In this document: in pieces, positions 1 through 64,000 of the stretch
Numbering within the stretch: the stretch's first letter is position 1
Layout of the letters: each line of letters opens with the position of its first letter
Assembly (NCBI RefSeq): GCF_038025025.1
Contig: NW_027117348.1
Span: forward strand, 992,001-1,056,000
Reading direction: 5' to 3'
Length of the DNA stretch: 64,000 nt
From: Phyllosticta citribraziliensis
Taxonomy: Eukaryota
Notes under the pieces: model-generated
Database searches by the model: none
What the model saw: only the letters and a program-made list of their open reading frames with translations
What the model was told of the DNA's origin: nothing
Translations under genes and position numbers: made by a program

Positions 1-1
1 T

Positions 2-226
2 TCCGCCAACAGCGGCAGCAGCTCCTTCAGCTTCGCGGCGCCGGGCACGCCGAGCCGCCGGGGCAGGGGCGGCAGGGGCGGCGGCGGCTTCAGCGTCGGC
101 ACCGTCGTCGAAGAGCGGCGCGTCGCTGGCTGCGTTGCGCCGAGGGAGTTGAGGGAGGCGTTGGCGGCGGGTGGGCCTGGTGTGGGCGTTTTGATGCGTC
201 TGCTTGAGGGCGAGGCGTTGGTGTAG
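2..226 (+). CDS. 3' end of an unknown protein-coding gene entering from the left edge
   Basis: Frame 2 is open from the window edge to TAG at 224-226 (...VVEERRVAGCVAPRELREALAAGGPGVGVLMRLLEGEALV*), with GC-rich coding-like codon use, followed by low-complexity 3'UTR-like sequence. Confidence 0.5.
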   Translation, partial: SANSGSSSFSFAAPGTPSRRGRGGRGGGGFSVGTVVEERRVAGCVAPRELREALAAGGPGVGVLMRLLEGEALV

Positions 227-610
227 ACCGCGGTGTATCAAGGTCGAGTCGAGTCTGCGGTCTCTCTCACGTACATGTTGTACAGCACAGCTCTCACTTT
301 CTTTCCTGCTTCTTTTTCTCTTTTATTCCCCGCCGCTGTTTTGGCGTAGCATCTGCTTTCGATTCGATTAGATGGATGGATAGACCCATCTCGTTCTGCA
401 CCTGTTGTACTTTTTCCACCTTCTCTCCCAGTTTTCTCGCCTCTCTCTTTTTTTATCCAGCATTGAGCGCGGCGGCAATTGTGTAGCATCCAGGCTGGCA
501 TGGCACACTCTGTAGATTTGTCTCCCTCCTTTAGAACAGCACAGCGTGGCATAGCGTAGCGTGGCATGGCGGCGACACAAGAAAGCATGATTTGACTTTC
601 ATCCTGATGT

Positions 611-753
611 GCTGTGCATGGTGCGGTGTGAGGTCATGGCTGATCGCCCGAGAGGTGGATTGATATTGCTTTCTACTCTGCTCTGCATCGTGCGATGTGA
701 GAGAGTGGCGGAGTCCCCAAGAAGTGGATTGATATTGCTTTCTATTCCGCTCT
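611..753. repeat. Imperfect 69-bp tandem duplication (2 copies)
   Basis: GTGGATTGATATTGCTTTCTA occurs at 655 and 724; the flanks also align (gctgtgcatggtgcggtgtgag at 611 vs gctctgcatcgtgcgatgtgag at 680). Confidence 0.85.
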
Positions 754-910
754 CCTTTTGTCTCGTGGCACGCTCCCAAGCGGCCACATATCCGGCCTCT
801 TTCCACCGACCTTGTCGTATTTTACAGAGATGGAAAGGTGCGTTGGCGCAACATTTCTTACCTACAACCCTGGACCGTCTGCCTGTCCAGTCGACTCGCA
901 CCGCCACTCC

Positions 911-2117
911 TTAAAACCTGCGCTGCTGCTGCTGATTTTGTTGACTGGTGGTCTGGAACCACGTATCCGCCTTGCCTGTGACAATCTTCGGCGCAGTTTC
1001 AAAGACGGTAGCCCAGTTGACATGATCCCACCACTGCGCCAGGTACTTTGCCTTGCCGGTGATGCCGTGCGTCGGCAGCCAGGCGTGCTCCCACGTGCTG
1101 ACGCACAAGACGGGCGTGACGTCGGCGCCGCCGGGCGCGCGCGTGGCCTGCTTCTTGCCCTCGGAGCTGTACTTGCCCATGGCGCCCACCTCGTTCTGCG
1201 GCGTCGCGTGCTGCTGGCCGCCGGGCACCTGGTTCGCCTTTGCCTCTTGCCCTGCGGCCTGCACGTCGGCGGCCGTGTCAATGTTCTCGGTCGTCATGTT
1301 GACCGACTGCCGGCGCCAGTGCGCGTCCGAAAGGGGCGAGCCCGCCAGGTACGTTGCCAGTATCTTCCACTCGGGCGGGCGGCCGTTGCTGGGTCGGTGC
1401 CATACTAGCCAGACGTATCCGGGGCCGAACATGTGGAAGGCCGTGGCCAGCATTTCTCGCCGCAGGCCGTCGACGCTGCCAAAGGATGCCGTGATGGTTT
1501 TGGTGAGCTCTTCGGGGATTTCGACTTTTGCGGTGGGGCTCTGCCGAGGGGAGTAGGTCAGTCTGGCGTTTGTCTCCCAGTGTGCATGCCGACCCGGCTG
1601 TCTCGGGGGCTTGGACGTACAAGCTTCGAGAAGAAGAAGTGGTTGTTGAACATGGCCGAGGCGAAGTTGAAGACGGCCGCATCGGCCGGGTTGCGCGCGG
1701 CCAGGACGGTGATGGCCTGCGCATCCTTGTTGTCGAACTGTGCCTTGCCTTGTGCGATTGATCGTTACTACCCACGCTTTGCCAACCTCCAGTGCTGCAT
1801 CATCGGCGCGTACCTGTTATCAACTTGTTGAGCCGGCCCGCCATGTGTTGCATGTTCTCCGTGTAGGCAGTCTGGAACCCCTTGGCCGACATGAATATCC
1901 CATCCTCCCCAATGCCATTCGCGACGAATTGATTGTGGACGTTGGTGAGCTTGGCCACCTCGACAATGTGGCGGCGCTGCGAGACGTGCGAGATGCGCTG
2001 CTGGTGGCGGGTTAGCGAACAGACTGGGGAGTCAATTGGACGGCAGGGGAGGCTGACGGAGCATCGCGCAGCAGCGCGCAGCGGCGGCTGTTGGCGTGCG
2101 AGTCGGGCGAGTATCAT
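911..2117 (-). CDS. RSM26: Fe/Mn-SOD-like mitochondrial small-subunit ribosomal protein (mS42/Rsm26 type; mS43/Mrp1 not excluded), 2 introns
   Basis: Arg-rich presequence MILARLARQQ..., then FNFASAMFNNHFFF, SFGSVDGLRREM..FGPGYVWLV, ILATYLAGSP, LCVSTWEHAWL, YLAQWWDHVNW. This is a SOD fold with a degenerate DxWEH motif. GT..AG introns at ~1749-1813 and ~1562-1620. Confidence 0.75.
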
Positions 2118-2760
2118 GGCTGGAGTGATGGATATGGGCTGGAGCTGGAGCCGAAATCTTGAGCGGAATGATGCACCTAGCGGAGGGTCCGTGCGCCTGT
2201 CGTCGGCGACGGGACGGAGAGGTCGACGGCGACGGGACGCGCTCGTCCAACCGACAAGACGACCCTCTTCCTCCAGTTTCACACGCATGTCCCAGCGCCC
2301 AAGCAGAGCCACCCGCCGTCAAAGACTCATTGTCTGCCACGCCTGCGCCTGATGTCTGCTGGCCTCATGATGCGCCTCGATCGTCTCGCGCTGAGACTCT
2401 CTCGCCCGTTGACGCCTCCCTGCTGTCTTGCCCCATCGGATGAGGCTGCCAGCATGCGCTTCCCACGTTCATGACACAGTCAATGGTTTGATGCTTTCTT
2501 TATAATGGCTCTGATGATCCTGCTGCTTGGTTGCCGTTGTACCCCCACGTCATTTGACTGTCTAGATTCTTTTTATATTGTACCCACTGCTTTGCTGCAC
2601 TTAAGCGCCCATCACGTGGCGTCAACTTACCTTCCGCTGTCTCGACGACTACCTCTGCATACCTCTCGCACAAATTTCCAAGCGTGAATTCGATTCTCTC
2701 CTCTTGTGTTGTCCTCTCCTCGAGTCCTACCATCCCTTACCGCAGACGACCGACCATCGC

Positions 2761-4344
2761 ATGGCGCCCTCCCCCAGTCTCCAGAAGCTATCGCTAGTCT
2801 GCTTGGCCACTGCAACCGTCCCAGCGGCTAACGCCCTCACCGTGGCCATTGATGCTGCGTATCAAGTCGGCTTGCTACGAAGAGCAGACACCGAGACGTG
2901 CGGTGGAGACAATTCGCTCTCGCAGTGCGGGAGCAAATTCCCCGACAGCTTTTGCTGCCCGGCAAAGACACACTGTTTGGGATTCCAGGATGACGAGGGC
3001 TCCAAGGGGACCTCGACGACGGTGATATGTTGCCCGGAAGGACAAGATTGCAATCTCATCCGCCCCATCACCTGCGATATCTCGCAGCAGAACGCCTCTC
3101 TTCACCCTCCCAATGCGGTCCACACAACCAACCTCACGGCTACTCTGACGGAGTGTGGCTCCAAATGCTGTCCATTTGGCTACGAGTGCAACAACAACCA
3201 ACTGTGCGCCATTGCAGACACTAGCTCGAGTTCATCCGGCCAAACCAGCTCAGCGTCCGCCTCTGCTACCGCGACGGCCACTTTGTCCGTACCAAATCCC
3301 AGTGGCACCACAAGTCCAGTATCATCCGTGGCAGCATCTGCAACAGCATCCGCGGCAGCATCTACTTCAGCTGTGCCCGCACCTTCATCTTCAGGAAAGG
3401 GAGAGAAACACTCAAATACGGGTGCCATTGCTGGTGGTGTGGTTGGTGGCGTTGCGGCATTAGTTCTGTTGGTGCTTTTTGCCATGTGGTGTGCTAAAAG
3501 AAGGGGAACGCCCAAAAAGCCACGATACAGCGGGGACTTTGGACCAGTCTCGCGCACAGTGAGCGACCCCATCTATCACCCTCAGATGAGCTCCAGAACC
3601 GAGTTTCTGCGCCGCGATGCTGGCAGCTCCGGCAATGCGAGCATCGACCAGACGCTGCTTGGATCTCCTTTTTCGCCAAAGAGCAAAAGTCCCCTAGACC
3701 GCAATAATACCGTCACTTCAAACACATCTTACGCCTATGGCTACACTCGGCCCAATCCCTCGCCCAAGAAATCCTACGGCAGTCTTCTCCGTGGACCGGG
3801 TGGCGGAATGGCAGCATCAAATCCAGCCCGAGCAGCTCAAGCGCGTCATTACGCCCCCAGCGACATACAAACGACGACTACCAGCAACCCGTTCACCATT
3901 GGCCAGGCCACCGACGACAGTTCCTCCGTTTACACGCCGACACCGTTGCCTCGAAGCATGCGGGTAAGCACCAAAGGCAAAGAACCAGCGCGGGCCAACA
4001 CGACGACAGTCGGGCGCAAGCCGCTCAACCCAACACGGATCCTGAACCCGACTAACGGGCAGCCCGGAAACGACCCGTCATACTATTCTGGCCATCCAAA
4101 GGCGGGTTCCACCGAGACGATTGACGTGCTCATGCCGGGGAACAGCCACCTTGCGCCGCCCCCGCGGCTTGTAGGTCGGTCTGGGGCGGGAGGTGACGGG
4201 CGGATCATGACGTCCAACACGACGTTTTCGGGCTTGATGGCGAATGCTGGGTTTGGGCGAAACTCCCAAGAAAACGTGCGCTCGGCCAGTCGAGAAGACG
4301 AGAGAGCGTGGGGCAAGGGCCAGCCGGGGAGCTCCTTTTTGTGA
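2761..4344 (+). CDS. Type I membrane protein: signal peptide, Cys-rich ectodomain, Ser/Thr stalk, one TM helix, disordered tail (Mid2/Wsc-like sensor architecture)
   Basis: ATG at 2761; hydrophobic N-terminus; ~13 Cys including three CCP motifs; S/T/A-rich linker; TM GAIAGGVVGGVAALVLLVLFAMWC followed by KRR. Confidence 0.8.
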   Translation: MAPSPSLQKLSLVCLATATVPAANALTVAIDAAYQVGLLRRADTETCGGDNSLSQCGSKFPDSFCCPAKTHCLGFQDDEGSKGTSTTVICCPEGQDCNLIRPITCDISQQNASLHPPNAVHTTNLTATLTECGSKCCPFGYECNNNQLCAIADTSSSSSGQTSSASASATATATLSVPNPSGTTSPVSSVAASATASAAASTSAVPAPSSSGKGEKHSNTGAIAGGVVGGVAALVLLVLFAMWCAKRRGTPKKPRYSGDFGPVSRTVSDPIYHPQMSSRTEFLRRDAGSSGNASIDQTLLGSPFSPKSKSPLDRNNTVTSNTSYAYGYTRPNPSPKKSYGSLLRGPGGGMAASNPARAAQARHYAPSDIQTTTTSNPFTIGQATDDSSSVYTPTPLPRSMRVSTKGKEPARANTTTVGRKPLNPTRILNPTNGQPGNDPSYYSGHPKAGSTETIDVLMPGNSHLAPPPRLVGRSGAGGDGRIMTSNTTFSGLMANAGFGRNSQENVRSASREDERAWGKGQPGSSFL

Positions 4345-4660
4345 ATGCGATGGCCAGTCTCGGAAAACGATCTTTACAGTCCCTTTTGAAGTATTTTTAG
4401 CCAGGAGTTGGGGACACGGGCATATGTGGGCGTGGACGATCGTTTATTGGCGTCTCTATTGTCTGGTACGATAGTTTGGAGGCTCTCTACAGCTTCATCC
4501 TCTCCTAGTCTTTGTAATTCTCTAGCATGATATATGAATTGATGCCCGAAGCAATGTGCTGGCGATTGCAACGCCGATTTCTGCTTTCTCCATGCAGGTC
4601 TCCCCGTCTAGTGCTTTGACTCGCCCTTATTCGACAAAACTCCATGTCCCCATCCACTAT

Positions 4661-5464
4661 TTATGCGTCTATCTCCTTGCTTGCTTTGGGAGGACCCAAA
4701 AGCTTTGCAACCCTCTGCTCAAACGCCTCGATCATTTTCCCTGCCACTTTGGGCGTCACAGCTGCGCTCATTGCACTGTACAGCGGGTTGGCAAACGCAA
4801 ACTCGATCGAGAGGGTGACCTTGGTCTGACTGCTCGCGACCTGTCTTTCCGCGGCCTCTGCGCCCTCCAGCGCTTCCGCCAAAGGCGTGACGGTCCAGCG
4901 AGTATTCAACGACGTCAAAAGGCGCGCCTCGTCCCCGTCCGCTCCCTTGCCCTCAAGCGGCGGCTCAGCCTCCCCAGCCATAAGGTGATGGCGAATCAAG
5001 TCCTTGTCGAGAGTGGTCTGCGAGTTGCCGCTGACGGCCTCGACGATGCGCTCGGGGACGCAGTAGACGCGGCTGTGGAAGCTCTCGCTGATGCCCTGCC
5101 AGCCGACGACGAGCGTGGCCTGGTGCGGCCACTGCTTGCGCAGCGCGGCGTCGGGCGCGGACCACTGCGTCACGGTGCTGGCGCTGCAGAAGGGCAGGAA
5201 CGAGCTGTAGGACGACACGTCGGCGATGATGGCGTAGATAGGGCCCGGCGCGTAGGGCAGCGTGCGCGTTGCGCTGTACGTTTGCGGTGCGGTGGAGGAC
5301 GAGGATGCGCCGAAGGGGTTGAGGTCCGGGAGGAAAGTCCGCCGTGCTTGTGGCTGTCTTGCGGTTTGAAGGTGTGGCACAATTGTGCGAGCGTTGAGGT
5401 GGTGCGCGAGGGTTGGGCGCAGTGCTGATTGCAGCAGCGGAGTCGACTTTTGGAGGACCTTCAT
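4661..5464 (-). CDS. COQ10: Coenzyme Q-binding protein COQ10 (START/polyketide-cyclase fold), mitochondrial
   Basis: TYSATRTLPY..IYAIIADVSSYSSFLPFC, ESFHSRV, IEFAFANPLY, MIEAFEQR motifs; basic presequence; single ORF. Confidence 0.9.
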   Translation of the reverse strand: MKVLQKSTPLLQSALRPTLAHHLNARTIVPHLQTARQPQARRTFLPDLNPFGASSSSTAPQTYSATRTLPYAPGPIYAIIADVSSYSSFLPFCSASTVTQWSAPDAALRKQWPHQATLVVGWQGISESFHSRVYCVPERIVEAVSGNSQTTLDKDLIRHHLMAGEAEPPLEGKGADGDEARLLTSLNTRWTVTPLAEALEGAEAAERQVASSQTKVTLSIEFAFANPLYSAMSAAVTPKVAGKMIEAFEQRVAKLLGPPKASKEIDA

Positions 5465-5772
5465 GGCTGGAGAGACGTCGTCGTTGGAGTTCTATGGGAG
5501 ATGCCAATTGAACGGTGGGAGAGAGAGGGACAGCGTCGTCAGCTATTCTTCATGTTGGTTTCGCAGTTGTTGAGAGTTGAGAGAGGATGCAGCGGGAGCG
5601 TCCAATCGCAGGGTAGGGAATGGAAGTGGTTTTGATGATGCACACGACAACCTCGTCGGTTCGTAGCGCGCCTCGTGCAATCGATAAGGGCTGGAGATTT
5701 TCCAACTTCCCCAGACCCTGTTGATTATTTTCTACACCACTTTTCTACATCTAACCCAATCAACCCCCAAAC

Positions 5773-7128
5773 ATGTCTGACGCCTCGGAGCAAGCCCAAG
5801 ACTCGCAGGGCAAGACGCCCCGCAATCAGCTCTCCAAGGGCATGGAGCACATCCGCTACGCCGTCACCGTGGACCCAGCAACCCAACAGCCCTCGACATA
5901 CGGCGTCCCGGGCTCGATCCAACCCGTCCGCAAGCCGGCATCCGCACGCTCGCACGACCCGACCAACAACGAAAAGCGCAGCGACCCGTTCCAGTTCGGG
6001 TCGCGGTACCTGGAGGAAGGCGACAACATCTTCGAGTTCAACGCGTGGGACCACGTCGAGACGGACGACACGTACAAAGAGTTTGCGTCGCTGCAGTACG
6101 CGAACCAGCGCGAGCACCCCGTGTCCGACTTCGACAAGACGCGCTTCAACAAGGATCCGGCCAAGTGGTGGAACCTCTTCTACAAGAACAACACCAACAA
6201 CTTCTTCAAGAACCGCAAGTGGCTGTTCCAGGAGTTTCCCGTCCTCAAGGCCCTGACGACCGCCGACGCGAAGCCCGCCCTCGTCTTGGAGGTCGGCGCT
6301 GGCGCTGGCAACACGGCGTTCCCTGTCCTTCAGCTCAACGAGAACCCCAATTTCAAGATCCACGCGTGCGATTTTTCGAAAAAGGCCGTCGAGGTCATCC
6401 GCAGTAATGAGGCATATGACGACGGCAAGACAATCCAGGCCGACGTGTGGGACGTTGCGGGCGAGGGCGATCAGAGCCTGCCGCCGGGCATCGAAGAGGG
6501 CAGCGTAGACCTGGTCATGATGATCTTCATCTTTTCCGCGCTGGCGCCGTCGCAGTGGGCGCAGGCCGTCCGGAACATTTACCGCGTGCTGAAGCCCGGC
6601 GGCAAAGTGTGCTTCCGCGACTACGGCCGCGGCGACTTGGCCCAGGTGCGGTTCAAAAAGGGGCGGTACCTGGAAGAGAACTTTTACGTCCGAGGCGACG
6701 GCACGCGCGTGTACTTTTTCGAAAAGGAGGAGCTGGAGAGGATATGGGGCGGTGGCCTCACCACCACGGCAGCAGCAGCAACGCCAGAGAGCCGCTCCGA
6801 CGGCGTCGAGGGGAAGACAGACGACCAAACGACCACGCCGGAAGACGTCGCCGCCAAGTTGGACGCAGTCGACCTCGACGAGACCGAAACCTGCAAGACA
6901 GACTACACTCACGAATCCGCGGCCGACGTGCCCACCTTTGAGATCGAGTCCATCGGCGTCGACCGCCGCATGCTGGTCAACCGCCAGCGCCGCCTGAAAA
7001 TGTACCGCTGCTGGATGCAGGCCGTCTTCCGCAAGGCGGGCGGAGACCGCTCGGGAGAGGAGGAGCCGCACGCAGAAACACCAGCCGAGTCGGCAACCCA
7101 CGGGGAGGAGCAGAAGCCAACTTCGTGA
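5773..7128 (+). CDS. TRM140: tRNA m3C32 methyltransferase (Trm140/Abp140, METTL2/6 family)
   Basis: FGSRYL..FEFNAWDHV, FFKNRKWLFQEFP, LEVGAGAGNT (SAM motif I), HACDFS, FRDYGRGDLAQVRFKKGRYLEENFYVRGDGTRVYFF, VDRRMLVNR..MYRCWMQ. Confidence 0.95.
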   Translation: MSDASEQAQDSQGKTPRNQLSKGMEHIRYAVTVDPATQQPSTYGVPGSIQPVRKPASARSHDPTNNEKRSDPFQFGSRYLEEGDNIFEFNAWDHVETDDTYKEFASLQYANQREHPVSDFDKTRFNKDPAKWWNLFYKNNTNNFFKNRKWLFQEFPVLKALTTADAKPALVLEVGAGAGNTAFPVLQLNENPNFKIHACDFSKKAVEVIRSNEAYDDGKTIQADVWDVAGEGDQSLPPGIEEGSVDLVMMIFIFSALAPSQWAQAVRNIYRVLKPGGKVCFRDYGRGDLAQVRFKKGRYLEENFYVRGDGTRVYFFEKEELERIWGGGLTTTAAAATPESRSDGVEGKTDDQTTTPEDVAAKLDAVDLDETETCKTDYTHESAADVPTFEIESIGVDRRMLVNRQRRLKMYRCWMQAVFRKAGGDRSGEEEPHAETPAESATHGEEQKPTS

Positions 7129-7865
7129 TGCTCGTCTTGAAAAACGTCATGCTCGTTTGCCAGTTTTGCACATGTAGACTGAGGATGTCGGGTTTTGGCA
7201 TCGCATCGCATTGTGCGTCTTGATATACCCTGTTTTTGAAAACTCGATGCATTGCATTAGAAGATATGTCTGGCCTGGGACGCATTGGAATATACGTTGA
7301 GGAAGGCCAGAGTGTGCAAAGCCTTGGGGGACTCGAAGCACAGCCGGACTCTCCATCGAGACATCTTTCGTGGCCGTCTCGTCTCCCACGGCACGGTCGA
7401 GCTCACTGATGTTGGTCAAATACTCGAACGACCAAAGCTGTAGGTCTCTTTCGGGCATGTGCTTTCTCAGTGAGGTCGGAGAAGGACGCGAGTACGCTTT
7501 GAATCTGCGCCGTTTGGTCCCGAATGAGAGGGAAATACTGAAGTGTCTGTCTATATGGATGCTTTTTGGTTCTATAGATTTAGATCTATTGGTGGATGAA
7601 TGTTTCGAGCGGGAGGAAAGGCCTGGTGCACGAGTTCAGACTCCCAGAATTTGTAGGGGTTGACGGTTGACTCCCCGATATCCTCTAGGGAGGTTCTCAT
7701 GCCTTTTGCTACTTGCTTGCACACCCTTTTTGGGACTCGATGTAATTGATTGCTCCCCATCTGTCGACTGACGTACCATTATCCTGAACTCATTCAATCA
7801 ATCCTTGCCATGCCATCAAAACCTCTATTCATAAAATACGCTCACCACGCCGCTCCACCACTCCC

Positions 7866-9640
7866 TTACGCCGCAGCCTTCGCCCTCGTCTCAATCGGCA
7901 ACACAACCCACACAGCGCCAGCGACAACCCACAACGCCGCCGCAATCCAAACGGGAACCGCACTCGCCGCCGTCGTAAACGCCGCCACAATCGCAGCAAC
8001 GAGGCCAAACAGGCGGAACGCACACCCGGCAAGCCCCAACGCGGTGCCCCTGACCGGCGCGGCAAACGCCTCGGCCGTGTACGCGAAGAGCAGGCTGACA
8101 GCGGCGTTTTGGAAGAAGGCGGCGACGCAGCTGAACGCGATGACGCCGGCGAGCGAGCGCGCAGCGCCGGCGTAGGCGAACAGGAAGACGGCCGCGCCGA
8201 CGCAGGACAGCGCGGCGACGCGACGGCGGCCGAGCTGCGGCGCATCGATGGCGAGGCCGGCGGCCAGCGGGCCCGGCAGCGCGGCCAGCGCGCGGAACAT
8301 GTAGATCTTGTAGGTCCAGGGGTTGGCGGCGGCGTAGTCCTGGGCGACGGTGAGGGCGCGCGCGGCCGAGAGGTAGCGCGCGATAAAGGCTTCGAAGAGC
8401 GGGAGGGACAGGCCGAGGGCAGCCCAGATGATGACGAGGAGGGCTGTGGTGCGGCGGGCTGCGTGCGTGGGCGAGAGCAGCGATTTGATCCAGGTGGGCG
8501 TGAAGGCGTGCAGGGACTGCTGCAGCGCGACGAAGCCGCCCGTCTCGGGCACCTCGGGCGCGCTGTCTTCGAGGTCTTCTTCGATCTTGCGGAGGTGCGT
8601 CACGCTGAGCCATGTGCGCTTGCTGCTGTAGACGGCGAGGCTGCGGACTGTCTTGACGACCTCGGCGTCTCGCCCCTGTGCGAGCAGGTACTTGGGCGTT
8701 TCGTGGAGGTGGAAGCAGAAGCGGAGGAGGCAGAGGAAGAGCGTTATGGTGCCGAGTGTCCACCATGAGTACCGCCAGCCCATGTTCATCACGTAGTGAC
8801 AGCTGCGCTCGGTGGCGTTGGCAGGGCATGCAAACTGCGACATGAGCGGCCTGTGATGTTAGCATTCTGCCAGGGTCAATACATGAGAAAGCTTACAAGG
8901 CAAAGGCAGCGGAAAGGAGCTTTCCAAGGGCCGAAAAGATGCCTTGCATGGTGAGCAGGTACTGGTGAGATGAGGGAAGAATCTCGACGAGAATGGCTGC
9001 TCCTATTGACTGGTTCCCGCCAGCTGCAATTCCCATGAAGAAGGACACAACACAGAGACCAGAGAAAGCCGGCATGCCAGCACCGACAAGACCAGCAAAG
9101 CCCATTATGACTAGCGTGAGGTTGAAGAGGTTCTTTCTCCCAATAAAGTCGGTCATCATTGGTAGGACGAGCGAGCCAATGGTGAGGCCGACGTACTGAC
9201 TAACGGCCAGATATGTGTTGTGCTCAGCATAGAATGTGGCCTCATGCTTGATTGCTGGTTGGATAAATTCAAAGGACGTCATCCAGAACTGTCTGGCGTT
9301 CAGCAACCGAAGAGCAATCTACCGAAAGGGGTTGGCATACGCTGTCGAGGAACCATCCCAGTCCGGTGACGAGAGTGAGGCACCATTGGTACCTACCCAT
9401 TCCAATGTCCATAAGCGCTTCATTGAGGAGCTGGGATTTGGCGTTGTAGACGGCGTTTCCGCCAGGCAGGGCGGTTCCCGTCTCCATTGCCGAGCCGTAA
9501 ATGTTTCTGTACTGCTCATTCGGCCTCTCCACGCTGGAAGTCTCGACGTGAGTGTCGGTCAAAACACTCGGCGGCCGTCCATATTCTTCTATTTCTGGAA
9601 CGGGATCCTCTCTCGGTCGATGGGGTTCTTTCTCGGACAT
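7866..9640 (-). CDS. MFS transporter, SV2/sugar-transporter-like, 2 introns
   Basis: LLNEALMDIGMGRYQW..GLGWFLDS, TDFIGRKNLFNLTL, GGNQ..EILPSSHQYLLT, NMGWRY, LHETPKYLL, LGRRR, LFAYTAEAF..VRGT; three ORF pieces joined by GT..AG introns near 9280-9340 and 8852-8896. Confidence 0.85.
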
Positions 9641-10532
9641 GGCGGAGTTTGAAATGGGCGTCTGGTGGTCCTCGGGAGCAGTACTGGGAGGCGCCGCTTA
9701 CTCCTGCGATGAATTCGAGAGAACTGAAGAGGTTCCGAGCAAGCGTCTGATCTCTTATAGCTACTCTTATCTGTCCCTCTGCATCGCGCGAGGAAATGTT
9801 TTCCACGACTTGCGCGTATACTGATGTCCGAGCTGCGGCAGAGGGTAAACCCGAGATCTCCGCTCTCATGCCATACTCTTTTCTGAATGTTGCCCGCTGT
9901 AGGTACACTTCTTCTCTGCAGAGTTTTGCCAAAGTACTGTGCGTGCTCTTCTCTTTCGGTCGGATCTGGTTCTGCGCCCGAGCCATGTCGTGCGGTCAGT
10001 TCAACCCAAAGCTCTGATTGGGGGTAGTTGGACGACCGCCGGGCACTTCCGCGGAAATGTGGACTTGATTGCATTCAAGCTGGACATATCGGTGTCTTGT
10101 GACCATGTGGACGGTTGGTTAGAAGTTCCCCTCACAATGCCGGAATCGGAGACGCTTTTGAGAGGGGAGAATCCGTGAAAGTGGGAGATCTCATCAAATT
10201 TCTTTCTTGTGTGAGCCTGCTTTCCACATATGATTCAATATCTCGTTCCGGGTCTCGCATGTCCTTTTGAGGATTTTCGACTGCGGTGAGCCTCTGGTCT
10301 TGGACGCAAACATGTCGCTCGACCTTGACGTTCTGGCTGATGACGCTACAGTTCTGGAGCGATCGATTCAATCAATCAATCGTGGAAACTTGCTGTAAGC
10401 TGCCCGAGCGCAGGTCGAAATATGCCGTGGGAATTGCGGATTCTGTTTGTTCAGGTCAAGTTGAGACTGTGGTGTTGTGAGGTGCGCCAATCAAGAAATG
10501 GGAGTTGTCATTACTCATTAACCGTCCGTGGA

Positions 10533-11560
10533 TCAAGGCCCGTGCCCTCCCGAATCCTTTCCAAACGCGTAGACCAGGCCCATGGCCGCCAGCGCCGCCG
10601 AACTCCCCACAATCACCATTTCGATGCCGCCTTTTGTGGCGCTCCACTTGTTTCTCCAGCCCAAAGAGCCGTGGACCACTACCGTCTTGCCATATCCAAA
10701 CACGAACAACGCAAACGCCATAATGCCTACAGACCAATAGAGCCCCAGCCGGACAGCATGCTCGGGCACGAAAAAGTAAGGAATCAGAGGAATGAAACCG
10801 CCAATGAAGTAACCTAGCGCAATGGTGATGGCGCAGGTGAATGCTCGGCTTGCTGGCGGCTCTGGCAGAGAGTGTTCGAATTGCATCAAAAAATCGACCA
10901 GCTTTGGCGACGTTGAAAGGTGGGCGACGACTGGGTTCGCGACCGACTCTGGAAGGTCAAACGACGACAGGATTGTTGAAAGCTTGCCATTGACCTCCTG
11001 TGGACTCTGGACGACTTCCAGCTGGACTTGGGCTTTTGTCGCCCGATAAGACTCCCTGCCGACCGTTCAGCATCCGCGACTCCAATTGTAGACAATGCAC
11101 TTACGACTCGCTTTTGGCACCAAGATATCCACCGAGGCCCATCGATATGGCTCCAGCTGTCAACTCAGCCAGACCGCCGTAGATCACCACGTCAGTCTTT
11201 CCAAGGGCCGAAAGGCCAGCCGTGAGAGCAAACGGCACCGTCAGTCCGTCGGAGAGGCCAATGATGGCGTCCGAAAGGACTCGAGCGTCGACGCGGAAGC
11301 GACTTTGACCATCGTCCTTCTCTCCATTTTGTGACAAGGGTTCAAGCTGCTTCTCGAGGTCTTCGGGCTCAATGTAGGGCGCTCTTGAAGAATCTTTGTT
11401 TTACGACCGTCAGCGATGCTCCCAGCATACGTCCTTGAGACTTACAGAATTGCTGGTACGCTGGTGGACTTGATACTGGACTTTCGACATCCACTGGCAT
11501 GTAATCTGGCGTCGTGTCCGAAGACGTGCGGAACAATTTGTTTTTCAAAAACGAGGCCAT
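10533..11560 (-). CDS. CCC1: Vacuolar iron/manganese importer, VIT1/Ccc1 (CccA) family, 2 introns
   Basis: SDAIIGLSDGLTVPFALTAGLS, GLAELTAGAISMGLGGYLGAKSE, FLMQFEH, AITIALGYFIGGFIPLIPYF; GTAAGT donors at ~11445 and ~11104. Confidence 0.92.
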
Positions 11561-11715
11561 GTTGTGAGTTGCAAAAGATCAAGAACAATTTGAACAGAGT
11601 GTGGGCGTCGAGTCTCAACCAACAGATCCATTTCTTTTAACACGCACACCCTCATTGACCTGGACTGGCCCAATGTCTGGAGCAAGAGATACGCAATGCT
11701 CGGTTGCGACGGCCA

Positions 11716-11735
11716 CCAATGGCGGCGCAGACAAT
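11716..11735 (+). promoter_or_regulatory. Candidate CBC:HapX bipartite site (CCAAT-N12-AAT) upstream of CCC1
   Basis: CCAAT GGCGGCGCAGAC AAT matches CSAATN12RWT exactly, ~155 bp upstream of the CCC1 ATG. Confidence 0.55.
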
Positions 11736-12487
11736 CAGTGTCATCCTATCGATTGCGCATGCCCACGCCCCCACCGTGGGCGACGGACTGCAGAAGCACC
11801 TGTGCTCCACTGCACGTACCTGCATCCATGGCGGGGTTGAGTGCTTCCTATGGCTAGACATCAAGCACTTCTCCCTTTTCGCCTCTCCCGTCCTCGGCAA
11901 AGCTTAGCAAGCTCCGGCGATCCACCTTGCGGACTTTCTTTCAACCTCGACCCAGCCACCGTCTCCCACTTTCTCCAACCACATTTTTCTATCCTCACAC
12001 GTGGGAATCGACATCATGCTATCTCTGGTGCTACGGAACCCGCCTGACTGTGGAGCTATGCAGCCAAGAGGCCAAAGAGCTGCGTGCCTGTATCGCAAAA
12101 GCCCTCCACGTGCTCTGATACTGGTGCTTCTAGCCTCTCCTGAGCACCGACACGCGACACCAACTTGCCTTTTTTGACCGCAGCTTCGTAATGGAGGCTT
12201 TTCAACAGGCCGTTGATTCCGCTCTATCCGCCGCCACCTTCCTCTCGTAGTCTACCGCCATGTTGCCCAACGGAGACTTGTCTCTGTTTGTTTTCGAGTC
12301 TCCGAGGGTGGATTCTCATGACTTGCAAACTCTGTCTCTTGCAGAAGTGGCATTGAATGCTCCACAAGACGCGTACCGTTGTCTTTTGGATCAAGTCGTG
12401 AGCACTTTTGGTGGGTAGTATAAAAGTGAACATGCCCAGGGTAGTTCAAGCAGCATTGGCGTCCTCTTGCCTCTCCAATTGACCATC

Positions 12488-14013
12488 ATGAGGACTGAAT
12501 TCGCAAACATCCTGGCCTCTGGCCTTGCTCTTGTTTGCTTGTCTTCTGCTGCTCCCGTTGTGATTCATGGCTCATCAAACTCCAGTAGCGTTTGGCAATC
12601 GCTGAATGGCAAGGTAAGATCTCCCGCGGCGGCACTCAAGTCTCCTCTTAACTGTGCCCTAGATCAAGCACGTGGTTTATCTGATGATGGAGAATCATTC
12701 GTTCGACAACATTGCAGGATACTGGGATTTTCATCCAGACATTGATAACCTGAGGGTAAGCAACCAAATAAGTCATGCAATCTTACTCTAACAACCCTTA
12801 GAACATCAGCTACTGCAACAATTACACCAATCCAAATTGGACCATCTGGAATGAGCCCATTTCCATTTGTGCTGGTCCTTATGAAAAGGAAGTGCCTCTT
12901 AAGGATCCAGACCACAACTTTGCTGGAGTCTCCTATGAGATTTACCAAAAGTGGGAGCCGACCAATCAAGACGAGCCAAACATGCTTGGCTTCATCGACC
13001 GGCAGTCCGAAAAGTACAGTGCTACGCCTGGAGACAGCGCCTTTGTCATCAAAGCGTACAGCGAAAAGAAGAGCAAGACGCTGGCAACTCTTGCCCAAAA
13101 CTTTGCCTTTTTCGACGCCTACCACGCTGAGCATCCTGGACCGACCAACCCGAACCGTCAATTCGCCACCAGCGGCTCGACTTGCGGCATGGTCGACAAC
13201 ACGGACCAAGCTGCAGGCTGGTACGCCAACGTGACTGGAACGACATGTGCCAAATCCGTATTCGAGGCTCTCGGCGAAAAGAACATATCGTGGAAAAACT
13301 ACTACGAGACCGACATTGTGGATGCCTTCATGTATGAATGGGTCCAGGAGAATGCCATGGAGCGCCTTGTCCACTCGGACGAGTTTTATTCTGACATTGC
13401 CAACGGAACGCTCCCGGGCTTTTCCTACTACAACCCCGAATGCTGCACCATCGACTCGATGCACCCAACCAGCAACATGGCGGCTGGGGAACAGCTCATC
13501 AAGCACCTCTACGATGCGATTCGCAACTCGCAGTACTGGGACAACACGCTCATCATCATCAACTTTGACGAGCACGGAGGCTTCGCCGACCACGTCCCGC
13601 CGCCATACAACATTCCCGCACCCGAGGACGCCATCACCTTTAGCGGCGAGTCTGACGGTCACAATGTCACCTATGACTTTACGCGCCTGGGAGTGCGCGT
13701 CCCCGCGTTTCTCATTTCGCCGTGGATCGCGCCCAACACGCTGATCCACAATGAAGGCACTAGCTATGCCGACAACAGCGCCTACACGCACACTTCCATG
13801 CTGCACTTTTTGCAGGAACTGTGGGGACTGGAGGGCCTGAACAACCGGGTCCAGTGGGCCAAGACTTTTGAGCACATCTTTCAAGATACGAAGAGGGAGG
13901 ATGCGATTGCCAGGTTGCCGGTTCCCGAGTGGATTGGGGGGAGCGAGGAGTCGCAGCCAGATGCATTCTACAAGCTCAACCAGCCGTACAGTTATTATGA
14001 GAGCTTGGAATAG
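12488..14013 (+). CDS. Secreted phosphoesterase-family enzyme (non-specific phospholipase C / AcpA-like), 2 introns
   Basis: Signal peptide; IKHVVYLMMENHSFDN, DPDHNF, PGPTNPNR, SMHP, IINFDEHGGFADHVPPP, RLGVRVPAFLISPW, YTHTSML. TATAAAA at 12419. Introns at ~12614-12662 and ~12755-12801. Confidence 0.9.
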
Positions 14014-14608
14014 GGATGGATGAGTGGATGAGTTATGAATGTCGATATGAAGAGATATCCAATTTCCGTTGTACTCTTGACTTCCCGTCCTTATCAGTCG
14101 TGTTGAAATCGACCACCGCGGCTGCAGCCTTGGATGCAGATGACGACGTCTGAAAATATCTGGACTCTGAGGACTTTGCCGGATTTGCCCTGAAGAATGC
14201 AGAGACCCTTTTTTGCACTTGCGGGTCTGCCATGTATGCATTCTTCTCGTGTCTCGCGCTCGACAGTGCCCACGATTGAGGCCTCTGACCAAGCTCACAT
14301 GCTCCAACTTTTTGGCTAAACAGTTTTCCCTACGTTCTTATTGAAAAAGAATTTTCGCAAGAGACCAGGGACTGCAAGTGATGATCTTCTGGAAACGCTG
14401 ATCAGGCGGCGCCGTTGTGGACCCTTCCCCACGGGGTGGCAGAAGCAGGGCTCAGCCTTGCCCAAAAGCGGCTAGCTCCCGTACCTGCCAAAACACCGCA
14501 CCAACGATTGGCACTGAAAGTTTCATTTCCCCATCTCTCTCAAAACCCCCACAACCGCCACGCTCTTTGAAACGGACAGTCGCTCTTTTCAGATCATCAC
14601 CGGCCAGC

Positions 14609-15382
14609 ATGTTTCTCAAAGTCGTCCTCTTTGCGCTCTGCGCGATCCTCGGACTCGCCCAGATCGCCAATGCCGCCACTCCCGCCTGCGTGCTCGCCGT
14701 CGTCGGGCAGACCAAAAACCCAGCCAACCTGACAGACATTTGCAACGACAGAAACATACAGGGCATGCTGGAGGACAAGTGCAAGGAGCAAGACCAGGTC
14801 AAGGCGGGCTTGGACACGTTCTCGTCCGTCTGTTTGGGCGCTGGCATCACTGTCCGTGAGTAGAGACTGTGCAGGCCCAATGTTTTCCGCTCGCGTCGTT
14901 GTATTGCTTATTACCACGTAGCTATTAACGAGGAGACGTCGTCGTCATCATCGACTTCAGCCTTCGAAAAAGCAACCTCCAAACCTGCTTCTACCTCCGA
15001 AACTGCTTCTCCTTCCGAAACTGCTTCCACTTCTTCAAAGATTGATTCCACTTCAAAGATTGCTTCTACCTCCAAGATTGATTCAACCGCAAAGATTTCT
15101 TCCAAGACTGCTAATGCCACCTCTTCCTCTTCAGCCTCCCAATCCGAAACCGCCACCTCCAAAACTGCTTCCAGAACCGCCAATGCCACCGCTTCCGCCA
15201 GCGAGTCGGCTTCCGAGACGGCATCTAGGACGGGACCGGCCGCTACCGGTACCGAGAGTCCCGGCGCTACGTCGACCTCGACGCCGTCGGCTGGCCGCGA
15301 ACCGTACTATGGCACTGTCAATGTCGTCCAGACTATCCTTTTATCTATGGCTGTCGCCATGACGCTCCTTCTCGCCTGGTAG
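14609..15382 (+). CDS. GPI-anchored cell-wall protein with small Cys domain (Ccw14/reduced-CFEM-like) and Ser/Thr-rich stalk
   Basis: Signal peptide; TPACVLAVV..DIC..DKC..FSSVC; intron 14856-14921; S/T-rich repeats (STSKID/STSKIA); hydrophobic C-terminus VVQTILLSMAVAMTLLLAW*. Confidence 0.8.
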
Positions 15383-16199
15383 GCGGCGCTCCCGTGCTGC
15401 TGCACTCAAAATGCCGCGTCCTCCCGAAAGTCACGGTCCGGTACGATTCGAACTACTTCTCAATTTCTCGCCATGGGACGACATCCTCGGTTTTAGCGCG
15501 TCAAAACCCAAGTCCAGGCCGCGGATGTCACAATTGTTGTTCCTCTTGTCTTCTAGACCAAGGCCAAGACCAAGCCTTCCACGTAAAAGGTCATTTCCCG
15601 GGACACAGTAGACAACAAAACCAGGAGCCTAAATCAGACATCGTCTTGTGCAGCGGCAACCACCGGCTTTCCTTCTTCGTCAGGCACATCGGTAGTGGGG
15701 AGTTGTGAATTGCGGCATTACGCAGGCAGCACGCGACTCTTCTTAACAGCGCCTCTCTTTTGGGTCATTTTTTCGAATTCGGCGGAGGCAGGGCAGTGTG
15801 CCATTCTCGTGGGGGCTTGGACATGTAATTACTGATACCCCGAATCCCACCACGGCTCATTGCAGTCGTCTCTTGTCATTCTCGTCGGAATGTTTGTCTT
15901 GAAGAGCTTTTCCAGCCTAGGATGCCATAGTCCTGTGGTTGAGTCGGTCCCTGTGATAGCCCCCCTGTCTTGCCGCTCGAGGAACACTATTCCTGTCGTA
16001 ATGGGTCAGAGTGAATTTCGTGACGTGAGGCCTTCCTCAACAGCCTCGTTGCGATGCATCTTATTCTCATATGAAGCAAAAAAGCAAGCCAACTCCATGA
16101 TAACCATGCAATGCAAACGCCACTCATGCTCCTCTCTTCTTTTCCCTCTCACTTCCCTACTGTCCACCTATTTCTTCCTTTGTTGACGTCCCGACTGCT

Positions 16200-17081
16200 T
16201 CAAATCAACCTCCCCAACGCCCTCGCATCGCCGATGCCAAAGTCTTCCATATTCTTTTCACCCCGCCGCGCACCACCCGCAACCTTGACGCCAGCACGCT
16301 TGGGCGCTCGCGGCGGTTTCTTCGCGCCACCGCTGCCACTGCTAGCGCTGCTTCCACCGACCACTGTCGATGTCGGTCTGCTATCCTTATCCTTCTCCCT
16401 CCGCTCGCGCTCCCTCTCCTCTTCCAGCCGCACCTCGACATCGCCCATCGTGACCTCAACCTCGAACTCTTCCCCTCCACTCCTCTCTGCCCGTGCCTCC
16501 GCACCGTCATCTTCCCCTCGTTCTTCCTCCTTCTGTCCCTCATCTCCACCCCCGCCCCTCTCCCCAACCAACCCCTCGATGACCTTGAGTTTCGCCTGCG
16601 CCCGCCTAAGCCGATCATCAAAATCCGCAACGCCGTCCTCCGTATTCCGCGTCTCCAGCGACGCCGCCTCGGCCAGCGCATGCAGCGCATGAACATGCGT
16701 CCGCAGCCGGGCCCGCGGCGGGAGCGCACCCAACCTCTGCCTCTTCCCCTCCTCCTCCTCCTGTCCCTTCTCCATCTTCTTCATCCGACTCGCCGCCGCC
16801 CCCTCATCGTCATCACCCAGCCGCGCACCCCACACGCCCGCCCTCCCCGCCAGCGCGCCCATCGCGAAGAACTTTTCGAACCCCTTCTCGAGTCCAAACA
16901 CGCGGCCCTCGATGCGGCCGGCGCGCGCGCCGTCGGCGCGGCCCAGTGCGAAGCCTTCGTCGTAGTAGGTTGATTCGAGGTTTTGCGGGTGCGAGAAGGG
17001 GTCGGCGTCGTCGTCGGTTGCGCTGGTATTTGCGGCGTTGGTTGAGGGGATTGGTATCGGTATCGGAGTGGGAGGGGCCAT
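16200..17081 (-). CDS. LTO1: Lto1/ORAOV1-like Yae1_N (deca-GX3) protein, Fe-S insertion adaptor for Rli1
   Basis: LESTYYDEGFALGRADGARAGRIEGRVFGLEKGFEKF (repeating GX3) and NTEDGVADFDDRLRRAQAKLKVIE. Confidence 0.8.
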   Translation of the reverse strand: MAPPTPIPIPIPSTNAANTSATDDDADPFSHPQNLESTYYDEGFALGRADGARAGRIEGRVFGLEKGFEKFFAMGALAGRAGVWGARLGDDDEGAAASRMKKMEKGQEEEEGKRQRLGALPPRARLRTHVHALHALAEAASLETRNTEDGVADFDDRLRRAQAKLKVIEGLVGERGGGGDEGQKEEERGEDDGAEARAERSGGEEFEVEVTMGDVEVRLEEERERERREKDKDSRPTSTVVGGSSASSGSGGAKKPPRAPKRAGVKVAGGARRGEKNMEDFGIGDARALGRLI

Positions 17082-17599
17082 AGTGGGCGGTTGGTGGGTG
17101 GGTTGGTTTGTTCGTGAGCGAGGCGAGGGCGCGCTTGCGGTTGTAGCCCAGTGATGTGATTTGTTTTGGGTTTGGTGCAGTAGACAGTGCAGACGGACGA
17201 GCGGACGGTAGAAGGCTTGATGTCGTCGTCTTTGTAGGGCTTGCGAGACGCAGGTTGTGGTGTTTTCGTGGATGCCGACGGCGGCGGGAAAGTTTTGGGC
17301 GGGCCGCGGCCGTTAGCGGGATGGATTGTGGATGGACGGGATGGATCGACGGCCGGGATGATGGCGCGCGGGATCGCGTCATTATTGGTTGGCGTCCACG
17401 CGTAGGGGTCCAGACATCATGACATCCAGACATCACGACGACGGAGCCTCACTTTGATCTTGCAAACGACGCTGGCCAGGTACGCAGAAATCTCGAAAAG
17501 AGGCTAGCAACAGATGTGGACAACATGCCCAGCACCCACCAAACGCATTCTCCCCAAGCGCCCGCATAAAGCGAACAGCTCAATGAAAAAACAAAGTGA

Positions 17600-17848
17600 T
17601 GGTCGCGTCAGCCCCCGGTAGTGCTACGGGAGCGACACAGTGACGAGCAGCGCATGGGCAAGCCCAGAGGCGCACCCGCCCGCGTGCAAAAAGTTGGTTA
17701 ACCAGTAGAAGAGCCCGTAGGCTCAGTTCAGTGGTCAAACTAAACAGAACAGACTGCGTTGGGTGGTTAGCTTTGGCGTAGCAAGTGAGAGGGGGAAGAG
17801 GCGACTCACTACTACACTTGATCTTAGCCAAAGGGCAAAGAGGAGCTG
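17600..17848 (-). ncRNA. U2: U2 spliceosomal snRNA gene, interrupted by a spliceosomal intron (exon 1 ~17848-17810, exon 2 17753-~17600; mature ~193 nt)
   Basis: Minus strand reads AGCTCCTCTTTGCCCTTTGGCTAAGATCAAGTGTAGTA | intron | TCTGTTCT, i.e. the invariant U2 5' core. It continues with stem IIa (GTTTAG/CTGAAC), IIb (GAGCC-TACG-GGCTC), the IIc complement TGGTTAA, Sm site AACTTTTTG (17695-17687), stem III, and stem IV with a GTAGCACTAC loop. Ends are approximate. Confidence 0.95.
17754..17809 (-). other. 56-nt mRNA-type (GT-AG) intron inside U2 snRNA
   Basis: Donor GTGAGT (17809-17804), pyrimidine tract, branch site GCTAAC (17771-17766), acceptor CAG (17756-17754). Removal restores AAGTGTAGTATCTGTTCT exactly. 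Confidence 0.93.
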
Positions 17849-17888
17849 GAGAAAAGAAAAGGTGGTCGAGGGCGGGGGGAGGGCGGGC

Positions 17889-17895
17889 TTTTATA
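17889..17895 (-). promoter_or_regulatory. TATA box of the U2 gene
   Basis: TATAAAA on the minus strand ~45 nt upstream of the inferred U2 5' end. Confidence 0.7.
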
Positions 17896-18100
17896 CTGCT
17901 GGCTCGCGTGTTGCGCCCGCGGCCACGGCCGTTGGGTCTGCGCCTGCGCTAACGGCTTTGGGAGGTGTGAAGCGCCTGCGGGAGCGCCCGCTGGCCGGCG
18001 GAGGGGAGGTGACAGTAGAGGGCAGGCAGAGCATAGGTCGGTGGAGTGATTCCGTGTCATTTTGATTCTGTGTTGTGCTATCCGACGCGCTCGCCCTGGG

Positions 18101-20054
18101 CTACCACATGAAGCGTTGCACGTTTCCGGGCTCCTGCGGCCACTCGAAGCCCCAGTTCAGAAACATGTAGCCCGTCGCCAGGTTGACGAGCAAAAACCAC
18201 GCCGTCTCTGCCCACAGCCACGTCTCATGGCCTGGCGCTTTTGCTCCCTCGCCAGCTGACCCTTCCTCTCTCTTTTCCTTGACTTGAACAGCGCCATCCG
18301 TCTCGCCAATCGGGAAATGCAGCCTCCACATGATCCACGGGACGATGAAGTAGCGCGGCTCCACCAGCGGCGCGGTGGTGAGGTTGAGTGTTGTGGTTGC
18401 GAGCCATACGAGCACGAAGGAGACCTGGCAGCCCTCCTCAACCAGGTCTTCCTTCTTGACGTCCTTGGGAACCGCGACTTCTTTGCGGCCCCCCGACTCG
18501 GCCGATTGCTTCTTTTCTTCTGCTGCTGGCGTGATGGCGAGACGTGGCGGCGAGCCCAGTGCTTGGACTACCAACCATCCGCCTAGAACGTACAAGGGTG
18601 CCGCGAGGTACTTGAGAAGCGGGTACGCGCGCAGGATGCGGAACACGTAGAACACGTAGTGCCGGTTATCGGCGAGGGTGAAGGGGTGGATTATGGTGTT
18701 GAAGTAGACCACAAGCGCGCCAACGAGCGTCCATGCGGCGAGCACGGTGACACGGGGCAGCAAGTCTTTTTGCCCTGGAGTGCTCCACGACCGGAGGCGT
18801 GCAGGTAGAGCAGTTGCGGGGACCAAGGAGAGGACGGCCGAGATGATAGAAGGAGCGAGGATTGGAAAGGAGAAGAAGAGGATGTAGGGCCAGATGTAGA
18901 GCATTTGCGGGAGGTGGAGCGTAGCAATGTGGTTGGACTTGTCGCCTGGGATTGTCAGTCGGATCCAGGGGCTGATGTCGAGTGCTTACCTAGAACTACG
19001 CCGCCGTTCCACACGACAAACGATCCGAACAGAAAGATGAGAATTGCATAAGGTGCAGCTGCAGCAATCACGGCGACTGGATACCGGAGAGCTGCAATAC
19101 CAAGAGACAGCGTCGTCTTGACATAGTCTACTCTCTGTTAGTATTGCATCGACGGCATGAGAGGATGCAACGAACCATCTACCGACGCAAAGCGCACGGG
19201 CTTGTCATAGACGCTCATATTCATCGCACTGATGCGCAGGACGTCGAAAATCGAATCCTCCTTGGCTCCCTCAGGGGGCGGATGAGCAGACTTCTTGAGC
19301 GACTGAACGACTGCCAGCCCGGCAGGAAAGACGGCGACCCAAAAGATGTTGGTCTGCCGAAAAAATAAAGCAGCAACGCCAATCAAGACGGTCACGACAG
19401 CAGAAGCCGTCTTGCCAGCCTTCTTTTGCTGAGTTTTCAGTGCGTGGTGGTAGCTCAGCAGGACGAAGAGAGTCGAAGGTACATCGGTGTAATAGAGTCC
19501 CAGGAAAAAGAACAAGGGCGGGAAGAGACAGATGTTGACGGCGGTGTGGACGGCGCTTGTGAAGAGGGTGACGTCTCTCTTGTTGTATGCAAAATTTGTC
19601 GGCGATGCGTTTGTCGTCTTGAGGAGCCCGTAGAGCCTGGTGAGGATGGAAAATGAAATTTGCGCAAGGAACAGGGCCAGAGAGCAATTCAAAGCGCGCA
19701 GCACAAAGACATCACATCGGCCTGTGATTCTGAATACGACATAGGACAACAAATATCTTGAAGAATCAGCAAGAGAGTTTTTGACAGCACGTTTGATCGA
19801 CGTACAAGCCGGGAGGCGTAGTAATTTTGGGATCCCATTTGCCAAACTCGCCAGCGCAGTACACTTGGGCTTGACCGACGTGAAAGACCTCGTCCTTAAA
19901 TTTGCATTAGTAGACATTTTTGCCTGCTCATCCGCCAACTCACGAGATACGGCTCCGGCACCCTGTCCGAGATTTTGGACAGCCATTCCCACGACGGAAT
20001 CAGCAGCAGCGTGAAGCCCAGCGCCAGGACCTTGAAAACGGCAGGAGGGTCCAT
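18101..20054 (-). CDS. ALG10: Dol-P-Glc alpha-1,2-glucosyltransferase Alg10/Die2, multi-exon
   Basis: [119 protein letters not shown]. Confidence 0.95.
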
Positions 20055-20259
20055 GGCGAGACAAATCGGACTTTTCAATTGACTCGCCCACAAGACAAAA
20101 ACGCAAAGGACGTTGCGAGAAAAGGTCGATCAGCGAGCTACAAACACCACGAAATCCGCCTCGGCAAAAGGCCGGCGGACGGACCAATGGCGCGTCGGCC
20201 ATCGACTCGTCGCGTCTTCCCAAATCTACTGTACACGCGCAACCATCTTCCCTCTCACC

Positions 20260-21083
20260 ATGGCGTTACCGCTGCCTCCTGGGCTGACGCCGCCCGAAGT
20301 AGCCTTTTTGTGTGAAATGGAGCTCGTCACCGTGGTCCCGCGGCAGAAGCTGGAGAGCCTCGAACTGCTAGGAGTGAGTTGACCCCAAGGACCATCACCA
20401 GCAAAGTCTGTACCGTACGTTTTGCCCACACCACACGCCCAGAAGACTAACAAGCTCATGAACTGCTGCAGGGCGCAACGCCAGTCCTGACGCCGCCGCA
20501 CCGCGCCAACATCCCGCTCTGGCTGGCCCTGGTGCTGAAGCGCCAACGCCGCGCCAACATCATGCCGCCGCCGTGGCTGCACCCGGTCGCGCTGACGGCG
20601 ATTCTCGAGTTCGAAACCGAGCATAGCAAGGAGGCCTTCTCGCCGCCGCCCAAGCCGCCCGCCAACGCCGCCGACACGACGTCGCCACCCTTCCTGCCGT
20701 CGTCGACCGCCGACGCCCCCGCCGACGCCCTGCCCTACCACTGGCTCGAGCTGGGCGAGATACTGCTCGAGGCGGCCGCCGACGACTTCGACGACGCCAA
20801 TGCCGTCCGCCGCCTCATGCGCGACTTGCGCGAGGTCCGCATGGCCAAGCTGCGCGCCGGCGTCGACGTGCTGGATGCCGCCGCCGGAATCAAGATGACT
20901 GGCGTCGGCGGCATGGAGGTGGCCGAGGGCCGCAGCTTCATCGGCGGCGTGGTCGACGGGCTGAGGAAGATTGGCGCGTCGAGAGAGCAGGCGAGGCGGG
21001 AGCGCGAGAACGAGGAGAGGGAGAATGGGTATGCGGGGAGGGGAACATACGACGACGACGACGACGAGGAGATGGACATGTGA
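20260..21083 (+). CDS. PSF2: GINS complex subunit Psf2
   Basis: [31 protein letters not shown], intron 20374-20471, [41 protein letters not shown]. Confidence 0.95.
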
Positions 21084-21600
21084 GGGAGGGCAAACAAGAC
21101 TGGAGTCTGGCATGGTTTGGCGTACTATTGGATCTTGAGAGAAAACTTGGAGGCTCCGTCGATACACACTTTTGAGATACCTCGGACGAAACCAATTGTT
21201 CATAACTGATCTTTTTCTGGCCTGTTTGCTGAGCTACAGGCACGAATATGGAGAAGCAACTTTTCAGATACCGGCCCGAACCTGCGCCAAAACAAAAGAA
21301 GCAGACGCCGGTCAACGTCGATGAGCACAGGGACCAGTTCCACCAAAGCAACATCCGCGTTGCTCGGATCAAGTACGTAGGGTGCGACAGGGCAACATGG
21401 GTAGTAATACAAGCTTCTTGCAAATCAAGCGCCGGCGTCCAGTCGGGAAAGACCATTCAATCCAGTCCAGCCAGTAGCAGTCTCGAACCATAGCTAGCAG
21501 CCACGCGGCCTCGTCTCTTCCATTTTCCGCTCTTGAATATCATCTGCGCACTGCGTGCCATCTACACAGCCTCGTGATCCTACACACCAGCCGAAGTGGA

Positions 21601-23201
21601 TCATGCGTCTGCAAACAGCACAATCTCACCCCTGTCATTCTTCCGCAGCCTCAATGCCTTCCACAGCTCCTTCTCCTCCTCCGCCCGCGACGACGCGCCC
21701 TCCTTCTCCTTGAAGTAGCGCTTCAGCGCCTTATTCAGACTGACGCCACGCTCGCTGTCCGGGCCCTTGGTGACGAGGCCGAAGAAGAGATCGGCGCGGG
21801 CATTGCCGGTGCTCGCACCGTTCTTGTCGTACTTGACAACGGCGCCCGCCGCGTCGTCCTGGGGGTGGTACTCAATGGCCTTGGTAGCCTTGCGAGCGGC
21901 GTGTTCGGGCGACGAGGAACTGGCGCGGCGGCGGCGCACGCGTACGATTTCGCGGCCGCGGCGCTGCGTCGTCGTGTCGGCGGCGGCGTCGTGGTGTTTG
22001 GACTTTTTGCTCTTCTTGGCGTCCTTGTCCTTGTCCTTGCGGCCTTCCTTGGTCGACGAGGCGTTGCTGCTGTGCTTCTTGCGCTTGATGGGGGACGAGG
22101 CGGACGGGGAGGGTGCGTCGTTGGAATCGTCGGCGGCGTCGCCGGAAGAGTCGGGCGAGGGAAAGGCGGCGCCGTCGCCAGGCGCTGAAAGCATCTTGTT
22201 GAGCCCGCCCGTCAGTCCCGTGTGCAGCATGGGCGGCGCGTCAACCATGGTCGTGTCTTCGGCGTGGGCATCTTCGAGGTGCTGCCGCTTGCGCTTCTTG
22301 TCCGATTTGCTGCTCTTGGCCGTCGTCTGCTCCTGCGGCTCCCTACGATGGTGGTCCCATTTGTTAGCCGGTGTATATGGCGCCCCGTATCTGGGTGGTG
22401 GTTCAAGGTCCCAAGAGTCGAAGCGGTCCAATCCGGGCCTGACGGGGGCGTGGCTGTAAAGGTAGCCGTCTTCCTCATACCTGCGATCCTGCTCGGAGCC
22501 ACTCGGTCCAGGAGTGTTTTGGGTCGTCGTCGTCGTGTTGGTCGTGGTCAAACCCTGTCCGTCCTCAATCATTCGAGTCTCGTCAGCGGTTGGCCCCGTG
22601 GATATTCTTGGTGCAGTGGGGGTGTCGTCGGTGACCAGAAAGTCGAATACATTTACAGCTGGCGGCGGGCTGGGAGCAGCGGGCGGGACGTCCAGGACTG
22701 CGGGTACCTCTTCAATGGGAGCCTTGGTGGGCACGAGAGCTTGCGAGTTGTTGGCATTATTTTGTCTTGGCTGGGGACCCTTTTTCTTCTCCTTGTACAG
22801 CTTGCCCTGGTACTTTTGGGCCTCGCTCATGCACGACTTTTTGTCAAAGAAGGTCAGCATCTTGACTTGTTGTAGGGTGCAGACAATGGGTCGCGACATG
22901 GTCGAGACGGAGGAGCTAGAGCGGCGGGGCAGACTTGACAACAGTTGTCTCTGAGGCAGCAAGGGGGCGGAGGGGCGGACGGACGGTATGCGCTTTGTAG
23001 GACGTGCCTTGGAAATGCTTCATACAGTCGATGCAAGTGTACGAGGCATTCCAGCACTGGTTGCGGTGGCCGTCGAGCTTCTTTTTGGTGAGGACGTCTC
23101 CGCAGCCCTGTCCACGCGATCAACGTCAGTCAGCCAGCGCGAGACGGCATTGCGCTTCGTATGTAGGTAGCAGGCGGTACCTCGCAGGAAAACGAGACCA
23201 T
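21601..23201 (-). CDS. LYAR-type C2HC zinc-finger nucleolar protein, 2 introns
   Basis: MVSFSCE|GCGDVLTKKKLDGHRNQC..YTCIDCMKHF..YKAHT|SCMSEAQKYQGKLY; Lys-rich C-terminal half. Confidence 0.9.
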
Positions 23202-23704
23202 GGCGCAAACTGTCGCGACGGGGCGTAAACAAAGCGGACGATGGTGGGGATCGCTTGCGGGGATCTGGATCGGACGGCGGGAATGGGTCGCGCAGAGGCA
23301 CTGGCAGCGAGGGTCGCGGCGGCCGACGGCAACAAGAAGCGCGGAAGAGGGTTTGGAGGAGAGGAATGCAAGAGAGAGAAAAGTGTCTGGCGCAGCCAGA
23401 GTTTGAAGGTTGAGCTTTGAATCTTTTAGCGCCACACGCCCGGACAGGACAGGCCCTGTGCCCGTGGGCCCACCAACGCCGCCGCCATCATGCCGTGCCA
23501 TCTGGAATCACACGCGCCTCCATCCGATGGACGTCCGCTCCTCTCACCTGCGCACGTCCGCATGCTTGATTCGGAACTTTAATCTTGCCGTCTGCCCTGC
23601 ACCTCTTCCGACTTGCTTTTTGCAAATGAGATACGAGACCGGCGACTCGGTTGGCTACATTTAGCACCACCCTGCAGAGCATGACCTTGGCTCCTGATGG
23701 CCAT

Positions 23705-23829
23705 TTCCAAACCCCAACGCCGTGCGCCGCACCTGTACCACCGCTTCAAGGTGTATACCCTGCGCTTCTAAACTCCTCCATCGGCCTGCCAGGTCCACGT
23801 GCGGCATTAGCCATCACAAGCTCAAGATG
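23705..23829. repeat. Degenerate copy of the ERV2 3' end (direct repeat of 26223-26348)
   Basis: Perfect 19-mer ACCCCAACGCCGTGCGCCG at 23711 and 26230; colinear blocks tgcgcttct, tcggcctgc, gtccacgtgc, ttagccatca, agctc. Confidence 0.9.
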
Positions 23830-24042
23830 GAACACACCATCACATACAGAAGGTGCTTGATTTACGAGGACGTTCAATTCGCTGCCTGTTTGCTGCGTCC
23901 AAGATCCCTCCAAGAGAGGTTCTTTCGACAAAATGTCTCCCTGTCCTGACATTATCATGCTCTACTCCAAAACACTTTTATGCCGATCTATATCCGAGTT
24001 GGAGTTGAGAGGCCATAATCCAAGACAACAAACATCGAGCGA

Positions 24043-25351
24043 CTATTTAGTATCCTTAAACTCCTGAAACAGCTCAGGAAGAAAAGAGCCCAAGTCTATT
24101 TGCGACACGAACAAATCAGCCATCCGGGCGAAAAATAGATACTGTAGTCTCCAAATGGACGCAAACTCACGAGTCATCTCGGTGTTGCAGTGCACCGCAA
24201 GATCGTGGCCGAGCTGGGCGGTGCCGTGGTTGGCGGAGGCGACGAAGAAGCGGGAGCGGAGCTCGCGGTAGCCGTTGGGCATGCGGCGGACTTGGTGCAT
24301 CAAGTAGGACACATTGTCGAACTCGTTGAGAGAGTAGTCTGAAGCCGCATAATGGAGTTAGCGAATGATCGGGGAGCCGGGCATGGGTAAAGTAATGTGG
24401 CTCTCGACGACGGTCTCAAACTTACCTCCATTGTAAAGCTGAGCAACTACAACAGTTTCGATTCCAAGCTCCGGCCACGCGGTGGTGTTGAAGCCGAGCG
24501 ACGAGGGCTCAACGAACGAAATGCTCAACTTGGCAGCGTCGTTGCCGACGTACTCGTCAACGTAGGACGTGGAGCCAATGTAGCGCTCGGCGTACGTGCG
24601 GTTGGCCCAGTCGACGACGTCCGGAGTGCGCCAGCTGTAACGGTGGGCGACGGGGTTCCAGAGCTTGTAGCGAGCCGTCTCGACGGAGTGCCATCCGAAC
24701 CACCAGTCGTACTGCTCGCCCGTCACTGCATAGGCTCTAGCGATGGGAAAGACCTGATTGGAGGGTCAAAGTCACCGTTGGGGATCTCGCTGCGGACCGC
24801 GATCATCAGTGTCCCGTTGTCACTGATTGCCCCTCGTTTTCCATGTTGAAATACCCAGGTTGCTCGAGAAACTTGGGAGCATCCTTGGCAGAGAAGGCTT
24901 TTCAACGAGTCAATAACCTGTTTGAAAAGGGGTTTCCCTCAGAGATGGTCGCTCACTAAATGCACTCGGCCATGGGCTTGATGTCAAGCTATGGACGAGA
25001 TCATCCGTGAGTGGTGCAACAACCGGATTGTAATACCTAGAGATCATAACCATCAACTTGAATTCGCCGCTCCTGCTCTTTTGTGCAAGTGTAAAGGTCT
25101 GGCGGAGGAAGGATGTGCTAGGCAACATCTTACTTCGCATAGGGCTTCTCGAAGTCGGCCTCGCGGAATCCCAAATAGTATTCCTCGGTGTTAGAGTCTA
25201 ACGGACTGACATTTGTTGAGATGGTGTCTTCGCCCGCGGTCAAATTGGCTGGAACAGAGGAGGATACCGGCGCAGCGGGAGCAAGTTGGCGACGGTGAAC
25301 CACGTTGCCGTTCACAACAGCAAGGAGACTGAGAAGGACTGCGGCCAACAT
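24043..25351 (-). CDS. phlG: Secreted PhlG-like 2,4-diacetylphloroglucinol hydrolase, 5 introns, apparent 1-nt frameshift near 24835 (pseudogene or sequence error)
   Basis: KPYAKYY, YDWWFGWHSVETARYKLWNPVAH, DEYVG, FVEPSSLGFNT, LMHQVR..ELRSRF, AVHCNTEMTHLGSFLPELFQEF match PhlG as recalled; the His/Glu/His/Glu Zn-ligand positions are retained; N-terminal signal peptide. Confidence 0.85.
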
Positions 25352-26285
25352 TTTGGCGTTTCAAGGGAATGTCCAACGAGTGTGCTTTGAGCTGTCTTTG
25401 GAAGAGCTTGGTGATGCTCTTAGAGAAGACTGTTCGAGGTGTCTTATACTCATGTTGTCCCCGAGCTCCGCGTGGGCTACAGAGACGTAGCCAGGCTCGA
25501 CATGGAGGACTCCGCACATTGGCCCCTTGATCGAAGACGAGTTCCAGCCAGCAAGTCCGTTGTCGTCTTCCTGATTCTGCGGAAATCTCTCGGGCGGCCG
25601 TCCAAGCTGCGAGGGAGCATCGAGAGTCATGTCTGTGTCCATGTCAACGTACCAGTGCCTAGCGGTTGCTAAATCCGATGGCGCCGAATTGTGGGGCAAT
25701 CGGATTAAACAACTACTACTCTATGCACTGGTGGTGGAGTTAAGCCATGGGCGTCTGCAAACCAATGGGGATAGTTTTGCCGGTTAAGTCCGAGTCTGAT
25801 CAGCGTCCGGCTTTTTGAAAGTACTTGACTGACCCTCGTGGGACGTCTGTAATATTCCGTGACAGGAGAAAGAAAGATTCTTGCAGCTGTGTAAACCGAT
25901 ATTGCCTGTAATTGACCAATCCCTCTGTTTGAAATGAAATGGCTTACCACTCCAGCCCAGTCCCTTAAAAAATGAAGGGGTACTTGCCATCACCATACAC
26001 GCGTCAGATGGAGCCATCTTTTAGGACCGAGATAGAATTCTTGTGTAAATGATTGGAAAAGATGTCAGTTTGTCTGGAAGCATGGGTCGGACTGTGAGGC
26101 GCAACAATTAGGTAGTTTGGTCGTGTCATTGACGTGCAGCGTCTTGGGCTTGTATCCTTGAAGTCAGGGAGTTGTCAACGCTCGAGGTGCCACAGCAGGT
26201 ATCAAAAGAAGCATTTTGACTATTCCGACACCCCAACGCCGTGCGCCGTTTGTATCACCACTTTACATCGTGTACATTGCGCTTC

Positions 26286-27099
26286 TTAACCCCCTCTAGT
26301 CGGCCTGCAGTCCACGTGCAGCGTTAGCCATCATCAGCTCTAAACATGACCAGGGGGCCACTCACCCCTCCTTTTCCAGTTCCAACGGTTTTTCGCCGCT
26401 CAAGATGCCTTCAACGTCCAAATCTCTACCATTGTCCCCGCTGATCTTCTCAACCCGATCCGCCGGCATGTCTGGCTTTTTGACGCCCTTGTTCTTTTTC
26501 TTGGCGGCGGCCTCCTCCGGGGTTTCCGCGCATCCGCAGTCGTAAAAGTCGCCAATATTCGAGCAGTCAAACAGGGGCTTTTGGAGACGCTTGTTGACTT
26601 GGTTGTGGACGTGGCAGCCCCATGCGGCCGCTGCCGAGCGCGACGAGACTTGGGGAGGGTACTTTTCGAGGATGGTCGCGAAATGTGACGCGCACTCGCC
26701 GCTGTCGAATCGCTTGTCAATAGCTGTCGCACCACTCTGACGGGCATCGGCGTCTTACCATGGGTAAAGTCGCTGAAACAGGTGGATGTAGTTTTTGAGC
26801 GCGACCTTTTCATCGTCGCTGGGCTTGTCGGGGAAGCGCGCAAAGGTCGTGTGGAGGAGTTTCCACGCTGCTCGTCCCAACTCGGCTTTGATGGTTTCGT
26901 TGCCCAGCTTGGGCGCAATGGCGGGTCCGTTCAAGGTGGTATCATCCAAGGCCGCGAGTGGAGGCGCGCTGCCGGCAAGGACATTTGGGTGTCGAGTGCC
27001 TTGAGGCTGGTTGCGGAACGAGGCGATGAAGAAGACGGAGATCAAGCCAGCTCCAAGAATCAGGAGCAGGACGAAACGACGGCTAGCACCGTGAGGCAT
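26286..27099 (-). CDS. ERV2: FAD-linked sulfhydryl oxidase Erv2, 2 introns, terminal micro-exon
   Basis: Signal anchor; LGNETIKAELGRAAWKLLHT, RLYPC|GEC (CxxC), WGCHVHNQVNKRL, FDC..YDCGC; last intron 26365-26305 (GTGAGT..GCTAAC..CAG) gives ...EKEGPTRGG*. Confidence 0.93.
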
Positions 27100-27618
27100 G
27101 GCGATGTTTGTGCAGAGCAAAGATGATGGAGGTTGCAAGGTCAGTACAGAGTTAGTAAGAGACGCGCCAAGGTGGCGTCATGGTCGAAAGGTTGAGGACG
27201 ATTCAGGAGCTGCGCGGTGTTCGTTGGGTTGGGCGCGACAACCAAGGTGAAGCGCTCGGGCCGGAGAGGCAGCCAGGGAACCCCTCGCCCACCAACTGAA
27301 CCTTGGGAAACACCATGATGTCTTTGCAAATTGTGTAGATGTACGCAGTCTTCTCATTCGGAGCAGCCAAACGACCAGGCTCGCAGCAGCGCCATGCAGG
27401 TCGAGTAATGGGCTTGGCCCGAAAAGACGCTCTCGTGTTTTTATGCCACGCACCCCCACAACTCACCCACCTCAGGCGAGTCTCCGCACCCGCCTGGTCC
27501 CGCCGCCGATCCCGCCAGGAACCCGACTCTGAGATCGTGACTCCGCCTGCTTTTCCCCATCTCTCACCGCACCTCCTCTCCCCTCCACACCACCAGCGCA
27601 CCAAACGTCCCGGCTCCA

Positions 27619-28967
27619 ATGGCTTCTCAATTCCCTCCCCCTCCCACCAAATCCATCGGTACAGCTCCATCCACGTCATGCCACCTCATCTGTCGCGCGA
27701 CCACTGACTCGGCTTTTCCCAGACTGGAGCAATGTGGGATTCAAAGTCCGTGAGGGTATGAGCTATCCTCTCCGAAGCCTGGCGCCGCTCTAATCTCGAG
27801 CCAGTCAACGGCCACATTGAATGCCACTACAGCAGGCAGTCGGGACAATGGTCCGAGCCCGAGTTCGTCCAGGACCCTTTCATGCGCATCCACGGCATGG
27901 CTCCCGGCCTCAACTACGGTCAGTGAGATGTGGAAGCGAGTGGCGCACGTCTGACAGTCAGCAGGCCAGCAGTGCTATGAGGGCATGAAGGCTTTCCGAG
28001 GGCCTGGGGACAAGGAAATTTTTGTTTTCCGCCCCGCCATGAATGCCGAACGCATGCAGCACTCTGCGTCGTACATTTCCATCCCAGACGTCCCCAAAGA
28101 CCTCTTCCTCAAGGCATGCCGCCTCGCCGTGGCACTCAACGCAGACTTTGTTCCGCCGCATGAGACGGGTGCAGCAATGTACATCCGCCCTCTGCTGTTC
28201 GGATCAAGCGCCCAGTTGGGACTCTCCCCCCCGGAGGAATACACCTTCTGCGTCTATGTCATGCCCACTGGCGTCTATCACGGTGTGCACCCGGTGGATT
28301 GCCTCATCCTCGAGGACTTTGATCGCGCCGCTCCAGAGGGCACTGGGTCGGCCAAGATTGGTGGAAACTATGCCCCTGTGCTGAGACACAGCGACAAGGC
28401 TCGCTCCGAAGGATTTGGCATCACGCTCCATCTCGACAGTAAGACTCGCAGTGAGATTGACGAGTTTTCGACGTCGGGATTCATCGGCATCAAGAAGAAT
28501 GGCGACAATGTGACGGTGGTTGTGCCCGACAGCAAGAACGTAATCAAGAGTGTCACATCTGACAGCGCCTGCATGCTCGCCAAGTCGTTTGGCTGGAACG
28601 TCGAGTGTCGACCGGTGAGAAGATGCCGTCAACCCCCTCGTCCAGCCCTCGCTGACAAGGCAACCCCTAGATACCGTACGGTGAACTGTCGACGTTTTCC
28701 GAAGTGGTTGCTGCGGGCACAGCGGCGGCGCTCGTCCCAATCAAGTCGATTACCATGCGGTCCAAGGGCGACAAGTTTGAATACATTGAGGGTGACGAGC
28801 CTGGACCGGCATGCATCAGGCTGCTTACGTCGCTGCAAGGTATCCAGCGCGGCAAGCTCGACGATGGTTTTGGTTGGCGAGACACGATCCAGGAGGCCAA
28901 GGGGTACAGGATGAAGGGGCTCGACTCGTCCAACGGCAAAGCCGACAGCATCGACAAGCTGCCCTGA
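27619..28967 (+). CDS. Branched-chain amino acid aminotransferase (PLP class IV), 4 introns
   Basis: FPPPP..DWSNVGFKVRE|VNGH, LNY|GQQCYEGMKAFR, YIRPLLFG, GSAKIGGNYAP (PLP Lys), IDEFSTSGF, EVVAAGTAAALVPIKSI. Confidence 0.92.
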
Positions 28968-30246
28968 ATTTCGGAGACGGAGTTTGAGACGGACGAAAGG
29001 CGGGCGTCGACGAGGCAAGGTGGGAAACGTGCTCGCCGTGCTTGCAAAATAGAAAGAATCTAGCCTGTTGCGGAGCAGCCATTCCTTTCACCAGGCAACT
29101 GTTTATCCCGACCGGGAAAGGTACCACTGCAGGCTGCAGCAAAGTGTGGTAGGCCAGGCGGACGGCGGGGCCTATCTATAGGACCAAATTGCAGCCCAAA
29201 TGACGCAAAGCGGGAGTTGACGGTGGGCGTGAGGCCATGATGTGAGTGGAGGCCGTCAGGATGGCGGCGTCGCAATCCTCAGGAAGGACCCTTTGCGGAG
29301 GGTTGATGAGAGTTGCAGAGGTGGGAGGGCCTCGAGGGAGGGAGATATGGAGGCGGCTGACGTGGGCTCTCAGCCCTATTGCAGCGACATGAGATATGGC
29401 ACATGTCAGAGGTCAAACCAACGCGAAAGCGAAGCGAAACATGGGCGAGTGCCAGCCAAACGTCGCGTCGATCTTCCGAGCATGGGTACCTTGGCCATGC
29501 GGGCGGACGAGTTGTTGTGCTGAGGCACGTGGAGTTGGTGCGGTGTCAGGTCGCGATACAACACCGGCATCATGTTGGGTGCGGAAAAGCCAATCTGGTC
29601 CGCGTCGTTTGGTCCGGAAGCGATGCGTAGCGGGACGAGGCGTTGCCGCTGCCCGTGTTGGGATTTCCCTTTGACGCCTTTGACGCCTTTGACTCAATCG
29701 TTTGTTTTGATGCTGCCATTGACGGCTCCTGATTCATTCCAGGCGGGTGGATGCTTCCGTCGCTGGGTGCTGGCGGCTCTCGTAAGCATGCCTTGTACCA
29801 CACCACGGCGGCATCAAGGATCCAGTCGAGTTCCGTACCGCTCGCGCCTGCCGCACCCCGTCCCCAAGCCAAGCCTTCCTCCCGCCGGCGCTCCATGCAA
29901 TCAACAACATGCACCCATTATGATTCATTTTGACAGACAGGGTGCGAAAATCGTCCGGCCCTGCGTCCGCCCTTTGGCTCTCTGACAGGCCATTGCTCAT
30001 CCCGGCCGCTATCTCCATGTGCCCGCGTTTGCACCTTTATGGCAATTCACCACTCCCACTATATAGCCGGCCGTTGTCGCCGCCGCCGTGACAAGGCCAG
30101 AGGAAAATAGGTCCATTGTCGGTTCCAGACCTCGCCCACTCATCCCTTTGTTCCCTTCCGTTATCAGCTTTGACCTGTCAAGCCTGATCCCTTGTGAACC
30201 CTTGGGCCGCCCCCTTCTCACCATTCCTCCTCTACTCTCCTCCACA

Positions 30247-32153
30247 ATGGCAACCGACAAGACTGTCGAAGCAGGAAGCACCTTGCAGGTGCCCACTGCG
30301 CAAGATCATGGCTCTGCCAAAACGTCCCACACCAGTCTCGCCGACGACAAGTCCAGCCGGAGAGGTAGCACCGACGAGAAGGCCATCCAATCCAAGGATG
30401 TCGAGGCCTACGTTACCGACGAGGGAGCAAAGCTTGAGCCCGTCGTGAGCTCGGAGTATCCAAGTGGTCTTAAGCTGGCAATCATTGTCATTGCCGTCAT
30501 CCTGGCCATTTTCTTGGTAGGTCCCTCCAGATGGGTGAAGGGGTGCCTTGTCTAACTTCCAATAGGTCGCCCTGGACATGACCATCGTTGCCACTGCCAT
30601 TCCCAAAATTACAGACGACTTCAAGAGCTTGGATCAGGTTGGCTGGTACGGCAGTGCCTTTTTCCTCACTGTCGCCGCCTTTCAATCCACGTGGGGCAAG
30701 GCGTACAAGTACTTTCCACTCAAGACTGTCTTTCTCATCTGCATCTTCATTTTTGAGGTCGGCAGTTTGATTTGCGGTAAGTCAATCAATCACTCCGCTG
30801 AACTCATGTTTCCACAAACTTTTGTCTGATTATCTACAGGTGTCGCTCAAGACAGTACCACGCTCATCGTCGGCCGTGCCATTGCCGGCATGGGTGGTGC
30901 AGGAATTGCCGCTGGTTGCTACACCATCATTGCCTTTACTGCGCCGCCCCAACAGGTCCCCGCCTACACTGGTATCCTCGGCGCGACCTACGCCGTCGCC
31001 TCGGTCATTGGCCCTTTGATCGGTGGTGCCTTTGCAAGCGAAGTCTCCTGGCGCTGGTGCTTTTACATCAACCTGCCCGTCGGTGGTCTGAGTGCCGCCA
31101 TCATCGTGATCTGGTTCACCACGCCCAAGGCCGCCAAACCCGTCCAAGAGACGCTCAAGGAGAAAATCTATCAGATGGATCTCCTTGGCACCGCCCTCCT
31201 GCTGTGTGCCTTTACCTGCCTCATCCTTGCCCTGCAATGGGGCGGCACGACCAAGTCTTGGGGTAGCGCCGACGTGATTGGTGTCCTTGTTGGTTTCGGC
31301 ACCATCATCGCACTCTTCCTCGTTGTCGAGTGGTGGTTGGAAGATCGCGCTCTCATGGTGCCGCGTCTTCTCAAGCAAAAGACGCTCGGTCTGCTTTGTC
31401 TGTTTCAGTTCTTCAACTCGGCCGTCTTTATGCTGCTGTTGTACTACCTTCCCATCTACTTCCAGGCCGTTTCTGGCGTCTCGGCCGCACAGTCGGGAAT
31501 CCGCAACTTGCCCTTCATCCTCGGCATCGGTAAGTCTTTTTCTCTCCCTGTGTACGACCGACTTACTGACATCTGTAGGTCTCTTCACCATCGTCAGCGG
31601 CGTCGCCATTACTGTGAGTGGCTACTACCTCCCGCTCATGGTCATCGGCGCGGTCCTCGCTTGCGTCGGCTCCGGCCTGTTCTACACTTTCGACCTGCAC
31701 ACGCCCAGCTCCGAATGGATCGGCTACCAAGCGCTCACGGGTATCGGGTCTGGCTTCGGCATCCAAATTCCCGTCATCGTAGGACAAGCCATCGTGCCCG
31801 CCTCGGACGTCTCGTCTATGACGGCCATTCTCATCTTCTGGCAAACGGTCGCCGGCGCCATCTTCGTCTCGGTCGGCCAGAGTCTCTTCTCCAACCGCCT
31901 CGTCCAGGAGGTGGCCCAGAACGTTGCTGGCGTCGACCCCAAGCTCGTCGTCGCGACCGGTGCGACGGAGCTGAGGGGTGTCTTTGAGGGTGCGCAACTG
32001 CAGGGCATTTTGGAGGCGTACATGGCAGGCCTGAAGGACGCCTATGCCCTTGCGATTGCGCTCGGTGGTGTGGCGACCGTCATTGCCATTGTCATGGTGG
32101 TGTGGGACCGCAGAAAGCTGGAGAAGGGCCAGGGCGGCGCGGGCGCGGCGTAG
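30247..32153 (+). CDS. DHA2 (14-TMS) MFS drug/toxin efflux pump (AflT/GliA/ToxA-like), 3 introns
   Basis: [76 protein letters not shown] at 30060. Confidence 0.92.
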
Positions 32154-32814
32154 TGTGTTTACTCACCTACGTGCCTTGCCTGCTTGCAGCGTTTTTCTTC
32201 TTGCTTCTTCTCTGCTCCTCACTTTCTTCTTTCTCTTTCTCTTTCTCTCTCACCTTTGCCCTCGGCGGCAATCAATCACTTAATGCGTGCATGCATGCAT
32301 CTTCTTCTTCTTCTTCTTCCGCGAAAGACGGAGGCATCGTTTTCAGCGCCGCAGCACACCGCAGCAGCGCATTTGATGGGACGACAACGATGGACGACAA
32401 TACGATGAATAGATACCAAACTGACGCGGTGTGGTGGCAAATGGCGTTTTGATGGGGATGGGACTATGCTCTGCTCTGCTCTTCCATCGTGGTATGGGTG
32501 CGGGTGCACTTGGGAGAAAAGATGGGCGCCAGCGCTGGATGATGGATATGGCGGGCTGGCTGGCTTGCGTATCTGAGTAATGTTTTACGGGCGTGTATGA
32601 TAGGATAGGGGTAGGGGTATGGAAGGCCATGCAAAGGCTGTGGAAGGATATGGATATGGATACCCTCTCTCACGCTCTCCATTGCGCTGTTGTCGGATCG
32701 ATGAGTGATGGTATGCTTTGACGCGTCTTTCCATTTTCTGGTGTGATCTTGGACAGCTCACCGCCCGCTCCCCAGCGGCCATCGAGCCGAAAGGGGCAAC
32801 GCCGGTCTTTCGCG

Positions 32815-34062
32815 CAAGGTTGGACGGCTGGAGATTGGCTGGAAAGCCGGAAAGGGGAAGTCTGGGGATGTGGTGTGGGGTTGGACGTCTGAAGATTGGC
32901 TGGCAGGGCCGGAAGAGGCAACCTCGCCCATCTGTCAAGATCGAACGTCTGAAGATGGGCTGTCAAGCTGAAAGAGGACGGCTGGAGATATGCTGGCAAT
33001 GGGATGGCGAGAGCAGCTAGAAGAGGCAATTTTGCGTGTCTGTTAAGATTGAACGTCTGGAGATTGGCTGGGAGGCTGGAAAGGGGAATTCTGTGTATGT
33101 GTTGTGAGATTGAACGTCTGAAGATTGGCTGGAAGGCTGGAAAGGGGAATTTCGTGTATGTGTCGCAAGATCGAACGTCTGAAGATTGGCTGTCAAGCTG
33201 GAAAGGGGAATTTCGTGTATGTGTCGCAAGATCGAACGTCTGAAGATTGGCTGTCGAGCTGAAAAAGGACGTCTGGAGATATATGCTGGCAAGTGGATGG
33301 CTAGTGGCCAAAAGAGGCAATTCCGGGGTATTTATCAAGATCAAACGTCTGAAGATGAGCGGGCAAGTGGATGGTTAGGAGCCAGAAGAGGCAATTCTGT
33401 CGATTTGTCAAGATTAGACGTCTGGAGATGGGCTGTCATGTCTGAAGATGGGCTGTCATGTCTGAAGATGGGCTGTCATGTCTGAAGATGGGCTGTCATG
33501 TCTGAAGATGGGCTGTCATGTCTAAAGATAGGCTGTCACGTCTGAAGATGGGAATACTGTATGTGTCGCAAGATTGAACGTCTGAAGATTGGCTGTCAAG
33601 TTTGAAGATGGGAATACTGTACATGTGTCGCAAGATTGAACGTCTGGAGATGGGCTGTCATGTCTGAAGATATGCTGGCAATCGGACAACCAGTGGCCAG
33701 AAGAGGCAATTCTGTCGATCTGTCAAGATTAAACGTCTGAAGATAGGCTATCATGTCTGAAGATAGGCTGTCATGTCTGAAGATGGTAAAACTATATATG
33801 TGTCGTAAGATTGAACGTCTATAGATTGGCTGTCAAGCTGAAAGAGGACGTCTAAAGATATGCTGGCAATGGGATGGCGAGGAGCCAGAAGAGGTAATCT
33901 CACCCATCTTTCAAAATTAAACGTCTGAAGATTGGCTGTCACGTCTAAAGATTGGCTGTCACGTCTAAAGATGGGCTGTCACGTCTAAAGATGGGCTATC
34001 ACGTCTAAAGATGGGCTGTCACGTCTAAAGATGGGCTGTCACGTCTGAAGATGGGCTGTCAA
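32815..34062. repeat. Composite satellite: ~61-bp units plus runs of a derived 20-bp minisatellite
   Basis: 61-bp period at 33050-33260 (GAACGTCTGAAGATTGGCTG..GCTGGAAAGGGGAATT..GTATGTGTCGCAAGAT). The 20-bp unit (A)YGTCTRAAGATGGGCTGTC occurs x6 at 33421-33540 and x7 at 33921-34060. Confidence 0.95.
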
Positions 34063-34713
34063 GCAGCATTTGCAAAAATCTGTGGTACGGATTCTGGCGT
34101 GCCTTTCCGTTGCTTCAAACCAGTCCGAAAAGCATGCCAACCACCAAACCAGCAGCGCACAACGCTGGAATCCAACCCCAACTCTACCCTAACTCTACCA
34201 TCCCCACTACCCCCCCCACTCCCCACACACTCTCTCATCAATCACAGGCCGCCTAAGCGGCGCACTCCTCCTGACGTCCAAAATTCTGTCGAGAACTCAC
34301 GGAGGCGGCCTTCCAACGCCTCCGCCGGGAAACCATACCTCTTCAGTCAGTGCTTGGCCGAAAAGGGCAGTTATCGTACTAACTTTGAACGTCTGTCCCG
34401 TATACCGCTTCGCAAGTGCGGCGGATCTGCGTTTTTTCGGTCCGTGATGTGCTTGGGTGGGTGCTGCGGTGCGCGGGTAGGGACCGAATCCGAATCCGAG
34501 GTGAGTGGGCCGCAGGATAGGTAGGTAGGTAGGTACTGGAGGTACGTACCGGCTGGAGTAATGATTTACATATGACGGGATGCCATCATGTTAGAAACAA
34601 GTTTGAAGGCCATCAAATCGCCGGAGGTGATTCTCGCCAGCAGGCGTGTGGTGTGGTAGCCATATGGCCTAATCGGGTAACTCAGAGAACTTCAAACGTC
34701 GCAAGACATTTCG

Positions 34714-34749
34714 CTCCTGACAGCTCCTGACAGCTCCTGACAGCTCCTG
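34714..34749. repeat. 10-bp tandem repeat (CTCCTGACAG)x3.5
   Basis: Directly visible in the sequence. Confidence 0.9.
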
Positions 34750-35229
34750 GCGCACTCACACAGGACTTTGAACAGTATGCGACAGGGTAAGATTCCCGGC
34801 CGACGCATGCAAATTCGAAAATATGCCCTCAGACGTTTGAAGTTACGATCACTTGCCCAAAAGGGCAGGAAGCTGAGCAGTTCTGGCGACTCGCGACGTT
34901 TGAAGTTGCGTTTACTGGCCCAAAGAGGAATCTACCGAGTCTGTTGAACCTGCCGCGACGTTTGATTTCCAGGAGAATTCAAAAGGCAGAGGCTCAATTT
35001 GTATTTGTGGTCTAGGAGAGACGAAGACGATGTGACACCTGTGCGCCGGTTCCTATTCCAGTCTCCCAATCTCAATCCCAATCCCGATCCAATCCTGCAC
35101 CCTAACAGACCAAAACGACAGACGCTCGCAAACCCCAACAAACACACCCCTTGTCTCACCCCACCCCATCCCAAAGCATTCACAAACTCCCCCTTCCCCT
35201 CCCTTCCCCTTCCCCAAGACTTCCACAAC

Positions 35230-35826
35230 TCACACAGCCCCCACCCCCACCGCCCTCCTCGCCACCCTCACATCAACCGCCTGCCCCTGCCCCTCTCCCG
35301 CCCGTCGATACTGCATGATATACGCCAACGCAATGCCCGCAAACTCGCCCTCCCCAGTCTTCTCCCTCCTCTTACGCTGCTTCTCCGTGTCGCTTTCACT
35401 CCCCTCGTCTTCGCCCTCTCCCGCCTTCTCCTTCTGCTTACTGCGCCGGGAGCGCCCACTCGCCCGTGACAGGATGGTCGAGAGCCTATTTCCTTTGGAC
35501 GAAGTCGATTTGTGCGACGAGGCGGAGGTCGTCGTGGAGAGGGATGATGTGGCTGTTTGCGTTGTGCTGAGGGCTGGGCGCTGCGGTGCGCGGCGCGGTG
35601 CGATGCTGATGTCGTTGTCGGCTGTGGTGTTGGCTGGCGCAGGTGGAGGAAGAGGGTGGGTGGGTGTGGTGTCGCATTCGCAGGCGATGGCGTCCGTGTG
35701 CGAGCACGTTGGCGTCTGAAGCTGGGGATCCTTCTTTGCGGCAGATGACGACGATGATGAGGCCGGTTTGATGCTGCTACTGGCGTTGCTGTCCATGTCG
35801 ATGTTGTTGATAATGTCTTTGGTCAT
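35230..35826 (-). CDS. Hypothetical low-complexity Ser/Thr/Lys-rich protein
   Basis: ~198-codon ORF with coding-like composition and a TATAAA on the minus strand at ~36002-36007; no recognisable domain. Confidence 0.45.
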   Translation of the reverse strand: MTKDIINNIDMDSNASSSIKPASSSSSSAAKKDPQLQTPTCSHTDAIACECDTTPTHPLPPPAPANTTADNDISIAPRRAPQRPALSTTQTATSSLSTTTSASSHKSTSSKGNRLSTILSRASGRSRRSKQKEKAGEGEDEGSESDTEKQRKRREKTGEGEFAGIALAYIMQYRRAGEGQGQAVDVRVARRAVGVGAV

Positions 35827-38800
35827 GATGCAGACAAGCTGGACGGAGTCCGAGTCCGGATGATAGTGTATGTGGATTGATGACGTAGACAGTCTTGTTT
35901 TCTGAAGTGGCACTGAGACTGCCAGTGTTGGTGTTGGGCTTTTGCTTTTCTCCGATTGCTCTGGTCAAAACCCATTCCATTTGGACGAAAGTGGTCATCC
36001 CTTTATATCTCCCACCCTTCCAACCAGTCCGTCACAGCCCCAATGATGACAGCAATCAGATAAGGCGCTAGGAACAGAAGACATGTTCCTGGGAGCCCCA
36101 AGCCGTCGCCCAGCCGGCGCACACGTCGTATCCGGAACAAGACGTTGCCGGGCAGCCGACGCGCGATGACGGACGCGTGCACGCCTTTCCAGCCCTACGA
36201 AGACTGGCAACCTGACACTGTGGTTTGGCGTGGCAGGAACAAAGCCGAAACAAAAGATTCCAAGAGGTTGGGAAACACTGCCATCCATGCTCGTCCGTAG
36301 CGCCATGCCCGAGGTGCTCTGGGCAAGACCTTGGCGGGAGTCGTTATAACCCCACAACGCCCGCAAGACGTGGACGCAAGTTTGTCCGTTCATGGATGAA
36401 AAGATGGACGGCCGGTATCTTCGTCCTTCTCCATCCGGATTACAAACGCCAGACGAGGCAGACGTTTGATGTCGGATGAAGTGTGTTGCCTGTTTTGATC
36501 GGCTGCAGCGTGTTTCGCAGGTGGCTGACTGGTCTACTGCGTGGATCACCACCACGTAGACAGTTGGAGGGTGTCTCTCTGTCGTATTCGGCAATCAGGA
36601 TTCGTACGAAGGAGGGGACTGAAAAATCTGGGGCGAGTCGTCCTGGCCGTCGTCCGGAGACAGTTTGCCCACCGTAGGAGTTGCATGCAGCCGGAACGGA
36701 TGGGACGAGATGGCGTTCGATTCTGCGTGCTGTGCTTTAGTCTTCTCCAAGAATACCGCGGTCCTGCGATGATGAGTCCGTGGAATCTAGCTTTGGATCG
36801 CTTGGATGAATACAGTACGGGTTCTTTTGTCACTCCCCCATGAAAAGGCGAGTAACTGTCTGCCTGCTTTGGAAACACCAAGACTTTGGTATGCGAATCG
36901 TCGATAAGCACTTAAATCATAGCAGGCGTCGAAAAAATGAGGCTCCCGGGTCTGGCTGTCGCAACAAATCACAGCGCCCCAAGCGCACCTGTGATGGCGG
37001 ACAACTGCTCCTTAGGCATCTCCGTGTTACACCAGATGAAAGCCCACTATGCGCAGCCATGGCAGTGCTCGTCGTCTCATCTCCCCACTGTGAAGTGGTC
37101 CATATGCACAAGGCTGAAAAGAGCAATCATCCCCAACACTCCTAACCTTGAGACGTCTATGGAGACGCGCATTAGCCAAAGGCCGAGGCCCGAACGCGAA
37201 AGCGAAAGTACTTTGTGCTGATCATACAGCAGATACGCGTTATGTTGTTGCTCTTCGTCCGTTGCCCGTCGAGCGGGACCGACCTTTTCTGCTCGCATAT
37301 TTGGCGTCGACAGGGCTTTTGCTGCCAATTGAATCTGGTGGTCTGATTGGCTGACTGATTGTCGAAAACGAAGAGCAAGCAAGGGATTGGCAGCTCCACT
37401 GTTAGCCCAAGTGCAACTTCAAACGTCTATGGAGACTTTTGCGTCCGAGAACCGAAGCCCGAGCCTCCACCTCGAATAGTAATCCTTTCTTCGCAGGTGT
37501 CGACGCGGGACTTGTGCATATTTTGGGCGGCCGCAGAGTCGTTCCCGAAAACACGATGACCTTTGGCTTGTCCGATTCTTTTTGTCCGAAGTATGAAAGT
37601 TGGATGCAGGGCATCAAGTCTTGTCGTGAGGGCAAGCAAATCTTGGTGTGCGGGTGACGGAACGGCACGGGACGGGAGGACGGCCCTCCGTCTTTCACTC
37701 CGCAAATACTCGGATAGCTGCGGTAAAACTCCGAAACCACGGATTGATAATGCCGTTCTCATTGCCGTGGCATGAAATGTACGAGACTGAGGGGGAAGTC
37801 GAACCCAACTTCGTCCCCGCAAAGCGCTCAAAAAGTGGTTGCATCAAGAGCCATTTCGCGAGCGGACGCAGTCTCGGACAAATGATGCAGGTGTCATCGA
37901 TGAATCCGACGGACGTAGTGGACCTCTTTCGCGCGGCATCGTTGCCGGAAGAGGATTGCACACGTTCCGAGCACATTTCAACGCCTTGCCCAGACGGATC
38001 GGCGGATGGACATGGATCGTGACTTGGTGCTTTCCGGAAGCAACCTCGGACGACTTCCGGAAGACCCGTGACACGTGTCGGTTAACGCAGGCTGTTGATG
38101 GTTATATAGGAAAAGGGACGTCTAACGCCTGAATGCGTGTCACGTTCTACTCGTCTCGTCGCAGCGAAGTACGAAGCGAGAATGCGGATTGCAAGGTCGA
38201 CGTCGAGCAGATGCTTGTCCTGTCACCCGAGTCGAGAGGTACGTTGACCTAGCGTGCTTACAGAATGTCAGCAAAAGAGTAGCTTAAGGCAACCCCATTC
38301 GACCAATCGCGGGGCTCACAAAGCGGGCGGCTGACGCTTTTCCACATTGCGCGGAGTTTGAATGCATCCTGATCTCCTTCAGAGTATGCGGGCAGAGCGA
38401 CTACGAAGAAGGAAGTGAAGAGAAAGCCAAGTTGCCATGAAAAAGTTCAGTTACGATTTGGAGATGAGGATGGAAATTTGACAGTGGGCTCCAGCGTTCC
38501 TGGCCCGAACGTAGGCTGATCAAAAGGTAGGAAGAGATCGACTCCCGCGCTTGAACAGTCGCGATGGCGCAGTGTCGAAATAAATGAGATGTCCTGGCAT
38601 TTATTTCGACACTACGGTGGTGGATTGAAGCAGGTAAGCACGCCATCGGCCATGACGTAGATCGCCCCAAGGATGTATGGGGAAATGGACCAAGTGTGGG
38701 GGATTCGGTAGGGCAGAGGATGACTTACATGCATGCTGTAGGGCTTAGCCTCCCTTGTAAGAGCATCTGCAAAACATTCTGCGTGGAGATGGCGACGGCA

Positions 38801-39930
38801 ACGAGTCGGCCAAGCTGGCCAGCTGTGTGACTAGCTCATGTGCCGAGTGCCGGATACGGCATGTTGTTTGTGGTACGGCACGGTCTCCAAGGAAACGCTA
38901 TTTCTGAACAAGAGGTCGACAGTCGGTGGCTAGCGCCAATGTGTCAATGGCGAACAGACGCAGTCGCTCGGTCGTTGGACCCGGGCTCGGCATCCGGGTT
39001 TGCCTCCCCCTGGAAGAGAGGAGTGGTTTATGGCCGGTGGTTGGAAACGCGTGCTGCCCGGCAGAAAGGCGGCCAGTGCCCGTTGAGACTAACCGCGAGG
39101 AGCAAGAAGGCCTTGATGGGCGCACAGAGGCTGGGGCGTGCGCATTCCATCCAGTGCTTTTTTCCATTGCCTTCTGCCGGCCGGCCTAGCGAGGTGACGC
39201 GTTGAATTGACGGTCAAGAAGGTCGCTCATTTGGCAAACAGGTGGTCTGCGGGCGCTATTGATTGGGACAGGGCGTGCGGCTAGCAAACGGTCGCATCAA
39301 CGCCAAACGCATCGACCCACGGCGACGGCATGACGGCTGCATTTCGGACGCAACCTTGATCTGGGCTGAGACAGTCAGAGGAAGAGTTTGTGCAGCGAGG
39401 GGGCGACCCACCGTGTGCGCTGTAAGGGCTGGCGTGGTCCGAGGACGACGCGTCTCGCGAGGATGGGATGGGATGGGGTGGCTGGTGGCAGGGTGGATTG
39501 CCAGCGGCGAGCAGCAAACAGCGATGGAGCAGCGGGCGATGGGATGGATTCCTGGTGCAAACGGCGACAGTCAGTCGAGCCGAGCCGCGCATGTCGGCGG
39601 CGACTCGTGGTGGCAGCGTCTGGATTCTGGATGGCAGAAGAGCATTGGCCAAGAGTCTGATATGTATAGGCACTGCACGGCACGACCTGACCTCAGCGCC
39701 AGCGGAAGCTTCCCTATCTCGCGCCGTGCCCGGTGCACCACCCTAGCTCCTTCTGGACTACGATGCTGCCTCTTCGCCCGAAACTCATTTTATTAACTGC
39801 TGCCCTCCCCCTCTCGCTCTCGTTCCGTCCTCGCCATCCAGACCAGACGCTGCCTTGTTCCCTGCAATCTTTAATCCCTCCTCTCGCTCTCCTCCGCTCG
39901 CCTGCTCTGTCGCTTCAATCGCTCCTCACC

Positions 39931-40573
39931 ATGCGCGTCTCCACCGTCTTCGCCGCCGTCTCGGCCTTTGGCCTCGCCCTCGCTCAGAGCAGCACCGGCG
40001 CCACCTGCCAGCCCTCGTCTACTGTCGAGCCCTCCTCGGTTGACTCGACCCAGAGGAACACTTGGTGCCGTGCCCAGCAGCAGTCTTGCCCCACTCTTTG
40101 CGGCGGCAGCACCGCCAACAACACCTGCGACATTGTAAGCCGCCCATCCGCGACTGTGCCGCAATCGCTTGCTAACGCCTCGTCAACAGGAAACCCTCAC
40201 CTACAACTGCACCTGCAGCCCGGCCATTTCCAACCTCAACATGTCCGACTTCTCCCAGACTCTGCCTTCTCTCGAGTGCCAGTACGCCGTTGGACAGTGC
40301 ACCGAGGCCCACCCCAACGACGCGACTTGCCAGTCTGTCTGCCAGTCGGTCGTCTGCGGCAGCAAGAATGTCACCTCCCAGGCCGAGACTTCGTCCAGCA
40401 GCGCCGTCGCGTCGGCCACGGGCACCCCGACCTCTTCCGGCACCGCGTCCACTGCTTCCACGACTGCCGCTGCGTCCAGCTCTGCCGCCGCGGCCGCGGT
40501 TGCGTTTGGCTCAAACTTTGGCTCTGCCTCGCTCATTGCCGGTCTTCTCGCGCTCTTTGGCCTTGCCCTGTAA
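39931..40573 (+). CDS. Small secreted, Cys-rich, probably GPI-anchored protein
   Basis: Signal MRVSTVFAAVSAFGLALA; RNTWCRAQQQSCPTLC..NTCD, intron ~40135-40189, TLTYNCTC..QTLPSLEC..C..C..CG; S/T stalk; hydrophobic C-terminus LIAGLLALFGLAL*. Confidence 0.85.
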
Positions 40574-41158
40574 TACGGAACAAGCGTGCGGTTCTAATTG
40601 GGAGGATGGTGCTGAACATGGTCTACGGGCTGGACCTTTTTTCATCACGAGAGTTGTTACACGTAGCTAATGAGTGACGGGCAAATGGGGGTGTTTCAAG
40701 CGATTCAAATCAATTGTTGGTTTCTGGGATCGAGTCGTCGTCTACTTTTCTTTTTTGTGCAATGCGACACTGTACCCGCGGCACGCCAACGCGGCATGGA
40801 GTGCTCGGCCCAAAGTATCGGCCGATGAAGGTTCTGGTCGAAGATCGCAACCCAAGTAGACGTGCGCATCGCGACACCCCAGGAGGCCTCGCGCAGATCC
40901 CCCAATGGGAATGGCCGCCGACGGGCAGTCCCCTGCAGCACTTTTCAGCCAAGACATGGAGCTCCAGCTGCGCTCCAGGTCCCTCCCACTCTCTCTCCCT
41001 AGGTTCACGTGCCCGCCTCGGCCCGGGGAAACCCTCTAATCGATAAGCGAGCTGGCTGACATCGATTCGTACGTCACTCGTTCAACCGTTTCCGCTTCTT
41101 GCTCGCCTTTCAACACTTTTGGCTCGGCACAGGCACACGACACCACTCCTCGACGTTG

Positions 41159-42652
41159 ATGCTTGCGACCCTGCGCCTGTCCAGCCGCCTCCTGACCTCA
41201 CAGACCCCTCGCTCGACCTGCCTCCGCTCTCACCAGCTGCGCCCTTTTTTCCCTCCCTCGCCCGTTTCGCCCATCGCTCGACCAACCGTACCAACCATGG
41301 CGACCCTCAGCGCCGCGTCCAAGAAGCACAAGGTGACGATCGTGGGCTCAGGCAACTGGTAACCCTCCGGCGACGGCAATTGAGCGTGGCAACTTCTGAC
41401 GTGGGCAAATTTTCACAGGGGCACCACCATGGCCAAGATTGTGGCCGAGAATGTCAAGTCGCACCCCTCGCTGTTTGAGGAGACGGTCCAGATGTGGGTG
41501 TACGAGGAAGAAGTGACGATTGACCCCAAGAGCCGTCACTACGATTCCAACAGCTCCTTGTGCCAGGGTCCGCAGAAGCTGTCGCAGTTGGTCAACAAGC
41601 TGCACGAGAACATCAAGTACCTGCCCAACATTGCGCTGCCGCACAACGTCGTCGGAAACCCGAGTCTGGAGGATGCCGTCCAGGACAGCTCGCTGCTCGT
41701 CTTTGTCATTCCGCACCAGTTCATCGGCCGCATCTGTGACCGGCTCAAGGGCAAGATTATGCCCTATGCGCGCGGCATCTCGTGCATCAAGGGCGTCGAC
41801 GTCTCGGACAAGGGCATTCGTCTCTTTTGCGAGGCCATTGGCCACCAGCTCGGCATCTACTGCGGCGCGCTCTCGGGTGCCAACATTGCGACTGAAATCG
41901 CCCAGGGCAAGTACTCGGAGACGACCATCGCCTACGACCCGCCGCCCATTGACTCTCGCGGACCTTCGCCCACCGAGTCGCCCAGGGAGTCTCAGGTCGA
42001 CCTGATTAGCCCGTCCAAGGAGCCCGGCCGCCGCAGCGCGAAGCTCTCTGCCCTGCCGATCGACTACCCGCCGCTCAGCCACGAAAACGTCAAGAAGCTC
42101 TTCCACCGCCCCTACTTTCACGTGCGCATGGTCTCGGACGTGGCAGGCGTGTCGCTGGGCGGTGCTCTCAAGAACGTCGTCGCGCTGGCAGCAGGTTTCA
42201 TGGACGGCCTGGGCTGGGGCGACAATGCCAAGGCGGCCGTGATGCGGGTTGGTCTCCTCGAAATGGTCAAGTTTGGCAGATGCTTCTTTGGCGGCACGGC
42301 CAAGCCCGAGACGTTTACCGAGGAGAGCTGCGGCATGGCCGATGTCGTGACGAGTTGCATGGGTGGTCGCAACTTTCGCTGCGCAAAAATGGCCATTGAG
42401 CGCGGTCAGAGCGTGTACGAGGTGGAGCAGGCCGAGCTGAATGGCCAAAAGCTGCAGGGCACCAGCACGGCGTACGAAGTGCACTCGTTCCTCGAGAATG
42501 AAGGCATGGCCGACGAGTTCCCGCTCTTTACGGCGGTTTACGGTACGTTCCTGGATTTCCTTGCTCTTGATGACGCCACTGACCTTTAAGACATTCTCGA
42601 GGGCAAGGCGAAGCCCGAACAGATTCCCGACCTCATTGAGCCCCGCGACTAG
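41159..42652 (+). CDS. GPD1: NAD-dependent glycerol-3-phosphate dehydrogenase, 2 introns; two in-frame starts (41159 and 41297)
   Basis: [13 protein letters not shown] (Rossmann), [71 protein letters not shown]. Confidence 0.95.
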
Positions 42653-45207
42653 ACGATTTGAATCCGACGCTTTCCGAATTGACGGCCGAGTTGTATACCT
42701 ACCTGTTTCGCCAGGATCGCGGACGAGCAGACGACAAAAATTCAAAATGTACCGAGTTCCATGTGGACAGGGAACAAAGAAAGGGACAAGGAGATGAGAG
42801 CAACATGAGCAGAGGTACAACGATATTTCGATGTTTCGGGTGGGGAGATATGAATATCCAGGGCATTTGATGGGGATTTCTTTCGTCTTGCCACATCAGC
42901 GCAGCATACCTACCGATACATGCATCCCATTTGCTTCGCGTACGCGCGACATGGAGACGGCTGACAGTGTTTTCTTTCTTTCCTTGTGGTCGTGTATAGA
43001 TTCGGCAGTTGAGAAGACAAGACACGCTTCCAACCATTTATTCCACTTCGTCGAATGACATTTCTTGATATAATGGGACAGTGACCAAGCAGAAGACAAG
43101 CGCTGCCCGGATTGAGCGGTGGCTGCTGAGCTGAGCGGATTCCGTTGCCGAGCGGCCGGACGGGTGGGAGTACGGAAGGAAGGCGAGGAAGCTTGCGAGT
43201 GATGGATCAACAGCTTGGAGACGAAATAAGACAGAGCGATGCGAAGAGACGGTGAGTGTGAGTGAGATGACACCGAGTAAATACATGGGCAGATAATCCA
43301 GTAGTAGTGAGAGAATCAGCTGAGATGCCGTGGGCCAGGATGCACGTCCGCGCCGCGGGTTCCACGGGTTCCGCGTCGTCGGTTTCGTTTCGCTGGCCTC
43401 TGCTCCAAATTCCAAACAACCCAGCGCGGCCAGCGGGCGGTTTGCATCGAAAAAGGTTTGACAAAGCTTCTCTGCAGCGGCCGCTTGTATCCGCCGACGA
43501 TTTTACATCTTGCGTCTCACTCGTCACCCGTCGTCGCTACTGTCGCCTACCCGCTTTTGAATGCCAACCTCCTCTTCTTCTGCTCAGTCTTCCAATCATC
43601 TCGTTTTCATTTCATACAGCTTCAAGCATCAAGGATGAAGAGATAAGAGGAGGAAAAGACCAGCTCCAGCCCTGCCGACACAGCACACACGCGCTCCTCG
43701 CATGACGTCTCTTTGCAGAGCCGACCAGCCGACCGACGTCTCTACATCGCACTTCATCTCTCGACAAACCAAGACGACAACAGCTATCAGCTGCATGTCT
43801 GAGACGAGCGACGCGTCAATGACTTCGGAACCGCTGGACGACGCGCCAGTCGACTTTTCTCGATAGCGGAACCGGGCCGTCCATGGCAGCACGCAGCAGC
43901 TTAACTCCGGTCGGTCGGTCGGCCGGCAAGTCGGCTCGATAACTACTTGACAGGGTCAGGGAATGTGTTCTGTGAGGGCTGCTGCTACTGGGATGCGGTG
44001 GGGCGTTGAGGTGGGTAACAAGGTAGGTAAGGTTCTACCCCGCTCCCGCCGCGGCTGTCCCAGTCTTTTCTTTGTGGGTCGCAGTGCTGAGGTTGGGTAT
44101 CAACTCTACCTCATCGGATCCAAAGCCAATGTACCATGGTTTGCGTCTGGTAGATGTGAGCGGTGGTTGACGGGCCCATGGTTATCTCGACCACTGGATG
44201 CCGTTTGGCGAGCCCAGTTTTGATATCTGTCCTGCAGACTTCGGAACTCCAGCTGTGAGTTGGGCATTGCAGTTGGTCTGACCCATTCAGCCGCCTTCCA
44301 TTCCCCGAGTCACTTTTCCATCATGTCTGGTCCTCGTGACCAACGCTCGCTTCCTTCTCGTCAAAGGCGCACGGAGACTGCAAAAGAAGGGACAAACAGG
44401 CAAACTGTTCACGTTACCCCGCGCCACCCCCAGACGACGCCTCAGCACCCTATTCATCCGCCTCTGCGGAGAAGAAACGCCAACGATGACTCGCGCCGCC
44501 AACCTAAGCACAGCTCAAGCATCAAAGCCGACAGGCTTGCTTTGTTCGCGCCCGCCCCGCCCAGCGCTCGGCGTGGGAGCCTCCTCAAAAGAGGCCAAGC
44601 AAAATGTCAGACGCCGCGTGAGAGGAGGTGGTGATGAAGGGCTCCAAGATGGTCACCTCGAAGCGTGGCGTTTCGGCCGCTAGTCACAACGGTGCGCGCG
44701 ATAAGGCGGGCTTGACTTGGCCGCTGTTCCGGACCTTGGTTGTGCATCATTTGTCAAAGAGGTGTGGATCAGCGGTGCCTGGCGCGGTAGGTTGATTTGT
44801 GATGCTGCTAAAAAGATGACGGTGATGATGCTGCTACTGCTGCGGGGAACACCCGCCAGGTGCATGATGGATATCTACACCCCACGACTGGCGAGTTGAA
44901 TCGGCTGCTTTGTTCTTTGGACCTGTGGTTATTTTTTCTTTGCTCGTCTCCCCCATTACTTTACCTCACCCTCCCCCTTCCTTCGTCTCATTCCCGTCTC
45001 CTAGCTCCAGGTCTCCTCCTTGCTGACTGTGTCGCGACCGCTCCCACGTCCTTGACGTCAGCCACCCGCTCGTCCGCGCCGCGCCAGGCCAGAACCTCGC
45101 TCGCACGTGCAGGAATCTTGCCTCTCCTCTTGGACGTCTTTGCTCCAAAGTTAAGCTCTTGTTGCTGTTGGGCTTGACCATTGAGGCTCTGCGCTGCCGT
45201 ACACGAC

Positions 45208-47060
45208 ATGTCGGTGCCACGCGAAGGGTCCAAGGTGTCGCAAGACTATGCGCCGCCTTCGGATGATGAAAAGGCCGCCGTCAGGCCTGGCACTACGCTC
45301 GAGTCTGCCAGTCAGGATGAGACTTCTGCGCTCGATGATCCGGATGCGGGATTGAGTGCAGAGGAACGCGCTGCCATTGTGAGTGACTTGTAGAGCGCAT
45401 CCGTGTCGCTAGCTGACTTTGTCGTGCAGGACCGCAAGCTGCTGTGGAAGTTGGACGTGAAATTGATTCCCTGGGTAAGATGGCAATTGCAATCAGGGCG
45501 AGAGCATCACTGACGAGATTCTCAGCTATGCTTCCTCTACCTCATTTCGTTCCTTGACCGGACCAACATTGGTACGCGACATGATGTCCATCTTTTCCAA
45601 GTCTAACACCTTTTACAGGCAACGCCAAAATCGACGGCCTGGTAGACGACCTCAACATGACAGCCGGCCAGTACAACGCGTCGCTGTCCATCTTCTTCGT
45701 GTCGTACGCGCTCTTCGAGCCACTGACCAACATCCTGCTCAAACGGCTGCGCCCGTCCGTCTTCATCCCCATCATCATGATCCTCTGGGGCATCTGCATG
45801 ACGACCATGGGCCTGGTGCACGATTTTCAGGGGCTCATGGCCTCGCGCTTCTTCCTGGGCTTGTGCGAGGCCGGCCTGTTTCCTGGCGTCAACTACTACC
45901 TCTCGTGCTGGTACAAGCGCGCCGAGTTTGGCATTCGCGCCGCCATCTTCTTTAGTGCGGCTGCCCTGGCTGGTAGCTTTGGCGGTCTGCTTGCTGCTGC
46001 GATTGCGCAGATGAGGGGCATCGGTGGGAAGCCGGGGTAAGTCTATTCACTGTTGCGATTTTCCATGGCTGACCATTGACTGCAGATGGGCGTGGATCTT
46101 TATTCTTGAAGGGTAAGCACGCATGTCTCTCCGCAAAAGCCCCCGCTCACATTTCCAGTCTCGCAACCATCTTCGTCGGCATCGCCAGCTACTGGCTCGT
46201 CCACGACTTCCCAGACGAAGCCAAATTCCTGTCGCCCATCGACCGGGCGCGGGTGATCCAGCGGCTCAAAGACGACAAGCAGTCGTCGGCCGAGCACGAA
46301 GCGTTCCAGATGCGCTACTTCTGGGCGTCGGTGCGCGACTGGAAGACGTGGCTCTTCGCCGTCATCTACATGGGGGCCGACGGCGCACTGTACGCCTTCT
46401 CACTCTTCCTGCCGACCATCATCAACGAGCTGGGCTACACGAGCACCAAGGCGAACCTGCTGAGCGTGCCGCCGTACGCGGCCGCGGCCATCCTCACCGT
46501 CGCCGTGGGCTGGCTGGCCGACCGCACGCGCCAGCGCGGCTTCTGCAACATGGGCGTCTCACTGATCGGCATCGCGGGCTTCTGCATGCTGCTCGGGTCG
46601 GAGAAGCCGGGCGTCAAGTACGCCGGCACGTTCCTGGGCGCCCTCGGCATCTACCCGACCATCCCCAACACCATCTCGTGGGCCAGCAATAACGTCGAGG
46701 GCGTCTACAAGCGCGGCGTCACGCTCGGCTTCGTCATTGGCTGGGGCAACCTCAACGGCGTCGTTAGCAGCAACATCTACCAGCAGCACGATAAGCCGCG
46801 CTACCTCACGGGGCATGGCGTCGTGTTGGCGTATCTGGTGCTGTGGTTGCTCGGCGGCAGTATCGTGACGCATCTTGCGCTGCGGTGGGAGAATGAGAAG
46901 AGGAGAAGTGGCAAGAGGGATCACTGGGTGCAGGGGAAGACGGAGAAGGAGGTTGAGATGTTGGGCGATACCAGGTATGTCTTTTTTTCTTTCCCTCCAA
47001 ACTCGCCCTTTTCCGACGTGACTGACGCATCGCAGACCCGATTTCATGTACACGCTGTAA
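45208..47060 (+). CDS. MFS anion:cation symporter (Dal5/Tna1 allantoate-nicotinate family), ~6 introns
   Basis: DRKLLWKLDVKLIPW, LISFLDRTNIGNAKI, RFFLGLCEAGLFPG, SCWYKRAE, WAWIFILEG, LLSVPPY, ADRTRQRG, RPDFMYTL*. Confidence 0.92.
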
Positions 47061-47668
47061 ATCGTCTCGTCGTCGAGGCTCCATGGCATTTTCGTCTCGT
47101 AGACACCATCGCCGCGGTCAAACGCTGTCAATAACCATCTTTCTCGCTTCTTGCTTCGCGTCCAATTGTCCTCGCATGTGCTGCTGCATCTGACTTGCCA
47201 GGTACCTCGCGCTCTCGTGACTGCGCTCCGATGCCGCTCGGTTGCGGTGGTACAAAGCAGTCCCTTTCCCTGCCTCGACTTTGCCGGACAAGCGAGTCGC
47301 CAAAGCCATCGCGCACCGGTTGTGGTCTGGTGTCGGGCTGTGGAACCCATCATGATGACCGTATTTGCACTTGCGCCGTCTCTGGCCGCGTGGAGGATGT
47401 GTCGTAAGTACGCCAAATCGGCCGCTGAGCTCATTGGCAAGCCACCACACCCACCATATCCTCACATCGACGCGTCCGTTCCGCATCTAGACACAACGAC
47501 CTTCAGCATTACCAGGCGGCGGCGACAGCAGAAGAACGGAGTACGGACTCGCAAAGAGAAGCTGAACCAGAACAGAAACAGAAACAAGTGTTGTTCTTCT
47601 GTGGTGTCCCGGCGCTGCCCACGCCGCTCCTGCGCCGACAGCGAGCAGAAGTGGGCGCCTTGCCCGGC

Positions 47669-50600
47669 TTATATACACACCCACCCACCTGACCAACACG
47701 CAGCACATGCACCGCCCATCGCCTCATCCATGTGACAGCTCGCGCTCTTCGACCCAACCATTCCGCTGCAGCCGTGGTTTAAAACGCGCCCTCCCTCCCT
47801 TGCTCTTCCGTCGACGGGTCTCCACTGCAAGCGTCACGGAGTATTTGACCATGAACTTCTCGTCCCACTCGCTGCAAACGAGAGACAGGATATTTTCACT
47901 TTTGTTTGGTCGCGGCGTCTTTTCTACCGTCAGAAGACGGGAGCGCGGAGAGGGTTGAGTGGAGCGATGGCGGCGTGACGTGGTGGTGAATTGCTTCGTC
48001 TGGCTGTGGTGGTGGAGTGTATGTATTGGATATTGCAGTGATGTGCAGCGTTTGCAGATGTCGAAGAAATGCTGTAGAGGAAGGACAGGTGCAGACGTGC
48101 TGAGAGATGAGTTGCAAGCAAAAAGAGACGAAGGACAGTGAGGATGCACCGCCGTTACCGTGATTCCTCACAGAGTTTGGTAGGCTCTGCACCTGGCTCT
48201 GCGCTGACAGTTGAGGGAAGCGGGAGGGCTGGAGAGCTTTATATACTCGTCGAACTCGCGGCACATGCGCTGGCCAACTCTTTGATCCCCATGACCGCCC
48301 CCGCTGCCTATGATCCGGGCGGCGGTGGGCTTGGTATAAAACCCCCCCTTCTCTCGTTGCTTCGAGGTCAACGCGAAGTGAGCTGCTTGCATGGCTGCGA
48401 TGACAAAACCCTTGACTGGTGTCGAAATGCCAGGTTAATAAAAACTGCTTTGTGCCTGGCTTGCAGAGCTTGGTTAGTTGGACGACTGACAGATCCCCAG
48501 GATCGTGAGCAGTAGAGCGACGGGTGATAAGCAACTCCAGCACACTGCAATGGTGGAGCGTACACAGCAAGCATAAAGACAGACACCTGCATCACCAGCC
48601 GTCAAGGACAAGGCAGAAGAAGGACGCGAGCCAGCCAGTCATCCAGCCAAACAAAGCGAAGAGGAGAACACGAGTAAAGGAGTTGTCGAGGTAAGAGCAA
48701 CAGCGACAACAGTGCTGTCTCGCTCCGACAGCTTGTCCTTCTCCGCAGAGCAGAAAGGCACATCTGCGCCGACAACGATCGACAAGGGGAAACCAGGAGG
48801 CGTTTTATACCGCCAGCGAGGCGGCGCACGTACCGCGCGCGCTAAGCCCCTTCGCTCACCGCCGGCGTGACTGGGCGTGAGTGCTAGAGGTATAAATCGC
48901 CCGTGTGCCGCCGCTGCTGTTTCCTGCTGCATCACTCACTCTTCCTCACGGCTGCGTGGAGGGCAGGGAAAACAAAGCAGCCAAGTTTGCACTTGGACGA
49001 GCGAAGATTGCATGTGCTGACTGATTGACTGGGGGAGCTGTGGCGTCGCCCTATCAGTCTGTGAGTTTCTATGAATTTGTGTCAAGGGACGCGAGATTGC
49101 TGATGAAGGGGTCCATCAAAATGGAGTAGTGTTGAAGGTCTCCGCCTCTAGATGATGGCGGCGTGGAAAAGAGGAGAAGAGATACCACACAGCACGACCA
49201 ACGTAGCAAAGAGTGAGCGAAAGCATTGGAGCCAGCAGAGTGAGCCATGGCTGGCTTGTTGATTCCGCTAGTGGTACGCTGAGCGCTTGCAGAAGGAGAG
49301 AGATGCTGGAAGAAAGGCGGCGCTTATATACTTGTGGAAGCGTGCAGAGATGTCAACCGCAGTCATGTGCAGGCGATGAATGCTCCTTGCGCAGTGACGC
49401 ACAGACTACGAATGCTCCTCCCGCAGTCACGCACAGGTAAAGAATGCTCCTCACACGGAGTAACATATAGAGCCCCCCTATCGCCTATAAAACAAGCAGC
49501 ACATTGCGTCAAAGTCCTCCCCACCAACGTTCCTACCGCCCCCATTCTTCGCAGCGCAGATTAAAAATGTGCACTGCAAACCCTGGCACAGATACAACTC
49601 ATTTGGATGTGGAGGCGCTGTTTTTCTCTTTGTCTCTTTTGATCCAGGAGGGAGTCTGCTTTCTGCGCATCACTGGCGGGAAATGGTGATCGAGGCCGAG
49701 ATGAGGTGGTGAGGAGGGTATGTCTGAGTTGTCGTGGTGCGTGGGAACGTTGTTGAGAGATGCTGAGGGTGATGTGGAAAGGGGGAGGGGAAAGTGTTGT
49801 GGGAAGCTGGGGATGTGGAGGCGGCGCGGGAAAGGAGAGGAGAGAAAAGTGGGAGCGCTCCAAGTGAATACCGCCGCAAAAGACGCCAGGAGTGTAAATC
49901 AATCTCATGACCAGCAAATTTTGCGCGAACAATGGCGCTGGCAGCTTGAAGGCTGAGGTGGGAGACGCAGGCAGTTTATACCCGCCGAAGGACAACAAAC
50001 CTGAGGCTACCATGGCACATGCAACGACCCCATCCATTGACAGAGCCACCGCATCGGCCAGCGCACATGCGCCGTGGTCCGCACTCACATGTACAGGACT
50101 AGCAGAGGCGAGTGCGTATAAAAGTCGCCCATCTCTCCGCCAGATTCAGCGTTCATCGACAACTCAGCAGCGCTGGAAGAGCCCACTGGATTTTGACTAC
50201 ACTGCTCTGTCGTCAAGATGTACATGAATCAGATTTTAGTCCGTCGTGCGGCAGAAGTAGGAGTCCGGACTGCAGCGGCAGGAGGACTGTCGATGGTCAG
50301 GGGTGCTGGGGAGCGACGAGACGGGCAGATGATGACTTACGGCGCCATCGAACTGTGTCAGCCATCAGAATTAAGCCTCGACGCAGTTACTGACACCCAA
50401 ATACCTCTTCGAAATAGAGAGACGGCCAAAAGAGAGCCACGAGCAAAGTGAGGTGTTGGCATCAGAGTAGCGGGTTTCTGCGTCGGACTTCCAGCGCTCA
50501 AACGCAAGAACATCCTCAACGCTCTTCTCTTCCTCTGCCTGTCGCCAAACGCAGCGGAGGTTGGAAGCTTTTATACACCTGTCCTTGACCCAAAACCAGA

Positions 50601-50731
50601 AGCCGTCAGGGGCTCGTGCAACTCGCATCCACATGTCAAACAACCCAGGCAAGTGACAAGACACATGCCCGCGACACCGGCCACACCACTCCAGCAGACC
50701 CGCGCGGTCGGAGCGCTGGACGAGTATATAA
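47669..50731. promoter_or_regulatory. Array of six divergent TATA-box pairs
   Basis: Minus/plus pairs at 47669/47778 (TTTAAAA variant), 48238/48335, 48803/48891, 49324/49486, 49975/50117 and 50569/50725, mostly followed by C/T-rich tracts in the direction of transcription. Confidence 0.55.
49358..49452. repeat. 32-bp tandem repeat x3
   Basis: GAATGCTCCT at 49378, 49410 and 49442, each preceded by a CGCAGT(C/G)A block. Confidence 0.85.
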
Positions 50732-53014
50732 CGACGTCGTCGCGGATCGGAGTGTCGACTGACAAACCGACTCGGCGTGGGCTGCAAGGAAAGACTTGAA
50801 CCTACTTCCTACTTGCAAACTGTGTCTGTTCTGCGGTGGGTGGTCGACACGACATCCCACTCGTTTCATAGACTTGCTTTGCTTTGCCCGGCCGCTCCTC
50901 AGAGTACGGTGCTCGTCAAGACCGCGAGACAGCAAGCACCATCACGTCTTGCCGCCGCACCGCATCCACATCTCAACACCTGCACAGCGCGTAGAACAAC
51001 AGTACTACCTCGCAGCAACGATCAGCAGTCAATGACGTCGGCATGACCGAGTCCACCGATTGGGATAGGTACCACTTACCACACAGCCACACCCGCAGGC
51101 GTACGTCAAACGCGCGGACAGAACGACAGCGCAGCTGGGGAAAAAAGCAAGTATGTGGACAGACAGGTACACAAGACCCCGTGGCGTCAGCGGCGTCAGT
51201 GACGTCTCTCCCATCTCTCTCCCTCACTCACCCACCACACACGCGCGTGACGCAACAAAGCCGCCCAGCGCAGCGTAGCCCAGCGTAGCCTAACCCAAAC
51301 CATCGACCACCGCCCACCACCACGCCATCCCCAAACCATCCGCAAGCCACGCCACTACACCCGAAACAGCTAGCACCCACCACCTCGCTGACGCGGTCCG
51401 CGTACGTCACGTCAGGTAGGCAACGCGGCTGCGCTGCGCGTATTCTTTCTGCCGCTGGCGGGCTGGCCTGGCTGGCTGGCGTTCGGGCTTGCCTTTGGCG
51501 CGCCGCCCGCCGCTCCTTAGCGCTGCCGCCGTCAGAAGTGTCCGTCCGTCCGTACGTCGGCGGCCGTCGGCCGAGGACCCTTCTTTGTGTCTGTGTCTGT
51601 GTCTGTGTAGCGACGCGAGAGGGAGACAAGACGACCCGGCCGAAGGTGATGGATGATGGATGATGGACGATGGATGGGACTCGACGCCACACGCAGACTG
51701 ACAGGAATGCCGCGGTGTGTAGGGTAGATGAAAGAAGAGACTTTGGAGAAGGGAGAAAGTTGGCTGACTGGCTGAGGAGAAAAAGCAAGAAGACGAAGAA
51801 AGAGAGAGAGAAAGACAGCAAGACGGATGGACGGATGGGCCATGGCACAGCACCCATCAATTGCCGCGCGCATGTTTCGCGCGTGTTTAGCCTTCCCGTG
51901 CGATTATCTAGACACAGATGGACAAACAGACAGACAGGCAGGCAGGCATGAGCGCAGAGAGTTGACGCAGGGGCATGCCGCACGCACGCTCGCGCTGCAG
52001 CAGCGGGACCTTGTGGGTGGTAGCTCCTCACGCACAGCCTAGCCTGAGCGCATAGTCAGAAAACGCGAAGGAAAAAGTAGACTTGGGGAATGGATGGAAT
52101 TGGTCGCAGCTGTCTATTTGACAAGCAACAAGCAATGAAGAGGACACAAGGAAAAGTGATGGTAGTGATGTAATGATTCGCCAGGCAAAACGAGACCGAC
52201 GCCAGAAGAAGCAAAAAGCCCCGCCCTCGAGTCTTTTCTGGTATCATTGAGTGCAGTGATGCAAAGGGAATCCAATGCAGGAAAGCAACGCAAAGAAGCA
52301 AATGTCCAACCAGGCCGCTGGCAGCGAGGCCGCCTGTCCATTTTTGTATAAACCTGAGAAAAGAACGCCATGAGAAGCTCACGCACTGTCGATGGCAGTG
52401 CAGGTGTAGAGCCCAATGCAATGCTGGTCAGTCAGGCCGGATGACTGGGGGGATATAGAAAAGAAAAGCGCCCTTCCCGTTGAGCAGACCAATGCGCCAT
52501 TTTCCTTCGACCAATGCAAAGCGGTAAACGTCAAAACCAGTGAGGAAAGGTGAAGAAAGCAAACCTGTCAACGCCATCTGAAACCACAACCAAGATGCAA
52601 GTGTTGGTGGCCATCGCGCCCCCACGTGGATTCGCGAGGCGTTGATTGAGTAGCGGTGGCGTGGTGTGGTTGTTGTGGTGTGACGGGCCGAGTCCAGAGC
52701 GGGCTGTCTGCAGGCAAGGGTGGTGGCGCCGCTTACTTGCGCCATTGATGAGCCTCCGAATGCATCCGTGAAAAATGGAAGCTGCCGAACCATCTTGAGA
52801 AACGCCGAAGGAAATCCAGGACAAGCGAAAGAGAATGCAAAAGTTGGTCGTTGACGGCTGACGGCGTGTGTTGGGTGCCGGCGGGTACTTGGTGACGGCG
52901 CGTAACTGGTGTCGGCGCGCAATCGTGCCAGCGCGTCATTGACCAACGCTATCAGTTGCAGCGCTCTGCACCGACGATGAAACTAGAGGTCTGTTGAGAT
53001 GATGAGCAGCGTCT

Positions 53015-54006
53015 CTAGGCAGTCTGGCTCTGGGTCTTGAGAGGGCTACTGGCAGCAGAGCGAGGCTCGTCGTCCGGAACAAAGCCTTGGGCGCGAGCGA
53101 GCCACAGGATGGAGCGCTCGTCAAAGCCGTCGATGAACTTTTCGTCCATCTCGCGGGCCTTGGGGTCGGCGTATGTATGATAGGTCTCCTTCGCCTCCTT
53201 CAACGGCTTTGCGAGGACCTTGTCGAGACAGGCGACGACACAGCCAGTACGGTGCTGCGACGCATTAGCCATGTCAAGGAACACAAACATGGGACACGTA
53301 CCTTGCCCTTGTTGCAGTGGACCAACAACGGGTAGTTTGCCTTGTTGAGGACCACTCCCAAGGCTTGGACCATGAGGTCCTGGGTCATGCAGACCTTGCC
53401 CTTGTTGGCGGGCAGGTGGACGCGAAAGTGCTCAATCTTGTTGTCTGCCATGAAGCGCTCGAATGGCTCCGGAATGTCTTCTTTGACCAGGGTCCTGGAA
53501 ATGATCAGCGCAAGTCTTGGCATGCATCGTCATGGCTTGACTTACAGGATGCTCTTCAACTTCAGAGACTTGAGGAAGCTGAAATTTTCTGGCTGAGGGT
53601 ACGAGCTGCGGTACAGCTGGCCATCCAGGACAGTGCCATAGTTGGATGGCGGACACATGGACATGAGTCGCTCTGGGCATCTCGCCTCGTATGAAGAGCG
53701 TCGAGAAGACTCGGCCGTGGTGCTGACGGCGCTTGCAGCTGTGCATATATTAGAACGGGCCGCTTGAGGATGCGCACTAGAAAACTCACAGGAATCCTCG
53801 TCGCACGCCACCTGGGTCACGGCGACGGCGTGGGTGGTGTCGGCGCCAGGGTCTTTGACGTTTTCCTTGTCGACAAAATCACTTGGCCTCATCACGCCAC
53901 GCGGACGCGACCGCCACGGATGCTCCAAGCCCTGGGCCATGGCGTCGGTGAGGAAGGAGTCGACGCGCGCGACTCGGTTGGAGGGCTCCTGGGGAGGGGA
54001 GGACAT
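53015..54006 (-). CDS. Atypical dual-specificity / inositol pyrophosphate phosphatase, Siw14/OCA (PFA-DSP) family, 2 introns; start uncertain
   Basis: PPSNYGTV..LYRSSYP.PENFSFLKSLKLKSIL|TLV, NYPLLVHCNKGK|HRTGCVVACL (CX5R intact), YADPKAREMDEKFI. Confidence 0.88.
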
Positions 54007-55100
54007 GAAGATTTGCAGAGCGTGGTTTGAATTGGGCGGTGCCTGCAAAGGAGGAGGAGGTAGGGAGAGAGGTTTCCTCGGAGGGTCGTGGGCCAATTTT
54101 AAGGGAGTAGAGTGATCTGGCGGCGCGCTGCCTTGAGCTGTCGGCGCAGATTGGGGTTCTGACTGTTGAGCGGCGAGGCAACGGTCACGGCAGAGCCGTT
54201 GACATGGCGGGGGAGCAGGTCATGGTTTCGAGGTCCATGGTTGGTGGTACTCGAGAGGGAGGGTGGATGACGATGGATGGTTGGTGTTGAGTTGTCGGCG
54301 GGCTAGCAGAGCGGAAGCGGAGACGAATGATGGAGACAGACAATGGGCGGGCCTTTTGTGGTGTGGGTGTGGGCGATCCAGGGTTCGAGTTCGAGATGGG
54401 TGGAGAGGAGGTGGAAAAAATGGGCGGCGGTACCAAGGCTTGAGGCTTGCCTTGCCGTGGAAGCGACGAGGCGGCGGCGCCTGCCTGGGGACGGGACCTG
54501 GAGTCTTTGGCGTTTGCCCGTGGTGGTCGCAACACGTCAATCAACCTGTTCCCAACTCCAGCAACCAAGCAAGCAAGCAAGCAGCGAGATGAGGCTGGGG
54601 CATCTAGGCCTGGACAGGCATCGTGTGTTTGATTGCTGTGGTCGCAGACGTGGCCGAGTTTTGGCCTCGCGCTCGGCGGCCAGGGCCTTGCAGTAGGCTG
54701 GAATAGGTGCCTACGAAACACCAGAGGCACGCAGCACGAAAACAAGTCGGTTCCCTGAATGGATTCCAACGCCTCGCCCGAGCAACGAGCTGCGCTGCGC
54801 TGCGCTGCACGTCACCGGCTCTAGTCAATGACATGACCTGCCTACATGACGAATTCAAGCTCAACTCACATGCCGCCTCGAGCCTCTTGCTGGTCCCGGC
54901 CTCCTCCGCACCGCACTAGTCCGCTCCGGGGGCGCCCGTCTGCACACCACGGCGAGCTAAACACGCTCCCCGCCACGCTCCACGCCCATTGAAATTGACC
55001 GACGCTGCTCCCATTTGTCCTTTCTGATCTGCTCTGTATCACCTGCAACTTCTCCGCCCTCCACTCTCTCCCCACATCACCCCACCGACTGACAGACACC

Positions 55101-56312
55101 ATGGCCTTTTCTGCCGTCGACCCTCCTCGCTCCGCCTCGCGCACCCCCACCAGCCCTTCTCGCCGCTCCTTCCCAAACCTCCATCACCTGTCACTGGCCC
55201 CTCTGAGCGACAACTTTAGCAACCAAGCCCTCACTCCCCACGACTCTACCATGGATCCAGTCACCACCTCCTACATCCAGCCCAAAACCGCTCCCAGCAC
55301 TCCCGGAATCCTCAGTCGGAGCCCTAGCCGCCATCGCTCCCACCTCAATGTGCGCTACGTCGACGCTACCTCGTACTTTCCAGACAACACCCGCCCCACC
55401 AACACGGCCATGACCAAGGCCAAGTCCGACGTCACGCTGGACACCAACCTGCCACAGTCAGGACGCCATCATTCCCGCAGCAAGAGCAGCACCTTTGCCC
55501 TGTCGACCCGCAAGCCGCCCACCCCCAAGCTCCACCAACACCGCGACGCCTCGGACGACGGCTGGCTGTACCGCGCCGGCCTCGCCATTGCCTCCGAGAC
55601 TCGCGAGTCCAAGGGCCAGTCGTGGCTGTCGCGCCGCGAGAGCAGCACCTCGCTGGTGCGGCAGGCCGAAGCGTCCGACTCGGACGACGACAATGCCGCC
55701 ATGGGCGCTCGCAGCGGCCTCCACAGCCGCACCCAGAGCGCCATGTTTGCCGACGATGAGTTCTCGCCTGTGACGCCTCGCTTTGGCAGCAGACAGCACA
55801 GCCGGCGCGGCAGCCGCGTCGCGGGCATGGGCATGACTCCCCTGGGCTCGCGCACCCCCATCGGCGCCCTCTCGCGCCGCAGCAGCGCCGACTACCTCGA
55901 CGACGGCGACGACGCGGTGCCCATGGAGCCCGACTTCGTCGACGACGAGGGCTCGTCCATCGCCGAAGACGACGAAGAGGTGGCGCGATTGGCGCGCGAG
56001 CGCGGCTTCGGGCTCGGCGGCTGGATGGACAAGCTCATGGGGTGGACGCTGTTCAGCGTCGACGAGGACGGCGAGGAGACGACGGACGACGACGACGACG
56101 CATCATCCGACGACCTGACGGCCGGCGGCGACACGCAGCGCCGCCGCGAGATGGAGGTCCGGCGCCGCCGCGACGAGTGGGCGCGCATCGAGGCCGCCAG
56201 CCGCGCCGCGAAGGAGAAGAAGCTCGAGGAGCTGCCCGAGCCGCGCGACAGCGAGGGCGGCTGGCAGGACGCCGCGTGGCTGTTGAGCGTGGCGTCCAAG
56301 GTGCTGTTGTAG
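55101..56312 (+). CDS. Conserved fungal protein, DUF3984-like
   Basis: LHHLSLAPL, SYIQPKTAPSTPGILS, WLYRAGLAIASETRESKGQSWL, GGWMDKLMGWTLFSVDED, GGWQDAAWLLSVASKVLL*; family name from memory. Confidence 0.75.
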   Translation: MAFSAVDPPRSASRTPTSPSRRSFPNLHHLSLAPLSDNFSNQALTPHDSTMDPVTTSYIQPKTAPSTPGILSRSPSRHRSHLNVRYVDATSYFPDNTRPTNTAMTKAKSDVTLDTNLPQSGRHHSRSKSSTFALSTRKPPTPKLHQHRDASDDGWLYRAGLAIASETRESKGQSWLSRRESSTSLVRQAEASDSDDDNAAMGARSGLHSRTQSAMFADDEFSPVTPRFGSRQHSRRGSRVAGMGMTPLGSRTPIGALSRRSSADYLDDGDDAVPMEPDFVDDEGSSIAEDDEEVARLARERGFGLGGWMDKLMGWTLFSVDEDGEETTDDDDDASSDDLTAGGDTQRRREMEVRRRRDEWARIEAASRAAKEKKLEELPEPRDSEGGWQDAAWLLSVASKVLL

Positions 56313-57020
56313 TCGTCGACGGGACTGTGTTAGCCGAATCACCCATTGACCAACCAGAATGCGAGAAGAAAAAGAAGACAAAGAAAAGAAAGACCAAGAC
56401 TGCAAAAGCGATTTGATTTGACACTGAGCCGGGGAAGAGAAGGGAAGGGAAGGGGAGCAAGCATCTATCTGTACTGTACATATACCGTCATCTTAGCAGC
56501 ATCATTATCATTATCATACTCACTCGCGCCCCTGAGTTCCACGGTTCTCTACTGTACTCTGTGCCAGTGTCGTGTCAGGGTCAGTGACATGTCCGCATCG
56601 CCATTCTGCTCACTACTCACTGTTCGCTTGCTTGCTTGCTTGCCGTCCGCTTCTGGCAACCGTAGGCTAACAGACAGCAGACACCAGCGAGCGACGAGGC
56701 GGGCGTGGGAGGATCAGAAACAGTTCGTCTATTTTGCTTTTGGGTACACGTTTGCCTTTTCTATACCCGTTGGTTGGGCTTCTCGTTGGCACAAGGTGGC
56801 CAGGCCAACAGATGCACGCGTCGGACGCGTTTACATGGACTTGTACATATGTCCCATCCCATCCCATCACGAAGCTTCGCTTGTGACGTTCGTACGACGC
56901 ACCACTACCACTACCCCTGACCGCGCCGGCCTCACCCACACCAGCCTCCCGCGGCCTCACCCACCTCTCTCCCACCATCCCATCATCCCATCCTCTCGCC
57001 CTCTTGCATCTCTCCCTCAT

Positions 57021-59111
57021 TCACAATCCCCCGCTTCCCCCATCTCCCCCACCGCCGTCCAAACACCACACCACGACGTCGCCCTGCCGCCGCCAGTCAT
57101 CGTGCCAGTGGCTGTTGAACCCGCGCCAACACTGCTCGTACCGACTGCCGCTCAGCACGCGGCTGAGTTCGTCTTCCAGCTGCGCGAAGAAGACGAGGTG
57201 CGCGGGCCAGGGTCGTTTGGTTAGGTTGTTCTCCACCTCTGCTGCCGCAGCGTTCGCCTTCGCCTTCGCCTTGGCCTCGGCTTGCCCCTCGGCCGCGTCT
57301 CCGTCTCTTGCGACGGTCGACAAGGACTGCATGTTGAGCTCCAGCCAGCGCGCCGGCCCGTCCTCGAGGTAGAAGCGGTCGGCCTCGTCGCGGTAGGCGG
57401 CGCGCTCGGCGAGCGGCACGTCGAGCGGCGGCTCGCAGGTCAGGGCCCAGGCGGTGATGGACGGGTAGACGAGGTGGGAGCGCCAGGGGGTCGAGTGGCA
57501 GGGCATGAGGAAGGCGATGGACGACGCGTTGGCGGGAATGGAGGGCAGGCTGGGGTTGGCGGCTTGGTGGCGCGCGCGCAGGTGGTGCAGCACGTCGATG
57601 ACGCCGCGCTGGTGGACTTGGGAGCTGTAGATGGCGAGGAGGAGGTTGAAGGAGAGGAGGAGGGTTAGGAGGGTGCGTTTGGAGAGGGAGAGGGGCGGGC
57701 GGAAGAAGGTGGAGAGGGGTGAGGCGGCGAGGACGTGCAGGATGGGGAGGAGTGGGTAGATGAAGCGGACTTCCTTGTGAGAGATGAAGGAGAGGGCGAG
57801 GACCATGGTGAGCGCGGTCAGGGAGAGCATGGAAAGCTTGCGGTCGCGTGGTTTGCTGCCGTCTCCACGCAGCGAGGCATACATGCCCCAGAGGGCAAAG
57901 GGAAGCGCCGTCGTCAGGAGCAGCGGCAGTCCCTCGGTCAGGTAGTAGTCGCCTCTGTTGGTGCCGTAAAAGACGGCCAGGGACCTGGCAATGTTGAAGT
58001 AGACGAATCGAAGCGGCGGCAACGTCCACCCGCCGTAATAGATGCGGTCGGCCAGGGCAGAAAGTGCCAAAACACCGCCTCTAGAGGTAACGTCAGTTTG
58101 TTGATCGCCGCCGAACGGCATGCCATGTCTCAGTCTGAGATTGCGCCGTGTTTCAAACGCAGAGGGTCTGGTGGCACACTTACCCGTAAAGCACGGCGCT
58201 TTGGACTAATGCATGGCGTTCACGCGCAGATGCCTGCCAGAGCGTAGGTAGGGAGATGCAAATCCATACGAGCAGGTTGGTCGGCCGCAAGACGCAGGCA
58301 GAGGCAGCGGCAACGAGTGAGAGGCCCAGGCTGCGTCGGTCAGCACGGCCAAAAGGGGCAACGCATGATGCTGGCTTACTGAGGTCTGTCGCCGAAAGTA
58401 GTGGGGCTCCCACGTTGTGCAACCCACCGCCATGGCCACCACACCAGGGCGGCCGACGTCAGCGTCGTCTCCAGGCAGTTTGACAGAGAGCGCGTGGAGC
58501 AGAACCACTGCCAGGGACTGCAGATGGTCAGGGCCAGCTGCGGGGGTCGTCGGTCAGGGTCGGTTTAGGGACTCGGCCTCGGGGCACTACTGTACTCACG
58601 CTCGCCCACGCTGCTCTGCTTCCTCGCCCGTAGGCCTGCTCGGCCAGCCGCCAAGAAAGGTAATCGGTCGAGGCGGCAAAGATGGCCTGCGTGATTTTGG
58701 GCGCGGCGACGAGAATGTCGGCCTTGGTCGACGGAGAAGAGCTGCAAGCATCCGCCAGCACCGACGACAGGGCCAGCACGCCGGCAAAGAGGGCAGGGTG
58801 CAGCGACGAGCGCAGCTGGCTCTTCCACTCCTGAGCATACGGATTAGCCATGTTTGATGCTGACTGCTGCTGGTTTCTGCAGGGTGATGTAGTAATACCC
58901 AGGTGATCCAGGCACCGCTGGCCTCGCCAAAGGCCATCTGCCACGCGGGCTCCAGGGCCTGGAAGTACTCGTCGGGCTGGAAAAAGGTTCGCGTCGTCAA
59001 GGCATTGAGGATGCGCAAGGCCAGCAGCAGCAAAAAGACGTGCGAGCCGTGGCCGGCGGGGCTTGGCTGGGGACGGTCGTGGTCGACATGGGTGGCGGCG
59101 GAGCGAGGCAT
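57021..59111 (-). CDS. GPI10: GPI mannosyltransferase III (Gpi10/PIG-B), multi-exon
   Basis: [117 protein letters not shown]. Confidence 0.95.
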
Positions 59112-60575
59112 AGGGCGATGTGTGGTGGACGGACGAGGTCGAGTGCTTGCACTGGTCGTGTCTGACCAACAGAAGGGCGGCCAGGATGGCACGGTCTCAC
59201 GATCAAACGGAACCCCGTCCCCAACGCACTGCAGCGCCCAGGCACCACCTCATGGACGGGCTCGAATTGCAGCACCGCCGGCGAGCTATCGTCGAGTGCC
59301 TATTCGGGAATGGTCCGAGGCGTCGCCGTCAAGCTGGCCAGGCCCTCTCCCCAACCCCGCGCGCGGAGAGGACGAGGGTGAGGTGAGGGCGCGGGCGCAA
59401 GCTCGATGCGGGATGGCGCCGCAAAGTGACAGCTCGCAATGGGTGAAGAACAGGTCGTAGCACGGATCTTCTTCGTCTTCTCCATGATTCTGACCCCGCG
59501 CAGGCAAGTCGTGATCGCCACTTTTCCCTGTCGCGAGCCAATGACGCGAAAAAAATTGGCCAAAACCTGGGGAAAGGAGCGGCACGCAGAGTCAGCGGGC
59601 TTGGGACATGCCGGCTCGAGGGCGCTGTCGGCGGCTGATGGAAATTAATTTTTAGTCTGTCCCTAACCCTAATAACAACACCACCACGGCGTGGCGACCA
59701 AGAAAGTGCGAGAGGCATTTTCGGGGCCTGTCAATTGTTTGCCTCGACTGTGACAGGTAGCTTGGGGTGAGCTGGGTCTGGGCGCGTGGAGGAGGGCAAG
59801 CGGGCGAGTGGGCGAGTGGGCGACGTGGGCTGTAGCCGGATACATGAAGCCTCTGAGCCTCTGTTCCCGACGATAAATTTTCCCTCCCTGCAGCTCCGCT
59901 TGCGGCTCTCGGGTGCAGCATTTGTTTTTCTTATTTTCGCAGCATCTCCTTGGTGCCGGTGGATTGAGTTTGGTGTCGTCGTCGTCTCTGCTAGCGGGCC
60001 CTCCGTCTCCACTGGAGCTTGCCGAAAAGCACCGATCCGCGCCGGCCTCAAGTGTTCCTCTTCCATTCCACCCTCCGCCGCACCGCACCGCACCGCTCTC
60101 TTCGACCCATCGGATCCCGCTGACGTCGAGTCTATCTCCATCCACTCCCGACCTGACGTTGGGCTTGCCGCTGCTTTGGGCCCTGTCAACCGCTCCCGCA
60201 AAAAATTTACGCCCGCCTAGCCTGCCCACCAAACCCGCCCACCCCCAGACCACACCCAGATCAACTCCACCACACCACCGCGACGGCTCCACCACCTCGC
60301 CGCGCCGCCCACTCGCTCCACTCCTGCCGCCCACGACGACCCTCTGACCGCGTCGCCGCCCTCAAATATCCTCGACACCGTCTCGTCCTGCACGCTGCCG
60401 CCCGACGACAGCCTGCCTCTCGGTCGCTCCGGTGCAGGATGATACGGCCCCCCCAGGACTTGACCCAATACTGAACCACTCGCCCTCTTCCCTCGACTCT
60501 CAGATGCCGTCTGCGCGCCTCTGAGCCCCTTTGCGCCCACGAGAGTCGAGTTGAGCACAATCAGCGGGACGCGGC

Positions 60576-63500
60576 ATGGCGGCACCGGAGGAAGGCCCGG
60601 CTGCCTCTGACGGTGGACGAGATAACACCGTCGCCAGCAACAACGCGCTGAAGCCATCACCAAGCCCACGCCCCGCCGCCCACCATGCCTCCGTCCGCGC
60701 ACCTGCGCTCCCCGGAGCTCAGCTCGAGCACTCGCACTCCGGAATCGCCCCTGCAGACGACTCGCTGCCGTCGGACCAGACCATGTCGACCCATTACTCG
60801 TCCGACCTGCCGTATCATTCGCCGCGCCCGGTGAGATATCACACGTCCTACCTCCCAACAAACTCTCCGCCCGTGGAGCTCTCGCCCTCGCCTTTCAACA
60901 CTCGGGTGCACGTCCGTGGCGCAGGCGACGGTGAGGCCAGCGGGGTACCAGATCCGCATGGGCCTCCGCAGGACATGCACGAGCGGCCGGGCCTGCGGCG
61001 AGAGCACGTCTCGACCGCGTCGACCGTCAGTAACGCCACGGTCAGGGCCGATCCGGCACTGCAGATGCTGAGGGCCTCCTACCCCCGCTACCCTAACCAG
61101 GCCTACTCTGCCTTGCAAAATCAGATTGACTATCCGAGATTTCCAAACCCCCCGCTCCAGGCCCATCAGCAACATCCTCCTGGGCCTCATGTGCTCCGAG
61201 CACGGAGCTCTCACCCTTCTCAGTACTCGTCCTTTTCCTCCTCCCACGTCCCCTCGCTGCATCCAGCTCAGCACCTGGCGTCCGAAATCCTCGGCCACGA
61301 GCAAGGTTCCCGAACCGCCGGAAACTCTCCCGCCGGAAGCCCTGGACTCTTTGACGTGAATCCGCCCCAAATCAGACCCGTTCTCGCGCCATCCGAAGAG
61401 ACCGGCTACTACTCGAGTCCGTACCTCCACTTTACCCATCGTCAAGTCCCCAAAGAGACGCACGTGGCCGATGTCGACGTCGATCCCATTTCGGGCCGCA
61501 AAATCATCAACCAGTACGAAATCATCGACGAACTCGGTCGTGGCGTCCATGGCAAAGTCAAGCTGGGCCGCAGCTTGGAAACGGGTCAGTACGTCGCGAT
61601 AAAGATTGTGGAACGTTATTCCAAGAGGCGCCGCTTGGGTAAGAATACAAGTCACGAGGACAAGATTCGACGCGAGATTGCCATTTTGAAAAAGGCTCGC
61701 CATCCAAACATTGTGGGATTGCTGGAGGTGATTGACGACCCGTCCCGCAAAAAGGTTTACATTGTTCTGGAGCACGTCGAAATGGGAGAAGTCCGATGGC
61801 GGACCGAGGGTGCCAAGGAAATCGTGCTCGTCGAATACCGACGATACGAACGTGAGGCAAGAGGCATATTCGACAACGAGTCTGCAGCCCTCGAAGATCA
61901 AAGAATCGTTTTGGAAGCGCAACGCCGGCGAGAAAGAGCCGAGCGTAGGCGGATGAAGAAACGGCACCGCAAGAGGCTCGAGGACTCGGACAGCCCCAAG
62001 CCCTGGAGTTTTGAATATGGCGGAGAGACTGAGGATGAAGAGACTGACAGCGAGCTTTCTCGGACTTCGACAGCTACAGACGACCGTTCAAGACACCGCA
62101 GCAGGCCTTCCACGCCAGTTGAATTCGACGCCGATCAGACCCCGCACGCGCCGCTCAACGAAAGCATGGAGCAACTTGCAGCATCGAAACATTCGACGAC
62201 CTCGCTTCCAGCCATGGGCAACGAACAAATGGAAAAGGAGACTCGCTCATCATCCGTCACTGGCCTCGAAGGTACAATGTGGGGCCCGTACGATTCCCCG
62301 CCACCTCGAGGTAGAAACCCGAGCATCGCTGGGAGCTTGACCTCGACCAAACCGGACTTGCCCGACGACCTTCCCGTTCCAGAACACTTTCGCTACGTTC
62401 CGCTAATGACCCTCCACGACGCTCGCAAAGCGTTTCGCGATACTGTTTCCGGACTGGAGTATCTCCACTACCAAGGAGTCATCCATCGAGACATTAAGCC
62501 CGCAAATCTGCTGCAAGCAAGAGACGGGCACATTAAGATTTCGGATTTCGGAGTGTCGTACTTGGGCCGCCGTTCAGCGACGTCCTATGGCAACGGTGAC
62601 GATCAATCAGAATCGGACGCGCAGGATGTCGACGAGGCGATTGAGCTGGCCAAGACGGTCGGCACGCCCGCCTTTTATGCGCCAGAGCTCTGCCAGACCG
62701 ACGCTGACAACGACCCCTTGCCCGTGACCCTGCAGATTGACGTTTGGGCTCTTGGAGTCACGCTGTACTGCTTGGTGTTTGGCCGCGTTCCATTTCATGA
62801 CTTGAACACGTTTGTTGTCATGAGACTCATTGCAGAAGAAGAAGTTTACATTCCCCGCTTTCGGCTGAGGGCCGTTGACGATCGAACAACCTCCCGCCCC
62901 AACTCTCACAGCCGGTTGTGGAGCAGCATGGCGAGAGATAGGCGAGCCCACCACGAACTCGTCTACGAAGAGGTCGACGAGGAGCTTTATGATCTTTTGC
63001 GAAGGCTCCTTGTCAAAGATCCGCGACGACGCATCACTTTGCCCGAGGTGAAGCATCATCCTTGGGTGCTGCGCGATCTTGAGCACCCGCTCGTGTGGCT
63101 TGAGCAATCCGACCCTGCACGCGTCCCCGACTACAAGAAGATTGAAGTTTCCAGAGAGGATGTCGACGACGCCGTCGTTCAACTCAATCTGTTGGAGCGT
63201 GTCAAGTCAGGCATGCGGAAGCTCGGCGGGGCGCTCGGTATTGGACCCAAGACGCCGGCGCCTGGGAGAAAGCGGGGGAAGAGCGGCACTGGTGAAGGGC
63301 TATCAGCAACGTCGTCGAGCAGCACCATCAGCCAGGATCTTCGGAGAGCCAGCATCAGGCCGGACGAAATTAGCGCTCTATTGAAAGCCTCCAGGGAAGG
63401 TGAACACCCACTATCCAAAAGTGTCACCGCCAGCCCTGAGCTCAGAGAACGCCCACAGTTTTTCATAGGTCCGTATTCAAGGCCAGCAACCCCCGAAGGC

Positions 63501-64000
63501 GCCGAATATGACGACCCGGACGCGTCTCCGAGAGCCAACAACAGCGATAAGCACCACAAGTTGAGTTTTGCCTCGCGAGCCGAGTCGAGCATGAACACGG
63601 GTGGCTCCATTCGGACAATTAAGCAGTCAGACTTTGAATATGTCTCGCAACGTCGAGGCGTATCGCCAACCATGCCACAGGGCGTTCCGAGCACGCCACT
63701 CACGCTGGACCCCCCGGGTGCATCCAACCTGAGTGGATTGTTTGGCGGAGCTGGCCGCCGCATTCTGCGTTCTGTGAGGAGCAAAGAAAGACGCGCGGAT
63801 ACCACCAGGCCTCGCAGCCGCAATCCCTCGGTCGATCGTTTGGCGACTGGAGATGACGATGCCCACGGTGAACCGAGCATCGCGTTGAGCGAAGCTTGTG
63901 CAGCAGGTCAAGTCGATCAGCCTCCTCTGCTCAAGGAGAGTCCCGTCACAGGTAGCGCTGCTGCAAGCCCAGGGTCGCCTGCTTCGCGGTCCAATACCGA
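60576..64000 (+). CDS. SAK1: Snf1-activating Ser/Thr kinase (Sak1/Tos3/Ssp1, CaMKK family); runs off the right edge
   Basis: Frame appears open from ATG 60576 (second ATG 60783): KETH..DPISGRKIINQYEIIDELGRGVHGKVKLG, VAIK, REIAILKK, long insert, GLEYLHYQGVIHRDIKPANLL, KISDFGVS, ELAKTVGTPAFYAPE, DVWALGVTLYC. Confidence 0.92.
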   Translation, partial: MAAPEEGPAASDGGRDNTVASNNALKPSPSPRPAAHHASVRAPALPGAQLEHSHSGIAPADDSLPSDQTMSTHYSSDLPYHSPRPVRYHTSYLPTNSPPVELSPSPFNTRVHVRGAGDGEASGVPDPHGPPQDMHERPGLRREHVSTASTVSNATVRADPALQMLRASYPRYPNQAYSALQNQIDYPRFPNPPLQAHQQHPPGPHVLRARSSHPSQYSSFSSSHVPSLHPAQHLASEILGHEQGSRTAGNSPAGSPGLFDVNPPQIRPVLAPSEETGYYSSPYLHFTHRQVPKETHVADVDVDPISGRKIINQYEIIDELGRGVHGKVKLGRSLETGQYVAIKIVERYSKRRRLGKNTSHEDKIRREIAILKKARHPNIVGLLEVIDDPSRKKVYIVLEHVEMGEVRWRTEGAKEIVLVEYRRYEREARGIFDNESAALEDQRIVLEAQRRRERAERRRMKKRHRKRLEDSDSPKPWSFEYGGETEDEETDSELSRTSTATDDRSRHRSRPSTPVEFDADQTPHAPLNESMEQLAASKHSTTSLPAMGNEQMEKETRSSSVTGLEGTMWGPYDSPPPRGRNPSIAGSLTSTKPDLPDDLPVPEHFRYVPLMTLHDARKAFRDTVSGLEYLHYQGVIHRDIKPANLLQARDGHIKISDFGVSYLGRRSATSYGNGDDQSESDAQDVDEAIELAKTVGTPAFYAPELCQTDADNDPLPVTLQIDVWALGVTLYCLVFGRVPFHDLNTFVVMRLIAEEEVYIPRFRLRAVDDRTTSRPNSHSRLWSSMARDRRAHHELVYEEVDEELYDLLRRLLVKDPRRRITLPEVKHHPWVLRDLEHPLVWLEQSDPARVPDYKKIEVSREDVDDAVVQLNLLERVKSGMRKLGGALGIGPKTPAPGRKRGKSGTGEGLSATSSSSTISQDLRRASIRPDEISALLKASREGEHPLSKSVTASPELRERPQFFIGPYSRPATPEGAEYDDPDASPRANNSDKHHKLSFASRAESSMNTGGSIRTIKQSDFEYVSQRRGVSPTMPQGVPSTPLTLDPPGASNLSGLFGGAGRRILRSVRSKERRADTTRPRSRNPSVDRLATGDDDAHGEPSIALSEACAAGQVDQPPLLKESPVTGSAAASPGSPASRSNT

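What the first reader, a model, noticed from the sequence alone, without database searches (positions are those of the whole stretch)
17600..17848. U2 snRNA gene interrupted by a spliceosomal intron exactly at the branch-point recognition sequence
SEEN: the invariant U2 string GGCTAAGATCAAGTGTAGTA-TCTGTTCT is split immediately after GUAGUA by a 56-nt insert. The insert has a GTGAGT donor, a pyrimidine tract, a GCTAAC branch site and a CAG acceptor, like the mRNA introns in this window. A TATA box, an Sm site and stems I-IV are present. KNOWN: mRNA-type introns in snRNA genes occur in Schizosaccharomyces pombe U6 and in basidiomycete yeasts (Rhodotorula hasegawae U2, near the branch-recognition region), and are usually attributed to reverse splicing into snRNA at the catalytic centre followed by reverse transcription. 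INFERENCE: this looks like such an insertion in a filamentous ascomycete. U2 would be needed to mature its own precursor, a possible feedback loop on spliceosome supply. Covariance-model annotation may miss or truncate the gene.
Basis: partly seen in the sequence, partly recalled or inferred. Interest (0 to 1): 0.9.

Follow-up and report, generated by a model that had tools for sequence, protein, structure and literature searches.

The report
Intron-split U2 spliceosomal RNA gene
A fungal-type gene for U2, the spliceosome RNA that pairs with intron branch points, is itself split by an ordinary-looking 56-base intron right after that pairing sequence; fifteen environmental U2 genes are split at the same spot, so it is a real, inherited feature of a kind first reported in a yeast in 1993.

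Summary
Rfam finds one full-length U2 snRNA gene on the minus strand (17847..17597, 71.2 bits). It is interrupted at 17809..17754 by 56 nt with GTGAGT, GCTAAC (branch A 13 nt from the end) and CAG. The insert sits exactly between GUAGUA and UCUGUUCU.

A metagenome scan found 15 more U2 loci with an insert at this same site. The inserts are 46-130 nt, unrelated in sequence, and all carry donor, branch and AG signals. In those genes the exons are far better kept than the inserts, and 18 of 31 predicted exon-2 pairs show compensatory changes. Some of them carry two or three introns. The insert therefore has to be removed to give a working U2.

Splicing of this copy was not seen. The laid runs show the locus only in uncut form, and a run of the same organism label also holds a second U2 type in which GTAGTA runs straight into exon 2.

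The kind is known: the Rhodotorula hasegawae U2 intron of 1993. Its spread at this site in ascomycete-like U2 genes turned up in none of my literature searches. I rate it a new member of a known kind, of moderate interest.

The parts
17597..17847 (-). U2 snRNA gene (precursor span, 251 nt; 195 nt after removal of the insert)
   Evidence: RF00004, 71.2 bits, model 1-192, E 4.8e-12
17810..17847 (-). Exon 1 (38 nt): stem I, the region that pairs with U6, and the branch-point recognition GUAGUA at its very end
   Evidence: cmscan alignment of model positions 1-38 with high posterior; sequence
17754..17809 (-). 56-nt spliceosomal-type intron: donor GTGAGT 17809..17804, branch GCTAAC 17771..17766 (branch A 17767, 13 nt from the last intron base), acceptor CAG 17756..17754
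   Evidence: Sequence; parse; one of 17 strict intron-motif matches in the window against 4.18 expected; same site occupied in 15 of 15 metagenome U2 loci
17597..17753 (-). Exon 2 (157 nt): starts UCUGUUCU; stems IIa and IIb, Sm site, two 3' stem-loops
   Evidence: alignment A1 and consensus fold with 18 of 31 pairs showing compensatory changes
17687..17694 (-). Sm-type site ACUUUUUG
   Evidence: Sequence; aligned with the T-run column of the 11 other exon-2 sequences
17888..17895 (-). TATAAAAG, 41-48 nt upstream of U2 position 1, followed by a C/T-rich spacer
   Evidence: Sequence; a TATA or TACTTAA element at about the same offset, and the same kind of spacer, in most loci
17580..17589 (-). 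TTTTCATTGA just downstream of the U2 3' end: candidate 3'-end formation signal (inference)
   Evidence: TTCATTGA, TTCATCGA or TTCATTAA found 155-226 nt after the exon-2 start in the window and in 12 of 15 loci

Best explanation
This is a U2 small nuclear RNA gene on the minus strand with a TATA-type upstream element. It is interrupted between nucleotides 38 and 39 (GUAGUA|UCUGUUCU) by a 56-nt U2-type spliceosomal intron. The primary transcript cannot work as U2, because the insert splits the invariant branch-binding region. Already assembled spliceosomes, with mature U2 from earlier rounds or from another U2 gene, must remove the intron. Removal restores GGCUAAGAUCAAGUGUAGUAUCUGUUCU, after which Sm-core assembly and 3' trimming follow as for any U2.

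The intron site is shared with many other fungal-type U2 genes. So the intron is either old and vertically inherited, or this phosphodiester is a preferred target, as expected if an excised intron once reverse-spliced into U2 next to the catalytic centre and was copied back into DNA.

Shown here: the anatomy, the CM match, the shared site, the conservation of exons against drifting introns, and covariation in the stems. Inferred: that this copy is transcribed and spliced in vivo, what it adds to the U2 pool, and how the intron arose.
For: (1) A full-length RF00004 hit whose alignment breaks exactly at the insert. The invariant string is restored on removal.
(2) Canonical donor, branch and acceptor with fungal spacing. 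The insert is one of 17 strict intron-motif matches in the window, against 4.18 +/- 1.93 in shuffles.
(3) A metagenome scan with the exon-1 end plus GT gave 15 loci. All 15 have AG directly before TCTGYTCT and an NCTRAY branch 9-18 nt from the end. Insert lengths are 46-130 nt. Over window plus loci the donors are GTAAGT 9, GTGAGT 3 and 4 other GT-starting hexamers.
(4) 13 of the 15 loci pass the RF00004 gathering score, at 51.8-99.2 bits.
(5) Exons are kept and introns are not. L001/L002: exon 1 100%, exon 2 98.7%, intron 73.0%. L008/L012: 100, 95.7, 73.0. L003/L011: exon 2 94.8, intron 37.7.
(6) In the 12-sequence exon-2 alignment, which includes the window, 18 of 31 predicted pairs keep pairing through changes on both sides. 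The window's copy fits the consensus.
(7) The window shares a TATA element, a C/T-rich spacer and the downstream TTTTCATTGA with the other loci.
(8) A contig in run X4 (organism B, mixed) covers the exon-2/insert boundary. Within 17757-17804 it shows 5 substitutions, 10 inserted letters and 1 deleted letter, so the insert is present but drifting in a relative (tables 3 and 4).
Against: No RNA evidence shows this copy being spliced. The contigs that are 100% identical to the window carry the insert uncut: X2 at 17704-17864 and X1 at 17761-17893. Both are about read length and run upstream of U2 position 1, so they could be precursor, read-through from the ALG10 gene upstream on the same strand, or trace DNA.

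Run X1, of the same organism label, holds a 1696-letter contig of a second U2 type. It has 17 other letters and 8 gaps over 17601-17753, and beyond 17753 it runs straight into TACTACAC... (the GTAGTA end on the other strand) with no insert (tables 7 and 8). The organism therefore has, or the sample contains, another U2 source, and this copy need not be the main one.

The AG before exon 2 and the GT after exon 1 were demanded by my own patterns. Genes lacking them, or lacking the intron altogether, could not be counted. The kinds of runs X1 and X2 are guesses by the tool.
Confidence: 0.78

Rival explanations
1. The copy is a minor, silent or decaying paralogue. The cell's U2 comes from another gene (the second type seen in run X1), and the intron-bearing copy adds little or nothing.
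For: A second U2 type with GTAGTA contiguous to exon-2-like sequence occurs in a run of the same organism label. The only contigs identical to the window at this locus carry the insert. One of the 15 metagenome loci, L009, is a decayed fragment: the 5' part, the intron and about 15 nt of exon 2 with no 3' domain, and no Rfam hit.
Against: The window's copy keeps every invariant string, all stems, the Sm site, the TATA element and the downstream motif. Intron-bearing U2 genes as a class are under purifying selection. The second type carries T where all 16 intron-bearing genes have A (GATCAWG was allowed by my pattern, and 15 of 15 hits have A), so it is the less canonical of the two. Contig depth cannot rank genes (tool text).
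Confidence: 0.17
2. The insert is not an intron but a chance or mobile insertion that killed the gene, or an expansion that stays in the RNA.
For: No spliced product was seen.
Against: Donor, branch and acceptor are all present with correct spacing. The insert lies exactly at a junction that restores an invariant sequence. Fifteen other loci carry unrelated inserts at the same phosphodiester, all with splice signals, inside well-conserved and covarying U2 exons. An insert retained in the branch-binding region would be incompatible with established U2 function (general knowledge).
Confidence: 0.03
3. An add-on to the best explanation rather than an alternative: the intron is kept because it ties U2 output to splicing capacity (homeostatic feedback), or keeps unspliced pre-U2 inert.
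For: The logic of the arrangement. In the centroid fold of the precursor, GUGUAGU (31-37) pairs with intron GCUACGC (66-72), and the 5' splice site GUGAG (39-43) pairs with CUCAC (59-63). The whole precursor has z = -2.63 against 200 shuffles. The review PMC5855946 (section 14 read) raises the same idea for U6 paralogues with introns.
Against: No data bear on regulation. By eye, only L010 also carries a complement of GUAGUA in its intron. Another U2 source would blunt any loop. Introns can persist neutrally.
Confidence: 0.15

Closest known systems
mRNA-type intron in the U2 snRNA gene of the basidiomycete yeast Rhodotorula hasegawae (Takahashi et al. 1993, Mol Cell Biol 13:5613; cited in PMC5855946; the paper is not held)
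   Same: A spliceosomal intron inside a U2 gene, in the conserved 5' region by the branch-site recognition sequence. It was read as a trace of reverse splicing near the catalytic centre. From recall of the abstract, not seen here: about 60 bp, 'immediately downstream of the branch site recognition domain'.
   Different: The host here is different: GC-rich, fungal-type, with short GTRAGT/CTAAC introns, and not identified. I could not check whether the phosphodiester is identical. Here the site is shared by 15 further diverse loci, some with two or three introns, which that single-species report does not cover.
Spliceosomal introns in fungal U6 snRNA genes (S. pombe, Tani and Ohshima 1989; survey by Canzler et al. 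2016, as summarised in PMC5855946 section 14; the survey itself is not held)
   Same: mRNA-type introns in a catalytic-core snRNA. They cluster near functional sequences, carry canonical splice signals, are otherwise unconserved, and reach up to four per gene. Some are shared by descent and others are lineage-specific.
   Different: U6 is a Pol III gene and U2 a Pol II-type gene. The site here is in the branch-binding region of U2. Canzler et al. [quoted passage not shown]
Introns in fungal U3 snoRNA genes (Myslinski et al. 1990; Canzler et al. 2017, PMC5832005, passages read)
   Same: An independently transcribed, TATA-driven small RNA gene whose product needs the pre-mRNA splicing machinery to mature.
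   Different: U3 is not part of the spliceosome, so it has neither the self-reference nor the link to the catalytic centre.

Membership tests
U2 spliceosomal RNA (Rfam RF00004) | Covariance-model score at or above the family's gathering score over the full model | tested here: met
   71.2 bits against 46, model 1-192, E 4.8e-12
U2 spliceosomal RNA (Rfam RF00004) | Invariant 5' string with GUAGUA followed by UCUGUUCU in the mature RNA | tested here: met
   Exon 1 ends GTAGTA at 17810 and exon 2 starts TCTGTTCT at 17753. The string is contiguous only if 17809..17754 are removed.
U2 spliceosomal RNA (Rfam RF00004) | Sm site and conserved stem-loops supported by covariation | tested here: met
   ACTTTTTG at 17694..17687. 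18 of 31 consensus pairs in exon 2 have compensatory changes across 12 sequences, the window included.
U2 spliceosomal RNA (Rfam RF00004) | Stable, capped RNA present in spliceosomes | not testable with these tools
   No raw RNA reads were offered. Contigs cannot show ends or levels.
Spliceosomal (mRNA-type) intron in an snRNA gene | GT-AG boundaries with the host's donor consensus, and a branch site at the usual distance | tested here: met
   GTGAGT, GCTAAC with the branch A 13 nt from the end, and CAG. The same strict motif occurs 17 times in the window against 4.18 expected, at lengths of 36-103 nt.
Spliceosomal (mRNA-type) intron in an snRNA gene | Precise removal restores a conserved snRNA sequence, and the site is shared with or paralleled in relatives | tested here: met
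   The same site is occupied in 15 of 15 loci found with the exon-1-end-plus-GT pattern.
Spliceosomal (mRNA-type) intron in an snRNA gene | The spliced product is observed in RNA | tested here: inconclusive
   No contig joins 17810 to 17753 in the 4 runs laid. The tool leaves out human-like records, and a 31-letter identity with human U2 (recalled sequence) would arise only in the spliced form, so this blank says nothing.
Spliceosomal (mRNA-type) intron in an snRNA gene | The intron-bearing gene is the functional (sole or main) gene, as for S. pombe U6 | tested here: inconclusive
   No genome is held. A second U2 type without the insert is in run X1 of the same organism label.

The most novel reading that the evidence does not exclude
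The intron at GUAGUA|UCUGUUCU is not a curiosity of one yeast. It would be an old feature, conserved in position, of U2 genes across a wide span of fungi, with further introns at other U2 sites (up to three per gene). U2, like U6, would then carry a fossil record of reverse splicing around the catalytic centre. In these fungi the supply of U2 would depend on splicing itself, a built-in homeostatic loop. This has not been surveyed systematically in any paper my searches reached.
Probability: 0.3. Interest if true: 0.75.

Novelty: new member of a known kind. Interest (0 to 1): 0.5.

Why it matters
Introns inside spliceosomal RNAs were early evidence that those RNA regions sit at the catalytic centre and that splicing can run backwards. 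An intron exactly behind U2's branch-pairing hexamer, shared by many environmental fungal U2 genes alongside further U2 introns, extends to U2 the picture that genome surveys have so far documented for U6 and U3. It gives a concrete set of sites to compare with spliceosome structures. It warns annotators that CM hits can drop exon 1, as 5 of 13 did here. It also offers a testable case of a spliceosome part whose production needs the spliceosome.

Tried and rejected
(1) Whole genome: none is held for this window. U2 copies could not be counted, and the window itself has a single Rfam hit.

(2) Sequencing runs: no RNA holder is listed, and the kinds of X1, X2 and X5 are the tool's guesses. In the 4 runs laid (X1, X2, X4, X5), no joint 17753 to 17810 was reported, and the 3' part of exon 2 (17597-17703) has no 100%-identical cover in X1 or X2. 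I draw nothing from these blanks. All runs are contigs, the tool leaves out human-like records, and only the spliced form would hold a long stretch identical to human U2 (recalled sequence). I do not use contig depths to rank the two U2 types, as the tool instructs.

(4) Literature. The seven searches that ran found no paper on U2 introns in ascomycetes. A further search only located PMC2396436, whose passages cite Takahashi solely in the reference list. Takahashi 1993 and Canzler 2016 are not held, so the exact R. hasegawae site rests on my recall. PMC2377427 (passages) lists A. fumigatus cDNA clones for U1, U5 and U6 only.

(5) Earlier findings of this scan: nothing on this genome or on look-alike DNA. 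The word searches gave only unrelated U2 genes and one note naming the same known class.

(6) The upstream motif CCGTTAGCGC (17946-17955, also in L010) lies at a different offset in the two loci, so I dropped it as a promoter element.

(7) The organism's identity was not determined. 'Fungal-type' rests on the intron signals, the resemblance of this U2 to the loci and the neighbouring ALG10 and Yae1_N genes.

(8) Rows dropped before the exon-2 alignment: L005 and L006 (second intron inside exon 2), L009 (decayed) and L010 (cut by the contig end). That left 11 of the 15 loci plus the window.

Full report
WHAT IS THERE. cmscan of the whole window against Rfam gives a single hit above gathering score. 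It is U2 (RF00004) on the minus strand, 17847..17597, model positions 1-192, 71.2 bits against a gathering score of 46, E 4.8e-12. Read on the minus strand, the gene starts AGCTCCTCTTTGCCCTTTGGCTAAGATCAAGTGTAGTA (17847..17810). Then come 56 nt (17809..17754) that start GTGAGT, contain a C/T-rich stretch and GCTAAC (17771..17766), and end CAG. The sequence continues TCTGTTCT... to 17597. In the cmscan alignment the eight model positions UCUGUUCU after GUAGUA are left empty and the alignment jumps; those eight letters stand in the window directly behind the insert. TATAAAAG lies 41-48 nt upstream (17895..17888). An Sm-type ACTTTTTG lies at 17694..17687. TTTTCATTGA lies just past the 3' end (17589..17580).

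IS IT MORE THAN CHANCE. A strict intron motif (GTRAGT, then NCTRAY, then YAG, with fungal spacing) occurs 17 times on the two strands of the window, against 4.18 +/- 1.93 in 50 block shuffles. The U2 insert is one of the 17, and its 56 nt fall within their range of 36-103 nt. It also sits exactly where its removal restores an invariant string.

RELATIVES. I scanned the metagenome collection for the end of exon 1 followed by GT (pattern GGCTWAGATCAWGTGTAGTAGT). The scan gave 15 loci from 8 data sets. In all 15 an AG stands directly before TCTG[TC]TCT, and an NCTRAY branch motif lies 9-18 nt before the end of the insert. The inserts are 46-130 nt long. Over window plus loci the donors are GTAAGT in 9, GTGAGT in 3, and GTAGGT, GTGAGC, GTGAGA and GTTAGT in one each. 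The acceptor is YAG in 15 and AAG in 1. My patterns demanded the GT and the AG, so the scan says nothing about how many U2 genes lack the intron. What it shows is that the same phosphodiester is occupied, by otherwise unrelated sequence, in many different U2 genes.

Thirteen of the 15 loci pass the RF00004 gathering score, at 51.8-99.2 bits. L009 is a decayed fragment and L010 is cut by its contig end. In 5 of the 13 (L001, L006, L007, L011, L015) the reported hit begins inside or after the intron and so omits exon 1.

SELECTION. In close pairs the exons are kept and the inserts are not:
- L001/L002: exon 1 100%, exon 2 98.7%, insert 73.0% (122 against 104 nt).
- L008/L012: 100, 95.7 and 73.0.
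- L003/L011: exon 2 94.8, insert 37.7.
- L004/L015: 100, 88.2 and 54.7.

I aligned exon 2 of the window and the 11 loci whose exon 2 is uninterrupted; L005, L006, L009 and L010 were left out. The RNAalifold consensus has 31 pairs, and 18 of them keep pairing through changes on both sides. Stem IIb, which the consensus fold missed, also covaries by eye in the alignment (GAGCC/GGCTC, CCTAG/CTAGG, CGGGT/ACCCG and others). The window's copy fits all of this. It also shares a TATA element at a similar offset, a C/T-rich spacer and the downstream TTCATTGA motif, which 12 of the 15 loci have. Intron-bearing U2 genes therefore evolve as working U2 genes whose insert is free to drift, which is what an intron does.

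MORE INTRONS. Some loci carry further introns:
- L005 has three in all. Beside the one behind GUAGUA, it has a 54-nt GTTCGT..CAG intron after AGCUCUC and a 50-nt one after UCUGUUCUUUUUAG.
- L006 has a second intron of 74 nt at that last site.
- L007 has a 54-nt GC-AG intron after AGCUCU.
- L010 shows GTAAGT after CUCUGAAAC before its contig ends.

A loose end in run X4 (at 17824, table 7) reads like a branch motif and an AG directly before ATCAAG. This hints at yet another site, which I did not verify.

RNA AND DNA RUNS. No whole genome is held. The run search listed no holder on record as RNA. I laid X1 and X2 (organism A, 100% identical to the window where they cover it), X4 (organism B, evidently mixed) and X5 (organism C) on 16800-18600. 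Contigs of X2 (17704-17864) and X1 (17761-17893) carry the insert uncut. Both are about read length and reach upstream of U2 position 1, so they may be precursor, read-through from the ALG10 gene that ends upstream on the same strand, or trace DNA.

A contig in X4 crosses the exon-2/insert boundary. Within 17757-17804 it shows 5 substitutions, 10 inserted letters and 1 deleted letter, so a relative keeps the insert while its sequence drifts.

A 1696-letter contig in X1 is a second U2 type. It has 17 other letters and 8 gaps over 17601-17753. Its continuation beyond 17753 begins TACTACAC..., that is GTAGTA on the gene's strand, with no insert. Its other end runs into flank with a TCATCGAG motif like the 3' box. 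X5 holds a contig with the same central differences. So either the same organism or its sample contains another U2 source that is contiguous at this junction, whether an intronless gene or a spliced product. This second type has T at a position (GATCAWG) where all 16 intron-bearing genes have A, although my pattern allowed T.

No contig joining 17810 to 17753 of the window's own copy was reported. I treat that as uninformative: the runs are contigs only, and the tool leaves out human-like records.

HOW IT MOST LIKELY WORKS. The gene is transcribed from its TATA-type promoter. The 251-nt precursor cannot act as U2, because the branch-binding region is split. Existing spliceosomes remove the 56 nt, and the 195-nt RNA then matures like any U2. 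These steps follow from the anatomy and from the established roles of the GUAGUA region; none was observed. The centroid fold of the precursor pairs GUGUAGU with an intronic GCUACGC and the 5' splice site GUGAG with CUCAC. This could keep the precursor inert or could be chance; only L010 shows anything similar by eye.

The shared site speaks for inheritance from a common ancestor or for a hot spot. [quoted passage not shown] Neither can be tested here.

WHAT IS KNOWN. The review PMC5855946 (passages and section 14 read) cites Takahashi et al. 1993 for an intron in U2, and Takahashi et al. 1996 for U1 and U5, all in Rhodotorula hasegawae. It cites Canzler et al. 2016 for many unrelated U6 introns in fungi, up to four per gene, and asks for experimental validation. 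Canzler et al. [quoted passage not shown] The searches listed under Tried and rejected found nothing on U2 introns in ascomycetes. The 1993 paper and the 2016 survey are not held. That the R. hasegawae intron lies 'immediately downstream of the branch site recognition domain' is my recollection of its abstract. Supplements of surveys I could not see may already list such U2 introns.

VERDICT. The reading as a spliceosomal intron in a U2 gene is well supported by comparison, but splicing has not been seen. The copy's share of the cell's U2 is open, because a second U2 type exists. The kind is known, so this is a new member of it. What adds value is that the site is widely shared and that U2 genes with two or three introns exist. 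Interest 0.5.

Noticed in passing
L005:537-590 and 688-737; L006:461-534; L007:536-589; L010:1-36: U2 genes with two or three spliceosomal-type introns. The extra sites lie after AGCUCU(C) near the 5' end (one of them a GC-AG intron), after UCUGUUCUUUUYAG, and after CUCUGAAAC (this last one cut by the contig end).
   Followed up: partly
window 17580-17589 (-), and 12 of 15 loci: A conserved TTTTCATTGA-like motif a few bases past the U2 3' end, often followed about 30 nt later by GAGGAAGAA-like sequence. It is a candidate fungal snRNA 3'-end signal that I could not place in the literature.
   Followed up: partly
run X1, contig laid on window 17601-17753: A second U2 type in a run of the same organism label. 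It differs by 17 letters and 8 gaps, is contiguous across the GUAGUA|UCUGUU junction, has T in GATCAWG where all intron-bearing genes have A, and its contig includes flank on both sides.
   Followed up: partly
run X4, loose end at window 17824 (table 7): A contig that matches from AGATCAAG onward but is preceded by a GCTAAT motif and ...ACAG. This may be a U2 gene with an intron inside the region that pairs with U6.
   Followed up: no
L009:524-640 region (-): A decayed fragment: a U2 5' part, the intron with intact signals and about 15 nt of exon 2, then unrelated AT-rich sequence. It looks like a DNA-level pseudogene copy of an intron-bearing U2 gene, and has no Rfam hit.
   Followed up: no
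window 17776-17817 (-), precursor positions 31-72: In the centroid fold of the precursor, the branch-recognition GUGUAGU pairs with intronic GCUACGC, and the 5' splice site GUGAG pairs with CUCAC. L010's intron also holds CTACTAC.
   Followed up: partly
L001-L004, L008, L012, L015, about 90-130 nt upstream of U2: Repeated TCACATGA(T/C)C motifs followed by CTCGCTTAA..CCGCCAAGCC upstream of one group of the metagenome U2 genes. This is probably a lineage-specific snRNA promoter element, and it is absent from the window.
   Followed up: no
window 16200-17081 (-), 18101-18904 and 19138-20223 (-): The neighbours lie on the same strand as U2: a Yae1_N-domain ORF downstream and a split DIE2/ALG10 glucosyltransferase gene upstream (Pfam). 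U2 sits in the spacer of about 760 nt between them, judged from the contig ends at 17278 and 18041.
   Followed up: partly
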